Assembly (NCBI GenBank): GCA_951406725.2
Contig: OX597827.1
Location: 47,988,001-48,052,000 of the forward strand
DNA: 64,000 nucleotides
Source of the DNA: Octopus vulgaris
Taxonomy: Eukaryota
Direction of reading: 5' to 3'
Both the position numbers and the translations under genes were made by a program. This document shows positions 1 to 64,000 of the stretch, piece by piece. Within the stretch, counting starts at the first letter, position 1. Every line of letters begins with the position of its first letter. The notes beneath the pieces were generated by a model that had not been told where the DNA came from, did no database searches, and saw only the letters and a program-made list of their open reading frames with translations.

Positions 1-542
1 ATTTAAAAATATATACATAACATTGAACTCAGAAAGTTATTTAAAAAAAGAAAAAAAAATCTTTGACGAAAACATCAGATAATATGTGTGAGTGAATATA
101 CATATATATACATATACATATGCATGTGGTGAAGAAGAAAAGAGAAAGGAAAAAAAAAAAAAATAAAAAATAAACGTAAACAGGTTTGACCTTTTACTGA
201 CCATTAACGTCCTTTGTCTCCACCATCTACCGTGGCTATTTATAGACCCAAAGAACATGAATTCTTTAACCACCCATTCTCCAACACAATGGAGTGTTGA
301 TGGTGGCTGTGGCTACACATAAAACAATGTCATTGAAGATGATGATGGTGTTGGTGATGTTGCTGATGATGGTGATGGTGGTGAAGATGATAGTAATAAC
401 AATAATAACTGACAGATCCCGTCTTTTTCCCTTTCTTTTCGTTTCTTTCTCCGTATTTTATTCTCATTATTTCGAACTAATACAGACACAGTAAGCCTTG
501 AAGAAAGGAAGAGGAGGAAAGGAAAAAAAAAAAAAAAAAAAA

Positions 543-1088
543 ATGTCCGGAGATAAAACTATCAACAAAAAAAATACAGACGAATATAGATCTGCTAGTC
601 TTAAGAAGCGGCGCTATGAGCAATGCTTACACGTAGTGAACCCTAAACTGACAGATCCATCTCCTAATATAAGAATGGATGCTCGTCATGCTTCAAGGTC
701 AACAAATCAAACAATAAACCGCATTGGTCATTGCGCGGATTACAAAAGACCACGTACCCGAAAATTGAACCAAATCCTGATTGAAAGATCAGTTACTGGA
801 TCAAATCTTCCCAACACACAGGAGCTGGACGAACCCCACAACCGGAATATTCCAACAGATGGCCATCCATGCTCATCACCAAATAATCAAAAGAAAAAGA
901 AGGAAAAATGGTCTAGGGAAGATAATAAAGAAGTTCTTGAGGCCTTCTACCATGCCATATATTTCCCCACAGATAAGTCTAGCACTGTACAAGCATACTT
1001 AAACTGGAGACAGAAACACCCTGAAGTAAGACCCTACATAGACAGTAACAAGCTTGCCAATGTTAGAAGAAACATTATAAAAAAGTAA
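543..1088 (+). pseudogene. N-terminal part of the R4/Dong-like ORF, cut off by an in-frame TAA at 1086-1088
   Basis: Same frame as 1140..4352. The frame continues open after the stop (LLTEVEIDQVRQAISDK-M). KWSREDNKEVLEAFY...W...KLANVRRNIIKK resembles the R4/Dong N-terminal domain. Candidate ATGs at 543 and 675. Confidence 0.75.
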
Positions 1089-1139
1089 TTACTGACTGAA
1101 GTAGAGATTGATCAGGTTAGACAAGCAATATCGGATAAA

Positions 1140-4100
1140 ATGAACGAAGCTGCAGCGAGAGAAGATAATACAGAGGAAATGATTATAGACCAGCCCAGGG
1201 CGGATAAAAACGAAGAGAGGATTGAAAGAGTTAGTATAAGTGATAGGCAAAGTGAAATACGCCCTGAACCAATCATAAACACTAAGACAGATGAGCATCA
1301 AATAGATAAAGAAAGTCACACAAATATTGACCCAACAGAACTACATGAGCTAAAAAATCAAATCATGATTGAATGGCTGAAAATTAAAGAAACCAGCATG
1401 GATGAGCGTGATACACTTCCTAAAATCCGCAACTCTAACCAAAACATGAAAATAATTGGTAAAATCCGGCTTGCACTTAAGGATATAATTTCAGTTAATG
1501 ATGTTGATATCACAAACCTCAACCACCTATACTATGCATCCGCGAAAATCTCAACGATCCTATGTGGTGTAAAGATTAGAAAACGGCAACAGTCCCACAA
1601 AAAGCCTTCTTGGCAAGAGCGTCTGCAACAACAAATTAAAATATTTAGATCTGACATTGAATATTTGAAAAACCTTAAGGCTCACAAGATTACCAAACCT
1701 ACAAAAACCCAAAAATTACTGAAAAAATACAATATGAAAACTATACTTGATATTGATGCCACCATAGAAACCATCAAACAAAAGGTATCTGCCAAAGCTG
1801 CCCGCATAGCGAGGTATGTAAAGCGTGTTAGATTTTTCAAGGACAACAACATGTTCAAAAATAACACCAAGAATTTTTACAGGAAGATAGGAAAAACAGC
1901 GTTTACTGCAGGGTCTGTACCATCAAAAGAAGAAGTGCAGAGATTTTGGAATAAGATAAAAAAAACACACAACGAAAAGGCCCCCTGGATTGACAGAATA
2001 TCTACAGAACTGGACCCCTTAGAAGAGCAAAAGTGGGAGGGTGTCAAGGTAGAAGATATAAGATCTGCTCTCAGGAGGTCAAGCAAATGGAAGTCTCCAG
2101 GAAAGGATAAAATTCCTAACTTCTGGCTGAATGCCTTCCCAGAGAGCCATGAACTGCTAACAGAACTGTACAATGATGTTTTGCAACACCCTAGTAGGAT
2201 GCCTCCTTGGCTAGTTAATGGGTTAACATTCCTGCTTCCAAAAAGTGAAGAAACAAATGAACCAAAAAACTATAGACCCATAACTTGCTTAACAACTATG
2301 TACAAAACACTAACATCTGTCCTGACGGAATATACCTATAGTTTTTTAACAGACAGCAGCATATTCCCTAATGAACAGAAAGGATGTAAACGTGGATCCT
2401 ACGGCTGTAAAGACCAACTACTCATCAATAAGATGATCTTAGAAGATTGTCACAAACGACACAAAAACTTATCAATAGCCTGGATAGACTATAAAAAGGC
2501 TTTTGATAGCCTACCACATAGCTGGATTAGGAAATGCCTTGAAATGTATAAGATAGCACCAACTCTGCGAAACTTCTTGACTGTAAGTATGAGATCATGG
2601 AGAACCACACTAACTCTGAACAGTGACAGTGAATCCCTAAATGCTGGTGATGTAAAAATTTCGTGTGGCATTTTCCAGGGTGACTCACTGTCACCACTCC
2701 TCTTTTGTTTATCCTTAATACCTCTCTCAAAGCTGCTCAATGACGCGCAGTACGGGTATAAAATGTTTGATAAAAATATAAATCATCTCGTTTACATGGA
2801 TGATTTAAAGCTTTTTGCAAAAAATGATCAACAACTCAAGGGCTTACTAGCGATAGTCAAACAATTCAGTGACGACATCAGAATGCAATTCGGCCTCGAT
2901 AAATGTGCAAAGGCTACCTTTATCAAAGGAAAAATGACAGAAACATCTAACGTTAACCTTGACCAACAGAATGTCATAAAAGAACTAGACCCAGCGGAGA
3001 GCTACAAGTACCTAGGGATAATTGAAGGGAACGGAATAAGGCATTCAGAGATGAAGGAAAGGATCAGGAGAGAATGCTATCGAAGAGTGAGAGCAATACT
3101 CAAGACAGAGCTGAATGCAAGAAACAGGATCGAAGCAATCAATGCATTAGCTATACCAGTCGTGACTTACAGTTTCAATATTGTTAACTGGTCAATTACT
3201 GAAATATGTCAGCTCGACAGAAAAATAAGGAAACTGTTGACAATGCATAGAATGCACCACCCTAAGGCAGATACAGAACGACTCTATCTGCAAAGAAAAG
3301 AGGGAGGCCGTGGTCTTTTGCAACTGGCAATAACAATGAAGATTGCTACAATTGGCCTAGACACCTACCTGAAAAACTCTGAGGACTGGATGCTAAAACT
3401 TGTCTCAAAACATGAAAACAAGAAAGCATCATACTCAGTCACAAAACAGGCAAAGGAATATCTAAGTGAATTCCGAATACAACCAATTTCGGAATTAGAG
3501 ATAGATATACAAGAAACAAGCACAGAAAAAGCTAGGCGCATGAAAACCCGTGCCAAAACTGCGGCCTTAGATATTCTGAATAATAAATGGCAAGAAAAAC
3601 CTCTCTATGGCAAATACCCAAAGAGAGCGAATAATGCAGATATCGACAAAGCCCTGACCCATCAATGGCTAATGGCCTCTGGCTTAAAATCTGAAACAGA
3701 GGGGTTTATCATAGCAGCTCAAGATCAATGCCTACCAACAAGAAACTACCAGGCCAACATATTAAAGATCAGAAGCAGTCCAACGTGTCGTGTATGCAAG
3801 CAACAAAATGAAACCATTGACCATGTGGTCTCCAAGTGCAGTCTTCTAGCGCCTACAGAGTATCTCAACAGGCACGATAGAGCTGCACAATATATTCACT
3901 GGGTAATCTGTAAAAACCTGGATTTGCCCCATGAAAAAAACTGGTGGGAACACAAACCACCCCCAGTGCTTGAAAATGACCACATCTCACTCCTCTGGAA
4001 CTTCACCATTCAAACTGACAGGAAGATAGATGCAAATAGGCCAGACATCATATTGAAAAACTTCAAACAAAGAACATGCCTCCTCATTGATATGACTGTC

Positions 4101-4352
4101 CCAATCGATATAAACGTATCTGTCAAGACCTATCAAAAACTGAGCAAATATAAAGATCTTGAAATAGAAATCAGCAAAATGTGGAAGCTGAAGACTAAAA
4201 CAATACCTGTTGTCATAGGTGCCCTGGGAATGATAGCAAAAGGGGCTGATAGCTACCTAACTCAGATACCAGGAAACCCAAAAATGGCAGAAGTTCAAAA
4301 GATAGTGCTCATGGGAACTGCTCATATCCTACGCAAAATACTCTCTATGTAA
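1140..4352 (+). CDS. Reverse transcriptase / restriction-like endonuclease polyprotein (1070 aa)
   Basis: KSPGKD, YRPITCL, EQKG, WIDYKKAFDS, GIFQGDSLSP, HLVYMDD, YKYLG; CCHC knuckle CRVC-x7-H-x4-C; RHD; RPDII...IDMTVP...KLSKYKDL endonuclease. Confidence 0.95.
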   Translation: MNEAAAREDNTEEMIIDQPRADKNEERIERVSISDRQSEIRPEPIINTKTDEHQIDKESHTNIDPTELHELKNQIMIEWLKIKETSMDERDTLPKIRNSNQNMKIIGKIRLALKDIISVNDVDITNLNHLYYASAKISTILCGVKIRKRQQSHKKPSWQERLQQQIKIFRSDIEYLKNLKAHKITKPTKTQKLLKKYNMKTILDIDATIETIKQKVSAKAARIARYVKRVRFFKDNNMFKNNTKNFYRKIGKTAFTAGSVPSKEEVQRFWNKIKKTHNEKAPWIDRISTELDPLEEQKWEGVKVEDIRSALRRSSKWKSPGKDKIPNFWLNAFPESHELLTELYNDVLQHPSRMPPWLVNGLTFLLPKSEETNEPKNYRPITCLTTMYKTLTSVLTEYTYSFLTDSSIFPNEQKGCKRGSYGCKDQLLINKMILEDCHKRHKNLSIAWIDYKKAFDSLPHSWIRKCLEMYKIAPTLRNFLTVSMRSWRTTLTLNSDSESLNAGDVKISCGIFQGDSLSPLLFCLSLIPLSKLLNDAQYGYKMFDKNINHLVYMDDLKLFAKNDQQLKGLLAIVKQFSDDIRMQFGLDKCAKATFIKGKMTETSNVNLDQQNVIKELDPAESYKYLGIIEGNGIRHSEMKERIRRECYRRVRAILKTELNARNRIEAINALAIPVVTYSFNIVNWSITEICQLDRKIRKLLTMHRMHHPKADTERLYLQRKEGGRGLLQLAITMKIATIGLDTYLKNSEDWMLKLVSKHENKKASYSVTKQAKEYLSEFRIQPISELEIDIQETSTEKARRMKTRAKTAALDILNNKWQEKPLYGKYPKRANNADIDKALTHQWLMASGLKSETEGFIIAAQDQCLPTRNYQANILKIRSSPTCRVCKQQNETIDHVVSKCSLLAPTEYLNRHDRAAQYIHWVICKNLDLPHEKNWWEHKPPPVLENDHISLLWNFTIQTDRKIDANRPDIILKNFKQRTCLLIDMTVPIDINVSVKTYQKLSKYKDLEIEISKMWKLKTKTIPVVIGALGMIAKGADSYLTQIPGNPKMAEVQKIVLMGTAHILRKILSM

Positions 4353-6482
4353 TCTCAAGGTTTAAAACAAACATAATTTTCGGTTTAAAAAAAAAAAAAA
4401 AAAAACCTTTTTTTTTTTTTTTTTCTTTTTAGACATTCATTAGTACAACATCCCCACCCCCCAAATATATGGCTCACTAGGCATAACAACAACATGAACT
4501 TCCAACCCTGTTGTCTCTTGAGGTCTCTGGGTGAGACTTGGAGCCAACTTGTACAAATATAAAGCAAAAGTCAAACATAGAATAATAATAATAATAATAA
4601 TAATAACAATAATAATAATAATAATAAGAAGAAGAAGAAGAACAACAACAACATCAACAACAACAACGGTAAAGTTAATGGTCATCCCAACGAATAAAGA
4701 TGCGTAAGCGTGTGTGGATGTGAGAATGGTGTGTCATAGTGTGTATGTGTGAATAGGGCGAGTGAGTCTAACGGGTGTGAGTGTGTGTTGTATGTAACAG
4801 TTGATGTGCGCTTGTTCAGGTGGTGCGTGCACATCTGTATGTGTGTGGGTGTGTGACCAAGCAGTATGCATGTATATAGTGTATTGTTGTGGGCGGAAGT
4901 TATCTGTGCCTATGCATATGTGTGTTTATGCGTGTTGTGCGCGTGTATACATTCATATATATATGTCTGTGTATGTGTATACACATATATAGCATTATTT
5001 TTATTAATATTGTATATGTGTATAAATGTATATATATATAGGCGTAGGAGTGGCTGTGTGGTAAGTAGCTTGCTTACCAGCCACCTGGTTATCTTGATCA
5101 CAGCAGTTTATACTCAGAATGGAATGAGCTACTATAAAGATATTTTGTCACATGCTCATTCTGGAAAATTTCTTAATTTAAGGACGATAAGGTAATTACA
5201 GTTGAAAACAGAGTCATAGTTTATTTACTTAAAATGCAAAAGACGTATATCTACATATATATGAAAGAGCTTTAGTCGATTTAAATGACGTTGTTATTGG
5301 ATGGCACATTATTTTATTGACCATAAATATTAACGTTAACCTCGTCAAAATTTGCACTCAGAATGTAAACGATAGAATGTACACCACAAGGTATTTTCTT
5401 CGACACTCTAACGATTCTGCAAGCAGGTCGCCTTTCCTAAAATAGAAATAACTTCTGGTTTAGACAAAAGGTAAATAATTTTAAAAGAAAGCGGTTACTT
5501 GATATCATAGAACCGACTCCATTATTATTTGGCTAGCACTTTATGTTTTTGATGTTGAATGGGCAAAAGGTACAGCTGACCTTAGTGGTATTTGAACGCA
5601 GAATGTAATGATCTGAGGCATCTTTTTCTATGGTACTTTTTCTATGAAATAACGATTCTGTCAAATCATCACCATTGTGTTCGCAAGTCATAAATACAAA
5701 CAGTCCGAAACGAGGAATGAAATATAATGACGCATGGAAGAGTTCAGACTAACACATTACAAAACCATTTGTTGTTCATTCGTTTCTTTATACATACATT
5801 CTTTGTGTGTCTTCTTTAGTCATGAGATTTTTGTATACTTTATTGTATATTTTAATGTCATTAACACTTGAATAATATATACACTTGAATAAGTATTGCA
5901 CACCAAACGCTTTATACCTTAATTTATGATTTGGCCGTTATAAAGTTGAGTTATTATTTTGTCAAATATGCAGTATTTAAAAATCGATATATATATATAA
6001 ATGAGCTTCATGATTGTCGTTGATGTCATAATAATAACCAGACTATCTCAAAGTAACATTAAGAATAGACAGAAAGCAAATCACGATGAAGCTGACGAAA
6101 TGTAATAAGATTTACAGAAGAATCATAAACATGAATTTGCTTTGAATAAATAGATGAAAGAAAACGAAATATATAAAAAAAAATTGACAAAAGATTAATG
6201 AGTATTTTGGTATTATGTTATTGATGAAAAAATAACGAGAAAACGAAAAACACAAGCTTCAAGCGAACAAGGTTCTTTAAAGAACATACTTTCGATAAAG
6301 AATAAGAAAAAAAAAACTGAACGACAGAAAGAAAGAAAGGAAAGAAGAAAACGAGTTATGGTATACACATCAAAGTGTTTAATATATTACATAGAATATT
6401 ACATTGAAAACCGTTCGGAGCACAAGGAATATAATGTCATTTTGACGGCACATCTATCTTTCTTTCTTTCTCTCTCCCTGTC

Positions 6483-6513
<31 letters not shown>

Positions 6514-6526
6514 GTGTGTGTATATG

Positions 6527-6585
<59 letters not shown>

Positions 6586-6721
6586 TATAATGTTCATAAG
6601 TGCATATACATATACAAAGTTCATAAGTGTATACACACACCCATATACATAAAATAGATACCATCTATGTGTAGAATATGTACAGTTATGCGCATCTGTG
6701 TGTGTATGTAAATATATATAT

Positions 6722-6795
<74 letters not shown>

Positions 6796-6819
6796 GTGTG
6801 TGTGATTGTGTATAGAAGA

Positions 6820-7585
6820 ATATATTAATAAAAAGAATTCCAACCTTGTCTGATTTTCACGTTTTATTTACAATCTTATAATGATATATTATAAGATAAT
6901 ATATTATAATTGAATAAAATAAAATGAAATAGTAGAATGTTAAATATTCATTCTGATTGAACTAGTACTTTCATGCATTGAATTCTGCAATCTTCGGGTT
7001 CATGTAGTAGTGTTGACAGTCATGCTTCACAATTTTTGACTGTAGCAAGATGAGTGATTCTGTGCTATAAATACAGCTGGGTAGGCTCCAGAGTGCTAGG
7101 TTTTGCAAACTGTATTCTGACCAATCAGTGTGTAGTATCACTCAATTACTTAAGCTGATTGGTTGGTTGAGCTGATTGGTTTAGGCATCACGCTTTGTTG
7201 GACAGGTCAAGAGTCCTGTATCTTGACCCTGGCCGAAGCAGCAATTGTTGGGTTATTTTTAGAAATGTTGTAAATATCCTTTGTCAGAGATTTTTATATT
7301 TTTATATTTCAATTGTCATCATCATCATTGTCAGCACCTTAATTATTGTTGCTAGTGGTGATGGTGGTGGCAATAGAACTTTTAACCCTAAATAAGATAA
7401 TTTTCCTGCTATCTTCGTCTTGATCACCTTTAGTATTGTTGTTGTTGTTAGTGGTCATGGTCGTAGCAGTGGAAGTAATACCTCTAAGTATTATTATTAT
7501 TGCTTATTTAGCTTGGGTTCGAATTTATCAATAAAATTCTTTTCTCTGATTTTCCTCTCGATTTCACTTGGGCTGTGTAATTTGT
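6820..7585 (-). repeat. Inverted copy of PLE 3' end / pseudo-LTR
   Basis: Reverse complement of 9217-9982; no mismatch noticed by eye. The identical 66-aa spurious ORF appears in both arms of the ORF track. Confidence 0.95.
6958..7002 (-). ncRNA. Mirror copy of the PLE hammerhead motif
   Basis: Reverse complement of 9800-9844 inside the inverted arm. Confidence 0.7.
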
Positions 7586-9305
7586 GATTTCAACACACCA
7601 CAACTCACTTACGGATAATGAAAAAGACTACATCACCAATTTTGAACCAAAACCCAGCAACTTCTACGGCTTACCAAAAATACACAAATCAAAAAACATT
7701 CAACAGGCAGTAAAAGAACAAGAAAGTGAGTACATAAAATTATTACATCCAAAAGACCTAAAACTTAGACCTATTATAGCTGGTCCAGCATGCCCTACAC
7801 ACCGTCTAAGCAATTTTATTGACATTGTTTTGAAACCACTATGTACTTACATACCAAGTTTCATCAGGGATGACATCGACTTCCTGTCCCATCTTCCCAA
7901 AACAACAGAAACAAATTCAGTTTTACTAAGTTTTGATGTGGTAAGCCTCTACACCAATATTCCACACGATTTAGGAATAAAGGCGATTAAATACTGGTTA
8001 GAAAAACATAGAGAAGTGATTCCCAGCAGATTCACAGTGCCATTTATATTAGACACAGTCAAACTTATTCTAGAAAATAACACATTCTTCTTCAATGGAA
8101 AGAATTACATCCAAATTAGAGGCACGGCGATGGGAACGAGGTTTGCTCCCGTTTACGCCAACTCTGTAATGGGATACTTAGAAGAACAACTCTACCAAGA
8201 GGTGGAGGTAAACTATGGCACTGGATTTAGAAAGTATATTGAAAAGGCATGGAAGAGATACCTAGACGACTGTTTCATAATCTGGACAGAATCTCTAAAT
8301 ACTCTGGAAGAGTTCAATATCCTCCTGAACAACCTACACCCATCTCTCAAATTTACAAAGGAGATGAGTAGTACCAAATTACCATTCCTGGATATAATGG
8401 TAATTAAAAAAGACACCACCATCACCACAGATATATACTATAAACACACAGACACACATCAATACCTAAATTTTAAGTCGTGCCATCCACCACATACAAA
8501 ACGTAACATCCCATACTGCCTAGCCAGAAGAATTTGTACTATTGTAGAAGATGCAAATATCAGGAACAAACGCCTAATAGAACTAAGAGAATTTTTGCTC
8601 AAACAAAAATACCCATCTCTACTTATAGAAAATGGCATACAGCGGGCTATAAAAATACCTATACAACAACTTAGGACAACCCAAGGAAGAGGAAAACAAG
8701 AACAAGTCATACCATTCATAGTGACACACAACCCATGTCACCAGAATATCTTCAACATTGCCAAAGCAAACCTACCAATCATTGCCCAAAGTAATGAATT
8801 AAAAGACATAATCAAGGATCGAGCTATGGTACTTAGTAAAAGACAGCCTAAAAACTTGAAAACATTACTAACAAAGGCAAAATTTGACCTCAGCAACAAA
8901 GACCAAACATTCACGGTATCTAAATGCAATGATAGCCGATGTGGCACATGCCAATTCATACATACCGGTCAATATATAAACACAAAAACCGGGAAAATAT
9001 TCACAAACGCGAATATGAACTGCAAAAGCAGAAATTTAATTTACTGCATCAAATGCCCAAATTGTGAAGAAATATATGTAGGTCAGACGGGAAACGCACT
9101 ATTAGAACGCTTACGTGTACACCGGCAACAGATTAGAGACCCAGAGGTCCGTCAGATACCTTTGAGTAACCACCTAGCAACATGTGGTCGGAAAATATAT
9201 ATAATATTTCCATTCTACAAATTACACAGCCCAAGTGAAATCGAGAGGAAAATCAGAGAAAAGAATTTTATTGATAAATTCGAACCCAAGCTAAATAAGC
9301 AATAA
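7584..9305 (+). CDS. PLE reverse transcriptase + GIY-YIG endonuclease (uninterrupted, 5'-truncated at the inversion junction)
   Basis: FYGLPKIHK, LRPII, SFDVVSLYTNIP, GTAMG, RYLDD, LPFLD; Cys linker CNDSRCGTC (Neptune-type); NLIYCIKCPNC..YVGQT..R..H..H..E..PKLN. The GTG start lies on the junction and is not a true start. Confidence 0.93.
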   Translation: MISTHHNSLTDNEKDYITNFEPKPSNFYGLPKIHKSKNIQQAVKEQESEYIKLLHPKDLKLRPIIAGPACPTHRLSNFIDIVLKPLCTYIPSFIRDDIDFLSHLPKTTETNSVLLSFDVVSLYTNIPHDLGIKAIKYWLEKHREVIPSRFTVPFILDTVKLILENNTFFFNGKNYIQIRGTAMGTRFAPVYANSVMGYLEEQLYQEVEVNYGTGFRKYIEKAWKRYLDDCFIIWTESLNTLEEFNILLNNLHPSLKFTKEMSSTKLPFLDIMVIKKDTTITTDIYYKHTDTHQYLNFKSCHPPHTKRNIPYCLARRICTIVEDANIRNKRLIELREFLLKQKYPSLLIENGIQRAIKIPIQQLRTTQGRGKQEQVIPFIVTHNPCHQNIFNIAKANLPIIAQSNELKDIIKDRAMVLSKRQPKNLKTLLTKAKFDLSNKDQTFTVSKCNDSRCGTCQFIHTGQYINTKTGKIFTNANMNCKSRNLIYCIKCPNCEEIYVGQTGNALLERLRVHRQQIRDPEVRQIPLSNHLATCGRKIYIIFPFYKLHSPSEIERKIREKNFIDKFEPKLNKQ

Positions 9306-9622
9306 TAATAATACTTAGAGGTATTACTTCCACTGCTACGACCATGACCACTAACAACAACAACAATACTAAAGGTGATCAAGACGAAGATAGCAGGAAA
9401 ATTATCTTATTTAGGGTTAAAAGTTCTATTGCCACCACCATCACCACTAGCAACAATAATTAAGGTGCTGACAATGATGATGATGACAATTGAAATATAA
9501 AAATATAAAAATCTCTGACAAAGGATATTTACAACATTTCTAAAAATAACCCAACAATTGCTGCTTCGGCCAGGGTCAAGATACAGGACTCTTGACCTGT
9601 CCAACAAAGCGTGATGCCTAAA

Positions 9623-9736
9623 CCAATCAGCTCAACCAACCAATCAGCTTAAGTAATTGAGTGATACTACACACTGATTGGTCAGAATACAGTTTGCAAA
9701 ACCTAGCACTCTGGAGCCTACCCAGCTGTATTTATA
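9623..9736 (+). promoter_or_regulatory. Putative pol II promoter in the pseudo-LTR (3 CCAAT boxes + TATA-like)
   Basis: CCAATCAG at 9623 and 9640, ATTGG at 9677, TATTTATA at 9729-9736, ~65 nt upstream of the hammerhead. Confidence 0.4.
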
Positions 9737-9799
9737 GCACAGAATCACTCATCTTGCTACAGTCAAAAATTGTGAAGCATGACTGTCAACACTACTACA

Positions 9800-9844
9800 T
9801 GAACCCGAAGATTGCAGAATTCAATGCATGAAAGTACTAGTTCA
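9800..9844 (+). ncRNA. Minimal type I hammerhead ribozyme motif in the PLE pseudo-LTR
   Basis: TGAAC-CCGAAGA-t-TGCA-gaattcaa-TGCA-t-GAAA-GTAC-TA-GTTCA: stem I TGAAC/GTTCA, stem II TGCA/TGCA, palindromic stem III AGTACT. The core has C at position 4. Confidence 0.7.
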
Positions 9845-10249
9845 ATCAGAATGAATATTTAACATTCTACTATTTCATTTTATTTTATTCAATTATAATA
9901 TATTATCTTATAATATATCATTATAAGATTGTAAATAAAACGTGAAAATCAGACAAGGTTGGAATTCTTTTTATTAATATATATATATATATATATATGC
10001 ATATGTAATTCTACAACGACTACTATTGCACACACACTTCACACTGCTTTAATGAATTGTTTAACGCACCGGTCTGTATGAATGTAGATGGCGTAATCGC
10101 ACCAATCGCCAAAAAGTCATTTTTACGATGAAATTTCGATTCTTACTCGCTGCGATTTGCACAAAATTGTTGTATATTTGTATTTGATAATTCGTATACG
10201 TATGTGTTCATGACACATCTGCCAAGTTTTCTTTCGTTAGACTGTGCTT

Positions 10250-10465
10250 TTCTCTTTTTCCGTTTACTTGTTTCAGTTATTCGATTACGACCATGCTGGA
10301 GTACTACATTTTAGTCGAAGTTATTGACCACGAAGATTGTTTTTTGTCAGCCTGGTACTTATTCTAACCGGATCTTTTTGCTGAATCGCTAATTTACGGG
10401 AACGTAACCAACGGTTGTCAAGCGTTAATTGTGGTACTCGAGCGGGTAAACACAGATACAACTAC
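10250..10465 (-). mobile_element. SINE-associated ~200-bp module (family B), degenerate
   Basis: Reverse complement of the 12113-12321 module (ccatgctggag, gtacttattcta, cggttgtcaagcg). Confidence 0.7.
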
Positions 10466-10813
10466 ATGCACGTACACACTCACACAAATATGTATATACA
10501 TATATACATACATATGCACTATACTTACATATAAATATATATATATACATACAGATAGACATTTATAAATATATATACCCAGAAACTTGAGTCCGTGAGT
10601 ATCATAGCAGATTGAAGATGGGAAGGATGGCTTCCCTTTGCAAATACTGATACGGCACAGAAAGGGTGTCAATAGCCAGCTGGAGGAGATGTCCTACTGG
10701 GGCTACAAGCTACAATAGTATCCACCCTTAAGGGTTAGACACATCTATGTGGCAAATATACTTCACGGGGTCGTGCAGCTACTGTTTATACCTCGCTCAG
10801 AGATTTATTATTA

Positions 10814-10850
<37 letters not shown>

Positions 10851-10855
10851 GTAAC

Positions 10856-11183
10856 GACCCCCTTCGGTCATGAATGACCATGGGATTGCACCTAGAAAGT
10901 TACCCTCCTAGACACAAGTCCGGGCAAGGTTGTTTATGGAAGACCAGCAGTCGCCCATGCATACCAGCCTCCCTCTCCACGCCACCAGTCTTATCCAAGG
11001 GAAAGACAAAGGTCGATACAGCTTGGCACCTGTGACGTCGCAACTCATTTCTACAGCTGAGTGAACTAGAGCAATGTGAAATAAAGTGCCTTGCTCAAGA
11101 ACACAACACGCAGCCCGGACCGGGATTCGAGCTCACAACCTCACGATCGTAAGCTCGACGCTCTAACCACTGAGCTATGCGCC
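10856..11183 (-). mobile_element. tRNA-derived SINE (family C, ~330 bp)
   Basis: A/B-box tRNA-like head on the minus strand; near-complete match to 62584-62915. Confidence 0.85.
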
Positions 11184-11202
11184 ATATATATATATATAAA
11201 TA

Positions 11203-11255
11203 TAGATAGATAGATAGATAGATAGACAAATAGACAGACAGACAGTCAGACAAAC

Positions 11256-11351
<96 letters not shown>

Positions 11352-11352
11352 G
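11203..11352. repeat. (GATA)n/(GACA)n microsatellite
   Basis: Direct reading. Confidence 0.95.
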
Positions 11353-11920
11353 ATATACACATATATACGTTTAATAGGTGCATGTGTAACTATGATCACT
11401 TTCATAATATTTCGTACTTTTTGCTGTATATCGCATTTTACTTAGTGCCGTTCTCTGATTTATTTCGTGTGGTCTTTTACGGCTAACGACAATGAAGATA
11501 AAGGCTTTGATAGAAATTACATTTCGTCGATGTTTGGCATCACATAAATAATATTATATCAGTGATAGCGTGCATATGAAAATTATAAATAAACCAAATT
11601 GTGACAAATACCTAGCGATAACACAAAAGCTAGGATATACTATTCTAATTGTTTAAATGTACAGTTTATGTTTCGGACGCATGTAAAATTCTAAATATCT
11701 TTTCATTTTTTTGGGAGCCATTTCAATAGATATGCGTGCAGGTTTGTGTGTGTTTGCGTCGGTTATTTCTGAAATGGCAAAACAGTCCATAAATTGCGAC
11801 AGCTACCCTACAGAGTTCACATTGCAAAAACGCGCACACGAACACATGCATATATATATATACACATAACATACATATACATACATGCATGTTCAAACAC
11901 ACACATACACACACACACAT

Positions 11921-12321
11921 GAGTGGCTGTGTGGTAAGTAGCTTGCTAACCAACCTCATAGTTCCGGGTTCAGTCCCACTACGTGACATCTTGGGCAAAT
12001 GTCTTCTGCTATAGCCTCGGGCCAACCAATGCGTTGTGAGTGGATTTGGTAGACGGAAACTGAAAGAAGCCTGTCCTATATATGTATATATATGTATATG
12101 TATGTGTGTGTGTTTGTGTGTCTGTAGTTGTCCCCCCAGCATTGCTTGACAACCGATGCTGGTCTGTTTACGTCCCTGTCACTTAGCGGTTCGGCAAAAA
12201 ATGCGGATAGAATAAGTACTGGGCTTAGAAAGAATAAGTCCCGGCGTCGATTTGCTCGACTAAAGGCGGTGCTCCAGCATGGCTGCAGTCAAATGACTGA
12301 AACAAGTAAAAGAGTAAAGAG
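11921..12321 (+). mobile_element. Composite SINE: tRNA-like head (family A, 11921-12077) + TA/TG spacer + family B module (12113-12321)
   Basis: TGGCTGTGTGGTAAG (A box), GGTTCAGTCCC (B box). Both parts recur more than 8 times in the window; head fragments also at 5041-5090 and 35147-35196. Confidence 0.85.
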
Positions 12322-12322
12322 T

Positions 12323-12361
<39 letters not shown>

Positions 12362-12385
12362 CATTCATATATGTATGTATGTGTG

Positions 12386-12453
<68 letters not shown>

Positions 12454-14994
12454 TATTATTCATATATATGCATGTAAATATTCATTATATCATCTTTAAC
12501 AAGTTATGCATTAACCTAAAGGCTAAACGTATGTATATGTCACCACACCATGAAGTCTCTAGTGTCTGAATGAGCTGTGAAATCCCCGTATGAAAAATGA
12601 TAACAAGGTTATTTTTTATTAAATATGGTGCTACAATCTCTTGGGAGTGCTAAGCTTTAAAAGTCACAGTTACACTGTCTGTAATTTTTTCTTTCTTCCT
12701 CTAATGTTGTGAACCATTGCACTCTTATATATGTCACTCAAAACTTATTTCCAGCGTTAAGTGGTGACGGCACCCCACAGTAATTAAAATATATGAAGAT
12801 CAAAATGTTATGTGCGTCTAATAATCTAAATGTCATTCCAATCATCTGATCATTGTTAATTTTTTTTTTCTGTTTTTTTTTTTTTGAGATTACTATCACT
12901 TGTCACTTTTTTAATCAATTAATATCCCGCATTAGTAGAACTAATCAATTATAAAAGCATACTGATATAATTTTATCGAATCTTGGTTTTTATCTTGCTG
13001 TTTCCGTTTTCCTAGTTTAATTCATGCTTTAACACTTTTATGAAGCGAATAATAAGATTCAACAAGCAGAGGCGGAAGGAAACACAAATTAACTACGACC
13101 TCGCTCTTCTACATAAAAGTGCACTATTTAGAAATAACAGAAATGTGGTTAAGCAAGATATTAGTCTCATGGTTAAGGCAACACTGACAATTCATAATTA
13201 GTTAGTTTCTACTCTTAGGCACAACCAACCAAGTCATCAAATTATTTACTTTATTCACCGCATATATGAGATGAGTATTTTAAAATTGATTACTGTCTTT
13301 TTATTTCGAAGCTGTACCAGGACATTGATCACTCGTTCAGTTTATCTAAGCCGAGATGTTCGAGCGAATACAATGGGCTCTATCCGACAATTTATTCCCT
13401 TTATTGCATATTGTTGTTTTTTAACAGCAGGTGTGTTCCATTTCCACCTTTTGCTCGAAACTGACCTTATTAACTAATGCTAATATTTTTCTTATCTCTT
13501 TTCTAAATGTTGAAAAGATACGATATGAATAGCTTATTAGACTTGAGAAGAATTTGTTGCCCATAACGTTTTCGAATATTAACACAACCGTCACTCCGCT
13601 TGCAACTTCACATCAATAGATGTGTATCAAACATTTCAAAGTGGCCCCCGTACCTAGTAACTAAGATATTAATCAAAACTTGTAAAGCATCTGCTCCATT
13701 CACATGATTTAAATTAACTATCGGTATTCCGGTTTGGAGAGAAAAGAAATGTTCGATTATTAGAAGCAAGATTAATAAGATTCCAGCAGAGCGAAATATC
13801 TTTATTTGGAATTAAATAATCTTTAAGACAATCTTAAGCATGTTTCTCATTGCTTCGGACTCTAGGGACGTTAATGACGAAATTAAAGATGATTCTGGTT
13901 AAGATTCCACAACACTCTGGGCATTCCAGGTCATTATGGATGATTGGGCTGTGCATCGTGCTATATACACCGAATGTAATTGCCTCATTTCTTAATTAAA
14001 GATTTCAAGTCATAATTAAATTAATGATTTGCAGGTGTGAGAACAGATTAGTACCATGATATTTATTCATAACGATCTTGGCCGTTTGTAAGTGTTCATT
14101 TATTCCCATGAGCAATTATGTATGCAATTATGTTCGACTGCGCAAGTGCACTGGTCATGCTTAATTGAAAAATTATTAATATAAACAATTTAAATGAAAC
14201 TTGCATCTTAGGGCGATAATATGAAATATCCATCTAGCTAACGACGCAATTACAGTATTATTGTACATAATAATTAACCAAAGTTTCATATCCTATCAGG
14301 GTTATTTTTTTGCTATTTCGGCACAGGATATTTCCGAATAAACATCTGAATTTATATAGCTCTAACGTTTTTGCATTCAGATTGCTCTGCCAAATGTAAT
14401 GCCTATTAATGCAGGTTGTTTTGAAATAATCATGCATTATATCGCAGCTTCGAGATTTCAACGAGAAAATGATTTGTTTTTAGAATGAGAGAAGCTAGAT
14501 CTGGATGGTTTGAACATAGAAGAGATCGAATATTTTGGCCAGATATGGTTGGTTTACGTGCTACAGGATTTAATAAGCACTTCTGAAATAATAAGTTTTC
14601 CAGTCAGCGGGACAAGTGAGTATTTCTGTAATGTAGAGAAGAAGGAAATAAATTGTGTTTAGAGCACGATATTGAAAGAGACACACAAAGCATTACGCAA
14701 AATGAGGAAGTGTGGGGATCACTAAGAGTGCTATGAAACGGTCTTCGCTTTTTACAGTGCATTCCATCACCAGTGTGGGGTGAGTAGATACTTAAGGAAT
14801 CTCACTTCGATTTTTGAGGTATCAGTCCCCAGATGTTAGTTGCATTTCTGATAGTCAGAAAAAAGAACAAAATGTAGTTGGACGATTTGTCGGCATTAAT
14901 ACGCAAAAGGATTTTGTATCGAAGAGATATGTTTTTCTGTTACATCGACATTCTTTAAGTATTTCGCCGATGTGCGCGCATACCTACACCCATA

Positions 14995-15282
14995 CACCCA
15001 CAACCATACTCACATACACATGCGCACACACACGCAGTCACAGACGAACACATATACATACACACAGACCTACACACATAATCACATACACATGCACACA
15101 TACGCGCAGACACAGACGAACATACACACAGGCACACACACATACTCACATAAACATGCACACTTACACGCGGACACAAACAAACACGTACATACATACA
15201 CACATACTCATATACACATGCGTACGTACACGCAGACACAGACGAACACATACACATACACACAGACACACACACACATACT
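14995..15282. repeat. CA-rich minisatellite, ~56-60-bp unit, ~4-5 copies
   Basis: Recurring atactcacatacacatgc...cgcagacacagacgaacacatac. Confidence 0.75.
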
Positions 15283-15860
15283 GTAAATAATATATGGCAA
15301 GAAAGTTCAGGTGTATGCATGAGTACAAGAGTAGAGGTGTAAGGAGGTGTTGCATGGTGGGTGGGGAAAATGAAAGCGAAAGTAAGAAATCAGATTACGA
15401 GGTATTAAATATACGCGACACTAGGCAGATAATTAAGAAGGATTAAAAAGTGTATTTGACGGTGACGAGGACATAGTGAAAGAGATTTAGGAAGGGGGGG
15501 CACATGGAAAAATAAGAGGAAGGGGATTATTGTGACGTATGCTCATATGACAGTGAAAGGCCAACTTGTATACGCATATACATACTTACACTCGGAGAGA
15601 CAGAGGTAGACAGAAAACACGCTCGCGCACATGAACACACACAAAGACACACGCATATAAATGTCCATTATCAGTAACTACATACATTCAATAGAACAAG
15701 TTACATGTAATGTATACCAAGCACTTGCTGGGAGCGGTGCACTATAGTCTCTAATGGAAACAAAAAAACCCCAGGGTACATATTCTTTTTAAGCTTGATG
15801 CTTTTTTGTCTGTTGATTCGTCTCACGGGTAATTAGCATATATGCATAAACAGCCGCACA

Positions 15861-15922
<62 letters not shown>

Positions 15923-16087
15923 TTATCATTATCATCATCATCATCATCATTATTATTATTATTATCATTATTATTATTATTATTATTATTACTATTTTTT
16001 TAATGCTTTTTTGTTTGTTAATTCGTCTCACGGGTAATTAGCATATATGCATAAACAGCCGCACATATTATTATTATTATTATTATT

Positions 16088-16638
16088 CAGTGAGAGAGCA
16101 GTTCATGCCATCAAAGTGACACTGGGGTAAAATATACGAAGCCCAATATACCCATCATGACTACCCGTCTGATAAAGGTACACCAGGCACATGCATCACA
16201 ACCATATGTGCGCGACATGGTGATTTCATATCAAGATAAACAGCACATGACCTTGATGGGGCCCAGTTAGAATTTTCTTCAGGTTGAGTAGCCCATCCCA
16301 CTCAAAAGGTCCCTGAATAAGGATTGTTTAAGGATGTTGAAAGAACCACCCTTGTTTCCAGAGGTGAATTATTCAAACCCCAAAGAATCCCTCTCAACAC
16401 ATGGCTATGATGCTCCCCCACTACTTCTGCTCGTGATCAGAGATGCACATATCGTCAGCTACCAAGGGAAATGCTCAACTGGTTATGGTCAAACAACTGA
16501 CAAGCAAATCTGTGGTATTGAGCAGAATATTTGCTGTAGCCCATCTTTTATACCAAGACAAAACAATGTACATGATAACACTTGCAATCAGTTAAGATCA
16601 GAAGCCATGAAATCCACTGCCTGGTACTGCATCAGGGC

Positions 16639-16640
<2 letters not shown>
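16088..16640 (-). mobile_element. Non-coding ~550-bp interspersed element inserted in (TAA)n, copy 1
   Basis: Highly similar to 49128-49683 and 52995-53500; both flanks are (TTA)n. The strand is inferred from the TAA polarity seen for the LINE. Confidence 0.85.
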
Positions 16641-16677
<37 letters not shown>

Positions 16678-16826
16678 CATCATTATCATTGATATTATTA
16701 TTATTATTTTTATTATTATTATCATCATCATCATCATTATTATTATTATCTTTATTATTTTTATTATTTTTATCATCATCATCATCATCATTATTATTAT
16801 TATTATTATTATTTTTATCATCATCA

Positions 16827-16894
<68 letters not shown>

Positions 16895-17033
16895 GTTATT
16901 ATTATTATTATTATCATTACTATTATTATCATTATCATCATTAATATTATTATTATTATTATTATCATCATCATCATCATTATTATTATTATCATTATTA
17001 TTATTATTATTATTATCATCATCATTAATATTA

Positions 17034-17073
<40 letters not shown>

Positions 17074-17132
17074 CATCATCATTAATATCATTATTATTAT
17101 TATTTTTATTATTATTATTATTATTATTATGA

Positions 17133-17164
<32 letters not shown>

Positions 17165-17165
17165 T
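16641..17165. repeat. (TTA)n/(TCA)n microsatellite
   Basis: Direct reading; source of the poly-I/poly-L ORFs. Confidence 0.95.
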
Positions 17166-18256
17166 TATATATTTAGTGAAAGAGAGAGAGAGAGAGAAAG
17201 TGATGGAGATAAAGACTGTTAGACTTGATATAAAAACATATCAGGAGCACGCGCATAAAAAATAATACACATTGAAATCTGAAGAAATTATATGTAATTT
17301 CTAAACTCCACTGCTGCTCAGAACGCTAAGTGTACAAATGTGTGTATGTGTGTGTATGTGTATGGATGCGTGTGTGTGCGTGCGTATGTGTGTTTGTGTG
17401 TACGTGCGTGTACGTGTGTGTATGTGTGTTTATGTGTTTGTGTGTGTATGTTCTTAGTCGTGTATGTAGACAAGTTACTCGTTAAAAAAAAACGGCAAAG
17501 AGTATGCATTCACTATAATCACACAATAGATTAAGACGCTCTCTTCCGAGAATCATGTGATGATATATCATTGTTTGAAAACCACATGATTATCAAAAGG
17601 TTTAAGCATCAGCACGTGTTTGCGTTACAGCATTTCCTCGGAGAGGAAATGGTTAAGACTGTCGCGTCAGTCATTGAAATAATTACCCCAAGATGCCACT
17701 CGGAGGAGCAGAAATCAGACGTAAGGTGAACAGAATAAACGTGGAAGAAACGGGGTTAAATTCAAATCGATATTTATCACGCACGCAATTAAATTTCTAT
17801 GTGTGTGTGTGTGTGAGTGTGTGTGTATGTGAGTGAGTGTGTGAATGTGTGTTTATGTTTGGATGTAACCGGTGCTTCAAACAAACTCCAAATATATATA
17901 TAAAGTGAAAATTGTTTCATCTTTTTGCATCAAAGTGTGGTAACATTACTAGAGTCACTTATCATATAAGAATGATATATATATTACATATATATAACCA
18001 ATTTATTTATAATTTGATAATACATAGGCAAACACACACACACTGAACCAGAGAAACACACATATACACACAAAAGTATACAGATCAAAAGAATAATTTA
18101 AATTGAGTATCATCAAAAAGAAACAACGTCCCGCTCAGGAATAATGTATATTTATAGTTATATAAATATGTGTGTGTGTGTGTGCGAGAGAGAGTGAGAG
18201 GAAGACAGAGAGTATTTGTGTTCGTGCACATGGGAGTGTATGTATATGTATATTTC

Positions 18257-18289
<33 letters not shown>

Positions 18290-18326
18290 GCTATATATGT
18301 GTGCGTGAGTGTGCATATATTTATAT

Positions 18327-18425
<99 letters not shown>

Positions 18426-18446
18426 TATATATATGTATACATGTAC

Positions 18447-18483
<37 letters not shown>

Positions 18484-18871
18484 CGTGTGTGTATGCGTGA
18501 ATGTATCCACACACACATATCTGCATGTATATAAATACATATTTATATGCATTTGCATTAATAAGGTGAGCGTTTGTGCTTCGGTGTTTGAATGTACATA
18601 TACATATATACATATATATGTACGTATATAATTATATATATATATATATATGTATATATATGTGTGTGTGTGTGTAAGTGTGTGCGTGTGAAATGAATGT
18701 GTGTCTTGTAATATTTTTTGCGTGATGGAACAAAGAAATAAAGTTAGAGCATAAATGAATGCATATATTTCTGTGTTGTAACTGTACCAAAGTGACTCAT
18801 CGATCAAATTTACGTCCATAAAATGGTTGTATTTATTCGGACACTGTGGAAATATAAGCAAATTATATATA

Positions 18872-19016
18872 TGTGTGGTAAGAATTATATGTGTCCATGT
18901 AGTAAGAAGCTTGCTTCCCAACTACATGCTTCCGGGTACAATTCCACTGCAGGGGCACATTGGATGTCTTCTACTCTAGCCTCGGACAAACCTATGCCTT
19001 TTCAGTGGATTTGGTA
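18872..19016 (+). mobile_element. Degenerate family A SINE head
   Basis: tgtggtaagaa...gcttgcttcccaac...gtcttctact...gtggatttggta. Confidence 0.65.
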
Positions 19017-19162
19017 TCGTCCAAATTAAATCATTATACTTTACCTCTTTATCAATAATATTGCTTATTTTTGGTGGCGTCAAACAGCGAAAAGGCGCTG
19101 GGAAGGGTGACTATCGAAACCAAACACGGTACATGAATTGGGCGCGAAAAAGAATGTAAGTA

Positions 19163-19465
19163 TCCGTCGGTTACCACGACGAGGGTTGCAACTGATCCGA
19201 TCAAAAGAACAGCTTGTTCGTGAAATTAATGTGTAAGTGCCCGAGCACCCCACGAACACCTGTACACTTTAATGCAGTTTTCAGGGAGCTGGAGCGTGAC
19301 ACAGGATGTAACAGAGCTAGCCTTTCGAAATACAGGTACTACTAATTTTTGCCAGTTGAGTGAACTATAGAAGCGAGAAATAAATTGCATAGCGCAAGGA
19401 CACGACATGCGACTTGGAATTAAGCACAGGATCTTACGCACCTAACCACTAAACTATGTGCCTTT
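19163..19465 (-). mobile_element. tRNA-derived SINE (family D)
   Basis: Similar to 51322-51672; shares the head and central domain with family C. Confidence 0.7.
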
Positions 19466-19544
19466 ACAAATATAAATTTACAAACTAGATTTAAAATATA
19501 CAAACGAAAGAGCGACTCTGGGGCAAGGCAAAACGGTGATCCTA

Positions 19545-19645
19545 AAGCGGCGATCTGGCAGAAACGTTAGCGCGACGAGCGAAATGCTTGACGATATTTC
19601 GCCTGTCTACGTTTTTTGAGTTCAAATTTCGCCTAGGTCGACTTT
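19545..19645 (+). mobile_element. SINE family E, truncated
   Basis: gcggcgatctggcagaaacgttagc...gagttcaaatt, as at 47192. Confidence 0.7.
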
Positions 19646-19899
19646 CACATACAGATTGTTTAATTACTCTTTTTTAAAACTAAACACTTTCAAACTTCCA
19701 ATACTGGTAGAATGCTTCACGTAGAACAGGGTTCATTTTAACATTTTTGACAACATTTTGTATATTAGAAGTTATTTCGTCAGAAGTTACAGAGTAACAA
19801 TGGACAAATTAATGTTTGATAAGTGCCAATACACGAAACTCTCAGTTTTTGACTTACTCTCTAACTTCTGCCGATGATATATTTCTCAAGAAATGAAAA

Positions 19900-20620
19900 A
19901 TATTCTTTATCATAATCAAACACTGTCGCAAATTTAAGAAAGATTATTGGTGGAAGATTTAATGATGGAAGTCAACAATGTGCCCATGAATTTTGAAAAG
20001 AAATTTATCTTGATTTTAAAATGGAATTTCAACAAAAGTTTACATTCATTAAATATGACACTATTATAGGTGCATTAGATTGCATCAGCATACTTCCAAC
20101 ATCTTTATAAATGAAATTTGCAACTGCAATACAACTCCTGCTTTTAGTAGACAATCACAACTATCTATTGACTTAAAAGGAGAATTTGTTTTTGCAACCT
20201 ACTAATGGTCCTCAATAATTTAAATTTTGGATTACTAAAACCACAGCATATTCATTTTCGTAAATTTGTGAAACATGTTCATTCAATACTGAACATGAAA
20301 TTACTTCCAGAATTGAATTTCCTCCTGAATTTAAATATCTTGTTATTCAAATTAATAGATTTTAAATTAATCGAAATATTAATATGGAAGACAGAATCAA
20401 ATGTGATATAATGAACTTCAGTTCAAACAGGCAGCAAATATTTTGCTCAAATTTTACTCTAAAAGCTGCTGCTATTCATAGAGTACCAGCATAAAGATCA
20501 GGTCATTATAGCACACTGATTGAAACTGGAGATGATATTTGGGATGAAATCAGTGACAACATCATTACAAAATGACATACTACATTTGCTCCCAAATTGC
20601 CTGACATTGTTTTATTATTT
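19900..20620 (+). pseudogene. Possible very old PIF/Harbinger-like transposase remnant
   Basis: Only IIGALDCISI (~20062-20091), resembling the IGAIDCTHI motif, and weak downstream similarity; many stops. Confidence 0.25.
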
Positions 20621-21162
20621 ATGAAAAAATGTAAAATAATTAAAAAAAACAAAATTAAGTGGAATTGTAATTAAAAATTAAATTTAAGACGGAGACTGTA
20701 TGAGTGATTAATGATTATTTAGGAAGAAAATTCATGACTAAATAAAAATTAACAAGAATATTTTCTTAAATGTGGAAATTATAAATGTTCTTTTCTTGGT
20801 TTATAAAATGGTTTTAATTTATGAAAAACAAATATTTACATAAAATTGAAGGTACAATAATAGTTATTTTTATTGCAAAATTAGGTTAGTTAACGTGAGC
20901 CTTGTAATTGATGTCTTTGGGGTCTTGTTGTTTGTAAGTTTTGGTGAGCCATGGTTCAACCAACAACATGGTAAAAATCCCTGCCATTAATTTGGTGTGC
21001 ATGGGTATTATCAAATATTTCAATCATAACATATATTTAAATTAAGCATGAAAAAAATTGAAATAGTATCTTTCAGTATTTTATAAGGTAAAATCTTAAA
21101 TTATTAATCGACTCGTTATTAATTATCTTATAACAGCAATGCCTGGAAAATCCATGGATTAC

Positions 21163-21640
21163 ATAGAAAAATGTGAGCATGAAAAGTAATATTCTTAAGA
21201 TTATAAACCTGGAAAACTACAGGACAAGTTATTACGCCTGTAAAAATATAAGACTAACTATTACTTCAAGTAAAGTAAAGAATAAGAAACGTTTTACTTA
21301 AAATATTGCAGCTAAAATTAAAATTTGAATATTAGAAATTATTCTATTATATTTTACGAATAACACTATACTAATTTACTACCTTCAACACAGAAAAAAA
21401 TTACTAATTAGACAAACTTATAAATTAGCTGAACAGTTTTGTATAATTAATTTAAAAGAGGCTTAGTGTAAAGAGTGATAAATTAGAAGAGCTGGCCTTC
21501 TTTGCTGCAATATTTTAAGTAAAAAGTTTCTTACTCTTAACTTTGGTTGAATAGTTTGTCCTGTTCTTTTACAGGTGTAATAAACTTTTCCAAGTTTATT
21601 ATCTTAAGAATATTATTTTTCATGCTCGCATTTTTCCGTA
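21163..21640. mobile_element. MITE/foldback element with ~140-150-bp diverged terminal inverted repeats
   Basis: 21163-21312 (gaaaaatgtgagcatgaaaa...aaatattgcagc) is the approximate reverse complement of 21504-21640. Confidence 0.75.
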
Positions 21641-21672
21641 TAGTGTATGTATGTATATATATTATGTATATA

Positions 21673-21836
21673 GGCGCAGGTGTGTCTGTGTGGTAAGAGG
21701 CATGCTTCCCAACCACATGGTTTCCGTTCAGTCCCACTGCGTAGCACCTTACACAAGTGTCCTCTACTATAGCCTAGGGCCGACCCAAAGCCTTGCAAGT
21801 GGATATGGTAGACGGAAATTGGAAGAAGCCCGTCGT
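21673..21836 (+). mobile_element. Family A SINE head (its B module is displaced to 22478-22668 by a nested insertion)
   Basis: ggcgcaggtgtg...tggtaag...gtagacggaaa...gaagcccgtcg. Confidence 0.85.
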
Positions 21837-21847
21837 ATATATATATG

Positions 21848-22415
21848 TAAGAGGAACCGAGTTAGTAAATGTTTTTATTTTCATTTCACTAAATTTATCA
21901 AGCTTCTGTGTATCTAGTACATACTTCGCCCTTTAATGTACTTATATATGAATAATATATGGCCTGTGCTAGATCACCAGCGATAATAATTAATTTTATT
22001 TTATCGCACTTTGACTTTGTTTACATATTTCTCGATAAATTTTGAGCGTTAGACAATATACCAGAAATCCCTAGTTTGTCGGGTACGTTCTGCGTCTGTG
22101 CAGTGATCTGATTAGTTAGAGAGAGCAAATTATTAGACGCACATGCTTCTAGTGAGGTGCAATTTCACAATAACAGGGCTCTTACCGATGAATTCTCCCT
22201 GAGTAAATAAATTATTTTTATTACTGAAAAGAACGAAACTGCAGTCTAAGAGGAACCGAGTTAGTAAACGTTTTTATTTTCATTTCACTAAATTTATCAA
22301 GCTTCTGTGTATCTAGTACATACTTCGCCCTTTAATGTACATATATGAATAATATATGGCCTGTGCTAGATCACCAGCGATAATAATTAATTTTATTTTA
22401 TCGCACTTTGACTTT

Positions 22416-22420
<5 letters not shown>
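21848..22420 (+). mobile_element. Retrozyme-like non-coding element: 399-nt unit + 174-nt repeat of its start, in (TA)n
   Basis: 21848-22023 is repeated at 22247-22420; a hammerhead spans the unit junction; no ORF. Confidence 0.8.
22179..22252 (+). ncRNA. Type I hammerhead ribozyme (GUC site, predicted cleavage after 22246)
   Basis: CTCTTA-CCGATGA-a-TTCT..(agtaaataaa/tttattact hairpin)..AGAA-c-GAAA-CTGCAG-TC-TAAGAG: stem I CTCTTA/TAAGAG, palindromic stem III ACTGCAGT. Confidence 0.8.
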
Positions 22421-22462
<42 letters not shown>

Positions 22463-22477
22463 TGTGCGTGTGTGTGT

Positions 22478-22668
22478 GTTTGCATTTGACAACACCTATC
22501 GCTTGACAATTTATGCTCGTATGTTTATGGCCTCGTAACTTGGCAGTTCGGAAAAATGTAAGCGATAGATTAAGTGCTTGGTCCATTTCTTTGACAAACA
22601 TCACTTAAGGCGGCGCTCCACAATGGCCGCAGTCAAATGACCGAAACCATTAAAAGATTTAAAAGAAT
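22478..22668 (+). mobile_element. Family B module, degenerate
   Basis: atcgcttgacaa...cgtaacttggcagttcgg...aaggcggcgctcca...gcagtcaaatgac. Confidence 0.7.
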
Positions 22669-22843
22669 ACATACACACACCCACTTACACACACATATTT
22701 ATGTATGCATTATGTGGAAATGTTTCAACTGCTAAGAGAGTAAAGAATTGTGGTTTTAAATTTATGATTATGTATGTGTATATATGATTGTGTGTGCGTT
22801 TGTGTGTGTATTTCAATGTATCTATTTAGATGCACACATATCC

Positions 22844-23215
22844 GCACGGCTATGTGGTTAACAGTGCTCTATTTCTAACTACGTGACTTCGTACTCAGTT
22901 TCAGTGAGTCACACACTAGGCTGATAGATTTCTACGATATCTCAGGCCGACAAATGGTATATGAATGAATTTGGTGGGAAACTGAGAATCTGAGTGTTGG
23001 GTCGTGAATATATATTTGCCTGAGTACCTTGTTCGTTCCCACCACTGTCTGTCAGCTGCTGGTGGTTTGTTCACATCCACATAATTCCGCATTTCGGCAA
23101 AAGTGATCGATAATAAAGTACCCGATTCTACAATAAGAACTGGGGTGGATTTGTTCGATAATTTCACTAAGCTGCTGCTCGCCCTCAGTTCTGTGACTGA
23201 AACAAGAAACAGATA
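22844..23215 (+). mobile_element. Old composite A+B SINE
   Basis: Degenerate head (tatgtggttaa...gaatttggtgggaaactga) followed by the B module ending gactgaaacaag. Confidence 0.55.
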
Positions 23216-23297
<82 letters not shown>

Positions 23298-23313
23298 GTA
23301 TATATATATATGC

Positions 23314-23347
<34 letters not shown>

Positions 23348-23800
23348 GGGGGGTGAGAGAGAGACAGAGAGAATATATGAGAGAGAAGGGAAGATCGATG
23401 GAAAGAGGGGGCGTACTTGTGTATATACTTGCGTTAGTTAACATGGAATAAGCGAAATAAAACCGTAGGTTTGCTTTTCATATCATATATCCTTTGATAA
23501 GAGGTCAATATATCTTGTTAATTCTCTAGATGACTTATCTCAAAAGTTGTATCATGTGTTTAAACAAGGTATTTGCTTTATTATTGCATCAAGGAAAAAA
23601 GGCAGAGCATAATCGAGGAATTAGATAGTTTTGCTGTAACTTAGACTTTGATAATCGTGAAGGTATGTCTTCAAACATTTCTTATGTTAAGAATTTAATA
23701 TTAAAGAAGATAACTTCAGAAGAATATCTGAGTTTCAATTTACGTTCTTTGCTACACAATGAGACGAAGTTAAGAAATGTGCTGATATGATATTACATGT

Positions 23801-23834
<34 letters not shown>

Positions 23835-23904
23835 TGTATACTCTCTTTTACTCTTTTACTTGTTTCAGTCATTTGACTGCGGCCATGCTGGAGCACCGCC
23901 TTTA

Positions 23905-25166
<1,262 letters not shown>

Positions 25167-26754
25167 TACATGAATGGAAACAAAATAACTTCATAATTTC
25201 ATTCGCTTGTTATCCCTGGTGTCTATTCTATTTATTCTATCCACGGCTCCGAGCAATCAAACGAATAGTAATCCGGAGATTATTTTATCCAAGAAATATC
25301 CGCAGCTTCTAACAATTGTAACCAAGGAGAATGGTGTGATCGAGTACTTTTATCATTTTAGTTTTCATCGGCTGTAGATCCCAAGAGTGTTGCTCTTTTG
25401 CGTAATAATATACGCCATCATTGATTCATGAGGTGTCATTGCCACAAATTAAAATCAACTCTCTGTTATCAACCATAATGTTGATATTTATACACCCATA
25501 CACATGCACATGCACATGCACACAATACACACACACAGTCACATACACGGGCGTGAACGATCAATACATACGTCTAAATGCATACGTTGGATGCTATATC
25601 GATTGAAAGGGTGTTTGCAGATATGTATGTGTGCCTGCGTGTCTGTATGTGTGTGCATGTATAGCATTAATAAAACACAGAAAATATAGTTGGTAATTTA
25701 TGAGTTATAAATCATACACATATTTCGTTATACCAACTGGAACGATTACACAATTGTTTGTTGAACATTACATATTCTTATTAGAATTCCCCATCGGTAT
25801 TTTGTAAAAGTATGAACGACATTGTATTGCACTGCCCCATATATATCTTCATTATGTAACTAATTATAAACAACGTCAGGACATTTCAGCTCCGTTCATT
25901 ATATAAGCACCTCCCAACACACACACAAAAATACACACATACTGTAGAGCACACACGCACTCATACAGATATGCACACGTCATATACTTTTACTGAGGCA
26001 TCCAGGTGTGAATAGAAGGGCGCTTATGCGTTTATGTTTGTGGTTATGTGAGTGCCTTTGTGCGCGCATATTTCTGACACCAGCCTAAACGTGGGTTGTT
26101 GACCCTCGTCTACCCGCTCAGGATAGAGTAGAGTATTGAACGTAAAGCTAAAGCCAAATACACGTTCTAACATGCTCACACTAGTGAATACACAAATACA
26201 TTCATATATATGACTATACACACGTACCTACAGACATATTTTTCTCATTACAGCTTCATAGTAGAGGCAGTATAACACAGTAAGTGCACACACTATCCTA
26301 GGTTTGCCAAACTTCACTCTACACACACGCATACACGTACAATACATACGTAAGAATGAACTCAGCAATTACGGACAGACCAACTCCAAACTAGTGATCA
26401 GTACCACAGTTGCATTCACATATTAATACACACACACACACACATGCACACACACATCCTGGTAACAGCTGTAAGACCTATTTATAAATGGTCCAAAATC
26501 TTCACAGCCTTGGTTTTTTTTATCTCATTCTGAATTTTTTTCTATATATACAATATACATATGTATATAAGTGTCTGTATCAATACAACCCCACTCACGC
26601 ACCTACATAGATACACACACATATATATATATATTTATACACGTTTGTGTTTGTATATATACGTATAAGCAAGACATGTTTAATATTTAATTCCGAATGT
26701 GTGTAAGTATATATATATAATTTTACCTTGCTGATGCTAACGATGTAACTTCTG

Positions 26755-26802
<48 letters not shown>

Positions 26803-27472
26803 TTAACACTACCATGGGTGCACTTTGGATAACTTGCCAATTACAATATTCTATAGCATCGAGAAGATATATCTATTGGGTCACACACATAACAAGTTAC
26901 ATCTTATTTTGATGCGGAATTGCTCTGGAGTCATATAATGGCCTTGAAGCATTCAGCATCATGCCGTGGGTTTTTGATCTTGCTCTGCCATCAGACATGT
27001 TTATTGATGCCATTTTAATGTTTGTCTAACAATCGTTTGTCATTATTCGAAGCTTGAGGAGCAACTGCATACATTCCAATAAATATAAATCTGGCCAGTC
27101 TGGCTAGTAAAATGCTGTACAGATCTAATTTTCATATTGTTGTTAGTTTCTCGACAGCAAAACCATTGGCACGGGAATATATATATGCACATAAATACTC
27201 AGAAACACACACACACACATGCATACATGCATAAAGACATATATATATATTTACATGCACACATAGACGCACGGAAACACACAAACACACACGCACAGAC
27301 ACAAATATATATATATATATATATATGTAGTTCTACTCATATTTATATAGGAACACAAACACGGACACGTACATAAGAAGAAAGATAGATATACACACGT
27401 AGTCGCGCTTGTCTATTTCTGCACACACACATGTTTTGCCACACACAGATAAACGTAGAATTACTTGTGTAT

Positions 27473-27980
<508 letters not shown>

Positions 27981-28685
27981 GTATGAAAAGATAAGGGGAT
28001 CTTTTTCGGACATAAATGTTTATGAATGTCTAGCTGAGTAAAACAGGAAACTAAAAGGCCTATAGGTAAAATTAATTGAGAACTACTGATATATAGGAAG
28101 TATGTACTTGGCATTACACCAACTCCACTATGTGTATGAGTTAGCGCTTGAATATTTATTAGTGGTAATTTGATACTTTCGTTTACACGGAAATTCAGGA
28201 ATCGAAGTTACAGTACTCCCTAAGTTACCCTTACTACACTTATAGCCAATTATAACACTGTTTCTTTATCGCTCCGATATAATGGTAAATTTGGTTTCTT
28301 TAATGATTATACTTAGAAGACACTAACTGAACTTTACTCTCACTTCTCAGCATGTATCTATCTGGCCACCAACTAAAGGTGTTGACCAACAATGAATTAA
28401 ATTCGTGCTTTGTTCCGTTGACTTCATTGAATACGCAAGCGTCTGTGGGACATTTGCCGCCGCGTAATTATTAATATTGTAGTGGAAATATTTTGTAACT
28501 GGGTTTTGTAATCTATTCAAACGTATATGATTCCAAAAGAAAATCCGAGGCCTAATTATGTTTAATACCTGATTGGAAATTTCTCAAACATAAATTTTTC
28601 AAATACTTCTAAGCAAAGACTAGTGTTACGCTATCATATTCGAAATATCCTCTTGTAAGTATATACAAGCATACATTCATACACT

Positions 28686-28757
<72 letters not shown>

Positions 28758-29271
28758 AACATATATACACTTATATACATACATACATGCACACATGGAA
28801 ACTAATGGCGCTTTCGATGATATTTAGTATGCTTGGTTTCACTTTAGCACAGTTCCGACTTTGTTCGAATTTACATTCTTTTCTGAGTTTTCCTCAAAGG
28901 AACGCAGCTCCGTCGTCTCCGATGCGGTCTTACATTTTCCATTCAATTTACTTCGTCTGAATTCTTCGACATAAAGGTATATCACATTCTTCACAAACAA
29001 TTAAGTTAGAATATTTTTTTTCAATAATTTCTGTTATATTTTCGGAACTCAATAATAGAATCTCAGTTCTCTGAAAAGTGTGTTTCTCTTAATATGATAT
29101 ATTAATATATTCAATTTCATACACATTCGAAAGCGATCAAGTATAACATCGAAACAGTTTATTATAACCGAAGGAATTGCTCCACCAATTACGTGAACCA
29201 AAGAAAAATTTAAACGCGAGCTCTGGCTGAATCTTCAATAACGCTGAAACATAAATCATCATATATATATG

Positions 29272-29446
<175 letters not shown>

Positions 29447-29491
29447 ATATATATATATGTGTATGTATATATATATATATGTATATATATA

Positions 29492-29532
<41 letters not shown>

Positions 29533-29627
29533 GTGTTTTTGTGTGTGTTTTTTTTTGTGTGTTTGTTTTTGTGTTGTGTGTGTTTTTTTTTTTTTTTTTG
29601 TTTGTTTGGTGTGTGTGTTTTTTGGTG

Positions 29628-29683
<56 letters not shown>

Positions 29684-29976
29684 TAATCATATATAGGGTG
29701 GCAAAAAAATTTTGTATATATATATTATATATTATATTATATATATATATATATAATATATATATATATATATTTAATCAATATAGAATTCTTTTGCCAC
29801 CAGCGGCCTAGTGGGAAAAATTAAATAGTCATAAACCATTTTTAAGTTCAACATCAACAATCAAGGAACGGCCATAATAGGCCATTCACCCACTAGAAAT
29901 AACAGCCAAAAGCTTTAACCGCAAAATAATGTCAATTCCGTAAACCAGGAGAAAATTGAAAAACATTTACCCTGTA

Positions 29977-30083
29977 ATTTCTTAGACGATGCACCGTTTC
30001 ATCTTCAGTTTAATGGAAAACTAACCTGATTAAATTAAATCAAGCCAATCTACCATAGGCCCTTAGATTCATCAGTAAGAAAT
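29977..30083 (-). ncRNA. Third, antisense copy of the hammerhead
   Basis: Reverse complement of 30264-30370 in the inverted arm (TCATCAG at 30069-30075). Confidence 0.85.
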
Positions 30084-30263
30084 AGCCAAAACCGGAACAG
30101 ATATTTTTCACGAGGCATTCTCATTGGTAATGGAATCGGCGGCTTATATTTATTTGCTGCCGATAAATTTGGCGCGAGTGCGACGATTTGAAAATTTTAG
30201 GTCAGATATTGACGAGGTAGCAATGAGAATGCCTCGTGAAAAATATCTGTTCCGGTTTTGGCT

Positions 30264-30370
30264 ATTTCTTACTGATGAATCTAAGGGCCTATGGTAGATT
30301 GGCTTGATTTAATTTAATCAGGTTAGTTTTCCATTAAACTGAAGATGAAACGGTGCATCGTCTAAGAAAT
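30264..30370 (+). ncRNA. Type I hammerhead ribozyme, canonical core, extended stem II (predicted cleavage after 30362)
   Basis: ATTTCTTA-CTGATGA-ATCT..[~19-bp G.U-rich hairpin 30291-30334]..AGAT-GAAA-CGG-TGCA-TCG-TC-TAAGAAAT: 8-bp stem I, 4-bp stem II base, 4-bp stem III, GUC triplet. Confidence 0.88.
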
Positions 30371-30755
30371 TACAGGGTAAATGTTTTTCAATTTTCTCCT
30401 GGTTTACGGAATTGACATTATTTTGCGGTTAAAGCTTTTGGCTGTTATTTCTAGTGGGTGAATGGCCTATTATGGCCGTTCCTTGATTGTTGATGTTGAA
30501 CTTAAAAATGGTTTATGACTATTTAATTTTTTCCCACTAGGCCGCTGGTGGCAAAAGAATTCTACAAAATTTTTTTGGCACCCTATATTGATTAATTATG
30601 AATTTTCTGGTTAATTCCGTAATGGAATCGGCGGCTTATATTTATTTGCTGCCGATAAATTTGGCGCGAGTGCGACGATTTGAAAATTTTAGGTCAGATA
30701 TTGACGAGGTAGCAATGAGAATGCCTCGTGAAAAATATCTGTTCCGGTTTTGGCT

Positions 30756-30862
30756 ATTTCTTACTGATGAATCTAAGGGCCTATGGTAGATTGGCTTGAT
30801 TTAATTTAATCAGGTTAGTTTTCCATTAAACTGAAGATGAAACGGTGCATCGTCTAAGAAAT
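30756..30862 (+). ncRNA. Second tandem copy of the hammerhead (predicted cleavage after 30854)
   Basis: Same sequence 492 nt downstream; CTGATGA at 30764-30770. Confidence 0.88.
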
Positions 30863-31358
30863 TACAGGGTAAATGTTTTCAATTTTCTCCTGGTTTACGG
30901 AATTAACGTTATTTTGCATCGTCTAAGAAATTACAGGGTAAATGTTTTTCAATTTTCTCCTGGTTTACGGAATTGACATTATTTTGCGGTTAAAGCTTTT
31001 GGCTGTTATTTCTAGTGGGTGAATGGCCTATTATGGCCGTTCCTTGATTGTTGATATATATATATATATATATACATGTACATACTAGCTGAATAAACAA
31101 ATACGTACACGCATACATTTATATATATGTACATACACACACGCACACACACACACACATATGAATATATAGTTATGCATTATACATGACTGTGTAAATA
31201 TGTATATAATGTATGTATGGAATATATGTTCATGTTCATGTGTGTGTGTCTATATTATGTTTATTTATATACCTCTATATGTATGTATATATATGTGTAT
31301 ATATATATATACACTCTCACATACAGACACACACATACATACATTCGCACACACACAT

Positions 31359-31392
<34 letters not shown>

Positions 31393-32488
31393 ACACCCGT
31401 AAATATATATATATACAGTTGTATATAGAATATGGAAGATGGATAGAAATGGAAGGGAAAGAAAGAGCGGAAGATAAGATTTATTTATATACCAACGGTA
31501 TGAAGGCAAATCAAACTATATTCTAAATTTTGGAAATTGTTTCACTCGAAATCAACATCATTTCCTACTGATGGTATTAGATGTACTACTATGGAAATGT
31601 CCATTTATCAATTGGTTGGACGTATGTACATTTAAGTAAATGGAAGCTATTATTCGTCCAATTTTCAGCTTTATTGTCTTTAGTACCTAATTGCGGTTTC
31701 TAATTTTAATTGAATTCAAGATGGCGTCCTTTTACATCTTCCTGTTTTCCCCTCTTTCTTTGTCTTCAGATAGTTAATTCCTCCTCTGAAAACCCCAATA
31801 TTCTTGCTGTCGTAGTTCATATAATGAACGGGAATAAAAAATATATTATTTCTCATTTGTGTACGTCTAGGCTCTGATTAATAAAATGTACAAATATATA
31901 TACTGACCAGAAATGAAACAAATTATACAATCAAACGCGTTACAGATGACAATACGTTTTACTGTATGATGTTGTTCGGTTTGTACTCTAAAACAGATAA
32001 AATGTAATTGCGAATAAACGAAAACATTTTAAACGCAGTCGAAATATATATAATACAAAGCAAAATATATCAATGCACATACAATGATCAAAACAAAATT
32101 TATTCGTACACAGTTATTGTAGGAAAATATATTTATACATTTTAAATGTCTTTCAATGCAACTTTTTCAACTTTAGACAAGAGGATGTTCGACACACTTT
32201 TTTCTGTGATTTGCATACGTATGGCTAATGTATACGCTCACACGCAGAGAGAGGGAGAGAGAGAGAGAGATGCAGGGAGAAAGAGAAAGTGAGACAGAGA
32301 GAGAGAGAGAGAAAGAGAAGCAATGAGAGAGAGACGCTATGTTCGCTACCAACACGATGAATATTTGGGGAAAGGTTTAATGGGTAGGATGATATTCATC
32401 TAATTTTAACCCTAGGTAATTTGAACGCGTTTGGAAGTTACAAAGCGGTAAGGAGAATAGGCGGTGTATATGTGAATGTAGGTGTGTA

Positions 32489-32710
<222 letters not shown>

Positions 32711-32844
32711 TTCTTCTACATAGAGATATCTAATGTTATTAATCATTTTACTGCTGACATACAGGGAAATATCGGGTTGCTGTGATCAGGCTTCCAAAAT
32801 GGCTTATCACGGCCACAACGTGGAGTTCTAGGCAATAGAATATC

Positions 32845-32931
<87 letters not shown>

Positions 32932-33347
32932 CATATGTATATATATACACACACACATATATATATATATATACCATAGGTAAATTTTTGGGTAGAGATG
33001 TTTGGTATATTGTACGCGTTAGAATTTGGGCTCAGGATCCTTGCTCATTCTAACTTACTAAGAGATGACATAGAGGAAGGACTACGTCACATATAATTTA
33101 AAAGAAAAAGAATAACATCCTGATAATGCAATATTTACGGGGCTAGTGAACAATACTCAATGAACAAAGGATAAAAAAAAAACTTTAAAATTATTTAACC
33201 GGGAAGTAAAACATATTATAAATCAGATGAGTATAATTTTTAGTAACCAGCAGTAAAACGCTAGGATGGTGTTCATGCTGCTAGATTTTTGTTACACACA
33301 CATACATACACACACACATATATAGTGGCGTACGTATACTTTGGTCT

Positions 33348-33404
<57 letters not shown>

Positions 33405-33407
<3 letters not shown>

Positions 33408-33526
33408 CTGTTCGCTTAGCCAGCGGGGTGGCGTCATTTGAAGGCTAAAAAGCAATGCGAAGCGCATTGTGACCACCGATGTGTAGCAACATCTGATAGC
33501 CTGGTCGGTCACGGTGATCACGGTGA

Positions 33527-33528
<2 letters not shown>
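33405..33528 (+). mobile_element. Short retroposon 3' fragment between (TA)n tracts
   Basis: GC-richer island ending in the tandem tail (tcacggtga)2, typical of SINE/LINE 3' ends. Confidence 0.45.
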
Positions 33529-33562
<34 letters not shown>

Positions 33563-33591
33563 CAATTATAATATATATATATATATATATT

Positions 33592-33790
33592 CTTTCTTTT
33601 ATTCGTTTCACTTATTTGACTATAGCCATGCTGATGCAGCGCCTTTAGTCGAACACGTAGACGTCAGGACTTACTCTTTGTAAGCCTAGTACTTATTCCA
33701 TTGGTCACTTAGGCCGAACTTCGAAGTTAAGTGGACGTAAACACAGCAACATCGGTTGTCAAGCGGTGGTGGGGAGGCAAACACAGATGC
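33592..33790 (-). mobile_element. Family B module
   Basis: Reverse complement of 12113-12321. Confidence 0.7.
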
Positions 33791-33804
33791 ACACACACAC
33801 GTGT

Positions 33805-33994
33805 GTATTGGCGATTTCTTTCCTCCGTCTTCCCTTCTTTGGATCTTTCCTTTTCCTATATTTCTGACAAAGAGCTCCGCTCGAAACGTTAAACCGTCCT
33901 ACTTTCCTTCTTCCCTGAGAGTCCAATAATATCATACTTGTTCCACGTCCACGCGTTGTTGTGCTTTCTCTTTGTGGTTTCATGTTTGGATTAA

Positions 33995-33996
<2 letters not shown>
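33805..33996 (+). mobile_element. Short PLE pseudo-LTR-like fragment with a minimal hammerhead-like motif (33861-33893)
   Basis: TTT-CTGACAA-a-GAGC-tcc-GCTC-GAAA-CG-TT-AAA (core G8 mutated); ends in (TA)n. Relatives at 58730-58855 and 60710-60835 on the minus strand. Confidence 0.65.
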
Positions 33997-34033
<37 letters not shown>

Positions 34034-34200
34034 TATATATATATATGTATATATGTATGTGTATATGTATATGTATATATATATATATATACATATACAT
34101 ATACAATTCCATCGTAAAAGGTGGTTATAAGTCAATTAAAAACAGACAAAATATTTTTGTTGCTTTGAGACCCCGATCTGATCACTGGCATAATTCCGTG

Positions 34201-34254
<54 letters not shown>

Positions 34255-34258
34255 CATG

Positions 34259-34295
<37 letters not shown>

Positions 34296-36601
34296 ATACT
34301 TACATATACATATGTGTGTGTCTGTGTGTGCGTATGTGTGTGTGTATTGTTATATGTATACATATACATATTATTTTATCGAAAAATAAACATATTTTCC
34401 TATATCTTAACTATATTTCATTAGTATATTCAACATATTTAAATACCAAAAGATGTTTAATGCTATGTGCAGGAACAAATCATGCCTACAAGAATTTTAC
34501 TGTTGCTGATGTTTTTAAATATGTCTCTTTGTGTCTGAGGATGTAGATGCATTCGGCATCAACATAAGTTTTAAATAATGAGAACCTGAATCAAATTGTT
34601 GTTGAATATTTACAATTCATACTGAAAGTGCTGTGTTTCATTTTGCATCCATTATAACTCGATCAGTAATATAATATATGAATGTGTGTGTCTATATATG
34701 TATCTTTGTCGAAGTGTGTTCCTATGCGAAATGATGATTTAGCCATCAACTGTGGCTCGTTAATAAATCAGTCGTCATGAACTTTCATACCTGCATTCAC
34801 AACAATATAACATATGAACACGTATACACATTTATCACAACCGTTTATATCCGCCTATAGACACTAATAATAAATGCATTCTTAAACTAGATCTGGATGT
34901 GAACCCATTCTTTCTTAAATCATCCAAAGTTCGATATCGCCTCAGTTGTTAATCCTTTACCTGCTTTTGTGTTTACACGATATTTCTCTTTCTCAATCTC
35001 TCTGCACTTCTATCATTTTACCTGTGATGAAGAAATTACGTCCGAAAAGTTAAAACACTTTCTAAGTAAAAAGTTAATGTTCCATTTCTGAAATTTTGTT
35101 CTCGCCTTACTTTAATGCTTTTTCATGATTATTTGATATATACTACACACGTGGTTAGAAGCTTCCTTCCCATAACACATGGTTCCGGGTTCAGTCATAC
35201 ATATATATATATATGTATGTATGTATGTATATATGTATATACAGACAGACACATGTATATATATGTAAGCCACTTGCTATGGTCGTTACAGGAAAGACAT
35301 TTTTGCTTTCTCGTCAAGTAATTTGGTCTTTTCTATTTTCGGGGCCGTCGATAAATAGAAGAGCTTTATATTTTCGTTTCGTTCTGTACACGTCTGTGTT
35401 GTTTAATACCCCGTATTTCCTTTGTGTCGTAGATTTGCTCTCCATTACTCTGGTTCACTCAGATCACTTAATACATGACAGTGTTTGTGGACATTCGTTA
35501 ATTAAATTATATAGCATAACTAAATTTACTTTACATGTGTCAGCTTACACACTCAAAAACACACAGACACATACACACACATCGGTACACCCCGGAGTGA
35601 GTACACTCATACACACTCCTATGCATAATTATTTTTTCATAATATCTTACGATTACAATTTCTTTGATGTACAAATTTGTTATTATATAGATCGAACAAA
35701 TGTTATTATATGCATCGAACACTCACTTCTACAAAAAAACACAGGCACTGGTTTTATTTAACTTCTGTTTTGTAATCAGTTAATTAAACTGTTAATTAAT
35801 TAATGTACAAAATATCAATTAACTCATCGTTTCATTTATTCAGTCAAACTCTTGTTTTCATATGAAGTGTTTGCAGTACACGTTTATTATTTTTCCCTCA
35901 CTTCACGTTAGCCTTCGCTCACACCGATTTTGTTGTAGTTTACCATATTTTATGCGTATTGAGAATGAATGTACAACCATTCCCGTTTAATTCAGATCAT
36001 TTCTTTCCACATAGACACACATACACACACACACACACACAAGCACGCGCACAAACACAAACGTGTGCTAGTGATCATGAGATTTAAACTTAGTCTCCGA
36101 TATTTTTACAAGGAATCATTCCACAATGTAAAGAAAAGCTATAAAAGAGATCAAGTTGAGTAGGTTCAGAGGCAATTACGCGCATAAACAAGTTAGATAC
36201 ATCAAATATATCAAATATACTAAATATCATAAATATATTAGTTTGGGGATGAAATAGAAAAGATGTATATACGTATACATGCAAAACGAGAGAAAACGAA
36301 AGGTGAAAACTTTCAAATGTTGAATTTTAAATCAAAATATGTAGATATTTATATTAATAGGTGCAGCTCACACTGAGTACAAACGATAGACAAAATTAGA
36401 TTGTTGTAAGAAAGATGTTATCACTCCAACATCTGTTTCTGGGTTATAGGCGATGCATGATAATCTTGGTACATTTAGTTTGTCACAATATTCCGCCGTA
36501 TAGATGCAATTAACATTGAAAAAGACGTGCCGTCGTGATCGGGGTAGAGAGGAGCAGACTTTTCAGATCTTAATGCAGATAAGTTCAAATATAGAATCTT
36601 T

Positions 36602-36711
36602 GAAATAAAGTGTCTTGCTCAAGGACACAATGCGTTGCCGGGAATTGAAATGAGCTCACAACCTTACAACCTCGAGCCGAATGTCCCTGACCACTAAGCC
36701 ACGCTCCTTCA
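36602..36711 (-). mobile_element. SINE head fragment (family C/D type)
   Basis: gaaataaagtgtcttgctcaaggacacaa...accactaagccacgctccttca. Confidence 0.7.
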
Positions 36712-36744
36712 CTATATACATATATAACATACACACATGCATGT

Positions 36745-36782
<38 letters not shown>

Positions 36783-36851
36783 GTGTGTGTGCATATATAT
36801 ATGCGGATCGATGGATACAGATAGGTAGATAGATAGATAGTCAGGCAGACA

Positions 36852-36901
<50 letters not shown>

Positions 36902-39900
36902 CATATTTTCAAGAAGATTTGAAAATTCAATTTGAAAGATGTTTATTCACTTCACTTGACCGGTTTCCCTTTTTAGAAAAAGATTGTCAAAAGTAAAATG
37001 TAAAGCTTTGTTGTGTTAAGTACTGGTCGTTACAAAAGTATTCAAATACATATATAATTTTTTTGATAATAATAAGAAAATGTTAAAGACAGTTTACAAG
37101 AAAGTATTTAAGAAAGTATTCAACAAAAGGTATTAGGAGTTCAATAAAAATCATATTTGTTTTGTCGTATATATATATATACACAGGAGATATATTTAAG
37201 AATTTACAAAATGTTGAAGAGGAACCGACCTGTCTTTTTGGCATTTGTTGGAGACCGCAAAATACCAAAGACATAGGTCGATTCCTCTTCAATTTTTTGT
37301 ATATTCTTAAATATATCTCCATCTATGTATACACACACACACACATATATATATATATACTACCAAACAAACATGATTTTTATTAGAGAGAGAGAGAGAG
37401 AGATCATGACAAAGACAAAAATAAATAGCATTTTATTCATTATTTATATTTGTTAACTCTCTTCAAATGTTTCTATCAAAATCCATCGAGATGAAAATCA
37501 ATGTTATATATTTGCTACGAAGTTAGATATGAAAGTAACTGTGCAGCAACAAGGTTTTAAAAATAAACATTTAAGTCTTAAATGCGAAATAGTGTCGTTC
37601 ATATTTAATTGCGGGAACAATATTCCAGAAGTGAGATGCTCGCAGCTGTAAAGCTGATTGAGCGATAGAAATTGGAGAGATAACTCATCGCTAGAAATTT
37701 AAATATACGTAGCTTTCATTACCATCTATTGTGCTATTATTCCCCAATCATCTATAAAATACATGTAAATGACAGTGATAAAACGACTTCCCTCCATTTT
37801 CACCAGCGTACGCTCATTTACTGCTAATCAAACCTTCAGAAATGTCCGTTTACTTTCTGTTTGTCTAGGTACAATTGAAGTGATATTAAATCAGAAGATA
37901 TTTTATTTGTTATTAATAATATTTATTAGTTAGGGTGGTTTAGTTGTATGTATGAGCTGAGTTAGTTTGATGCGAATCTTCACAATATTCTCCAAAACAT
38001 TACTCTCAATGAGATATCATAGTTTATGTGAAAATAATGGTATCGTAGTCGCTTTTGGCTATGGAGCCTGAGGGATTTAAATTTTATAAATATCTTATAG
38101 TGTGCCCGAACAACCTGCATATTCTCTAACACTTAGCATCTGAAGAAGACATAAATTTTATTAGACATTTGAATGGAAATATGCATTAGGAGGGAAAATT
38201 ACTTTCTCTAAACACAATACGGAATGTGATATCTTACATCGAATTAATTCATCGTTATATTCTGAAAACATTTCTGAATGTAATCATTTGGAATTTTTTC
38301 AGGTATAATTTAAGCATTTAAATTGTGCTCTTGGTCTTTTATTTTAAAACGTCGTTGAAAATTATTTACCATAAAATAAGAATGCACGCAATAATTTAAT
38401 ATCCTATTATTAAAACGGAAAATGATGGGAATTTAATTAGAGTCTGCTGCAAGGATTTTGCAGTAAACAAGAACTAGAAGGAAGGGTTTTATTTCCTACA
38501 TTTATGCTCGGCTGCGAATATGTATGAAGAGGAATCATGAGAAACGTGAGGGAAATGATAGAACAAGTATCAATGGTAACATTTAAAATTAGAATATTTA
38601 GGTAAAAATAATACGAAAGAGACATTAAATACAAGTGGTCGCTTGGATTGCATGAGGTGCCACACCTTTCACAAATTTCATAGTATTTATTTCTAAATTG
38701 GGTCGTTTTTTATTATACTTAAACGCAACCATTACAGTAAAAAATGAATTGTGTTTCTGCTAACAACCTCTGATTAATTGGATTATTGCTTGATCAGTGA
38801 TCACCTATATTATAACAGCACTATCTACGGCAAAGGACAAGGAAACATATATGAAGTAGCTCAACTTGTTAGAATCAGCAACCACATCTCCTTCGTGTCA
38901 CACCTTAGAAATATGAACGAGGCGAATTTGTCACTAGGTACACTATAACTTAAAAATATTCACAGTAATGACGGCTGGATCGCTTTTGAAAATCAGGTCT
39001 GATATACGATCTATTCAACAATAATACCAATGCAAATAACTGCTCTGGGGCTCCTTACAACAGTGACCCACTTATCATGATACATCAGCCCTTTCATGTT
39101 CTTTTAGTTTGCTATTTCCTGCAAACTTATCAAAAGAGTACCGAAGAGCTCCGAGATATAGGAAACAAATCTATTTGACAATACCTCTTATCATCTTTCA
39201 AAAGAATGAATTAAAGAAATATTTTCAGTTAAATGTGCACTGACACTGAACCTACGAAAAAGGCTTGAAGGTTGTTGCTGGAATATCTACGATCGTTAAT
39301 ATTTATTGAAAGTGACCTAGCGCTTTACAAAATTGTCAAATTAATTTTTAAAATATATTCCTTTATAGCTAAACATTTATTTTTTTTAAACTTTTGAAAT
39401 GAAGCTAAGACTTTGTTGCCCTTTTCCTACATTATCTGGTCGGAAGATTTGTACCAGTTTTAACTTTATACAATGTTATTCCTGCTATAGTTTACTGGAT
39501 TAAAGTTATAAAATGTTGGAGTTTCGAGATGTGTTAAAAGAAATGAGATCTTGAGTTCCGAAAATTTATTTTTCCTTGTTTAATTATTAATTAATTATAT
39601 TCAATATATACATACATACATACATAAATACATACATACATACGTACGTACATACATGCATATATGCATACGCACACGCAGGCACGGACACACTCACAAG
39701 CACACAATATATATATGGATAGATGCATAAATATATATTATGTATAATATATATATAATATATATATATATATTATATTATATCATATATTGCACACATA
39801 TATATATATATATGGGTAGATAGAAACATATGTGTATATCATATTATATATATGGATAGATAGACAGATACATACATATAGTATATATATATATATATAT

Positions 39901-40400
39901 ATTCCGATGCAGGTGTGTATAAGTATATATGTATGTAAACAAGACACTCTCCGTTGCCCAGACAAATGATTAATTACTTGCTTTGTGTAATAATGTTAAA
40001 AGAAATCCAAATTCAGTAATACAATTTCCGCAACCATTTGAAATTTTAATTACATTTACGTCTAACAATAATGAAGTATTAGAAAACATAAATATTATTG
40101 TTTATGTCATAAACGAATTTAAAATATTATTTTCTTAAATGTGGAATTAGTTAAATAAATTAAAGAATAGCGTCTTGTATTTCTCCACAAAATCTAGTTT
40201 AATAAAATGGCTATTTTGGTATTCAAATTTGCACATATTTCTCTTCCAATTTTCCAAAACAATGAAATTTTTCTTTTTAATTTTTCTATATTCTAAAATA
40301 CCTAATAATTCGAAAATATTAAGCGTTCTGTAACCAGAGCGCAGATTATCGTTCTAATACTGTATAGTGCCAAGCATACCAAGCATTATTTTTAGTTTTA

Positions 40401-41650
40401 TCAGGTCATCCCATAAGTTCTGTCCGATTTTACCTTTTTTTTTTTAAATTGAATGAAATTAAATAGTATTTTAGAATGTCTAATGGAATGAAATTTAATA
40501 GTATTTTAGAATGTCTAATGGAATGAAAAATTAATTTTATACATTTGTCTACATTTAATTTCATTGAATATTATTTTACAGAATAATAGCATTAGAATTT
40601 CTTTGATTAAAACCCTTTTTAAGATGGAGGTATCCAAAGAGCATTTGAAGCACATAATGCATTATGAGTACAAAAAAGGAAACTCTGCAGTCGACGCGAC
40701 TCCAAGCATACGCTTAGTTTATGGGAAAGAATGCTTGAATGAAAGAACTTGCAGAAGATAGTTTGCAAAATTCAGAATTGGAGATTTCAGCCTTGAGGGT
40801 GAAAATCGGACAGGATGTCCACCTGAGTTTCATGATAAGTTCCTTGAAGAAAATCCTACATTATCAGTTGAAGAAACCATAAAACTGTTCCTAAACTTGG
40901 AAAATGGGTGCCTCATGAATTGTCCGAAAGCAACCACAAATCCCGAGTTGACATCTGCTCTTCTTTTCATTCATGCGAACTCATTTCACCCTTTTTGGAT
41001 AGACTTCTGACTGGTAAAGAAAAATGGATCTTTTATCAAAATGTTAAACGTCGTAAACTGGCTTAGTAAAAGGGAAAAAATCTCAACCACAACCGTTTAA
41101 GGGAACTTAATGGGAAAAGGTTCATCTCTCTATCTGGTGGGATTGCAAATGTGTAATTTACTTTTAATTGTTACCACCTAATGCCACATTCAATGCTCAA
41201 GTCTACTGTCAGCAATTAGAGCGTTTGAACCAAGCTTTGAAAAAAAGAAAGACCCGCTTTAGTGAATCGAAAAGGAGTTATGCTTCATCAGGACAATGCG
41301 CGACTTCACACTCCAAAGTCACATCACAGAAGATCGAAGAGCTTGGTTGGGAAGAAATTCCTCCTCCACGAACTGGCTCGTGCACACTACCTTTTGTTTT
41401 GTAGTTTAAAGAATTATTTGGGGGTCATAACTTTCGCAAGTAAGGCGAAGGTCGAAACTGACATTTCAAAGTGCTTCGCTTTGAAACCAAAAAGTTTTAC
41501 ATTGATGAGATTAAACATTTTGTAGATAGATAGAGGGAAGTCATAGATAACCAGGGAAAGTACATTGATGCTTAAATTTCAATTAAATATAATATTTGAT
41601 TACTTGTTTTCTTTATTCAAAATTCGGACAGAACTTATGGAATGACCAGA
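40401..41650 (+). mobile_element. Mariner DNA transposon, complete ends, inactive
   Basis: ~31-bp TIRs tcaggtcatcccataagttctgtccga / tcggacagaacttatggaatgaccaga; TA on both sides (40399-40400 and 41651-41652); 1250 bp. Confidence 0.92.
40624..41575 (+). pseudogene. Mariner transposase pseudogene
   Basis: MEVSKEHLKHIM HTH region, WVPHEL (~40904), TGKEKWIFY (TGDEKW-like), HQDNARLH; multiple stops, frameshifts and deletions. Confidence 0.9.
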
Positions 41651-43654
41651 TATAATCAAATTAAATGAACCCGAGGTGCATTTATATGGGCTTGTAAACT
41701 TCAGTGGAATCAACCGCTTTGAAATCCAGTCTATAATGATGCGCGTTCATTGAAATTATGGAACATTAACGTCGAAACTTATAAAAAATCTTTAACTTTC
41801 TGAATTTGTTTCACGCCCCATGCTTTTAGATCTTCACAGTAAAAGCATGATAATCTTCCCGCATAATCAGTCACCTAACCATAGATGTTACCCATCGTGA
41901 ACTAAAAACATCCGAAATTCCAGTTATTTCGGCAGTAGTTTTTGTTTAATTTGTAAATGATTTTTATTACACAGGTACAAAAAAAATTTGAAATGATGTA
42001 TCTCATAGATTTCAGGTACCACATTAACACAAAAGAAATGCCAAATAATAACTTCTGGAAAAGTTTTTGAATTACACATGGCAGCTCTAGCATTTCGTCG
42101 ATGCGTAATATTCTCAATGTCAGAACAAATTACAATCACATTTTATATAAAAAATTATATATCCTTTAACATAGCATTAACAATATTCGTTATAACGAAG
42201 TATAGATTGTTTCTGCTATTATAGCTTTTAATTCTACTAAATAAACATTTTGGAGAACAATCGTCTAGTTCACGTTAGAAATATTAGAAGCACAGATTTC
42301 TTGAAGCTTAATGAAGCCTCATTAATTCTAATACATATTTTTATGAGCTGTGGGAAGCTTTATAGAAAATTTCATTTAATTGGCCAGTCATCAATAGGCT
42401 GCGCAACAAAGATTATAAGAAAAAGCGAAATTCAAACGTTTTGATAAAGAAATTCCATTTTTAATTTAGATTCCTGCTTCGCCCACTGCTTGACAACGGT
42501 TGTTTATTTTTACTAAGCTATAAAGCAATAAACAAATTCTTATTGCTTAGAGTACAATAGTTTTTCATTAATTTTAACAAAAGCTCAAATGAGATTCCTG
42601 TTTCCATTCATGGTAATAAATTAAGTCCGAGATTCAAAATATTTTTTTATAACAACTTACATGTGTCTCACCAAAATATGAATAAAAATTTTTTCGAAGA
42701 AGCTCAAATATGATTAAAGTGGTCAAATACGAAAGGGAATGTGACCGTGTAATCGGAAAAAAATCATGTGTACGATGTACTTATTATCAACGAAAATTCA
42801 AAGTCTCCGATCCATAGCATTACAGTTGTAATACCAATGCACCCGCTAGTTGACGAGTCGTTTTAAATTCTGTTTTCTTTTCAGGTAAACTGCATATTTT
42901 TACAATGAAATAATCCAAGTTCTCTTTTACACAGTCAATCTATCACATTTATTTTTAAAGATAATTTTATGCTTGCTCATTATTCTAGCAACTGGACATT
43001 ACATTAAAACTTTTTTAATCATGAAATATTCTTCCACTGCTATTGAAGACATATTTTGCAACAAGTTACCATTTTCAGCATTGAACTTTAACTTTAATAC
43101 TTTATTGGATAACTAATCACTCCTACTCGTACGACTTTTCACTCTGAGTGTTTAATTATACAATATTAATGTATATGGCAGAATTCGAAGCAATGATAGT
43201 TTGCGTCTGTGAATATGATTTTTGGAATATTAGTGGTCTATATGTTGTAAGAAGGGTATTTATACTATTGCGCTGGGGTGAAAACTGCAGGAAAACTTTC
43301 AGTGGACGTTTTATTTTGGCCGCAGAGAGAGAGAGAGAGAGAGAGAGAGTAAGAAAGAGAGCGAAAGAGGGGAGGGGCAGGGAGAAAGAAAGAGAGTGAT
43401 AGGAACGGTTTAACAAGATGGCTGAAACGTCAGTATGGCAAAGGAGTAGAAAGGTAGCTATACTCGGACTTTAAGCAAGCGAACAACAAAAGAACAGCTG
43501 AAAGGGGAGTATAATAACTAATAAGCAGGACAAAGAGGCAGACATGTGTATAAGTACAAAATCAGTCAATGAAAATCGAGTTACAAAGACGGTTTTCCAT
43601 GTCGTGCATACACCCGAGCGTGGGTATCAAGTTAGCCTAAATATTATCAGACGG

Positions 43655-44515
43655 AGAATATTTAGAATGTCTCAGAAATCTACATTGTGCCACAAATAGA
43701 TTCGATTTGGAGAATCCATGTCAGTTTCTTCTGCTCTCCGTTCGAAAACTGTAGCAATTCTAGGTTTTTTGTGAAAATTAGTAGGTACATAGATTAAAGT
43801 ACCTATGAATGGTATGATGGTAAGTACAAATAAGAAATTATAGTTAGAATACGGCTGAAATTGTTCCCCGTCCCACAGAACAGCATTAGCCCTGTTATCT
43901 TTGCACTGAATTGCTCCCTTTATTGAAGTCTACCACGACTATCCATTGTTTTTCCTTTTTTTCGAAAGATAAATACATGCTGGTTCTGACTTGTTTTTGA
44001 TGCCAGAGCAATCTGTCTTGTGGATAGCATTGTAAATAGTCTCTTTGCTACTCTGTCATGCCTCGGTGACCGATAGTATCACGTAGACATTTTGAGGCAG
44101 CTGCTAACGATGTGAGTGATACTTTATACATTGGTACAGCAGAGCTGACATTTTCTATCTCTTAGTCTCTCTTTTTTATCAGGTATTCACTAGCTATCAT
44201 CTGTTCCTGGATAGTGAAGGTATATCACTCTGGTGGGAGATAATGAATCTATCACAGGATCAGTAAATGCTACTCTTCCTTTTTATACTGTTGTTATCCT
44301 CTAGGTTACGGGATATGTACCCAGGTATTGATTTTTATTGTATTATGGTCGCTTTTCTTTATGTAGACACGGCCAGTCACCTTTGGGTGTATAAGGAGGT
44401 TGCATTCTCGGAGGACCTGCACAGGAAATGCTCTCTAAATATGAAGACGTTCTCACTTTTGAGTATCATGGAATGTACTCATTTCTTCCTTTAGTGTTGA
44501 GCAGGTGTATTGCCT
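43655..44515 (-). pseudogene. Decayed RLE-type non-LTR retrotransposon 3' part
   Basis: Minus-strand translation fragments TIQEQMIASEYL, RKCQLC..SITHIVSSC, RHDRVAK and KDNRANAVLWD (RPD region), in the expected order. Confidence 0.7.
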
Positions 44516-45730
44516 ATGCATGTATGTATGTATGTATGTATGTATGGATGGATGGATGGATGGATGGATGGATGGATGGATGGATATATGACTGGCGTTT
44601 GTAGCACGTACAAATACCCAGCTTTATTAGTTATATTCAACCTATAGTTTTGGTCTGAGTTTTAAGAAAATATCAAACATTAGTATTCTATGGCCTAAAT
44701 GTAAATTTTCATACTGAAAAAAAAAATAAATAAACACCAAAGCACAGTCCTAATTTTGATTTAATTTTACACTGCAAACCTGAAACTATTTTGTAAATGT
44801 CTTATTCTTGGAAGAATAGAATTAATCGATTGATTGATTTATCACTTACGTGGGAAAGAAAAGTGTAAATTATAGTCGAGTATAGCGCAACAGTTGCAGA
44901 AGTATCACAAAAGCGTTTCATTCTGTCACTTTGATTTATAATCTCGATGTGCCTTTCGACCTTATATGTTGGATATTCAGATTTGTGTATAAGATTCAAG
45001 ACTATGCAAGTCTTTGGAAAGTAGCATTTGCTTTTTCTGCACATAACGTTCTCATAGTTTTTTTTTTGTTTTTTTTTCGTTTTTTTAATAAATGCAGTTT
45101 TAAAACGAATTAGTAGTTGATAAACTCATTTCAAAATTTATTTGCCGTTTAATTTTTTTGCTTTAAATCAAATGTCAAGCGGGATCTAGCAAACATTCAA
45201 TCACAGTCGTTGCAGCTGTGACAAGCCTGACGTTCCGGTGGAAATCTAGAACTATATTAACCGAATTTGTGATTCGAATTTTCTAGTTTGCGTAGGTGGA
45301 ATATTAGAGAGTTATGATCAAGAGGTCTAACAGATATAGTGGATGCGGAGAGATTACATTGATGTATTAGTGAGTATCAAAAACTACATCATTTCATATA
45401 CAATATTAATACCCTAAAACTTATATTTCATGAGTATCCCACTCGAAACTCAATTTCTAAGACTGTACTGTAATTAAATGATGTAGTTCATTCCGGCTGG
45501 TCTACCGACAACAGTTCAGTAGCGTTACTTAATTTTAGGGTAACAGCAAAGACGTCTTGAGTTCACCTTGAATGTTAACGTACTAAAAATATAATTCAAT
45601 GTAAAATTTCTGCTGATTTTAGAAAAGGTACCTACTAGTATTTCCATGTCATCAAAACAATCATCTTTTATAATTAGTTGTGGACGATGATTTTCAGGGA
45701 AGAAAAGCAATTGCATTCTAGTTTGTGTGC

Positions 45731-45774
<44 letters not shown>

Positions 45775-45863
45775 ATAAGCATAACAAATGCGCAACCGGT
45801 AAAAAGAACTTTCACCTAATTAAATTACTTAAATTACTTCAATTATTTGTCAGCATTTTCTTC

Positions 45864-45914
<51 letters not shown>

Positions 45915-45970
45915 GTGTGTGTATGCGTGTATATGTATATATGTATGTTATCTATCTATCTATATATATA

Positions 45971-46009
<39 letters not shown>

Positions 46010-46020
<11 letters not shown>

Positions 46021-46305
46021 CCCCAATACTTTTTCAATCTAGTAGGTATTCTAACGGTTCTCTTTACTGAAACACTTAGTTAATTAACGTAAACAAACCG
46101 ACACATGTTTTGAAGCGCTGTTGGAGGAAAATCATACCAAGACACAACCTATATTTATAGATACGAAAGAATTCTTTCAGTTTCCGGCTACAAAATTCAT
46201 TCACATGCTTTAGTCGTCCGGGGGCTATGGTAGCGGACACTTGCCCAAGATATCAACGAAATTAAACCGTGGACCATGTAGGTTGGGAAGCGACCCAGTC
46301 AGGCC
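46010..46305 (-). mobile_element. Degenerate composite A+B SINE
   Basis: ttctttcagtttccg...gacacttgcccaag...accatgtaggttgggaagc. Confidence 0.65.
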
Positions 46306-46887
46306 TTTATATATATATTACCTTACAATATTTCTGGTTAGTCTTCTCTCTGTTGTTCTATTAAGTTATTGATTATATAAAAATTCAACTACAGAATGAC
46401 ATAAACATTTCGGAAGTAAGTTTCCGTATTGTATAAATGCTTTCGCCCTTCTCGGTTTTGCAGACACACATATTATGGGGAAAATGGATAATCTGCTTGG
46501 AAAATGTTGCTTTATGTAGCAATGTTCATGACTTCTGATTGGGAATTGTCACGATGTAATTATACTTTTGACTTTCATTGTTGATTGTTTTATTCTCTTA
46601 CTTAGAAGAACAGGAATATCTTTAATTCTCCATTTGTACAAATTTCTACATGAAAAGTTTAAATATCTACACATAACATGCAGATACATACACGCAAATA
46701 CAAGCATATATGTACAGATGTGTATGGGTGTGTATGTGTGCTGTCATGTGTGTAGAGAGAGAGAGGAAGGGAGGGAGGGAGGGAGAGAGACAGATGTGCA
46801 TGTACAAATACATATATGAAAATTTATATATATATAAATATCTATGTATCTCTATGTGTGTATGTGTTTTTCCCGCGCGTATCTCTG

Positions 46888-46940
<53 letters not shown>

Positions 46941-47191
46941 GTCTGTCTGTATTTAATGTACACTTAGCAGAGTAACTCGGAAATGATGTGTTTTCGTAAT
47001 CAACCTTTTTAGTTATATTATCATAAATGCCCAAACAAAAATATTTCAGTCATTAAATTACGTAACCCGCATGCCTGTCTCCTCCCTATTGAAGAACACG
47101 TTATTGGCAGTAGAATTTTCTGTACAGGAAATCTTATGATATTTTGTTTATTGAAAACAGATGGCAATGTATCAATATTTGCAGTGCTATT

Positions 47192-47425
47192 AGGGCGGCG
47201 AGCTTGCAGAAACGTTAGCACACCGGGTGAAATGCTTAGCAGTATTTCGTCTGCCGCTACGTTCTGAGTTCAAATTCTGCCGAGGCCCACTTTACCTGTC
47301 ATCCTTTCGGGGTCGATAAATTCAGTACCAGTTACGCACTGGGGTCGATGTAATCGACTTAATCCGTTTGTCTGTCCTTGTTTGTCCCATCTATGTTTAA
47401 CCCCTTGTGGGTAGTAAAGAAATAA
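47192..47425 (+). mobile_element. tRNA-derived SINE (family E)
   Basis: ggcggcgagcttgcagaaacgttagc...gagttcaaattc...catcctttcggggtcgataaa...ggggtcgatgtaatcgact. Other copies at 48320-48568, 52654-52866 and degenerate minus-strand copies at ~5270-5660. Confidence 0.85.
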
Positions 47426-47646
47426 AGAAACAGAGACCGCTATCAATTATTTACTATGTGTTCTATATTTATTGGCATGTTAGCATTGATACATTCAAGG
47501 TACGTGGGTTCAAATCTCTAAAAAGAAATATTTATGTGGATTAGAAAAATAAACAAAAACTATTAATTGAAATTAATGTAATTTGGGGCTTGTGGTTAAA
47601 GTTCGGTGGAATGTGTAAAATTGATAAACTTATTGGAAGTGCAATA

Positions 47647-47862
47647 CGATGGGTGCTGAAAAGTTCCTGGCTTTAAGGGTATCAGGAATGGCCTGGTTTC
47701 AGGCCTAAATTTATGTGTCCTTTTACAGGGCTTGCAAAAACTGAAGGATCGCTGCAATAAGCGAGCAAATCTGGGAGGAGGAATACGTGCTATAATATTA
47801 TAATGAATTGATCCTCTTGTATCTCCTTTCACGCAAAGACAGGAACTTTTCAACACCCCACG
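47647..47862 (+). mobile_element. Mariner internal-deletion derivative (MITE, ~215 bp)
   Basis: TIRs gggtgctgaaaagttcctggcttt / aaagacaggaacttttcaacaccc; the interior retains the transposase C-terminus GLQKLKDRCNK...EYV. Confidence 0.8.
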
Positions 47863-48265
47863 TCGGTGTGATTGGATATTAGGAGAATGTTAAAGAGCAG
47901 ACGGTTTAGATTTTGTAAGCGTTTTAGTCCTGATTTCAGCTGCTATTGTACACTAGGGAAAATAATTGTCTTGAAAAACTCTTTGAAAATGTACAACAAC
48001 TAAAGACAAAAAAATTTGCGAAAGCTAAAATTGTTTTCACAATTTAGAGTTCAAAAAATCTGAAAGCGATTCTCTCTATATTCAGACCATAGTAATTGAT
48101 TATTATCTGAAAGATTATTCATAAAGAACGACTTTCTTGATAGCCTGGCTTTTTGTGAACGAAAATTCCGAAAGAGCTATTGTTAACTTACATGAACACG
48201 GAAAGACTATCGATCTGTTTTCATTATACACATGTAAGAGAATGTGAGGATGTGGTTGCAAGTAT

Positions 48266-48309
<44 letters not shown>

Positions 48310-48689
48310 TATTACAAACGTGGCAAGCTGGGCGAATAGTTTGCATACCGAGCCAAATGCTTAGCGGTATTTCGTCCTTTCGTAGTAGAAAGGATTATTG
48401 TGGCTTTCCGTCTGTCTCTACCTTCTCAGTTCAAATTCCGCCAATGTTGATTTTGCCTTTCATACTTTCGGGGTCGGTAAATTAAGTAGCAGAGAAACAC
48501 TAGGATCCATGAAATCTACTAGTCCCTTCTCCCCAAATTTCAGGCTTTGTTCCTAAAATTGAAAGAATTATTATTATTATTATTATTAATATTGTTGCTG
48601 TTGGTGTTGTTATCATCATCGTAATTATTATTAAGCTAGTAAATGAAAATTGAATTAGCAAGCATGCTATCTTGATGTTTAGTGATAAC

Positions 48690-49090
48690 AAGTCCTTTCA
48701 AATCTCACAAGAACTGTTGTTTTGGCAGAATATAGGAAGGCATTTCTTTCCAGCTCGACAACGTGAGTCTCAATTCCAATTTCTCCCACACTCTTTGATA
48801 CCATTTTGGGTGTTGAATACACCAATAACCGCAGAAATAATGGTTGTTTTAGTCTTGTACAGTCTCATCAGCTCTTGTGACTAGATCCTTATATTTCTCT
48901 ATTTTGACAATTTCTTCGGTACCGCCTCTGTTATAGGAAATTACACCGTTTATTTTGTTCTCTCCTTTCCAGCAAATCCTACAGTTGCGGTCTCATTGAC
49001 GTTTGTAGATTTGCCTTTGATAGACTCATCCTATTTGCTGATTCCCCAGCGGCCATATTTAGCCTAAGAGAAATCATCAGCTATCCTCGT
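48690..49090 (-). pseudogene. Decayed R4/Dong-like RLE C-terminal fragment
   Basis: Minus-strand NCRIC..., KIEKYKDL, ELMRLYKTKTTIISAVIG, EIGIETHVVELE; flanked by (TTA)n-like tracts. Confidence 0.7.
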
Positions 49091-49093
49091 CAA

Positions 49094-49127
<34 letters not shown>

Positions 49128-49130
<3 letters not shown>

Positions 49131-49683
49131 TGAGAGAGCAGTGCATGCCAACCAAATGACACTGGGGTAAAATATATGAAGCCCAGTATACCCATCATGA
49201 CTACCCGTCTGATAAGGGTACACTAGGCACATGCATCATAACCATATGTGCGCGATATGGTGATCTCATATCAAGATAAACAGCACATGACCTTGCAGGT
49301 GGGGCCCAGTTAGAATTTTGTTCTGGTCGAGTAGCCCATCCCGCTCAAAAGATCCCTGAATAAGGGTTGTTTAAGGATGTTGAACGAAACACCCCTCTTT
49401 CCAAAGGTGAATTATTCAAACCCCAAAGAATCCCTCTCAACACATGGCTATGATGCTCCCCCACTACTTCTGCTCGTGATCAGAGATGCGCATATCGTCA
49501 GCCACTAAGGGACATGTTTAACTGGTTATGGTCAAACAACTGACTAGCAAATAGGTGGTATTGAGCAGAATATTTGCTGTAGCACATCTTTAATACCAAA
49601 ACAAAACAACGTACATGATAACACTTGCAATCAGTTAAGATCAGAAGCCATGAGAGCCACTGCCTCGTACTGCATCAGGGCAT
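49128..49683 (-). mobile_element. (TAA)n-inserted 550-bp element, copy 2
   Basis: Same ends as 16088-16640. Confidence 0.85.
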
Positions 49684-49833
49684 TATTATTATTATTGTTA
49701 TTATTATTATTATTATTATTGATATTATTATTATTATCGTTATTATTATTATACTTGTTAGAGTGCTCGATCATGTTTGCTTTGGTAGATTCTGTGAGAG
49801 TGGACAGAATTCTGCTGTCAGAGGTCTCACAGG

Positions 49834-49881
<48 letters not shown>

Positions 49882-49971
49882 TTATAATCATCATCATTAT
49901 TATTATTTTATAATCATCATCATTATTATTATTTTATAATCATCATCATTATTATTATTTTATAATCATCA

Positions 49972-50007
<36 letters not shown>

Positions 50008-50245
50008 GTAGTAGTAGTAGTAGTAGTATTTGGTAAGAGATACAGATGTTATGGGATTCGTTACATATTAAGCACACACGTACGCGCAAACACACACATA
50101 CACACACACCCAACCTACTCTGTGACTTTGCGTTTGTGAAGATTTCCTTATTCCCGTAGGTGTCATTAACGTGTCTATGTTTATATATATTTATACATAC
50201 ATACATACAAACATACATACATACATACATACATACATACATACA

Positions 50246-50280
<35 letters not shown>

Positions 50281-51052
50281 GTTAGTATGCCAGTGCGTCT
50301 TATGCGTTGTAAATGCGTGGGTTTAACGTAACTGTCTCCCGCCCACGTTTTTCTATGCATGTGCGTGTGAGCTCTGATGCGTGTTTTTGCGCACGCGCTT
50401 TTTGCTGTTTGTTTCTGTATACGTGGGCTTCATGTGTATAATAACCACCATTATTGATTACTCGTAGCACACAGAAAATTAATTAACTTGTCTCGATAAT
50501 AAACGTTAATTGACAAAATGTTGTTTAATTTTACTAGCTTCAACCGAAAAGTGCGTAATTGCAATATTTAGTACTTTGAGTTACCTTCTAATCTATAATG
50601 TACTACAAATGCTTAAACAAACACAAGTTATTAATAGAAACTGGGAAGACAAATATAAAAATAACTTTCATAGCGAAGTGTTTTATCGTAAAGAAATAAA
50701 TTATTGCTTTTGGTAAAACTAGAAGAGATAAGTTGATCCCGCATATATCAGCTCGCCTCAAAATAAATGTCAAAGCATATGATTTGTGTGTATTTTTTCT
50801 TTCCTTTTCTATTTGCGCTCTATCTTGTTTAGACCGTAGGTGTACTATAATTATGCTATCTTCCTTTGTTTTGCTCGACTCTCTTGTAACAAAAGGAGAG
50901 AAATGATATCATTCTTTATTTTAAGCGAGGCCGCACATGATAAAGATGATGCGTGTCTCTCTGTGTGTGTTTGTGTAAATACTAACACAAATATGTATAA
51001 ATATATATATATGCATACACATATACATACCTATCCATATATACATAACTAT

Positions 51053-51105
<53 letters not shown>

Positions 51106-51130
51106 TGTATATGCATATACATACATACAG

Positions 51131-51259
<129 letters not shown>

Positions 51260-51262
51260 CAT

Positions 51263-51316
<54 letters not shown>

Positions 51317-51321
51317 TATTA

Positions 51322-51672
51322 CGGCATCCGTCGGTTTCAACGACGAGGGTTCTAGCTGATCCAGTCAACGGAACAGCTTGCCCATGAAATTAATGTGCAA
51401 GTGGCTGAGTACTCCATAGACATGTGTACCCTTAACGTATTTTCTCGGGAAGATTCAGCGTGACACGGAGTGTGACAAGGCTGGCCCCTTTGAAATACAG
51501 GTACAATAGAAACAGGAAGAAAGTGTGAGAGAAAGTTGCGGTGAAAGAGTACAGCAGTGATGGCCCCTGCCGGAACCTCGTGGACGTAAAGGTGTTTTCG
51601 TTTAATACGCTTTGTCTGGGAATCGAAATCGCAATCCTACGACCGCGAGTCGCTGCCCTAATACTATATGAG
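51322..51672 (-). mobile_element. SINE family D
   Basis: Similar to 19163-19465. Confidence 0.7.
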
Positions 51673-51683
51673 AAATATATTCA

Positions 51684-51845
51684 GCGCAAGCATGGCTGTG
51701 TGGCAAGAATTCTGCTTCCCAACCGCATTCTTCCGGGTTCATTCCCATTGCGTTGCAACTTGGGCAAATGACTTTTAGTATGGTCCAGGCCGACTCAAAG
51801 CATGGTGAATGAGTTGAGTAGACGGAAACTGAAAGAAGCTTGTCG
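51684..51845 (+). mobile_element. Family A SINE head
   Basis: catggctgtgtggcaagaa...ccgggttcattccca...gtagacggaaactgaaagaagc. Confidence 0.8.
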
Positions 51846-51923
51846 TAAATATACGTACATATATATATATGTTTGTGTGTGTGTGTGCATGTGTGTGTGT
51901 GTGTGCATGTGTGTGTGTGTGTG

Positions 51924-51961
<38 letters not shown>

Positions 51962-51962
<1 letters not shown>

Positions 51963-52560
51963 CGCATAACCTGCAGTTACTTGTTATGTTTCTTTTCATT
52001 ATATGTTTTGGGTAATTTCTGTTGGTAAGGCTCTGATCATGTGCTGCAATTAAAAATCCTTCAGTGCTGGGATTTTTCTGTTTATTTCTTTTGCATTTAT
52101 TTTAGCCCAGTATTTGCCATGAAGGAGCTTTTCTTGCAATCGTTTTATCAAGGTATGTTGCTTTCTAGTTGTAGACTGGATTTCATTTGTTTTATAGCTT
52201 TTGTTGTTGTTTCTTCTTTTTCTTCATAGTTGTTAGGTAGTATGAATTCTTGGTTGTATTTGTCAGCTTCCTTAAAAACCGAAAACAGATTTTTGTTTTG
52301 CTCGTGCTTTGTGGCTATTTGTATTGGTTTTCCTTGCTTCTGAAGTAGGTATTTTTGAAGTCCTATGGTGGCTATTTTATAATAGTTTTGCAGATGTATC
52401 AGGCCTCTACAACCATCTATACGTTGTATATATAGTCTTTCTATGTCAGATTTTGCGGTGTGCATCCTAGATCCTGTCATTGTTTTCCTTGTTTTCCTGT
52501 CTATTTTGGTGATTTAAGGACAACTAATAACAATACAATACCCAGTTAAGGATATTGTAT
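51962..52560 (-). pseudogene. Internal fragment of a second R4/Dong-like LINE subfamily
   Basis: YNILNW..KIDRKTRK, MHTAKSDIERLYIQRIDGCRGL, KIATIGL, LQEKLLHGKY, HDQSLTNRNY..SNCRLC; collinear with the last third of the 1070-aa protein. Confidence 0.85.
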
Positions 52561-52584
52561 TGTTATTATTATTATTATTATTAT

Positions 52585-52636
<52 letters not shown>

Positions 52637-52653
52637 GCTGTTGTTATTGTTAT

Positions 52654-52866
52654 AGGCGATCTGGCAGAGACGTTAGCGAACTGGGCTAAGGGCTTAGCGG
52701 CATTTCATCTGCCCCTTCATTCAGAGTTAAAATTCCGCCGAGGGCGACTTTAACCTTCATCCTTTCAGAGTCAATGAAATCAGTACCAATTAATTACTGG
52801 AGTCCATGTAATCGACTCTCCCCCATTCTCTAAAATTTCAGGCCTTGCATCTGTAATAGAAAGGAT
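52654..52866 (+). mobile_element. SINE family E
   Basis: ggcgatctggcagagacgttagc...catcctttcagagtcaatg. Confidence 0.75.
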
Positions 52867-52994
52867 TATTATCATCATCATCATTATGGTTATTATTATT
52901 ATTATTATTATTATTATCATTAGCATCATTATTATTACCAATCATTATTATTATTATAGTTATTATTATCATTATTATTATTATTATCATTATT

Positions 52995-53500
52995 GAGTGA
53001 GAGAGCAGTGCATGCCATAAAAGTGACACTGGGGTAAAATATACGAAGCCCAATATACCCATCATGACTACTCGTCTGATAAGGGTACACCAGGCACATG
53101 CATCACAACCATATGTGCGCGACATGGTGATCTCATATCAAGATAAACAGCACATGACCTTGCAGGTGGGGCCAAGTTACAATTTTCTTCAGGTTGAGTA
53201 GCCCATCCCGCTCAAAAGATCCCTGAATAAAGGTTGTTTAAGGATGTTGAAAGAACCACCCATGTTTCCAGAGGTGAATTATTCAAACCCCAAAGAATCC
53301 GTCTCAACACATGACTATGATGCTCCCCCACTACTTCTGCTCGTGATCAGAGATGCACATATCGTCAGCCACTAAGGGACATGCTCAACTGGTTAAGGTC
53401 AAACAACTGACAAGCAAATCTGTGGTATTGAGCAGAATATTTGCTGTAGCCCATCTTTTATACAAAGACAAAACAATGTACATGATAACACTTCCAATCA
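52995..53500 (-). mobile_element. (TAA)n-inserted 550-bp element, copy 3 (lacks ~50 bp at the high-coordinate end)
   Basis: Collinear with copies 1 and 2. Confidence 0.85.
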
Positions 53501-53897
53501 TTTTATTATTATTATTATTATTATTATTATCATTATTATTATTATTGTTATCATTATCATTATTATCGTTATTATTATTACCATCCTCATTATTATTATT
53601 GTTATTATTATCATTATTATTATTATTATTATCATTATTATTATTATTATTATCATTATCATCATTATTATTATTGTTATTATTATTATTATTAATATTA
53701 TTATTATTATTATTATGATCATTATTATTATTATTATTATTAATATTATTATTATTATTATGATCATTATTATTATTATTATTATGATCATTATTATTAT
53801 TATTATTATTAATATTATTATTATTATTATGATCATTATTATTATTATTATTATGATCATTATTATTATTATTATTATAATTATTATTATTATTATT
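53501..53897. repeat. (TTA)n microsatellite
   Basis: Direct reading. Confidence 0.95.
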
Positions 53898-56099
53898 AGT
53901 TTCGGGCCTTGGAGTATTCGGTTATCAATAGTATATTTCATATTGCTCTATGTTAATCTTTAATTGTACCGAGGCTCCTTTGAGAGTTAGAAAAAGCTAT
54001 TCTCAGTGTCAGAATATAAAAAAAATATTTCCAAGCCACATGTTTTTTAAACACGTCATATAACAATCTAGAACAGTGACTTTCACATTTTTCTGACAGA
54101 TTATGAGATTCTGTTCACTTGCGAGTGCTAAGAAAATAGTGATTTATACGCAAAGGTTACTGAGAAGATATAATTTCTTGAAATTAATTGAAACAGCTGA
54201 CCTTACTAAATATATTTATGATACAGTAGTTCAAAATTAATTTATATAAAACGATTTGTCACATTGACAGAATTTCAAAATTTATAGGCAAAGATTACAG
54301 TCGATTGAGTTATCCACGGTATACGGCTATTAATTATGTTATTGATTCAAGATGAAAGGAAAATAGAAATAACGTCAAATCTGATAAGGTTTGAGCTAAC
54401 TATTTAGATGGATAATTCACAGTCCGTCTGCGTATATAGTCACTCGTTAAGCAGTTTCTTCAATAGCAACGGTCGAGGGAATGATTTTAATTTAAAATGC
54501 TACAATCCAAGGATTATTGAGTGATAAATTCATTATATTCGTAAATCTATAAAACGGCGGACATCTGCTGAATTATATCATGACAATGTTGTATAAAAAG
54601 TAAGTGTCAATAGCAGAAATATAAGGATGTAGCTATAAAACTCTTACTGTCAGCTTGTTTAAGGTGTATCAGATATCGGTGAGGATATAGTCAAGTGGTT
54701 AAGAATTTCAGCTTCCACTCATGAAATAACTTGGGCAGGTGTCCTAAACCACAGGTCTCGTTTGGCTCGTGGCCCAAACATTACAAAAAATTATATTTGA
54801 AATGTCAAATCAATATCAACGTTCGGAATTAATTCTCTGATTATATGATCAACATAGTTTAAGAGACGATAGCATTGGGACAGATAATTTTATCTTTACT
54901 AAAACTCTCTACCAAAAGACACTGTTGAGTGTAAAATTCTTAAATTTATTTGAAGTTTGCAATTACGTTCATCTTTAATGTTAGTGTATGCACATAGAAA
55001 ACCTAAAAATATGTTTTCTAGTAAACACCAAGTGAGATTTTAAAACCTATTGAGATGATTTCATCAGTGTTGTTTTGCTCTCTCATAGCATTGTAGACCA
55101 AATCATAACCGCGCGTACAGCATAATATCTTTGGTAGTCTTGATGTAGGACATCATTTAGTTTGCCGCTCTTTCATAATATTTGTAACGGAAAATAAAGC
55201 ATGTTCTTTTTAGCCGATGCTAGCTCTTATGCCATTACCACTGAGCCACCAACTTTATTAAAATATCATTTGATGACGATTTTATATCAGAATTATGAGC
55301 AACCAATTATACAACATCCACATTTCGGCACGTATCACGTGTCGCAACAATCTATTCAGAAGCGTGTCATAACTACCGCAATGGGCTTGTTATTATTTTA
55401 CGTCAACGATTGTGTGTGTTGGTGTCATAAAATTACAACAGATTAGTAATTCTTGTCAGTACACTTTGAATTTGCTGACAGTTTTATGGCGCGTGATTTC
55501 TTTAAGCAACAATTGCGTTTATTTCAGCATAGTAGCGGTTGTAAGGAATCTTACGACACAAATATGGGAATTGTTTCACAATTATTGTCTGATTCATAGT
55601 CATAATGGTCAGAGATTTGTATTCTAATACTCAGGATTTATATTGGTACAAGGTAGAGAACTAACACCACAGAGTCAAACATTGTGTGAATTTTCTGGAT
55701 ATGTTCTTGGGAATTAGTTACTAGGGTCGAGCCATCAGCAAATGGAATTTCGTGCATTCAGATATTGTACGCTATCTTTAGGATCCTAATATGGATATTT
55801 TCAACAACCAACATCTTCTCGTGTGAAAATATACACTAAGAGAATGTTGGAAGGTTATAGTCGTCGAAGATTAGCCCTTTCAAAATGGTACATGACGAAA
55901 GACAATCACAGAACGTACAAAATTAGTGTTGTATTCTTTTAACTAGAGGGTGGGAAGGTAGGAATAGTGTCATTTGCTTTCATGGGACCTCCAAATCTAG
56001 TAAGATGGATACGGATTGATTTCTTCTGGAAAATAGGTAACTAACAAATGTGTTACAGCAGCAAACAAAAAGTGAGTTCCAGAGACCTGGCTTTGTAGC

Positions 56100-56380
56100 A
56101 AGAAACTATTAGGTATGGTGTTTAACACAAGAATAGAACGACGAGGTGTGGACTCAAATAGTGTGATGAGAAAAAAAGCTGAGTGGGTCGGAAATGCCTA
56201 AGAAGGAATAACAAACCAAGCGACACCGTGTATCAGAGGAGATTATAGAAGTTATAGAATAAGTAGAGAGTGGAGATATCGCACTGTGGGTAAGAGCATG
56301 GGACGTCTCTGAGCGACAGTAAAGAAATAAGGCGAATGGTATTTTTATGGACGTCGTCCGGATGGCACATTTCAAATAGC
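56100..56380 (+). pseudogene. Possible ancient RTE-like LINE 3' remnant
   Basis: Weak: EWVGN (W-x-GH-like) and GKSMGRL (GxRxRGRP-like) at plausible spacing. Confidence 0.25.
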
Positions 56381-57691
56381 AATCAGAGAATATAATGAAG
56401 TGGCAATGTAAGAAACTTTTTGAGTTCTAAATTGCTGATTATAGGTGACATTCACAAACTATAATGAGGTGACACGCTGACAAGCATTAAACAGATTTAA
56501 ATGATTCATTACATTTGTGAATGACAGGGCAGAGAAGCTTAGCTCTGTAGCCAGGATGAAATATCTCCGTGATAGTAGTTACAAATAATAATCTTATGAG
56601 ACTTATGACTCACTGACTATATTTTAAATTTATTGATTACACAAGAAAATCACTGAATACGGCATGGCAAGATTCGTTCTTTCGTTAGACTTCTTCAAAC
56701 GACTTGTTACATATAGAAATACGAAATCAATAAACTAGTTGTATTTAATCTTCATTAGGTAATGCTGACTTGTGCGTAATGAAACGAAATATAGTTTGAA
56801 GAGAAATGAACTTGCATTGTAAATGTACTTTACCCCCAGTGTACAAGCAATCTACCTGATAAAGATATTTTACGAAAGTAACTGCATAGATAAAACGATT
56901 GGATAGTTTGGCTAAGTTAATAGTGTTCTGCAAGCTGATATATATCATGAGGGAAATTACAACTACGTGAGTTTCATATAACAAGGAACGACAAAATCAT
57001 TTTATTGAACGCATATCTGGAACACCCTCCATTAATATCAAGTAGGTATTCACGAGATGTTACAACGAATTCAATAATTCTCGATTAAAGATCTAGTGCT
57101 TCTCAAGATAATTAAATTCAACAACGAATAAACAGGGAAGGCAAATTTATAAGCAGAGTATATTTGTGCTAAGCTGGAATAATCTTCACAGAAAGAATAA
57201 TCTACTGGCGCAATAAGTACGTAATTCAATCAAAGTTCCCGTTTGTTTTATCAAGATCTACATTTGGATGGGAAATGTTAGCTAATAACAAGTAATACTA
57301 ATACAGCCACGCATACACACGCAAGCAAGCGTCATGTACGAAGAAGCACAATGTCTCAGAGAAAATTCTATATAGTTTTAGTCACTTAGCCAATTATATA
57401 CATAGCGATACTCAGACACAATCAATAGCACTTATATTAGTGTGTGTCGAGATGCATTTGACATTGTATTCAGTTATGTCGATCTGAAAATATGAACACA
57501 TATTGAAATAGGAAAATATCTCTTGGAGATGACACACTGGTCGATCTGTATTTCACTCTCACCCTCTCTCCCACATTCTATCTTTTTCTCTTTTTCGTTT
57601 CTTCCTTTGCACAAACACCCACAAACTCGCAAAAGCACATACAAACACACAAAAACACATACACACATATGTATAACTACATATATATATA

Positions 57692-58098
57692 CTCTTCACT
57701 TGTTTCAGTTATTTGACTGCGGCCATGCTGGAGCACTGCCTTTAATCGAGCAACTCGACCCCGGCACTTATTTTTTTATTTGTAAGCCCAGTACTTATTC
57801 TATCGGTCTCTTTTGCCGAACCGCTAAGTAACGGGGACAAAAACACACCAGCATCAGTTGTCAAGCAATGCTAGGGGGAGAAACACAGACACACAAACAC
57901 ACACATGCATATATATATATATATACATATATACGACGGGCTTCTTTTCAGTTTCTGTCTACCAAATCCACTCACAAGGCTTTGGTTGGCCCGAGGCTAT
58001 AGTAGAAGATACTTGCCCAAGGTGCCACGCAGTGGGACTGAACCCAGAACCATGTGGTTGGTAAACAAGCTACTTACCACACAGCCACTCCTGCACCT
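57692..58098 (-). mobile_element. Composite A+B SINE (duplicated at 59694-60102)
   Basis: Reverse complement of 11921-12321. Confidence 0.85.
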
Positions 58099-58100
58099 AC

Positions 58101-58139
<39 letters not shown>

Positions 58140-58219
58140 GACAGACAAGTATATACATATTCAATTTACATATATATTATCTGCATTATACACACACAAA
58201 TATGTGTATGTATGCATGC

Positions 58220-58253
<34 letters not shown>

Positions 58254-58686
58254 GTATATTTTTGTGTCAGTCTACCTATCAATTAGCCTGTCCGTCAGTC
58301 AATTCTCCCAGTATGCATATATATATATCAATACAAATGCACGCACAAAGATACATACACGCGCGCACAAACACAGACTCACTGGCACACAAACACACAC
58401 ACATGTCTTAGTATACAAACTAAAGAAGTAGTACTCAATATGTGGTTCGATTTGCATGTATTTAATAGTACTTTGGTTCACCTTCGCCACATACATATTT
58501 GCAAACATACATGCAAACAAAAATACTCCATTTTTGATGTTGAAATTCCGATGAAGGAGCCATGAATCTGAGTTAAAAACCGACATTTTCACTATTAGCA
58601 AGAAATATTAAAGTATAACTGAACAATGACATATATACATGCATAATTACATACATACATACATATCTACATACACATATACATAT

Positions 58687-58733
<47 letters not shown>

Positions 58734-58862
58734 ATCCAAACATGTAAGCACAAAGGGAAATCATAACAACGCGAGGACGTGGAACAAGTATAGTATTATT
58801 GGACGCTCAGGAAAGGAAGGGAAGATGAAGGAAAAAAAATCGCCAACGGTACACACGCAGTT

Positions 58863-58894
<32 letters not shown>

Positions 58895-59139
58895 GCATAT
58901 ATATACGTACGTACGTACGTACATACACACAAACACATAGGAGTTAGGTAAAGGCATTAGCTAACAATTGTTTCTGCTATAAGATGTTGCATGAGGTAGC
59001 AGAGGTCGGAGTTCTGGCGTCGCATTGTGAACGCAGCTGCAACGTAATGATAGCGGATACGTAAAAACCTAATAAACAATGTCTCATAAATAATTGCATT
59101 CGGTATCATTACATGCACTATAGCATGCACTGTAGATTC

Positions 59140-59296
59140 AGAAGTGGCTGTGTGGTAAGCTGTCTTGCTTAGCAATCACATGCTTCCGGGTTCCGTCCCA
59201 CTGCGTGTCACCTTAAGCAAGTGTATTCCACTAAATCTTCGGGACGACCAAAGCCTTGTGAGTGGATTTGTAGACGATGACTTCAAGAAGCCTGTC

Positions 59297-59297
<1 letters not shown>
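59140..59297 (+). mobile_element. Family A SINE head (duplicated at 61120-61277)
   Basis: gtggctgtgtggtaag...ccgggttccgtccc...gtggatttgtagacg. Confidence 0.8.
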
Positions 59298-59340
<43 letters not shown>

Positions 59341-60104
59341 TAGCATTAAAGACCCGTCGTTGCCGGGTCATAGTGCTAGTGCATGTATATATGTGTATAT
59401 ATATGTGTACATATTACATGTACATCTATATATATACATCTACACATAAAATACAAAATACAAAGTTTTATCTTGATATCGTTAGTGATAACAATACTCA
59501 AAATATATAACAGACTGGAATTGTTAGCCCGTCTCTTGTAATTTCGATCAATTGTATCTTGTCCTCCCTCTTGTATAGAAGTGTGGTACCATCCGACGGC
59601 TGCAGCGAAATTCATATTTGGACACACAGCGAAATTCATTTTTGGACACACAAAAACACATACACACATATGTATAACTACATATATATATATACTCTTC
59701 ACTTGTTTCAGTTATTTGACTGCGGCCATGCTGGAGCACTGCCTTTAATCGAGCAACTCGACCCCGGCACTTATTTGTTTATTTGTAAGCCCAGTACTTA
59801 TTCTATCGGTCTCTTTTGCCGAACCGCTAAGTAACGGGGACAAAAACACACCAGCATCAGTTGTCAAGCAATGCTAGGGGGACAAACACAGACACACAAA
59901 CACACACATGCATATATATATATATATATACATATATACGACGGGCTTCTTTTCAGTTTCTGTCTACCAAATCCACTCACAAGGCTTTGGTTGGCCCGAG
60001 GCTATAGTAGAAGACACTTGCCCAAGGTGCCACGCAGTGGGACTGAACCCAAACCATGTGGTTGGTAAACAAGCTACTTACCACACAGCCACTCCTGCAC
60101 CTAC

Positions 60105-60143
<39 letters not shown>

Positions 60144-60221
60144 CAGACAAGTATATACATATTCAATTTACATATATATTATCTGCATTATACACACACA
60201 AATATGTGTATGTATGCATGC

Positions 60222-60257
<36 letters not shown>

Positions 60258-60842
60258 GTATATTTTTGTGTCAGTCTACCTATCAATTAGCCTGTCCGTC
60301 AGTCAATTCTCCCAGTATGCATATATATATATCAACACAAATGCACGCACAAAGATACATACACGCGCGCACAAACACAGACTCACTGGCACACAAACAC
60401 ACACACATGTCTTAGTATACAAACTAAAGAAGTAGTACTCAATATGTGGTTCGATTTGCATGTATTTAATAGTACTTTGGTTCACCTTCGCCACATACAT
60501 ATTTGCAAACATACATGCAAACAAAAATACTCCATTTTTGATGTTGAAATTCCGATGAAGGAGCTATGAATCTGAGTTAAAAACCGACATTTTCACTATT
60601 AGCAAGAAATATTAAAGTATAACTGAACAATGACATATATACATGCATAATTACATACATACATACATATCTACATACACATATACATATATATATATAT
60701 ATATATATAGTTAATCCAAACATGTAAGCACAAAGAGAAATCATAACAACGCGAGGACGTGGAACAAGTATAGTATTATTGGACGCTCAGGAAAGGAAGG
60801 GAAGATGAAGGAAAAAAAATCGCCAACGGTACACACGCAGTT

Positions 60843-60874
<32 letters not shown>

Positions 60875-61297
60875 GCATATATATACGTACGTACGTACGT
60901 ACATACACACAAACACATAGGAGTTAGGTAAAGGCATTAGCTAACAATTGTTTCTGCTATAAGATGTTGCATGAGGTAGCAGAGGTCGGAGTTCTGGCGT
61001 CGCATTGTGAACGCAGCTGCAACGTAATGATAGCGGATACGTAAAAACCTAATAAACAATGTCTCATAAATAATTGCATTCGGTATCATTACATGCACTA
61101 TAGCATGCACTGTAGATTCAGAAGTGGCTGTGTGGTAAGCTGTCTTGCTTAGCAATCACATGCTTCCGGGTTCCGTCCCACTGCGTGTCACCTTAAGCAA
61201 GTGTATTCCACTAAATCTTCGGGACGACCAAAGCCTTGTGAGTGGATTTGTAGACGATGACTTCAAGAAGCCTGTCGTATATATATATATATATATA

Positions 61298-62580
61298 CTA
61301 GCATTAAAGACCCGTCGTTGCCGGGTCATAGTGCTAGTGCATGTATATATGTGTATATATATGTGTACATATTACATGTACATCTATATATATACATCTA
61401 CACATAAAATACAAAATACAAAGTTTTATCTTGATATCGTTAGTGATAACAATACTCAAAATATATAACAGACTGGAATTGTTAGCCCGTCTCTTGTAAT
61501 TTCGATCAATTGTATCTTGTCCTCCCTCTTGTATAGAAGTGTGGTACCATCCGACGGCTGCAGCGAAATTCATTTTTGGACTTTCTTCTATCGAAGACAT
61601 TTTAACAAAAATACTTCTGTGTAAACGGTGAAAATATTGCCAATTTCCCAAAACAGGGACATAATTCAATTTCTAAACAATAACCAAAGCTCCTTCTCCC
61701 AAAGTGGGAGGGTAACAGTTTACAATTATTTAACAAATGCAACACACAACGCTTCCCTTACGAGGAACCAACAAACGTGATAACAATAGTTAAACAGAAA
61801 TAATAATAACAACAAACCTTACGATAAACCAAAAAGCAGTACTCTGTTGAAGCTATAGGCCTTTATGGATCAGAAATAAACTAACAGCGGTACTCAGTAG
61901 AATGCTTAATGCTAGCTAATTAGCAAATAATCTAATGTAAAAGCAGTGCACACCTCCATCTGGACTATTCCATTTCTACACTTAAATTTTATTTTTTATT
62001 TATTCCCATTCATGTGAAACCACTGATTCAAGTTCAAGTCATTGATGCAATTTTATACCAATTGCTATATTTTTACTTTTGTTATGTTACGATAATATTA
62101 TACTTTAGTTTGATTTTAATTATTACTTACTACATATAATTCAATTGTTATTATTATTTTTATTATTAAAGTGAAAGTATCTGACATAAAATAGAGAAAT
62201 GTTTTTGTTTCACTTTTAACACGTAATACTGAAATAGTGGAGAAGATATGATAATGCTATGGGCTTGCTCTAGGCAAGAAGTTGAACATTTTGCTTGCCC
62301 ATGAAACTACATGGACCCTAAGTAAGGCATGTGTAAAGTTTGAATGAAATTGGTTGTGTAGTTCTCAAGTTTTAGGGAATCGTAGTGGAGAAGATATGAT
62401 ATTGCTGTGGAATCGCCCTAGGCAAAAAGTTAAAATTTTTTTGCCGATGACACTCCCCGGACCCTAAGTAAGGCATGTGTAAAATTTGAATGAAATGGGT
62501 TGTGTAGTTCTCAAATTTTGGGGAAACACACAGACAGACAGACAGACACACACACATTCTCAGTTTTATATATATAAAGA
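61298..62580 (-). mobile_element. Non-autonomous Helitron (~1.28 kb)
   Basis: Minus strand begins A|TCTTTATATATATAAAA and ends with the hairpin acccggcaacgacgggt + 8 nt + CTAG|T; no TSD. Internal ~145-bp tandem repeat at 62233-62522. The 3' end is also duplicated at 59340-59646. Confidence 0.82.
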
Positions 62581-62583
62581 TAT

Positions 62584-62915
62584 GAAGGTGCATGGCTCAG
62601 TGATTAGAGCGTCTAGCTTACGATCGTGAGGTTGTGAGCTCGAATCTCGGACCGGGCTGCGTGTTGTGTTCTTGAGCAAGACACTTTATTTCACTTTGCT
62701 CCAGTTCACTCCGCTGTAGAAATGAGTTGCGACGTCGCAGTTGCCAAATTGTATCGGCCTTTGCCCTTCCCTTGGATAATACTGGTGGCGTGGAGAGGGG
62801 AGACCGGTATGCATGGCGACTGCTGGTCTTCCATAAACAACCTTGCTCGGACTTGTGCCTGGGAGGGTAACTTTCTAGGTGCAATCCCATGGTCTGTGTC
62901 GTGACCGAAGGGGCT
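62584..62915 (+). mobile_element. tRNA-derived SINE (family C)
   Basis: TGGCTCAGTGATTAGAGC A box, GAGCTCGAATCTC B box; matches 10856-11183. Confidence 0.85.
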
Positions 62916-63291
62916 CTCAGATATATAATTTAATAAACTCCACAACGTAAGCGAACAAAACAAGTTGTCATACCTCTTATATGTATGTAATATAATTTTT
63001 CTGAATCTTCAGAGTTTTTCTACATGCCAGACCACTGGTTTTAGATTGATATTAATCAAATTACGTTATGGCGTTTGCTAAATTTTCTTGAGAACATTCC
63101 TTTCTTAGTGATAAGATATATATATATATAGGGAGAATTCACAAAAAAACAAAAGACAAAGACAGGTAGTGTAGAAAACAAACAGATGTATTAATATAAC
63201 GCATATATATACCAGATCGCCATGTTGATTCGTTAGCTACTGCACGCATTTTTTTTCTCTCCTTCTTTCTGTGTTTTTCTCTCTCTGTGTA

Positions 63292-63329
63292 TCTTTCTGT
63301 TGAAGAGCGTAGGCTCGAAACGTTAAAGA
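63292..63329 (+). ncRNA. Minimal hammerhead-like motif in a short PLE pseudo-LTR-like fragment (63210-63428)
   Basis: TCTTT-CTGTTGA-a-GAGC-gtag-GCTC-GAAA-CG-TT-AAAGA; stems intact, core A6 replaced by U. Confidence 0.6.
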
Positions 63330-63459
63330 CTTGTTTTATTTATATTTCCTGAGCGCCATACTAATACAATTGTTCGTTTGTTTTCCACCTGCCTTCGTCT
63401 TTTGTTTATTTTCATAAAGCTTCCCGTTATATATATATATATACATATATATGTGTGTT

Positions 63460-63656
63460 TCTGTGTCTGTGTTTGGCCCCCACCATCACTTTGTACATAT
63501 GTTGGTGTGTTTACGTCCTCGTAACTTAGCGGTTCGGTAAAAGGGTTCGTTAATATAAGTACTAAGCTTCCAAAAATAAGTCCTGGCGTCGGTTTGTTCG
63601 ACTAAATGCGGTGCTCCAGCATGGCCGCTGTCAAATGACGGAAACAAATAAAAGAA
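63460..63656 (+). mobile_element. Family B module
   Basis: ggtgtgtttacgtcctcgtaacttagcggttcgg...gcggtgctccagcatggccgc. Confidence 0.75.
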
Positions 63657-64000
63657 TATATATATAAGTGTATATACATATATGTCTGTGTGTGTGATAG
63701 AGGAAAAACAGAGTAAAGACGTAGAGATTTAGAAACACACGCCATAAAATTTGTTTGTTCTTTACTTTCATATGTTCACAAAATTAGCGTGCTCAATAAA
63801 GTCTGACGCTAGAAATATGTAGAGTCTGCGAACGTGTAATTTAGATATACAAAACATCTACCCAGACATAAACTCGTTAACATAATCAGAAAACGTTTCT
63901 GTTTGTAAACATGAGAAGAAACTTTTACGAGATAATCAGAAACACTTACAGCGACGTTTTACACGAAAATAAAACAGAGACAATACAGAGAAGGAAATCA

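Follow-up and report, generated by a model that had tools for sequence, protein, structure and literature searches.

Non-LTR retrozymes of animals are known to form RNA circles, and Penelope-like elements (PLEs) have been proposed to make their tandem cDNA; the mussel units measure 350–390 nt in the available part of the account (Cervera & de la Peña, 2020; PMC7229834). The idea of a circular template for the tandems of PLEs is found in the accessible text of an earlier paper (Cervera & de la Peña, 2014; PMC4209133). In a preprint, Li, Clavereau & Pollet (bioRxiv 10.64898/2026.07.22.740005) make the case that PLEs gave rise to retrozymes; the portion available deals with 31 vertebrates, three insects and one coral, with no mollusc among them, and gives pLTR homology in 24 of 57 frog retrozyme families (10.64898/2026.07.22.740005).

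According to the available sections of Craig et al. (2021; PMC8557442), the layout of PLEs comprises 5' truncation, partial tandems, (TA)n targets and inverted 5' pieces. In vitro work on PAc, an anole PLE, demonstrated that reverse transcription can start internally, downstream of the hammerhead (Frangieh et al., 2024; PMC11167929); the substrate there was mainly unprocessed RNA, and the start site lacked homology to the target (PMC11167929). For cephalopods, the squid genome paper lists 235 Hammerhead_1 hits, in its available part without analysis (PMC6962438).

The retrozyme class and its link to PLEs are thus already in print, and the locus described here is itself ordinary. In the literature searched, neither this family nor 5'-end mapping for a retrozyme was found; subscription papers, supplements or repeat databases such as Repbase and Dfam may already contain it.

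A 399-nt tandem insertion that splits a host repeat

The window, a stretch of 64 000 nt from Octopus vulgaris (contig OX597827.1, positions 47 988 001 to 48 052 000), lies in a 2.8 Gb, microsatellite-rich assembly. It contains one full 399-nt unit on the forward strand (21848–22246), followed by a partial second unit comprising unit positions 1–176 (22247–22420, forward strand). Comparison within the window gave 98% identity between 22247–22420 and the unit's first ~175 nt, which bears out the arrangement described in the initial annotation. The partial unit bears the fixed 3' end of the family, where reverse transcription presumably started, and the insertion is truncated at its 5' end, at a point that is ambiguous over the first 2 nt, these being TA in both host and element. 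The unit has a GC content of 0.34 (below 50%) and, when circularised, a longest ATG-started frame of 28 codons and a longest stop-free stretch of 47. Of the (TA)n tracts said to flank the insertion, the downstream one is a (TA)20 tract (22419–22458, unstranded), the target at the 3' junction, and the upstream one is short, reading (TA)5G.

The insertion splits an abundant host repeat, which we take to be SINE-like, at an internal TA tract. The upstream half (21670–21847, forward strand) ends ...CGTCGTATATATATATG and has 63 matches in the window and its flanks; the downstream half (22486–22665, forward strand) has 42. Pairing of upstream and downstream halves (24 pairings) revealed the empty site of the host repeat, which reads ...CGTCGTATATATG (also given as ...GAAGCCCGTCGTATATATG) joined directly to TATATATA. 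As the empty sites carry the G that precedes 21848, this base belongs to the host. The TA at 21848–21849 fits host and element equally, so the breakpoint lies at unit position 1, 2 or 3. The insertion had been said to start exactly at its own ribozyme cut site; position 21848 does read TAAGAGGAACC, but the exact assignment to position 1 was not sustained. A target-site duplication is not resolvable inside (TA)n.

Other repeats were observed in the window. Near-identical intact copies of the host repeat lie at 57700–58100 and 59700–60100, ~2 kb apart, and look part of a local duplication, with matching microsatellites at 58625/60629 and 59382/61340. A MITE-like element (21150–21652) just upstream of the host repeat has long imperfect terminal inverted repeats, with arms at 21150–21216 and 21586–21652 that are 84% complementary. 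A (TA)n tract at 23907–25124 (~1.2 kb, 611 copies) is unusually long even in this genome.

A dispersed family with a fixed 3' end

A search of the genome with the unit gave 697 first-look candidates, the best 40 of which were scored, yielding 115 matches. Genome-wide there were 159 matches to one exact motif and 211 to another. Insertions were resolved from the first 100 listed matches of each exact motif together with the matches of the unit search, and at least 126 distinct insertions were obtained from 165 loci, which excludes a single-copy locus. The unit is 397–401 nt long across the family. The 3' end falls at alignment positions 176–181, ~175 nt past the ribozyme cut, in 120 of the 126 insertions, and the 3' flank is a TA repeat in 122. 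The 5' ends are distributed all round the unit and insertion lengths run from ~50 to 2604 nt; arrays reach 6.5 units (2604 nt), and most insertions are dispersed short runs. Overlapping units within an array differ by 0.2–1.2%, depending on the subfamily, and the insertions are therefore young. An LTR-body-LTR structure was found in none of the 126.

Spread at the DNA level without an RNA step, as a satellite or a solo pseudo-LTR, would account for the tandem form and for the local duplication in some arrays. Dispersal over many contigs, a polar structure in which one end is fixed and the other varies, insertion into TA tracts and the cleanly split host repeat all argue against it, as does the finding that no long PLE-type frame adjoins the 5' end in any of the 126 insertions whose flanks were examined, and we consider it barely credible. 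These data support the assignment of the window copy to the non-LTR retrozyme-like elements and of the family to the known class of animal retrozymes. The preferred reading, to which we give a probability of roughly 0.78, is a non-autonomous non-LTR retrozyme family (397–401-nt unit, three ribozyme subtypes) spread by a PLE enzyme. Spread by a PLE is proposed because the layout is PLE-like, with 5' truncation, partial tandems, (TA)n targets and inverted 5' pieces, the last in one of the 126 insertions and in several more copies of a sister family.

Short duplicated or rearranged pieces of the element were observed at the 5' junctions of L074, L093, L073, L035 and L097, as from template switching in second-strand joining. 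A more abundant variant, suggested by sequencing run X14, was rejected, since its pattern gave just one match.

The hammerhead at the locus and across the family

A type I hammerhead spans the unit junction (22179–22252, forward strand). It matches Rfam RF00163 (Hammerhead_1) at 29.3 bits (E 5.9e-5), a score below the gathering score of 34, and a scan of the whole window at the gathering threshold gave no hits. Stem I is formed by CTCTTA (22179–22184) and TAAGAG (22247–22252), the core by CCGATGA (22185–22191) and GAAA (22235–22238). The palindrome ACTGCAGT lies at 22238–22245, stem III consists of 2 bp (palindrome ACUGCAGU), and the GTC triplet ends at 22246, after which the cut is predicted. 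The ribozyme was thus correctly placed by the initial annotation, which did not mention that its core is a variant: U4 is replaced by C, and stem II opens with an A·C mismatch, A10.1·C11.1 (22192/22234), at its first pair.

The minimum-energy fold of the region is not the hammerhead (z 0.69), and forcing the hammerhead costs 2.8 kcal/mol. By folding energies only, the palindrome duplex has −11.1 kcal/mol and the monomer hammerhead fold lies 2.8–6.2 kcal/mol above the minimum. One base was added to the reference unit of the GUA subtype to align it, and its folds accordingly display GUC where real copies have GUA. Hammerheads with a short palindromic stem III work as dimers, as set out in the available text of PMC4209133, and U4C is reported to reduce in vitro activity considerably in the accessible part of PMC3088659. 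Li et al. (2026) class a retrozyme as 'active' if it has at least two consecutive complete hammerheads; the window locus has a single complete ribozyme, and pairs are present in other arrays of the family, for example L020, L011 and L027. With one complete ribozyme only, the locus would be unable to release a unit-length RNA itself.

Across the family 116 hammerheads were recovered, with the cores CUGAAGA (45 copies), CUGAYGA (12) and CCGAUGA (59). The three ribozyme subtypes are the window type with U4C and A·C, a CUGAAGA/GUC type (as in L027) and a GUA type (as in L004). The canonical CUGANGA core is thus found in 57 of the 116 and U4C in 59, and 62 hammerhead copies carry the A·C mismatch. 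Covariation was assessed on 142 hammerheads of two families, these 116 and 26 from the sister family. Pairs 1–5 of stem I are kept in 135–141 of the 142, with A-U/G-C and U-A/C-G swaps, and pairs 2–4 of stem II in 135–139, with U-A/C-G swaps; pair 1 of stem II is kept in only 76, because 62 copies carry A·C. The stem III palindrome is maintained in this set at two lengths, 8 and 10 nt. The search pattern requires the core, and these figures count copies rather than independent events. The covariation check suggested in the initial annotation came out in favour of the ribozyme, with compensatory changes in stems I and II across the 142 hammerheads; the core, canonical or U4C, is conserved in the 116. 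Judged by these alignments the ribozyme is real at the level of the family, and the claim of a multicopy, non-coding, tandem type I hammerhead family holds, with its at least 126 insertions. The core of half the family would be expected to cut slowly.

A search of the genome with RF00163 gave six hits, in unrelated families, none of them linked to the unit. These six hammerheads, above the Rfam cut-off, lie in other repeat families (L166–L171); L167, L168 and L171 have a long loop II in common, and L167 is accompanied by an inverted copy.

The 5' ends and the ribozyme cut site

The 5' end of the window copy had been read as a genomic footprint of in vivo cleavage, the copy being reverse-transcribed up to a 5' end that the upstream hammerhead had generated, with the downstream one left uncut. 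Stop rates were determined on the 114 insertions that an exact motif anchors within the contig range listed; this set matched 101 and 101 motif copies against 100 listed each, the contig-range rule adding one extra apiece. Twelve insertions known only from the best-hit ranking, the window copy included, were excluded because ranking by whole-unit match favours starts near position 1, and they are covered by the genome-wide counts. Five of the twelve, the window copy among them, start between positions 392 and 5. The many starts near position 1 that the best-hit list had suggested were rejected on the same ground.

In the 114 anchored insertions the stop rate was 3.1 per 1000 nt. Unit position 2 was reached by 126 passes and position 399 by 124; one pass ended at position 1, and two at positions 1–3, against 1.15 expected. 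Genome-wide, the intact cut junction was crossed into the upstream ribozyme at 140 of 159 marker sites. A TA-type flank abutted position 1 in six rows, made up of four true starts (window included), one start at 397 and one probable point variant of the intact junction; this pattern misses starts with flanks of other composition. Starts at the cut therefore number four in 159 marker sites (2.6%, 95% interval 0.7–6.5%), against 1.4–1.7 expected (P 0.05–0.10). Read by subfamily, the cut site was crossed in 57 of 58 canonical-core passes and in all 67 U4C passes. Of the 114 anchored 5' ends, 46 fall at TA, which makes up 11% of the exposure; as biology this enrichment was rejected, since end calling against a TA flank can alone give up to threefold.

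The histogram of 5' ends, which had been suggested as a check, has no pile-up at position 1, and the ends are essentially random, an outcome named beforehand as speaking against the footprint. A slight genome-wide surplus at the cut and a fifth copy that starts there without an exact marker (L159) could be counted for it. The anchored sample, however, has no excess, other TA sites in the unit take 2–5% of passes, the first TA is common to host and element, and canonical and variant subfamilies behave alike at the cut. The footprint of cleavage is thus an improbable account of this copy, whose start at the cut site looks like chance, and the copy is no evidence of in vivo ribozyme activity. The 95% interval leaves room for a small contribution of cleaved RNAs (0.7–6.5% of passes).

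A Penelope-like element and a shared putative priming patch

A PLE fragment in one flank led to a young PLE family, for which a search gave 14131 candidates, the best 150 scored being 97–100% identical. The fragment alone gave no Pfam families. An open frame of 1214 codons (L204:2749–6393, minus strand) encodes RT, a linker and GIY-YIG; RVT_1 is above the cut-off (E 1.1e-7) and GIY-YIG is weak, below the cut-off (E 0.0056), and between them lies the linker CSRPRCRTC (CxxxxCxxC). From the order of RT, CX2-5CxxC linker and GIY-YIG, the element is a candidate Neptune-type PLE. Its loci (L202–L210 and L172–L201) are very young and abundant, with intact frames of 1000–1200 codons. The PLE copies form 4.5-kb partial tandems with a fixed 3' end in (TA)n, and a minimal-hammerhead-like motif, present in 4668 exact copies, lies ~100 nt upstream of that end; its core reads CUGUUGA (A6 to U).

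When the unit was compared with 39 loci of this one PLE family, no significant DNA match was found save for a retrozyme copy inside one locus. It is therefore from layout only that a PLE partner is proposed.

The internal patch GTTTACATATT (22019–22029, forward strand) sits where insertions end, and is a putative priming site to which a nicked (TA)n target could anneal. At most termini of the retrozyme it is replaced by GTTTATATATA; the sequence at the corresponding position is GTTATATATT inside the PLE, where the 3' end of that element falls, and GTT(C/T)ACATATT in the sister family. The UA-rich patch found in all three leads us to propose that the nicked target primes by base-pairing with it. 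In L157, L065, L035, L007 and L071 the terminus still carries the patch's C (GTTTACA...), and priming can apparently begin a few bases further 3'.

The sister retrozyme family (L003:1873–2245, minus strand, and L212–L241) has a unit of ~440–460 nt, ~68% alike to the present unit over the aligned part; its search gave 1166 first-look candidates, the best 40 of which were scored. Its hammerhead carries the pair A10.1-U11.1, one additional A ahead of GAAA and a palindrome of 10 nt, and its putative 3' priming position is the same. A second 3' end or a 30–40-nt tail was not seen in the insertions of the 399-nt family.

In the mechanism that we propose, tandem arrays would be transcribed, and paired hammerheads, acting through the palindromic stem III, would excise a unit RNA that is then ligated to a circle. 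The endonuclease of the PLE would nick a (TA)n tract, and the nicked DNA end may anneal to the UA-rich patch at unit positions 175–181 and prime reverse transcription. The enzyme would circle the template and stop at random, with a mean run of ~325 nt, and the window copy would represent one run of 1.44 turns that stopped by chance at positions 1–3.

Circular or multimeric template

All 138 pattern-matched junctions are without an indel, and the template was therefore continuous across the cut. Tandems built by jumps of the reverse transcriptase between cut linear monomers would also have their junctions at the cut, by construction, and the short duplications and deletions at some 5' ends (L074, L093, L073) indicate that switching occurs. 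One would expect such jumps to be neither efficient nor precise, however, and with ~98% of passes crossing the junction and not one indel among those matched, this route is very unlikely.

A circular RNA is the template that we slightly favour. A circle would explain both a conserved ribozyme that leaves no cut ends and the recovery of length despite truncation. It also fits the variants within arrays: 31 private variants occur in every overlapping unit of their array, a further 112 being unit-specific, and of the 69 differences seen within arrays just one turns up again in another array. The stop rate is roughly constant, at 2.5–4.1 per 1000 nt, up to 1.4 kb.

A serious alternative, to which we give about one chance in three, is a linear multimer that arises by transcription of tandem arrays, stays uncut and is inserted by the same PLE-driven process, with a hammerhead that cuts rarely or acts elsewhere and with array length restored by duplication at the DNA level. 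Hammerhead mutants left insertion unaffected and unprocessed RNA was dominant in the PLE studied in vitro (PMC11167929), one of nine frog retrozyme dimers was cleaved in the available part of Li et al. (2026), and the U4C (59/116) and A·C (62 copies) subfamilies have spread equally, U4C being a change that lowers in vitro activity according to the accessible text of PMC3088659. Signs of local duplication are likewise seen in L020 and L011, in which private substitutions are common to paired or non-adjacent units, suggesting duplication or conversion after insertion; pairs of units with private changes in common in the longest arrays point to later duplication at the DNA level. One L020 unit has, in addition, a 26-nt deletion that removes the priming patch. 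A linear lineage would, however, be shortened by 5' truncation at each round, yet arrays reach 6.5 units; the canonical-core subfamilies have no extra stops at the cut, though their ribozyme is conserved by compensatory change; and unit-order variants do not recur (1/69), a weak test if the source arrays are young.

Array distances and folding speak, if anything, against the circle. The nearest-neighbour distance between 37 arrays, 1.9 differences, equals the within-array distance of 1.9, although as a test of the arrays this did not discriminate. The circular folds of five units gave z −0.8 to −1.3 against 40 shuffles, no more stable than these, and are not highly self-paired. The joint of 22246 to 21848 is present in contigs of four of four public sequencing runs, which is no evidence, since tandem DNA yields it too.

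A fuller reading has three parts, and as a whole we hold it tentatively, at somewhat less than even odds. Firstly, a Neptune-type PLE may act by rolling-circle, target-primed reverse transcription, with telomerase-like pairing of (TA)n to the UA patch common to two retrozyme families and a PLE. Secondly, the enzyme may read through the ligated ribozyme site at ~98% per turn. Thirdly, half the family spreads equally well with a doubly substituted core, which may mean that a slowly cutting ribozyme does no harm or even protects the circle.

Comparison with known systems

The mode of movement of animal retrozymes is a point that the papers cited here leave open, and it is constrained by the fixed internal start, the random stops and the clean read-through of the ribozyme site reported here. 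Ribozymes with canonical and with variant cores are available in this genome, together with an intact candidate enzyme. If the rolling-circle reading is true, the family preserves in the genome the outcome of target-primed reverse transcription on rolling circles, and the circle model of 2014/2020 becomes directly testable with enzyme and substrate from one genome.

The family resembles the metazoan non-LTR retrozymes, as described in the available part of PMC7229834, in its non-coding, AT-rich tandem unit within the 150–450-nt range, in a type I hammerhead with a 6-bp stem I and a short palindromic stem III, and in the PLE mobilisation from circular RNA, giving tandem cDNA, that was proposed there. 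It differs from them, on the same portion of that paper, in being mostly dispersed as short runs in (TA)n rather than in long arrays, and in having a long loop II and, in half of its copies, a variant core. Whereas the circles of that account are 'highly self-paired', the circle predicted here is not unusually so.

With the retrozymes of Li et al. (2026), as far as the preprint is available, the family has in common its co-occurrence with PLEs and its monomer, dimer and multimer copies; unlike there, no PLE homology was found here, one PLE family having been compared. Fixed 3' ends and 5' truncation points, unmapped in the available text of that preprint, are mapped here.

Partial tandems, 5' truncation, an occasional inverted 5' piece and (TA)n targets are features in common with Neptune-type PLEs and PAc, as is a hammerhead upstream of the internal start of reverse transcription. 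In contrast to PLEs, the unit has no ORF, its hammerhead is full-size where the PLE type is minimal, and in the family one start of reverse transcription and no 30–40-nt tail were seen. The start in PAc lies at a site not homologous to its target, whereas that of the octopus family carries a target-like TA patch.

What the first reader, a model, noticed from the sequence alone, without database searches (positions are those of the whole stretch)
30127..31054. 492-nt tandem unit with two canonical hammerheads: predicted self-excising/circular RNA with an unusually long stem II
Seen: two identical hammerheads 492 nt apart (GUC sites after 30362 and 30854) with a perfect CUGAUGA/GAAA core, an 8-bp stem I and stem III ACGG-UGCA-UCGU. 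Stem II (AUCU/AGAU) is capped not by a short loop but by a ~60-nt insert containing a ~19-bp hairpin with many G.U pairs (30291-30334), which pairs well only on this strand. No ORF. Inference: transcription would release a 492-nt monomer (30363-30854) with ends suitable for ligation into a circRNA. The long stem II could hide it from standard motif searches.
Basis: partly seen in the sequence, partly recalled or inferred. Interest (0 to 1): 0.92.

Follow-up and report, generated by a model that had tools for sequence, protein, structure and literature searches.

The report
Self-cutting RNA repeat inserted two-armed
This is a protein-free jumping repeat with a self-cutting RNA that has an unusually long side arm; its copies sit as two back-to-back arrays with two fixed ends, pointing to copying by Penelope-type retrotransposon enzymes, possibly around an RNA circle.

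Summary
In detail: two identical type I hammerheads 492 nt apart, a 68-nt stem II, no ORF, no Rfam match. The insertion is 29679-31055, inside (TA)n. It belongs to a young dispersed family (2,679 exact motif matches, roughly 900-1,100 loci) with a 91% and a 74% relative. Copies are two divergent tandem arrays. In 35 of 35 two-ended loci one arm ends near unit position 132 and the other near 237: the inverted-copy-plus-tail signature of Penelope-like elements (PLEs), with a 105-nt tail instead of 30-40. Coding PLEs in this genome share layout and target, but none of three sampled is homologous, and no copy examined is joined to an ORF. The long stem II covaries across families; stem III is self-complementary and favours a double hammerhead. 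Best reading: a non-autonomous, PLE-mobilised animal retrozyme primed at both target ends. A circular template is favoured, not shown; cleavage and expression are untested. Retrozymes, their PLE link and the tail are known; the long stem II and strict one-short/one-long rule were not found in eight literature searches.

The parts
29679..31055 (.). Whole insertion: two divergent arms (3' ends pointing outward) between (TA)n tracts
29628..29678 (.). Left (TA)n target tract
29679..29716 (-). Outermost piece of left arm, unit positions 201-237: the 'long' end (inferred RT start site 2)
29717..29783 (-). TA-rich filler plus a second short copy of the 237 end before a jump to position 202 (inferred aborted and restarted priming)
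   Evidence: sequence read; interpretation is inference
29784..30129 (-). Left arm body, unit positions 348-492 then 1-202
29977..30083 (-).
30127..30129 (.). Inversion junction, 3-nt overlap between the two 5'-truncated arms (unit positions 348 and 257)
30127..31055 (+).
30264..30370 (+). Hammerhead 1, type I; core 30272-30278 and 30347-30350; predicted cut after 30362
30279..30346 (+). Long stem II (68 nt): 4 bp, internal loops, 18-bp hairpin 30291-30334 capped by invariant UAAUUU
30350..30361 (+). Self-complementary stem III (12 nt), predicted to pair between two ribozymes
30363..30854 (+). Predicted 492-nt monomer (cut site to cut site); defines unit positions 1-492
30756..30862 (+). Hammerhead 2; predicted cut after 30854
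30855..30917 (+). Extra copy of unit positions 1-64 carrying another family member's variants, followed by a jump at a TGC microhomology (inferred template switch)
30924..31055 (+). Terminal piece, unit positions 1-132: the 'short' end (inferred RT start site 1), running into (TA)n

Best explanation
A non-autonomous animal (non-LTR) retrozyme mobilised in trans by a Penelope-like element with RT and GIY-YIG endonuclease. SHOWN: dispersed young family; conserved, covarying type I hammerhead with 65-68-nt stem II; insertions in (TA)n as two divergent tandem arrays with one end at unit position ~132 and one at ~237 and variable, often microhomology-joined 5' ends; both arms of a locus carry the same haplotype. 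INFERRED: tandem transcripts are cut mainly as double hammerheads through the self-complementary stem III and ligated to a ~492-nt circle (by analogy with mussel, coral and axolotl retrozymes); a PLE protein, probably a dimer, nicks both strands of a (TA)n site, and each DNA 3' end primes reverse transcription at its own fixed internal site, 105 nt apart; each RT runs through the cut site for 0 to ~11 rounds; the two cDNA ends are then joined. About 0.8 for PLE-driven two-end priming; about 0.55 that the usual template is a monomeric circle rather than an uncut linear multimer; which PLE family does it is unknown.
For: Family: 293 matches in the 40 places scored of 1,211 candidates; 2,679 exact matches of a 24-nt hammerhead motif, control 0; its first 100 hits form 33 loci, 15 with both strands, 15 of 15 divergent. 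Ends: 35 of 35 two-ended loci (of 40; 5 one-armed) have one short and one long end (3e-11 if each end chose independently at 50:50); 75 of 75 arm ends run into (TA)n. Same rule in 11 of 12 two-ended loci of family B (the twelfth a composite end) and 6 of 6 of family C, and 4 of 4 two-ended among 8 single-hammerhead loci. One non-microsatellite site shows a ~12-bp TSD (L225). Coding PLE in the same window (RT + GIY-YIG) has the same layout, target and a ~30-nt tail on one arm. Inverted copy, one-sided tail and microsatellite bias are PLE marks (PMC8557442; PMC3846280); the tail lies between two RT start sites and both strands are cut and extended in vitro (PMC11167929). Ribozyme under selection: 95.2% of cells paired, 6 pairs with two-sided change (3 in outer stem II, 1 in the inner hairpin, 2 in stem I), 0/500 shuffles for pairing and covariation score, slid controls 29-49%; family B differs at N7, H17 and swaps palindrome UGCA for UAUA; 195 of 208 copies intact. 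Free co-fold of two copies is the double hammerhead, -71.1 vs -60.4 kcal/mol. One-unit template: divergence 0.47% within arm, 0.43% between arms, 1.05% between loci; 9 variants private to one locus are fixed in all its units, 7 on both arms; 205 of 210 crossings of the cut site are intact and 5' ends do not pile up there; the U-tract at 207-215 changes length unit by unit.
Against: No cleavage, expression or circle shown. No partner PLE identified: three coding families sampled have no DNA homology to the unit. 23 locus-variant pairs are shared by only some units, some with period 2 or 4 (L033, L045, L059, L062) or across arms, which a single monomeric circle does not give. Pairs-with-two-sided-change was reached by 78/500 shuffles, and the 16 rows represent only three related families. 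Families A/B have A10.1-U11.1 and the commonest C type an A.A mismatch instead of the usual G-C. In a whole-transcript fold of the right arm the state with two single hammerheads lies 14 kcal/mol above the minimum. Only 1 of 9 predicted Xenopus retrozyme dimers cleaved in vitro (10.64898/2026.07.22.740005); hammerhead cleavage was dispensable for PLE insertion in vitro, and start-site use did not differ between strands. The 40 family-A loci were chosen for similarity to a full unit, so they favour young, long copies.
Confidence: 0.78

Rival explanations
1. Same PLE-driven two-end priming, but on uncut linear multimeric transcripts (or di-/tetrameric circles), with arrays regrown by template jumping or unequal exchange after insertion; the monomeric circle is not the intermediate.
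For: 23 partial variants, period-2 and period-4 patterns, a repeated four-unit block in L062, subsets shared across arms; a piece from another haplotype in the window copy; hammerhead mutants did not affect insertion in vitro for an anole PLE; lone stem III barely forms.
Against: 35 variants fixed across all units of a locus, 9 of them private and 7 of those on both inverted arms, need a one-unit bottleneck; the ribozyme is kept intact and covaries across families 74% alike.
Confidence: 0.3
2. The inverted arm is made by fold-back self-priming of the first cDNA (or by DNA-level inverted duplication), not by a second target-primed event.
For: Self-priming was proposed for PLE inverted repeats with palindromic junctions (PMC3846280); 22 of 35 junctions overlap by 2 nt or more; 2 of 35 are palindromic (L039, L055).
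Against: A fold-back copy should end at the same site as its template arm and be the shorter one. The ends are never the same (35 of 35), either arm can be longer (22 vs 13), and 12 of 35 loci have a full unit or more in both arms.
Confidence: 0.1
3. The unit is the pseudo-LTR of an unsampled coding PLE, and the arrays are truncated by-products rather than a self-propagating family.
For: Retrozymes are homologous to pLTRs in Xenopus (24 of 57 families matched TEs); 14,441 RT-like candidate places exist and only 150 were scored; descent from a pLTR is likely.
Against: Same-strand spacing among the first 100 hits is only 487-495, 980 or 995 nt; none of 39 A, 15 B, 13 C and 8 single-hammerhead loci has a unit joined to an ORF; nearby PLE fragments are separated by (TA)n or flank; arrays of up to 10 full units carry locus-specific haplotypes.
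Confidence: 0.07
4. Ordinary satellite DNA or an assembly artefact (chimeric inverted reads).
For: Tandem units; inverted joins can be library artefacts (general knowledge).
Against: Dispersed over many contigs in short arrays; fixed ends, a TSD and three families with the same rule; another tandem hammerhead family in the same assembly shows both strands in 0 of 78 loci vs 15 of 33 (p=8e-10; that family is older, so detection is lower); a contig of run X4 also holds both orientations.
Confidence: 0.03

Closest known systems
Animal non-LTR retrozymes (Cervera & de la Pena 2020, PMC7229834; coral, mussel, axolotl)
   Same: Non-coding tandem units, one type I hammerhead each, low GC, weak palindromic helix III working as a dimer; circle and PLE/LINE mobilisation proposed there.
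   Different: Unit 492 nt (170-400 nt reported for invertebrates); helix II 68 nt instead of ~4 bp plus loop; 'inverted' does not occur in that paper's main text; circles were shown there, not here.
Retrozymes as non-autonomous PLE derivatives (Li, Clavereau, Pollet 2026, 10.64898/2026.07.22.740005)
   Same: Same conclusion on the PLE link; consensus lengths 51-972 bp cover this unit.
   Different: Their evidence is co-occurrence and pLTR homology, mainly in vertebrates; here no pLTR homology was found, and the link rests on insertion anatomy (inverted arm, tail, microsatellite target).
EN+ Penelope-like elements, Neptune-type (PMC8557442, PMC3846280, PMC11167929)
   Same: Inverted 5'-truncated copy, tail on one end, microsatellite target, two internal RT start sites, hammerhead upstream of the 3' ends.
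   Different: No ORF; tail ~105 nt (85-100 in family C) against 30-40; tail described as optional or often on one end, here strictly one of each; many-unit arrays on both arms.
PLE minimal hammerheads (PMC4209133)
   Same: Palindromic helix III, dimer cleavage, larger-than-usual helix II, pairs on opposite strands 100-700 bp apart noted in Schistosoma.
   Different: Helix II there is 6-8 bp with G10.1-C11.1; here 22+ bp with internal loops and an A-U closing pair.
Non-autonomous Chlamys elements such as MRC1 (PMC8557442)
   Same: Non-coding PLE passengers with multicopy head-to-tail insertions.
   Different: They resemble their autonomous partner at the 3' end, and Chlamys elements mostly lack hammerheads.

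Membership tests
Animal non-LTR retrozyme | Type I hammerhead in each tandem unit | tested here: met
   195 of 208 copies with core, stem III and 3' stem I intact
Animal non-LTR retrozyme | Short tandem units, dimers to multimers, dispersed | tested here: met
   spacing 487-495 nt; 1-10 full units per locus; slightly above the 150-450 bp of PMC7229834, within 51-972 bp of Li et al.
Animal non-LTR retrozyme | No protein-coding frame | tested here: met
   longest Met-ORF 63 aa
Animal non-LTR retrozyme | Low GC (<45-50%) | tested here: met
   0.33 for window 30001-32000, which includes flank; unit alone not computed
Animal non-LTR retrozyme | TSD longer than 4 bp when present | tested here: inconclusive
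   one ~12-bp TSD (L225); (TA)n flanks hide the rest
Animal non-LTR retrozyme | Self-cleavage of transcripts | not testable with these tools
   only folding and covariation
Animal non-LTR retrozyme | Accumulates as circular RNA | not testable with these tools
   only assembled contigs were available, which cannot tell a circle from a tandem
Animal non-LTR retrozyme | No LTR, PBS or PPT | not tested
   no LTR layout seen; PBS/PPT not searched; no tRNA gene in window
EN+ PLE (autonomous) | ORF with RT and GIY-YIG endonuclease | tested here: not met
   no unit joined to such an ORF
PLE-mobilised insertion | Inverted 5'-truncated copy at the 5' end | tested here: met
   35 of 40 loci; 15 of 15 two-strand loci divergent
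PLE-mobilised insertion | 3' tail on one end (30-40 bp) | tested here: met
   present in 35 of 35 two-ended loci but ~105 nt long
PLE-mobilised insertion | Microsatellite/AT-rich target | tested here: met
   75 of 75 arm ends in (TA)n
PLE-mobilised insertion | Sequence similarity to the pLTR of a coding PLE | tested here: inconclusive
   none with three coding families; most PLE families unsampled
Canonical type I hammerhead | Core CUGANGA / GAAA / NUH with three helices | tested here: met
Canonical type I hammerhead | Helix II about 4 bp with short loop and G10.1-C11.1 | tested here: not met
   68-nt helix II; pair 10.1-11.1 is AU in 8, GC in 2, unpaired in 6 of 16 rows
Canonical type I hammerhead | Tertiary contact between helix I and loop II | not testable with these tools
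   RNAalifold pairs conserved GGGU after stem I with RCCU in the stem II internal loop, a lead only

The most novel reading that the evidence does not exclude
Each locus is a direct genomic record of bidirectional rolling-circle retrotransposition: one PLE dimer holds one circular retrozyme RNA, both nicked target strands prime at two fixed, strand-assigned sites 105 nt apart, and both RTs roll round the circle. The PLE 'tail' is then an obligatory consequence of dimer asymmetry, and long-stem-II hammerheads with self-complementary stem III are a lineage-wide class that standard screens miss (four unrelated or distantly related families seen in this genome).
Probability: 0.4. Interest if true: 0.82.

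Novelty: new variant of a known kind. Interest (0 to 1): 0.62.

Why it matters
How animal retrozymes get back into genomes, and why PLE insertions have an inverted copy and a one-sided tail, are both stated as open in the papers read. This family carries the PLE insertion signature on a protein-free 492-nt unit in about a thousand young loci, next to an apparently active coding PLE. That makes trans-mobilisation, circle use and strand-specific start sites testable with an existing in vitro PLE assay. It also shows that hammerheads with 40-70-nt stem II escape Rfam, so retrozyme counts in such genomes are probably too low.

Tried and rejected
Expression: no RNA holder listed (runs only guessed as RNA). 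Contigs of X1, X4 (guessed RNA, organism A) and X16, X17 (labelled organisms B, C) cover 29 of 29 bins and join 30618 to 30127, which fits tandem DNA as well as a circle; not used for or against expression. Partner search: the 775-aa PLE family of the window, a 781-aa family and a third with ~4.0-kb period show no DNA homology to units A/B/C. I first noted that the window's PLE lacks a hammerhead; a scan allowing a CCGA core found one. My idea that the third PLE family bears a long-stem-II hammerhead failed: only GAAA plus a palindrome, no 5' core. A 306-nt probe between two hammerheads 3.5 kb apart (C9) showed no RT; the rest was not seen. One search used a mis-registered structure (70% paired) and is discarded; one search is the corrected count. 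The 'two singles' co-fold failed (invalid energy); monomer energy x2 was used instead. No RNA polymerase III B box and no convincing A box; no tRNA; promoter unknown. An alternative short stem II (AUCUA/UAGAU) has probability ~0. Rows left out: segments under 60 nt, homopolymer-adjacent columns and loci with fewer than 3 covering units; the family-B copy in L031 in the family-A tallies. Three look-ups of earlier findings returned nothing.

Full report
OBSERVATION. The strict motif is absent from 20 shuffled windows. Rfam finds nothing at gathering score and no hammerhead family at E<=10. Stems I and II are favoured (pair probabilities 0.7-0.99 locally; 0.44-0.76 in the folded circle), but stem III is not (0.01), and the active fold costs 3.3 kcal/mol. 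The unit folds well as a circle on the + strand (z -6.0; - strand -3.05; 40 shuffles each). There is no ORF over 63 aa.

A 317-nt inverted repeat is the left arm of the same insertion. Numbering the unit from the cut site (30363 = 1), the locus reads: (TA)n, left arm on - ending at 237, a 3-nt overlap, right arm on + ending at 132, (TA)n. The left arm has its own hammerhead. Two irregularities look like RT restarts (inference): a doubled 237 end with TA filler at 29679-29783, and a re-copied stretch 30855-30917 with another copy's variants.

FAMILY. G000 (2.8 Gb, 227 contigs) gives 293 matches at the 40 places scored of 1,211 candidates. A 24-nt motif of families A and B matches exactly 2,679 times, control 0; its first 100 hits form 33 loci, which scales to about 900-1,100 loci. 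Family B is ~91% alike, family C (474 nt) ~74% alike, with 308 matches of its motif. Contigs from runs labelled as two other organisms cover the whole unit.

INSERTION ANATOMY. I read 39 further family-A loci plus the window. 35 of 40 have two divergent arms, and all 35 have one end at 128-137 and one at 232-243. All 75 arm ends run into (TA)n. The 70 junction ends are spread from 1 to 447 with no pile-up at the cut site: the three scored as 1 continue 12-14 nt across it. 22 of 35 junctions overlap by 2 nt or more, 6 are blunt or 1 nt, 7 have inserts. Either arm can be the longer, 22 vs 13. The rule holds in 11 of 12 two-ended B loci (L124 has a composite end), 6 of 6 C loci and 4 of 4 two-ended single-hammerhead loci. 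In the unselected list 15 of 15 two-strand loci are divergent. L225, in a non-microsatellite site, shows a ~12-bp TSD. The 40-locus set is biased to young, long copies.

LINK TO PLEs. The window holds a PLE at 6820-9982 (RT and GIY-YIG; a C-x4-C-x2-C linker, which PMC8557442 ties to Neptune elements). It has two divergent arms in (TA)n, a ~30-nt tail on one arm and a short hammerhead with palindromic stem III. All 150 scored matches of its RT piece are identical, many in 775-aa open frames; three further two-ended loci show tail on one arm only (L071, L095, L109). Inverted copy, one-sided 30-40-bp tail and microsatellite bias are described for PLEs (PMC8557442, passages; PMC3846280, passages; PMC8969392, passages). 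For an anole PLE the tail is the distance between two internal RT start sites and both strands are cut and extended (PMC11167929, parts 1-2 of 4). So the two ends here are read as RT start sites, one per target strand. None of three coding families sampled shares DNA with the unit, and no copy examined is joined to an ORF: the partner is not identified.

RIBOZYME. On 16 hand-picked distinct hammerheads from A, B and C (16 of 55 distinct sequences) the structure is 95.2% paired, with six pairs changed on both sides, including three of four outer stem II pairs and one in the long hairpin; 0/500 shuffles reach the pairing or the covariation score, 78/500 reach six pairs. The rows are related, so this counts few events. 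B differs from A at the free positions N7 and H17 and replaces one palindromic loop by another; C has a perfect 12-nt palindrome. Stem III is worth -0.1 to -1.0 kcal/mol as a hairpin and -13.6 to -18.7 as an intermolecular duplex, and two copies co-fold freely into the double hammerhead. This is the known dimer mechanism (PMC4209133, parts 1-2 of 4). The rest of the unit also has a conserved fold: 104 consensus pairs, 9 with two-sided change, 10 rows.

CIRCLE OR LINEAR TEMPLATE. Among 144 full units, divergence is 0.47% within an arm, 0.43% between arms of a locus and 1.05% between loci. Of locus-variant pairs covered by three or more units, 35 are fixed, 23 partial, 111 single; 9 fixed ones occur in one sampled locus only, 7 of them on both arms. 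RT crosses the cut site cleanly in 205 of 210 cases, and a U-tract varies from unit to unit, 6-26 nt (assembly error could contribute). This favours repeated copying of one unit. Against a pure monomer circle are period-2 and period-4 patterns and subsets shared across arms, which need multimeric templates, several RNAs or later exchange.

WHAT IS KNOWN. Animal retrozymes as circRNAs and candidate PLE passengers: PMC7229834 (passages and parts 3-4 of 6). Phylogenetic PLE link in vertebrates, with 1 of 9 dimers cleaving: 10.64898/2026.07.22.740005 (parts 1-3 of 5). Circle-templated more-than-unit RT was proposed in 2014. 'Long' helix II elsewhere means 6-8 bp (PMC13725137, passages); split half-cores 35-50 nt apart were noted in Naiads. 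MRC1: 10.1101/2022.06.16.496473, passages. Eight searches found no report of a 60-70-nt stem II retrozyme, of two-armed retrozyme insertions or of a strict one-of-each end rule; other listed papers were seen as listings only, no supplements were read, and the library lacks most subscription papers, so absence is weak. Hammerhead numbering and double-hammerhead background beyond these papers are recalled.

VERDICT. Real, and a new variant of a known kind: a PLE-mobilised non-LTR retrozyme with an atypical ribozyme and unusually legible insertion anatomy. It works like a PLE passenger (0.8); it meets every retrozyme feature that could be tested, while cleavage and circles remain untested. Interest 0.62.

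Noticed in passing
window 21848-22425 (+): A second hammerhead element: 399-nt unit, CCGAUGA core at 22185, 43-nt stem II, palindromic stem III, 5' end at about the cut site, 3' end in (TA)n. 118 motif matches in G000, tandem at ~397-399 nt, never on both strands in 78 loci; shares a ~20-nt motif after the cut site with families A-C. Local fold is weak (z +0.5).
   Followed up: partly
window 6820-9982: Neptune-type PLE, 5'-truncated, 766-nt inverted arms 100% identical, hammerheads at 9805 (+) and 6997 (-); family apparently active, tandem period ~4.27 kb, with a ~1.2-kb stretch that looks coding upstream of the 775-aa frame.
   Followed up: partly
L178:90-575; L200-L224: Family D: unrelated element with a 59-nt stem II hammerhead, palindromic stem III, two 3' ends, (TA)n target, some divergent pairs; at least 850 nt long; 1,906 candidate places; no ORF link found.
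   Followed up: partly
L177:45, L173 (-), L106 (-): Further hammerhead-like motifs with 54-, 39- and 46-nt stem II; single sightings from a relaxed scan that gave 4 hits in 20 shuffled windows.
   Followed up: no
L233 (G000:C1:99284450-99288950): PLE family with ~4.0-kb period, an upstream ~495-aa frame and only a half hammerhead (GAAA plus palindrome); 1,194 motif matches.
   Followed up: partly
L031/L110, L231, L172, L058: Retrozyme copies inserted into the (TA)n end of other retrozyme or PLE copies, as expected for a shared target.
   Followed up: partly
window 1089-4352 (+): Open 1,087-aa frame with RT and zf-RVT domains, LINE-type.
   Followed up: no
window 57645-61581: Tandem duplication of ~2 kb, 97% identical.
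   Followed up: no
window 21166-21636 and 37143-37384; 62235-62525: Old inverted repeats (79% and 71%) and a 146-nt two-copy repeat.
   Followed up: no
L046, unit positions 207-215: U-tract of 10-26 nt varying between adjacent units of one locus.
   Followed up: partly
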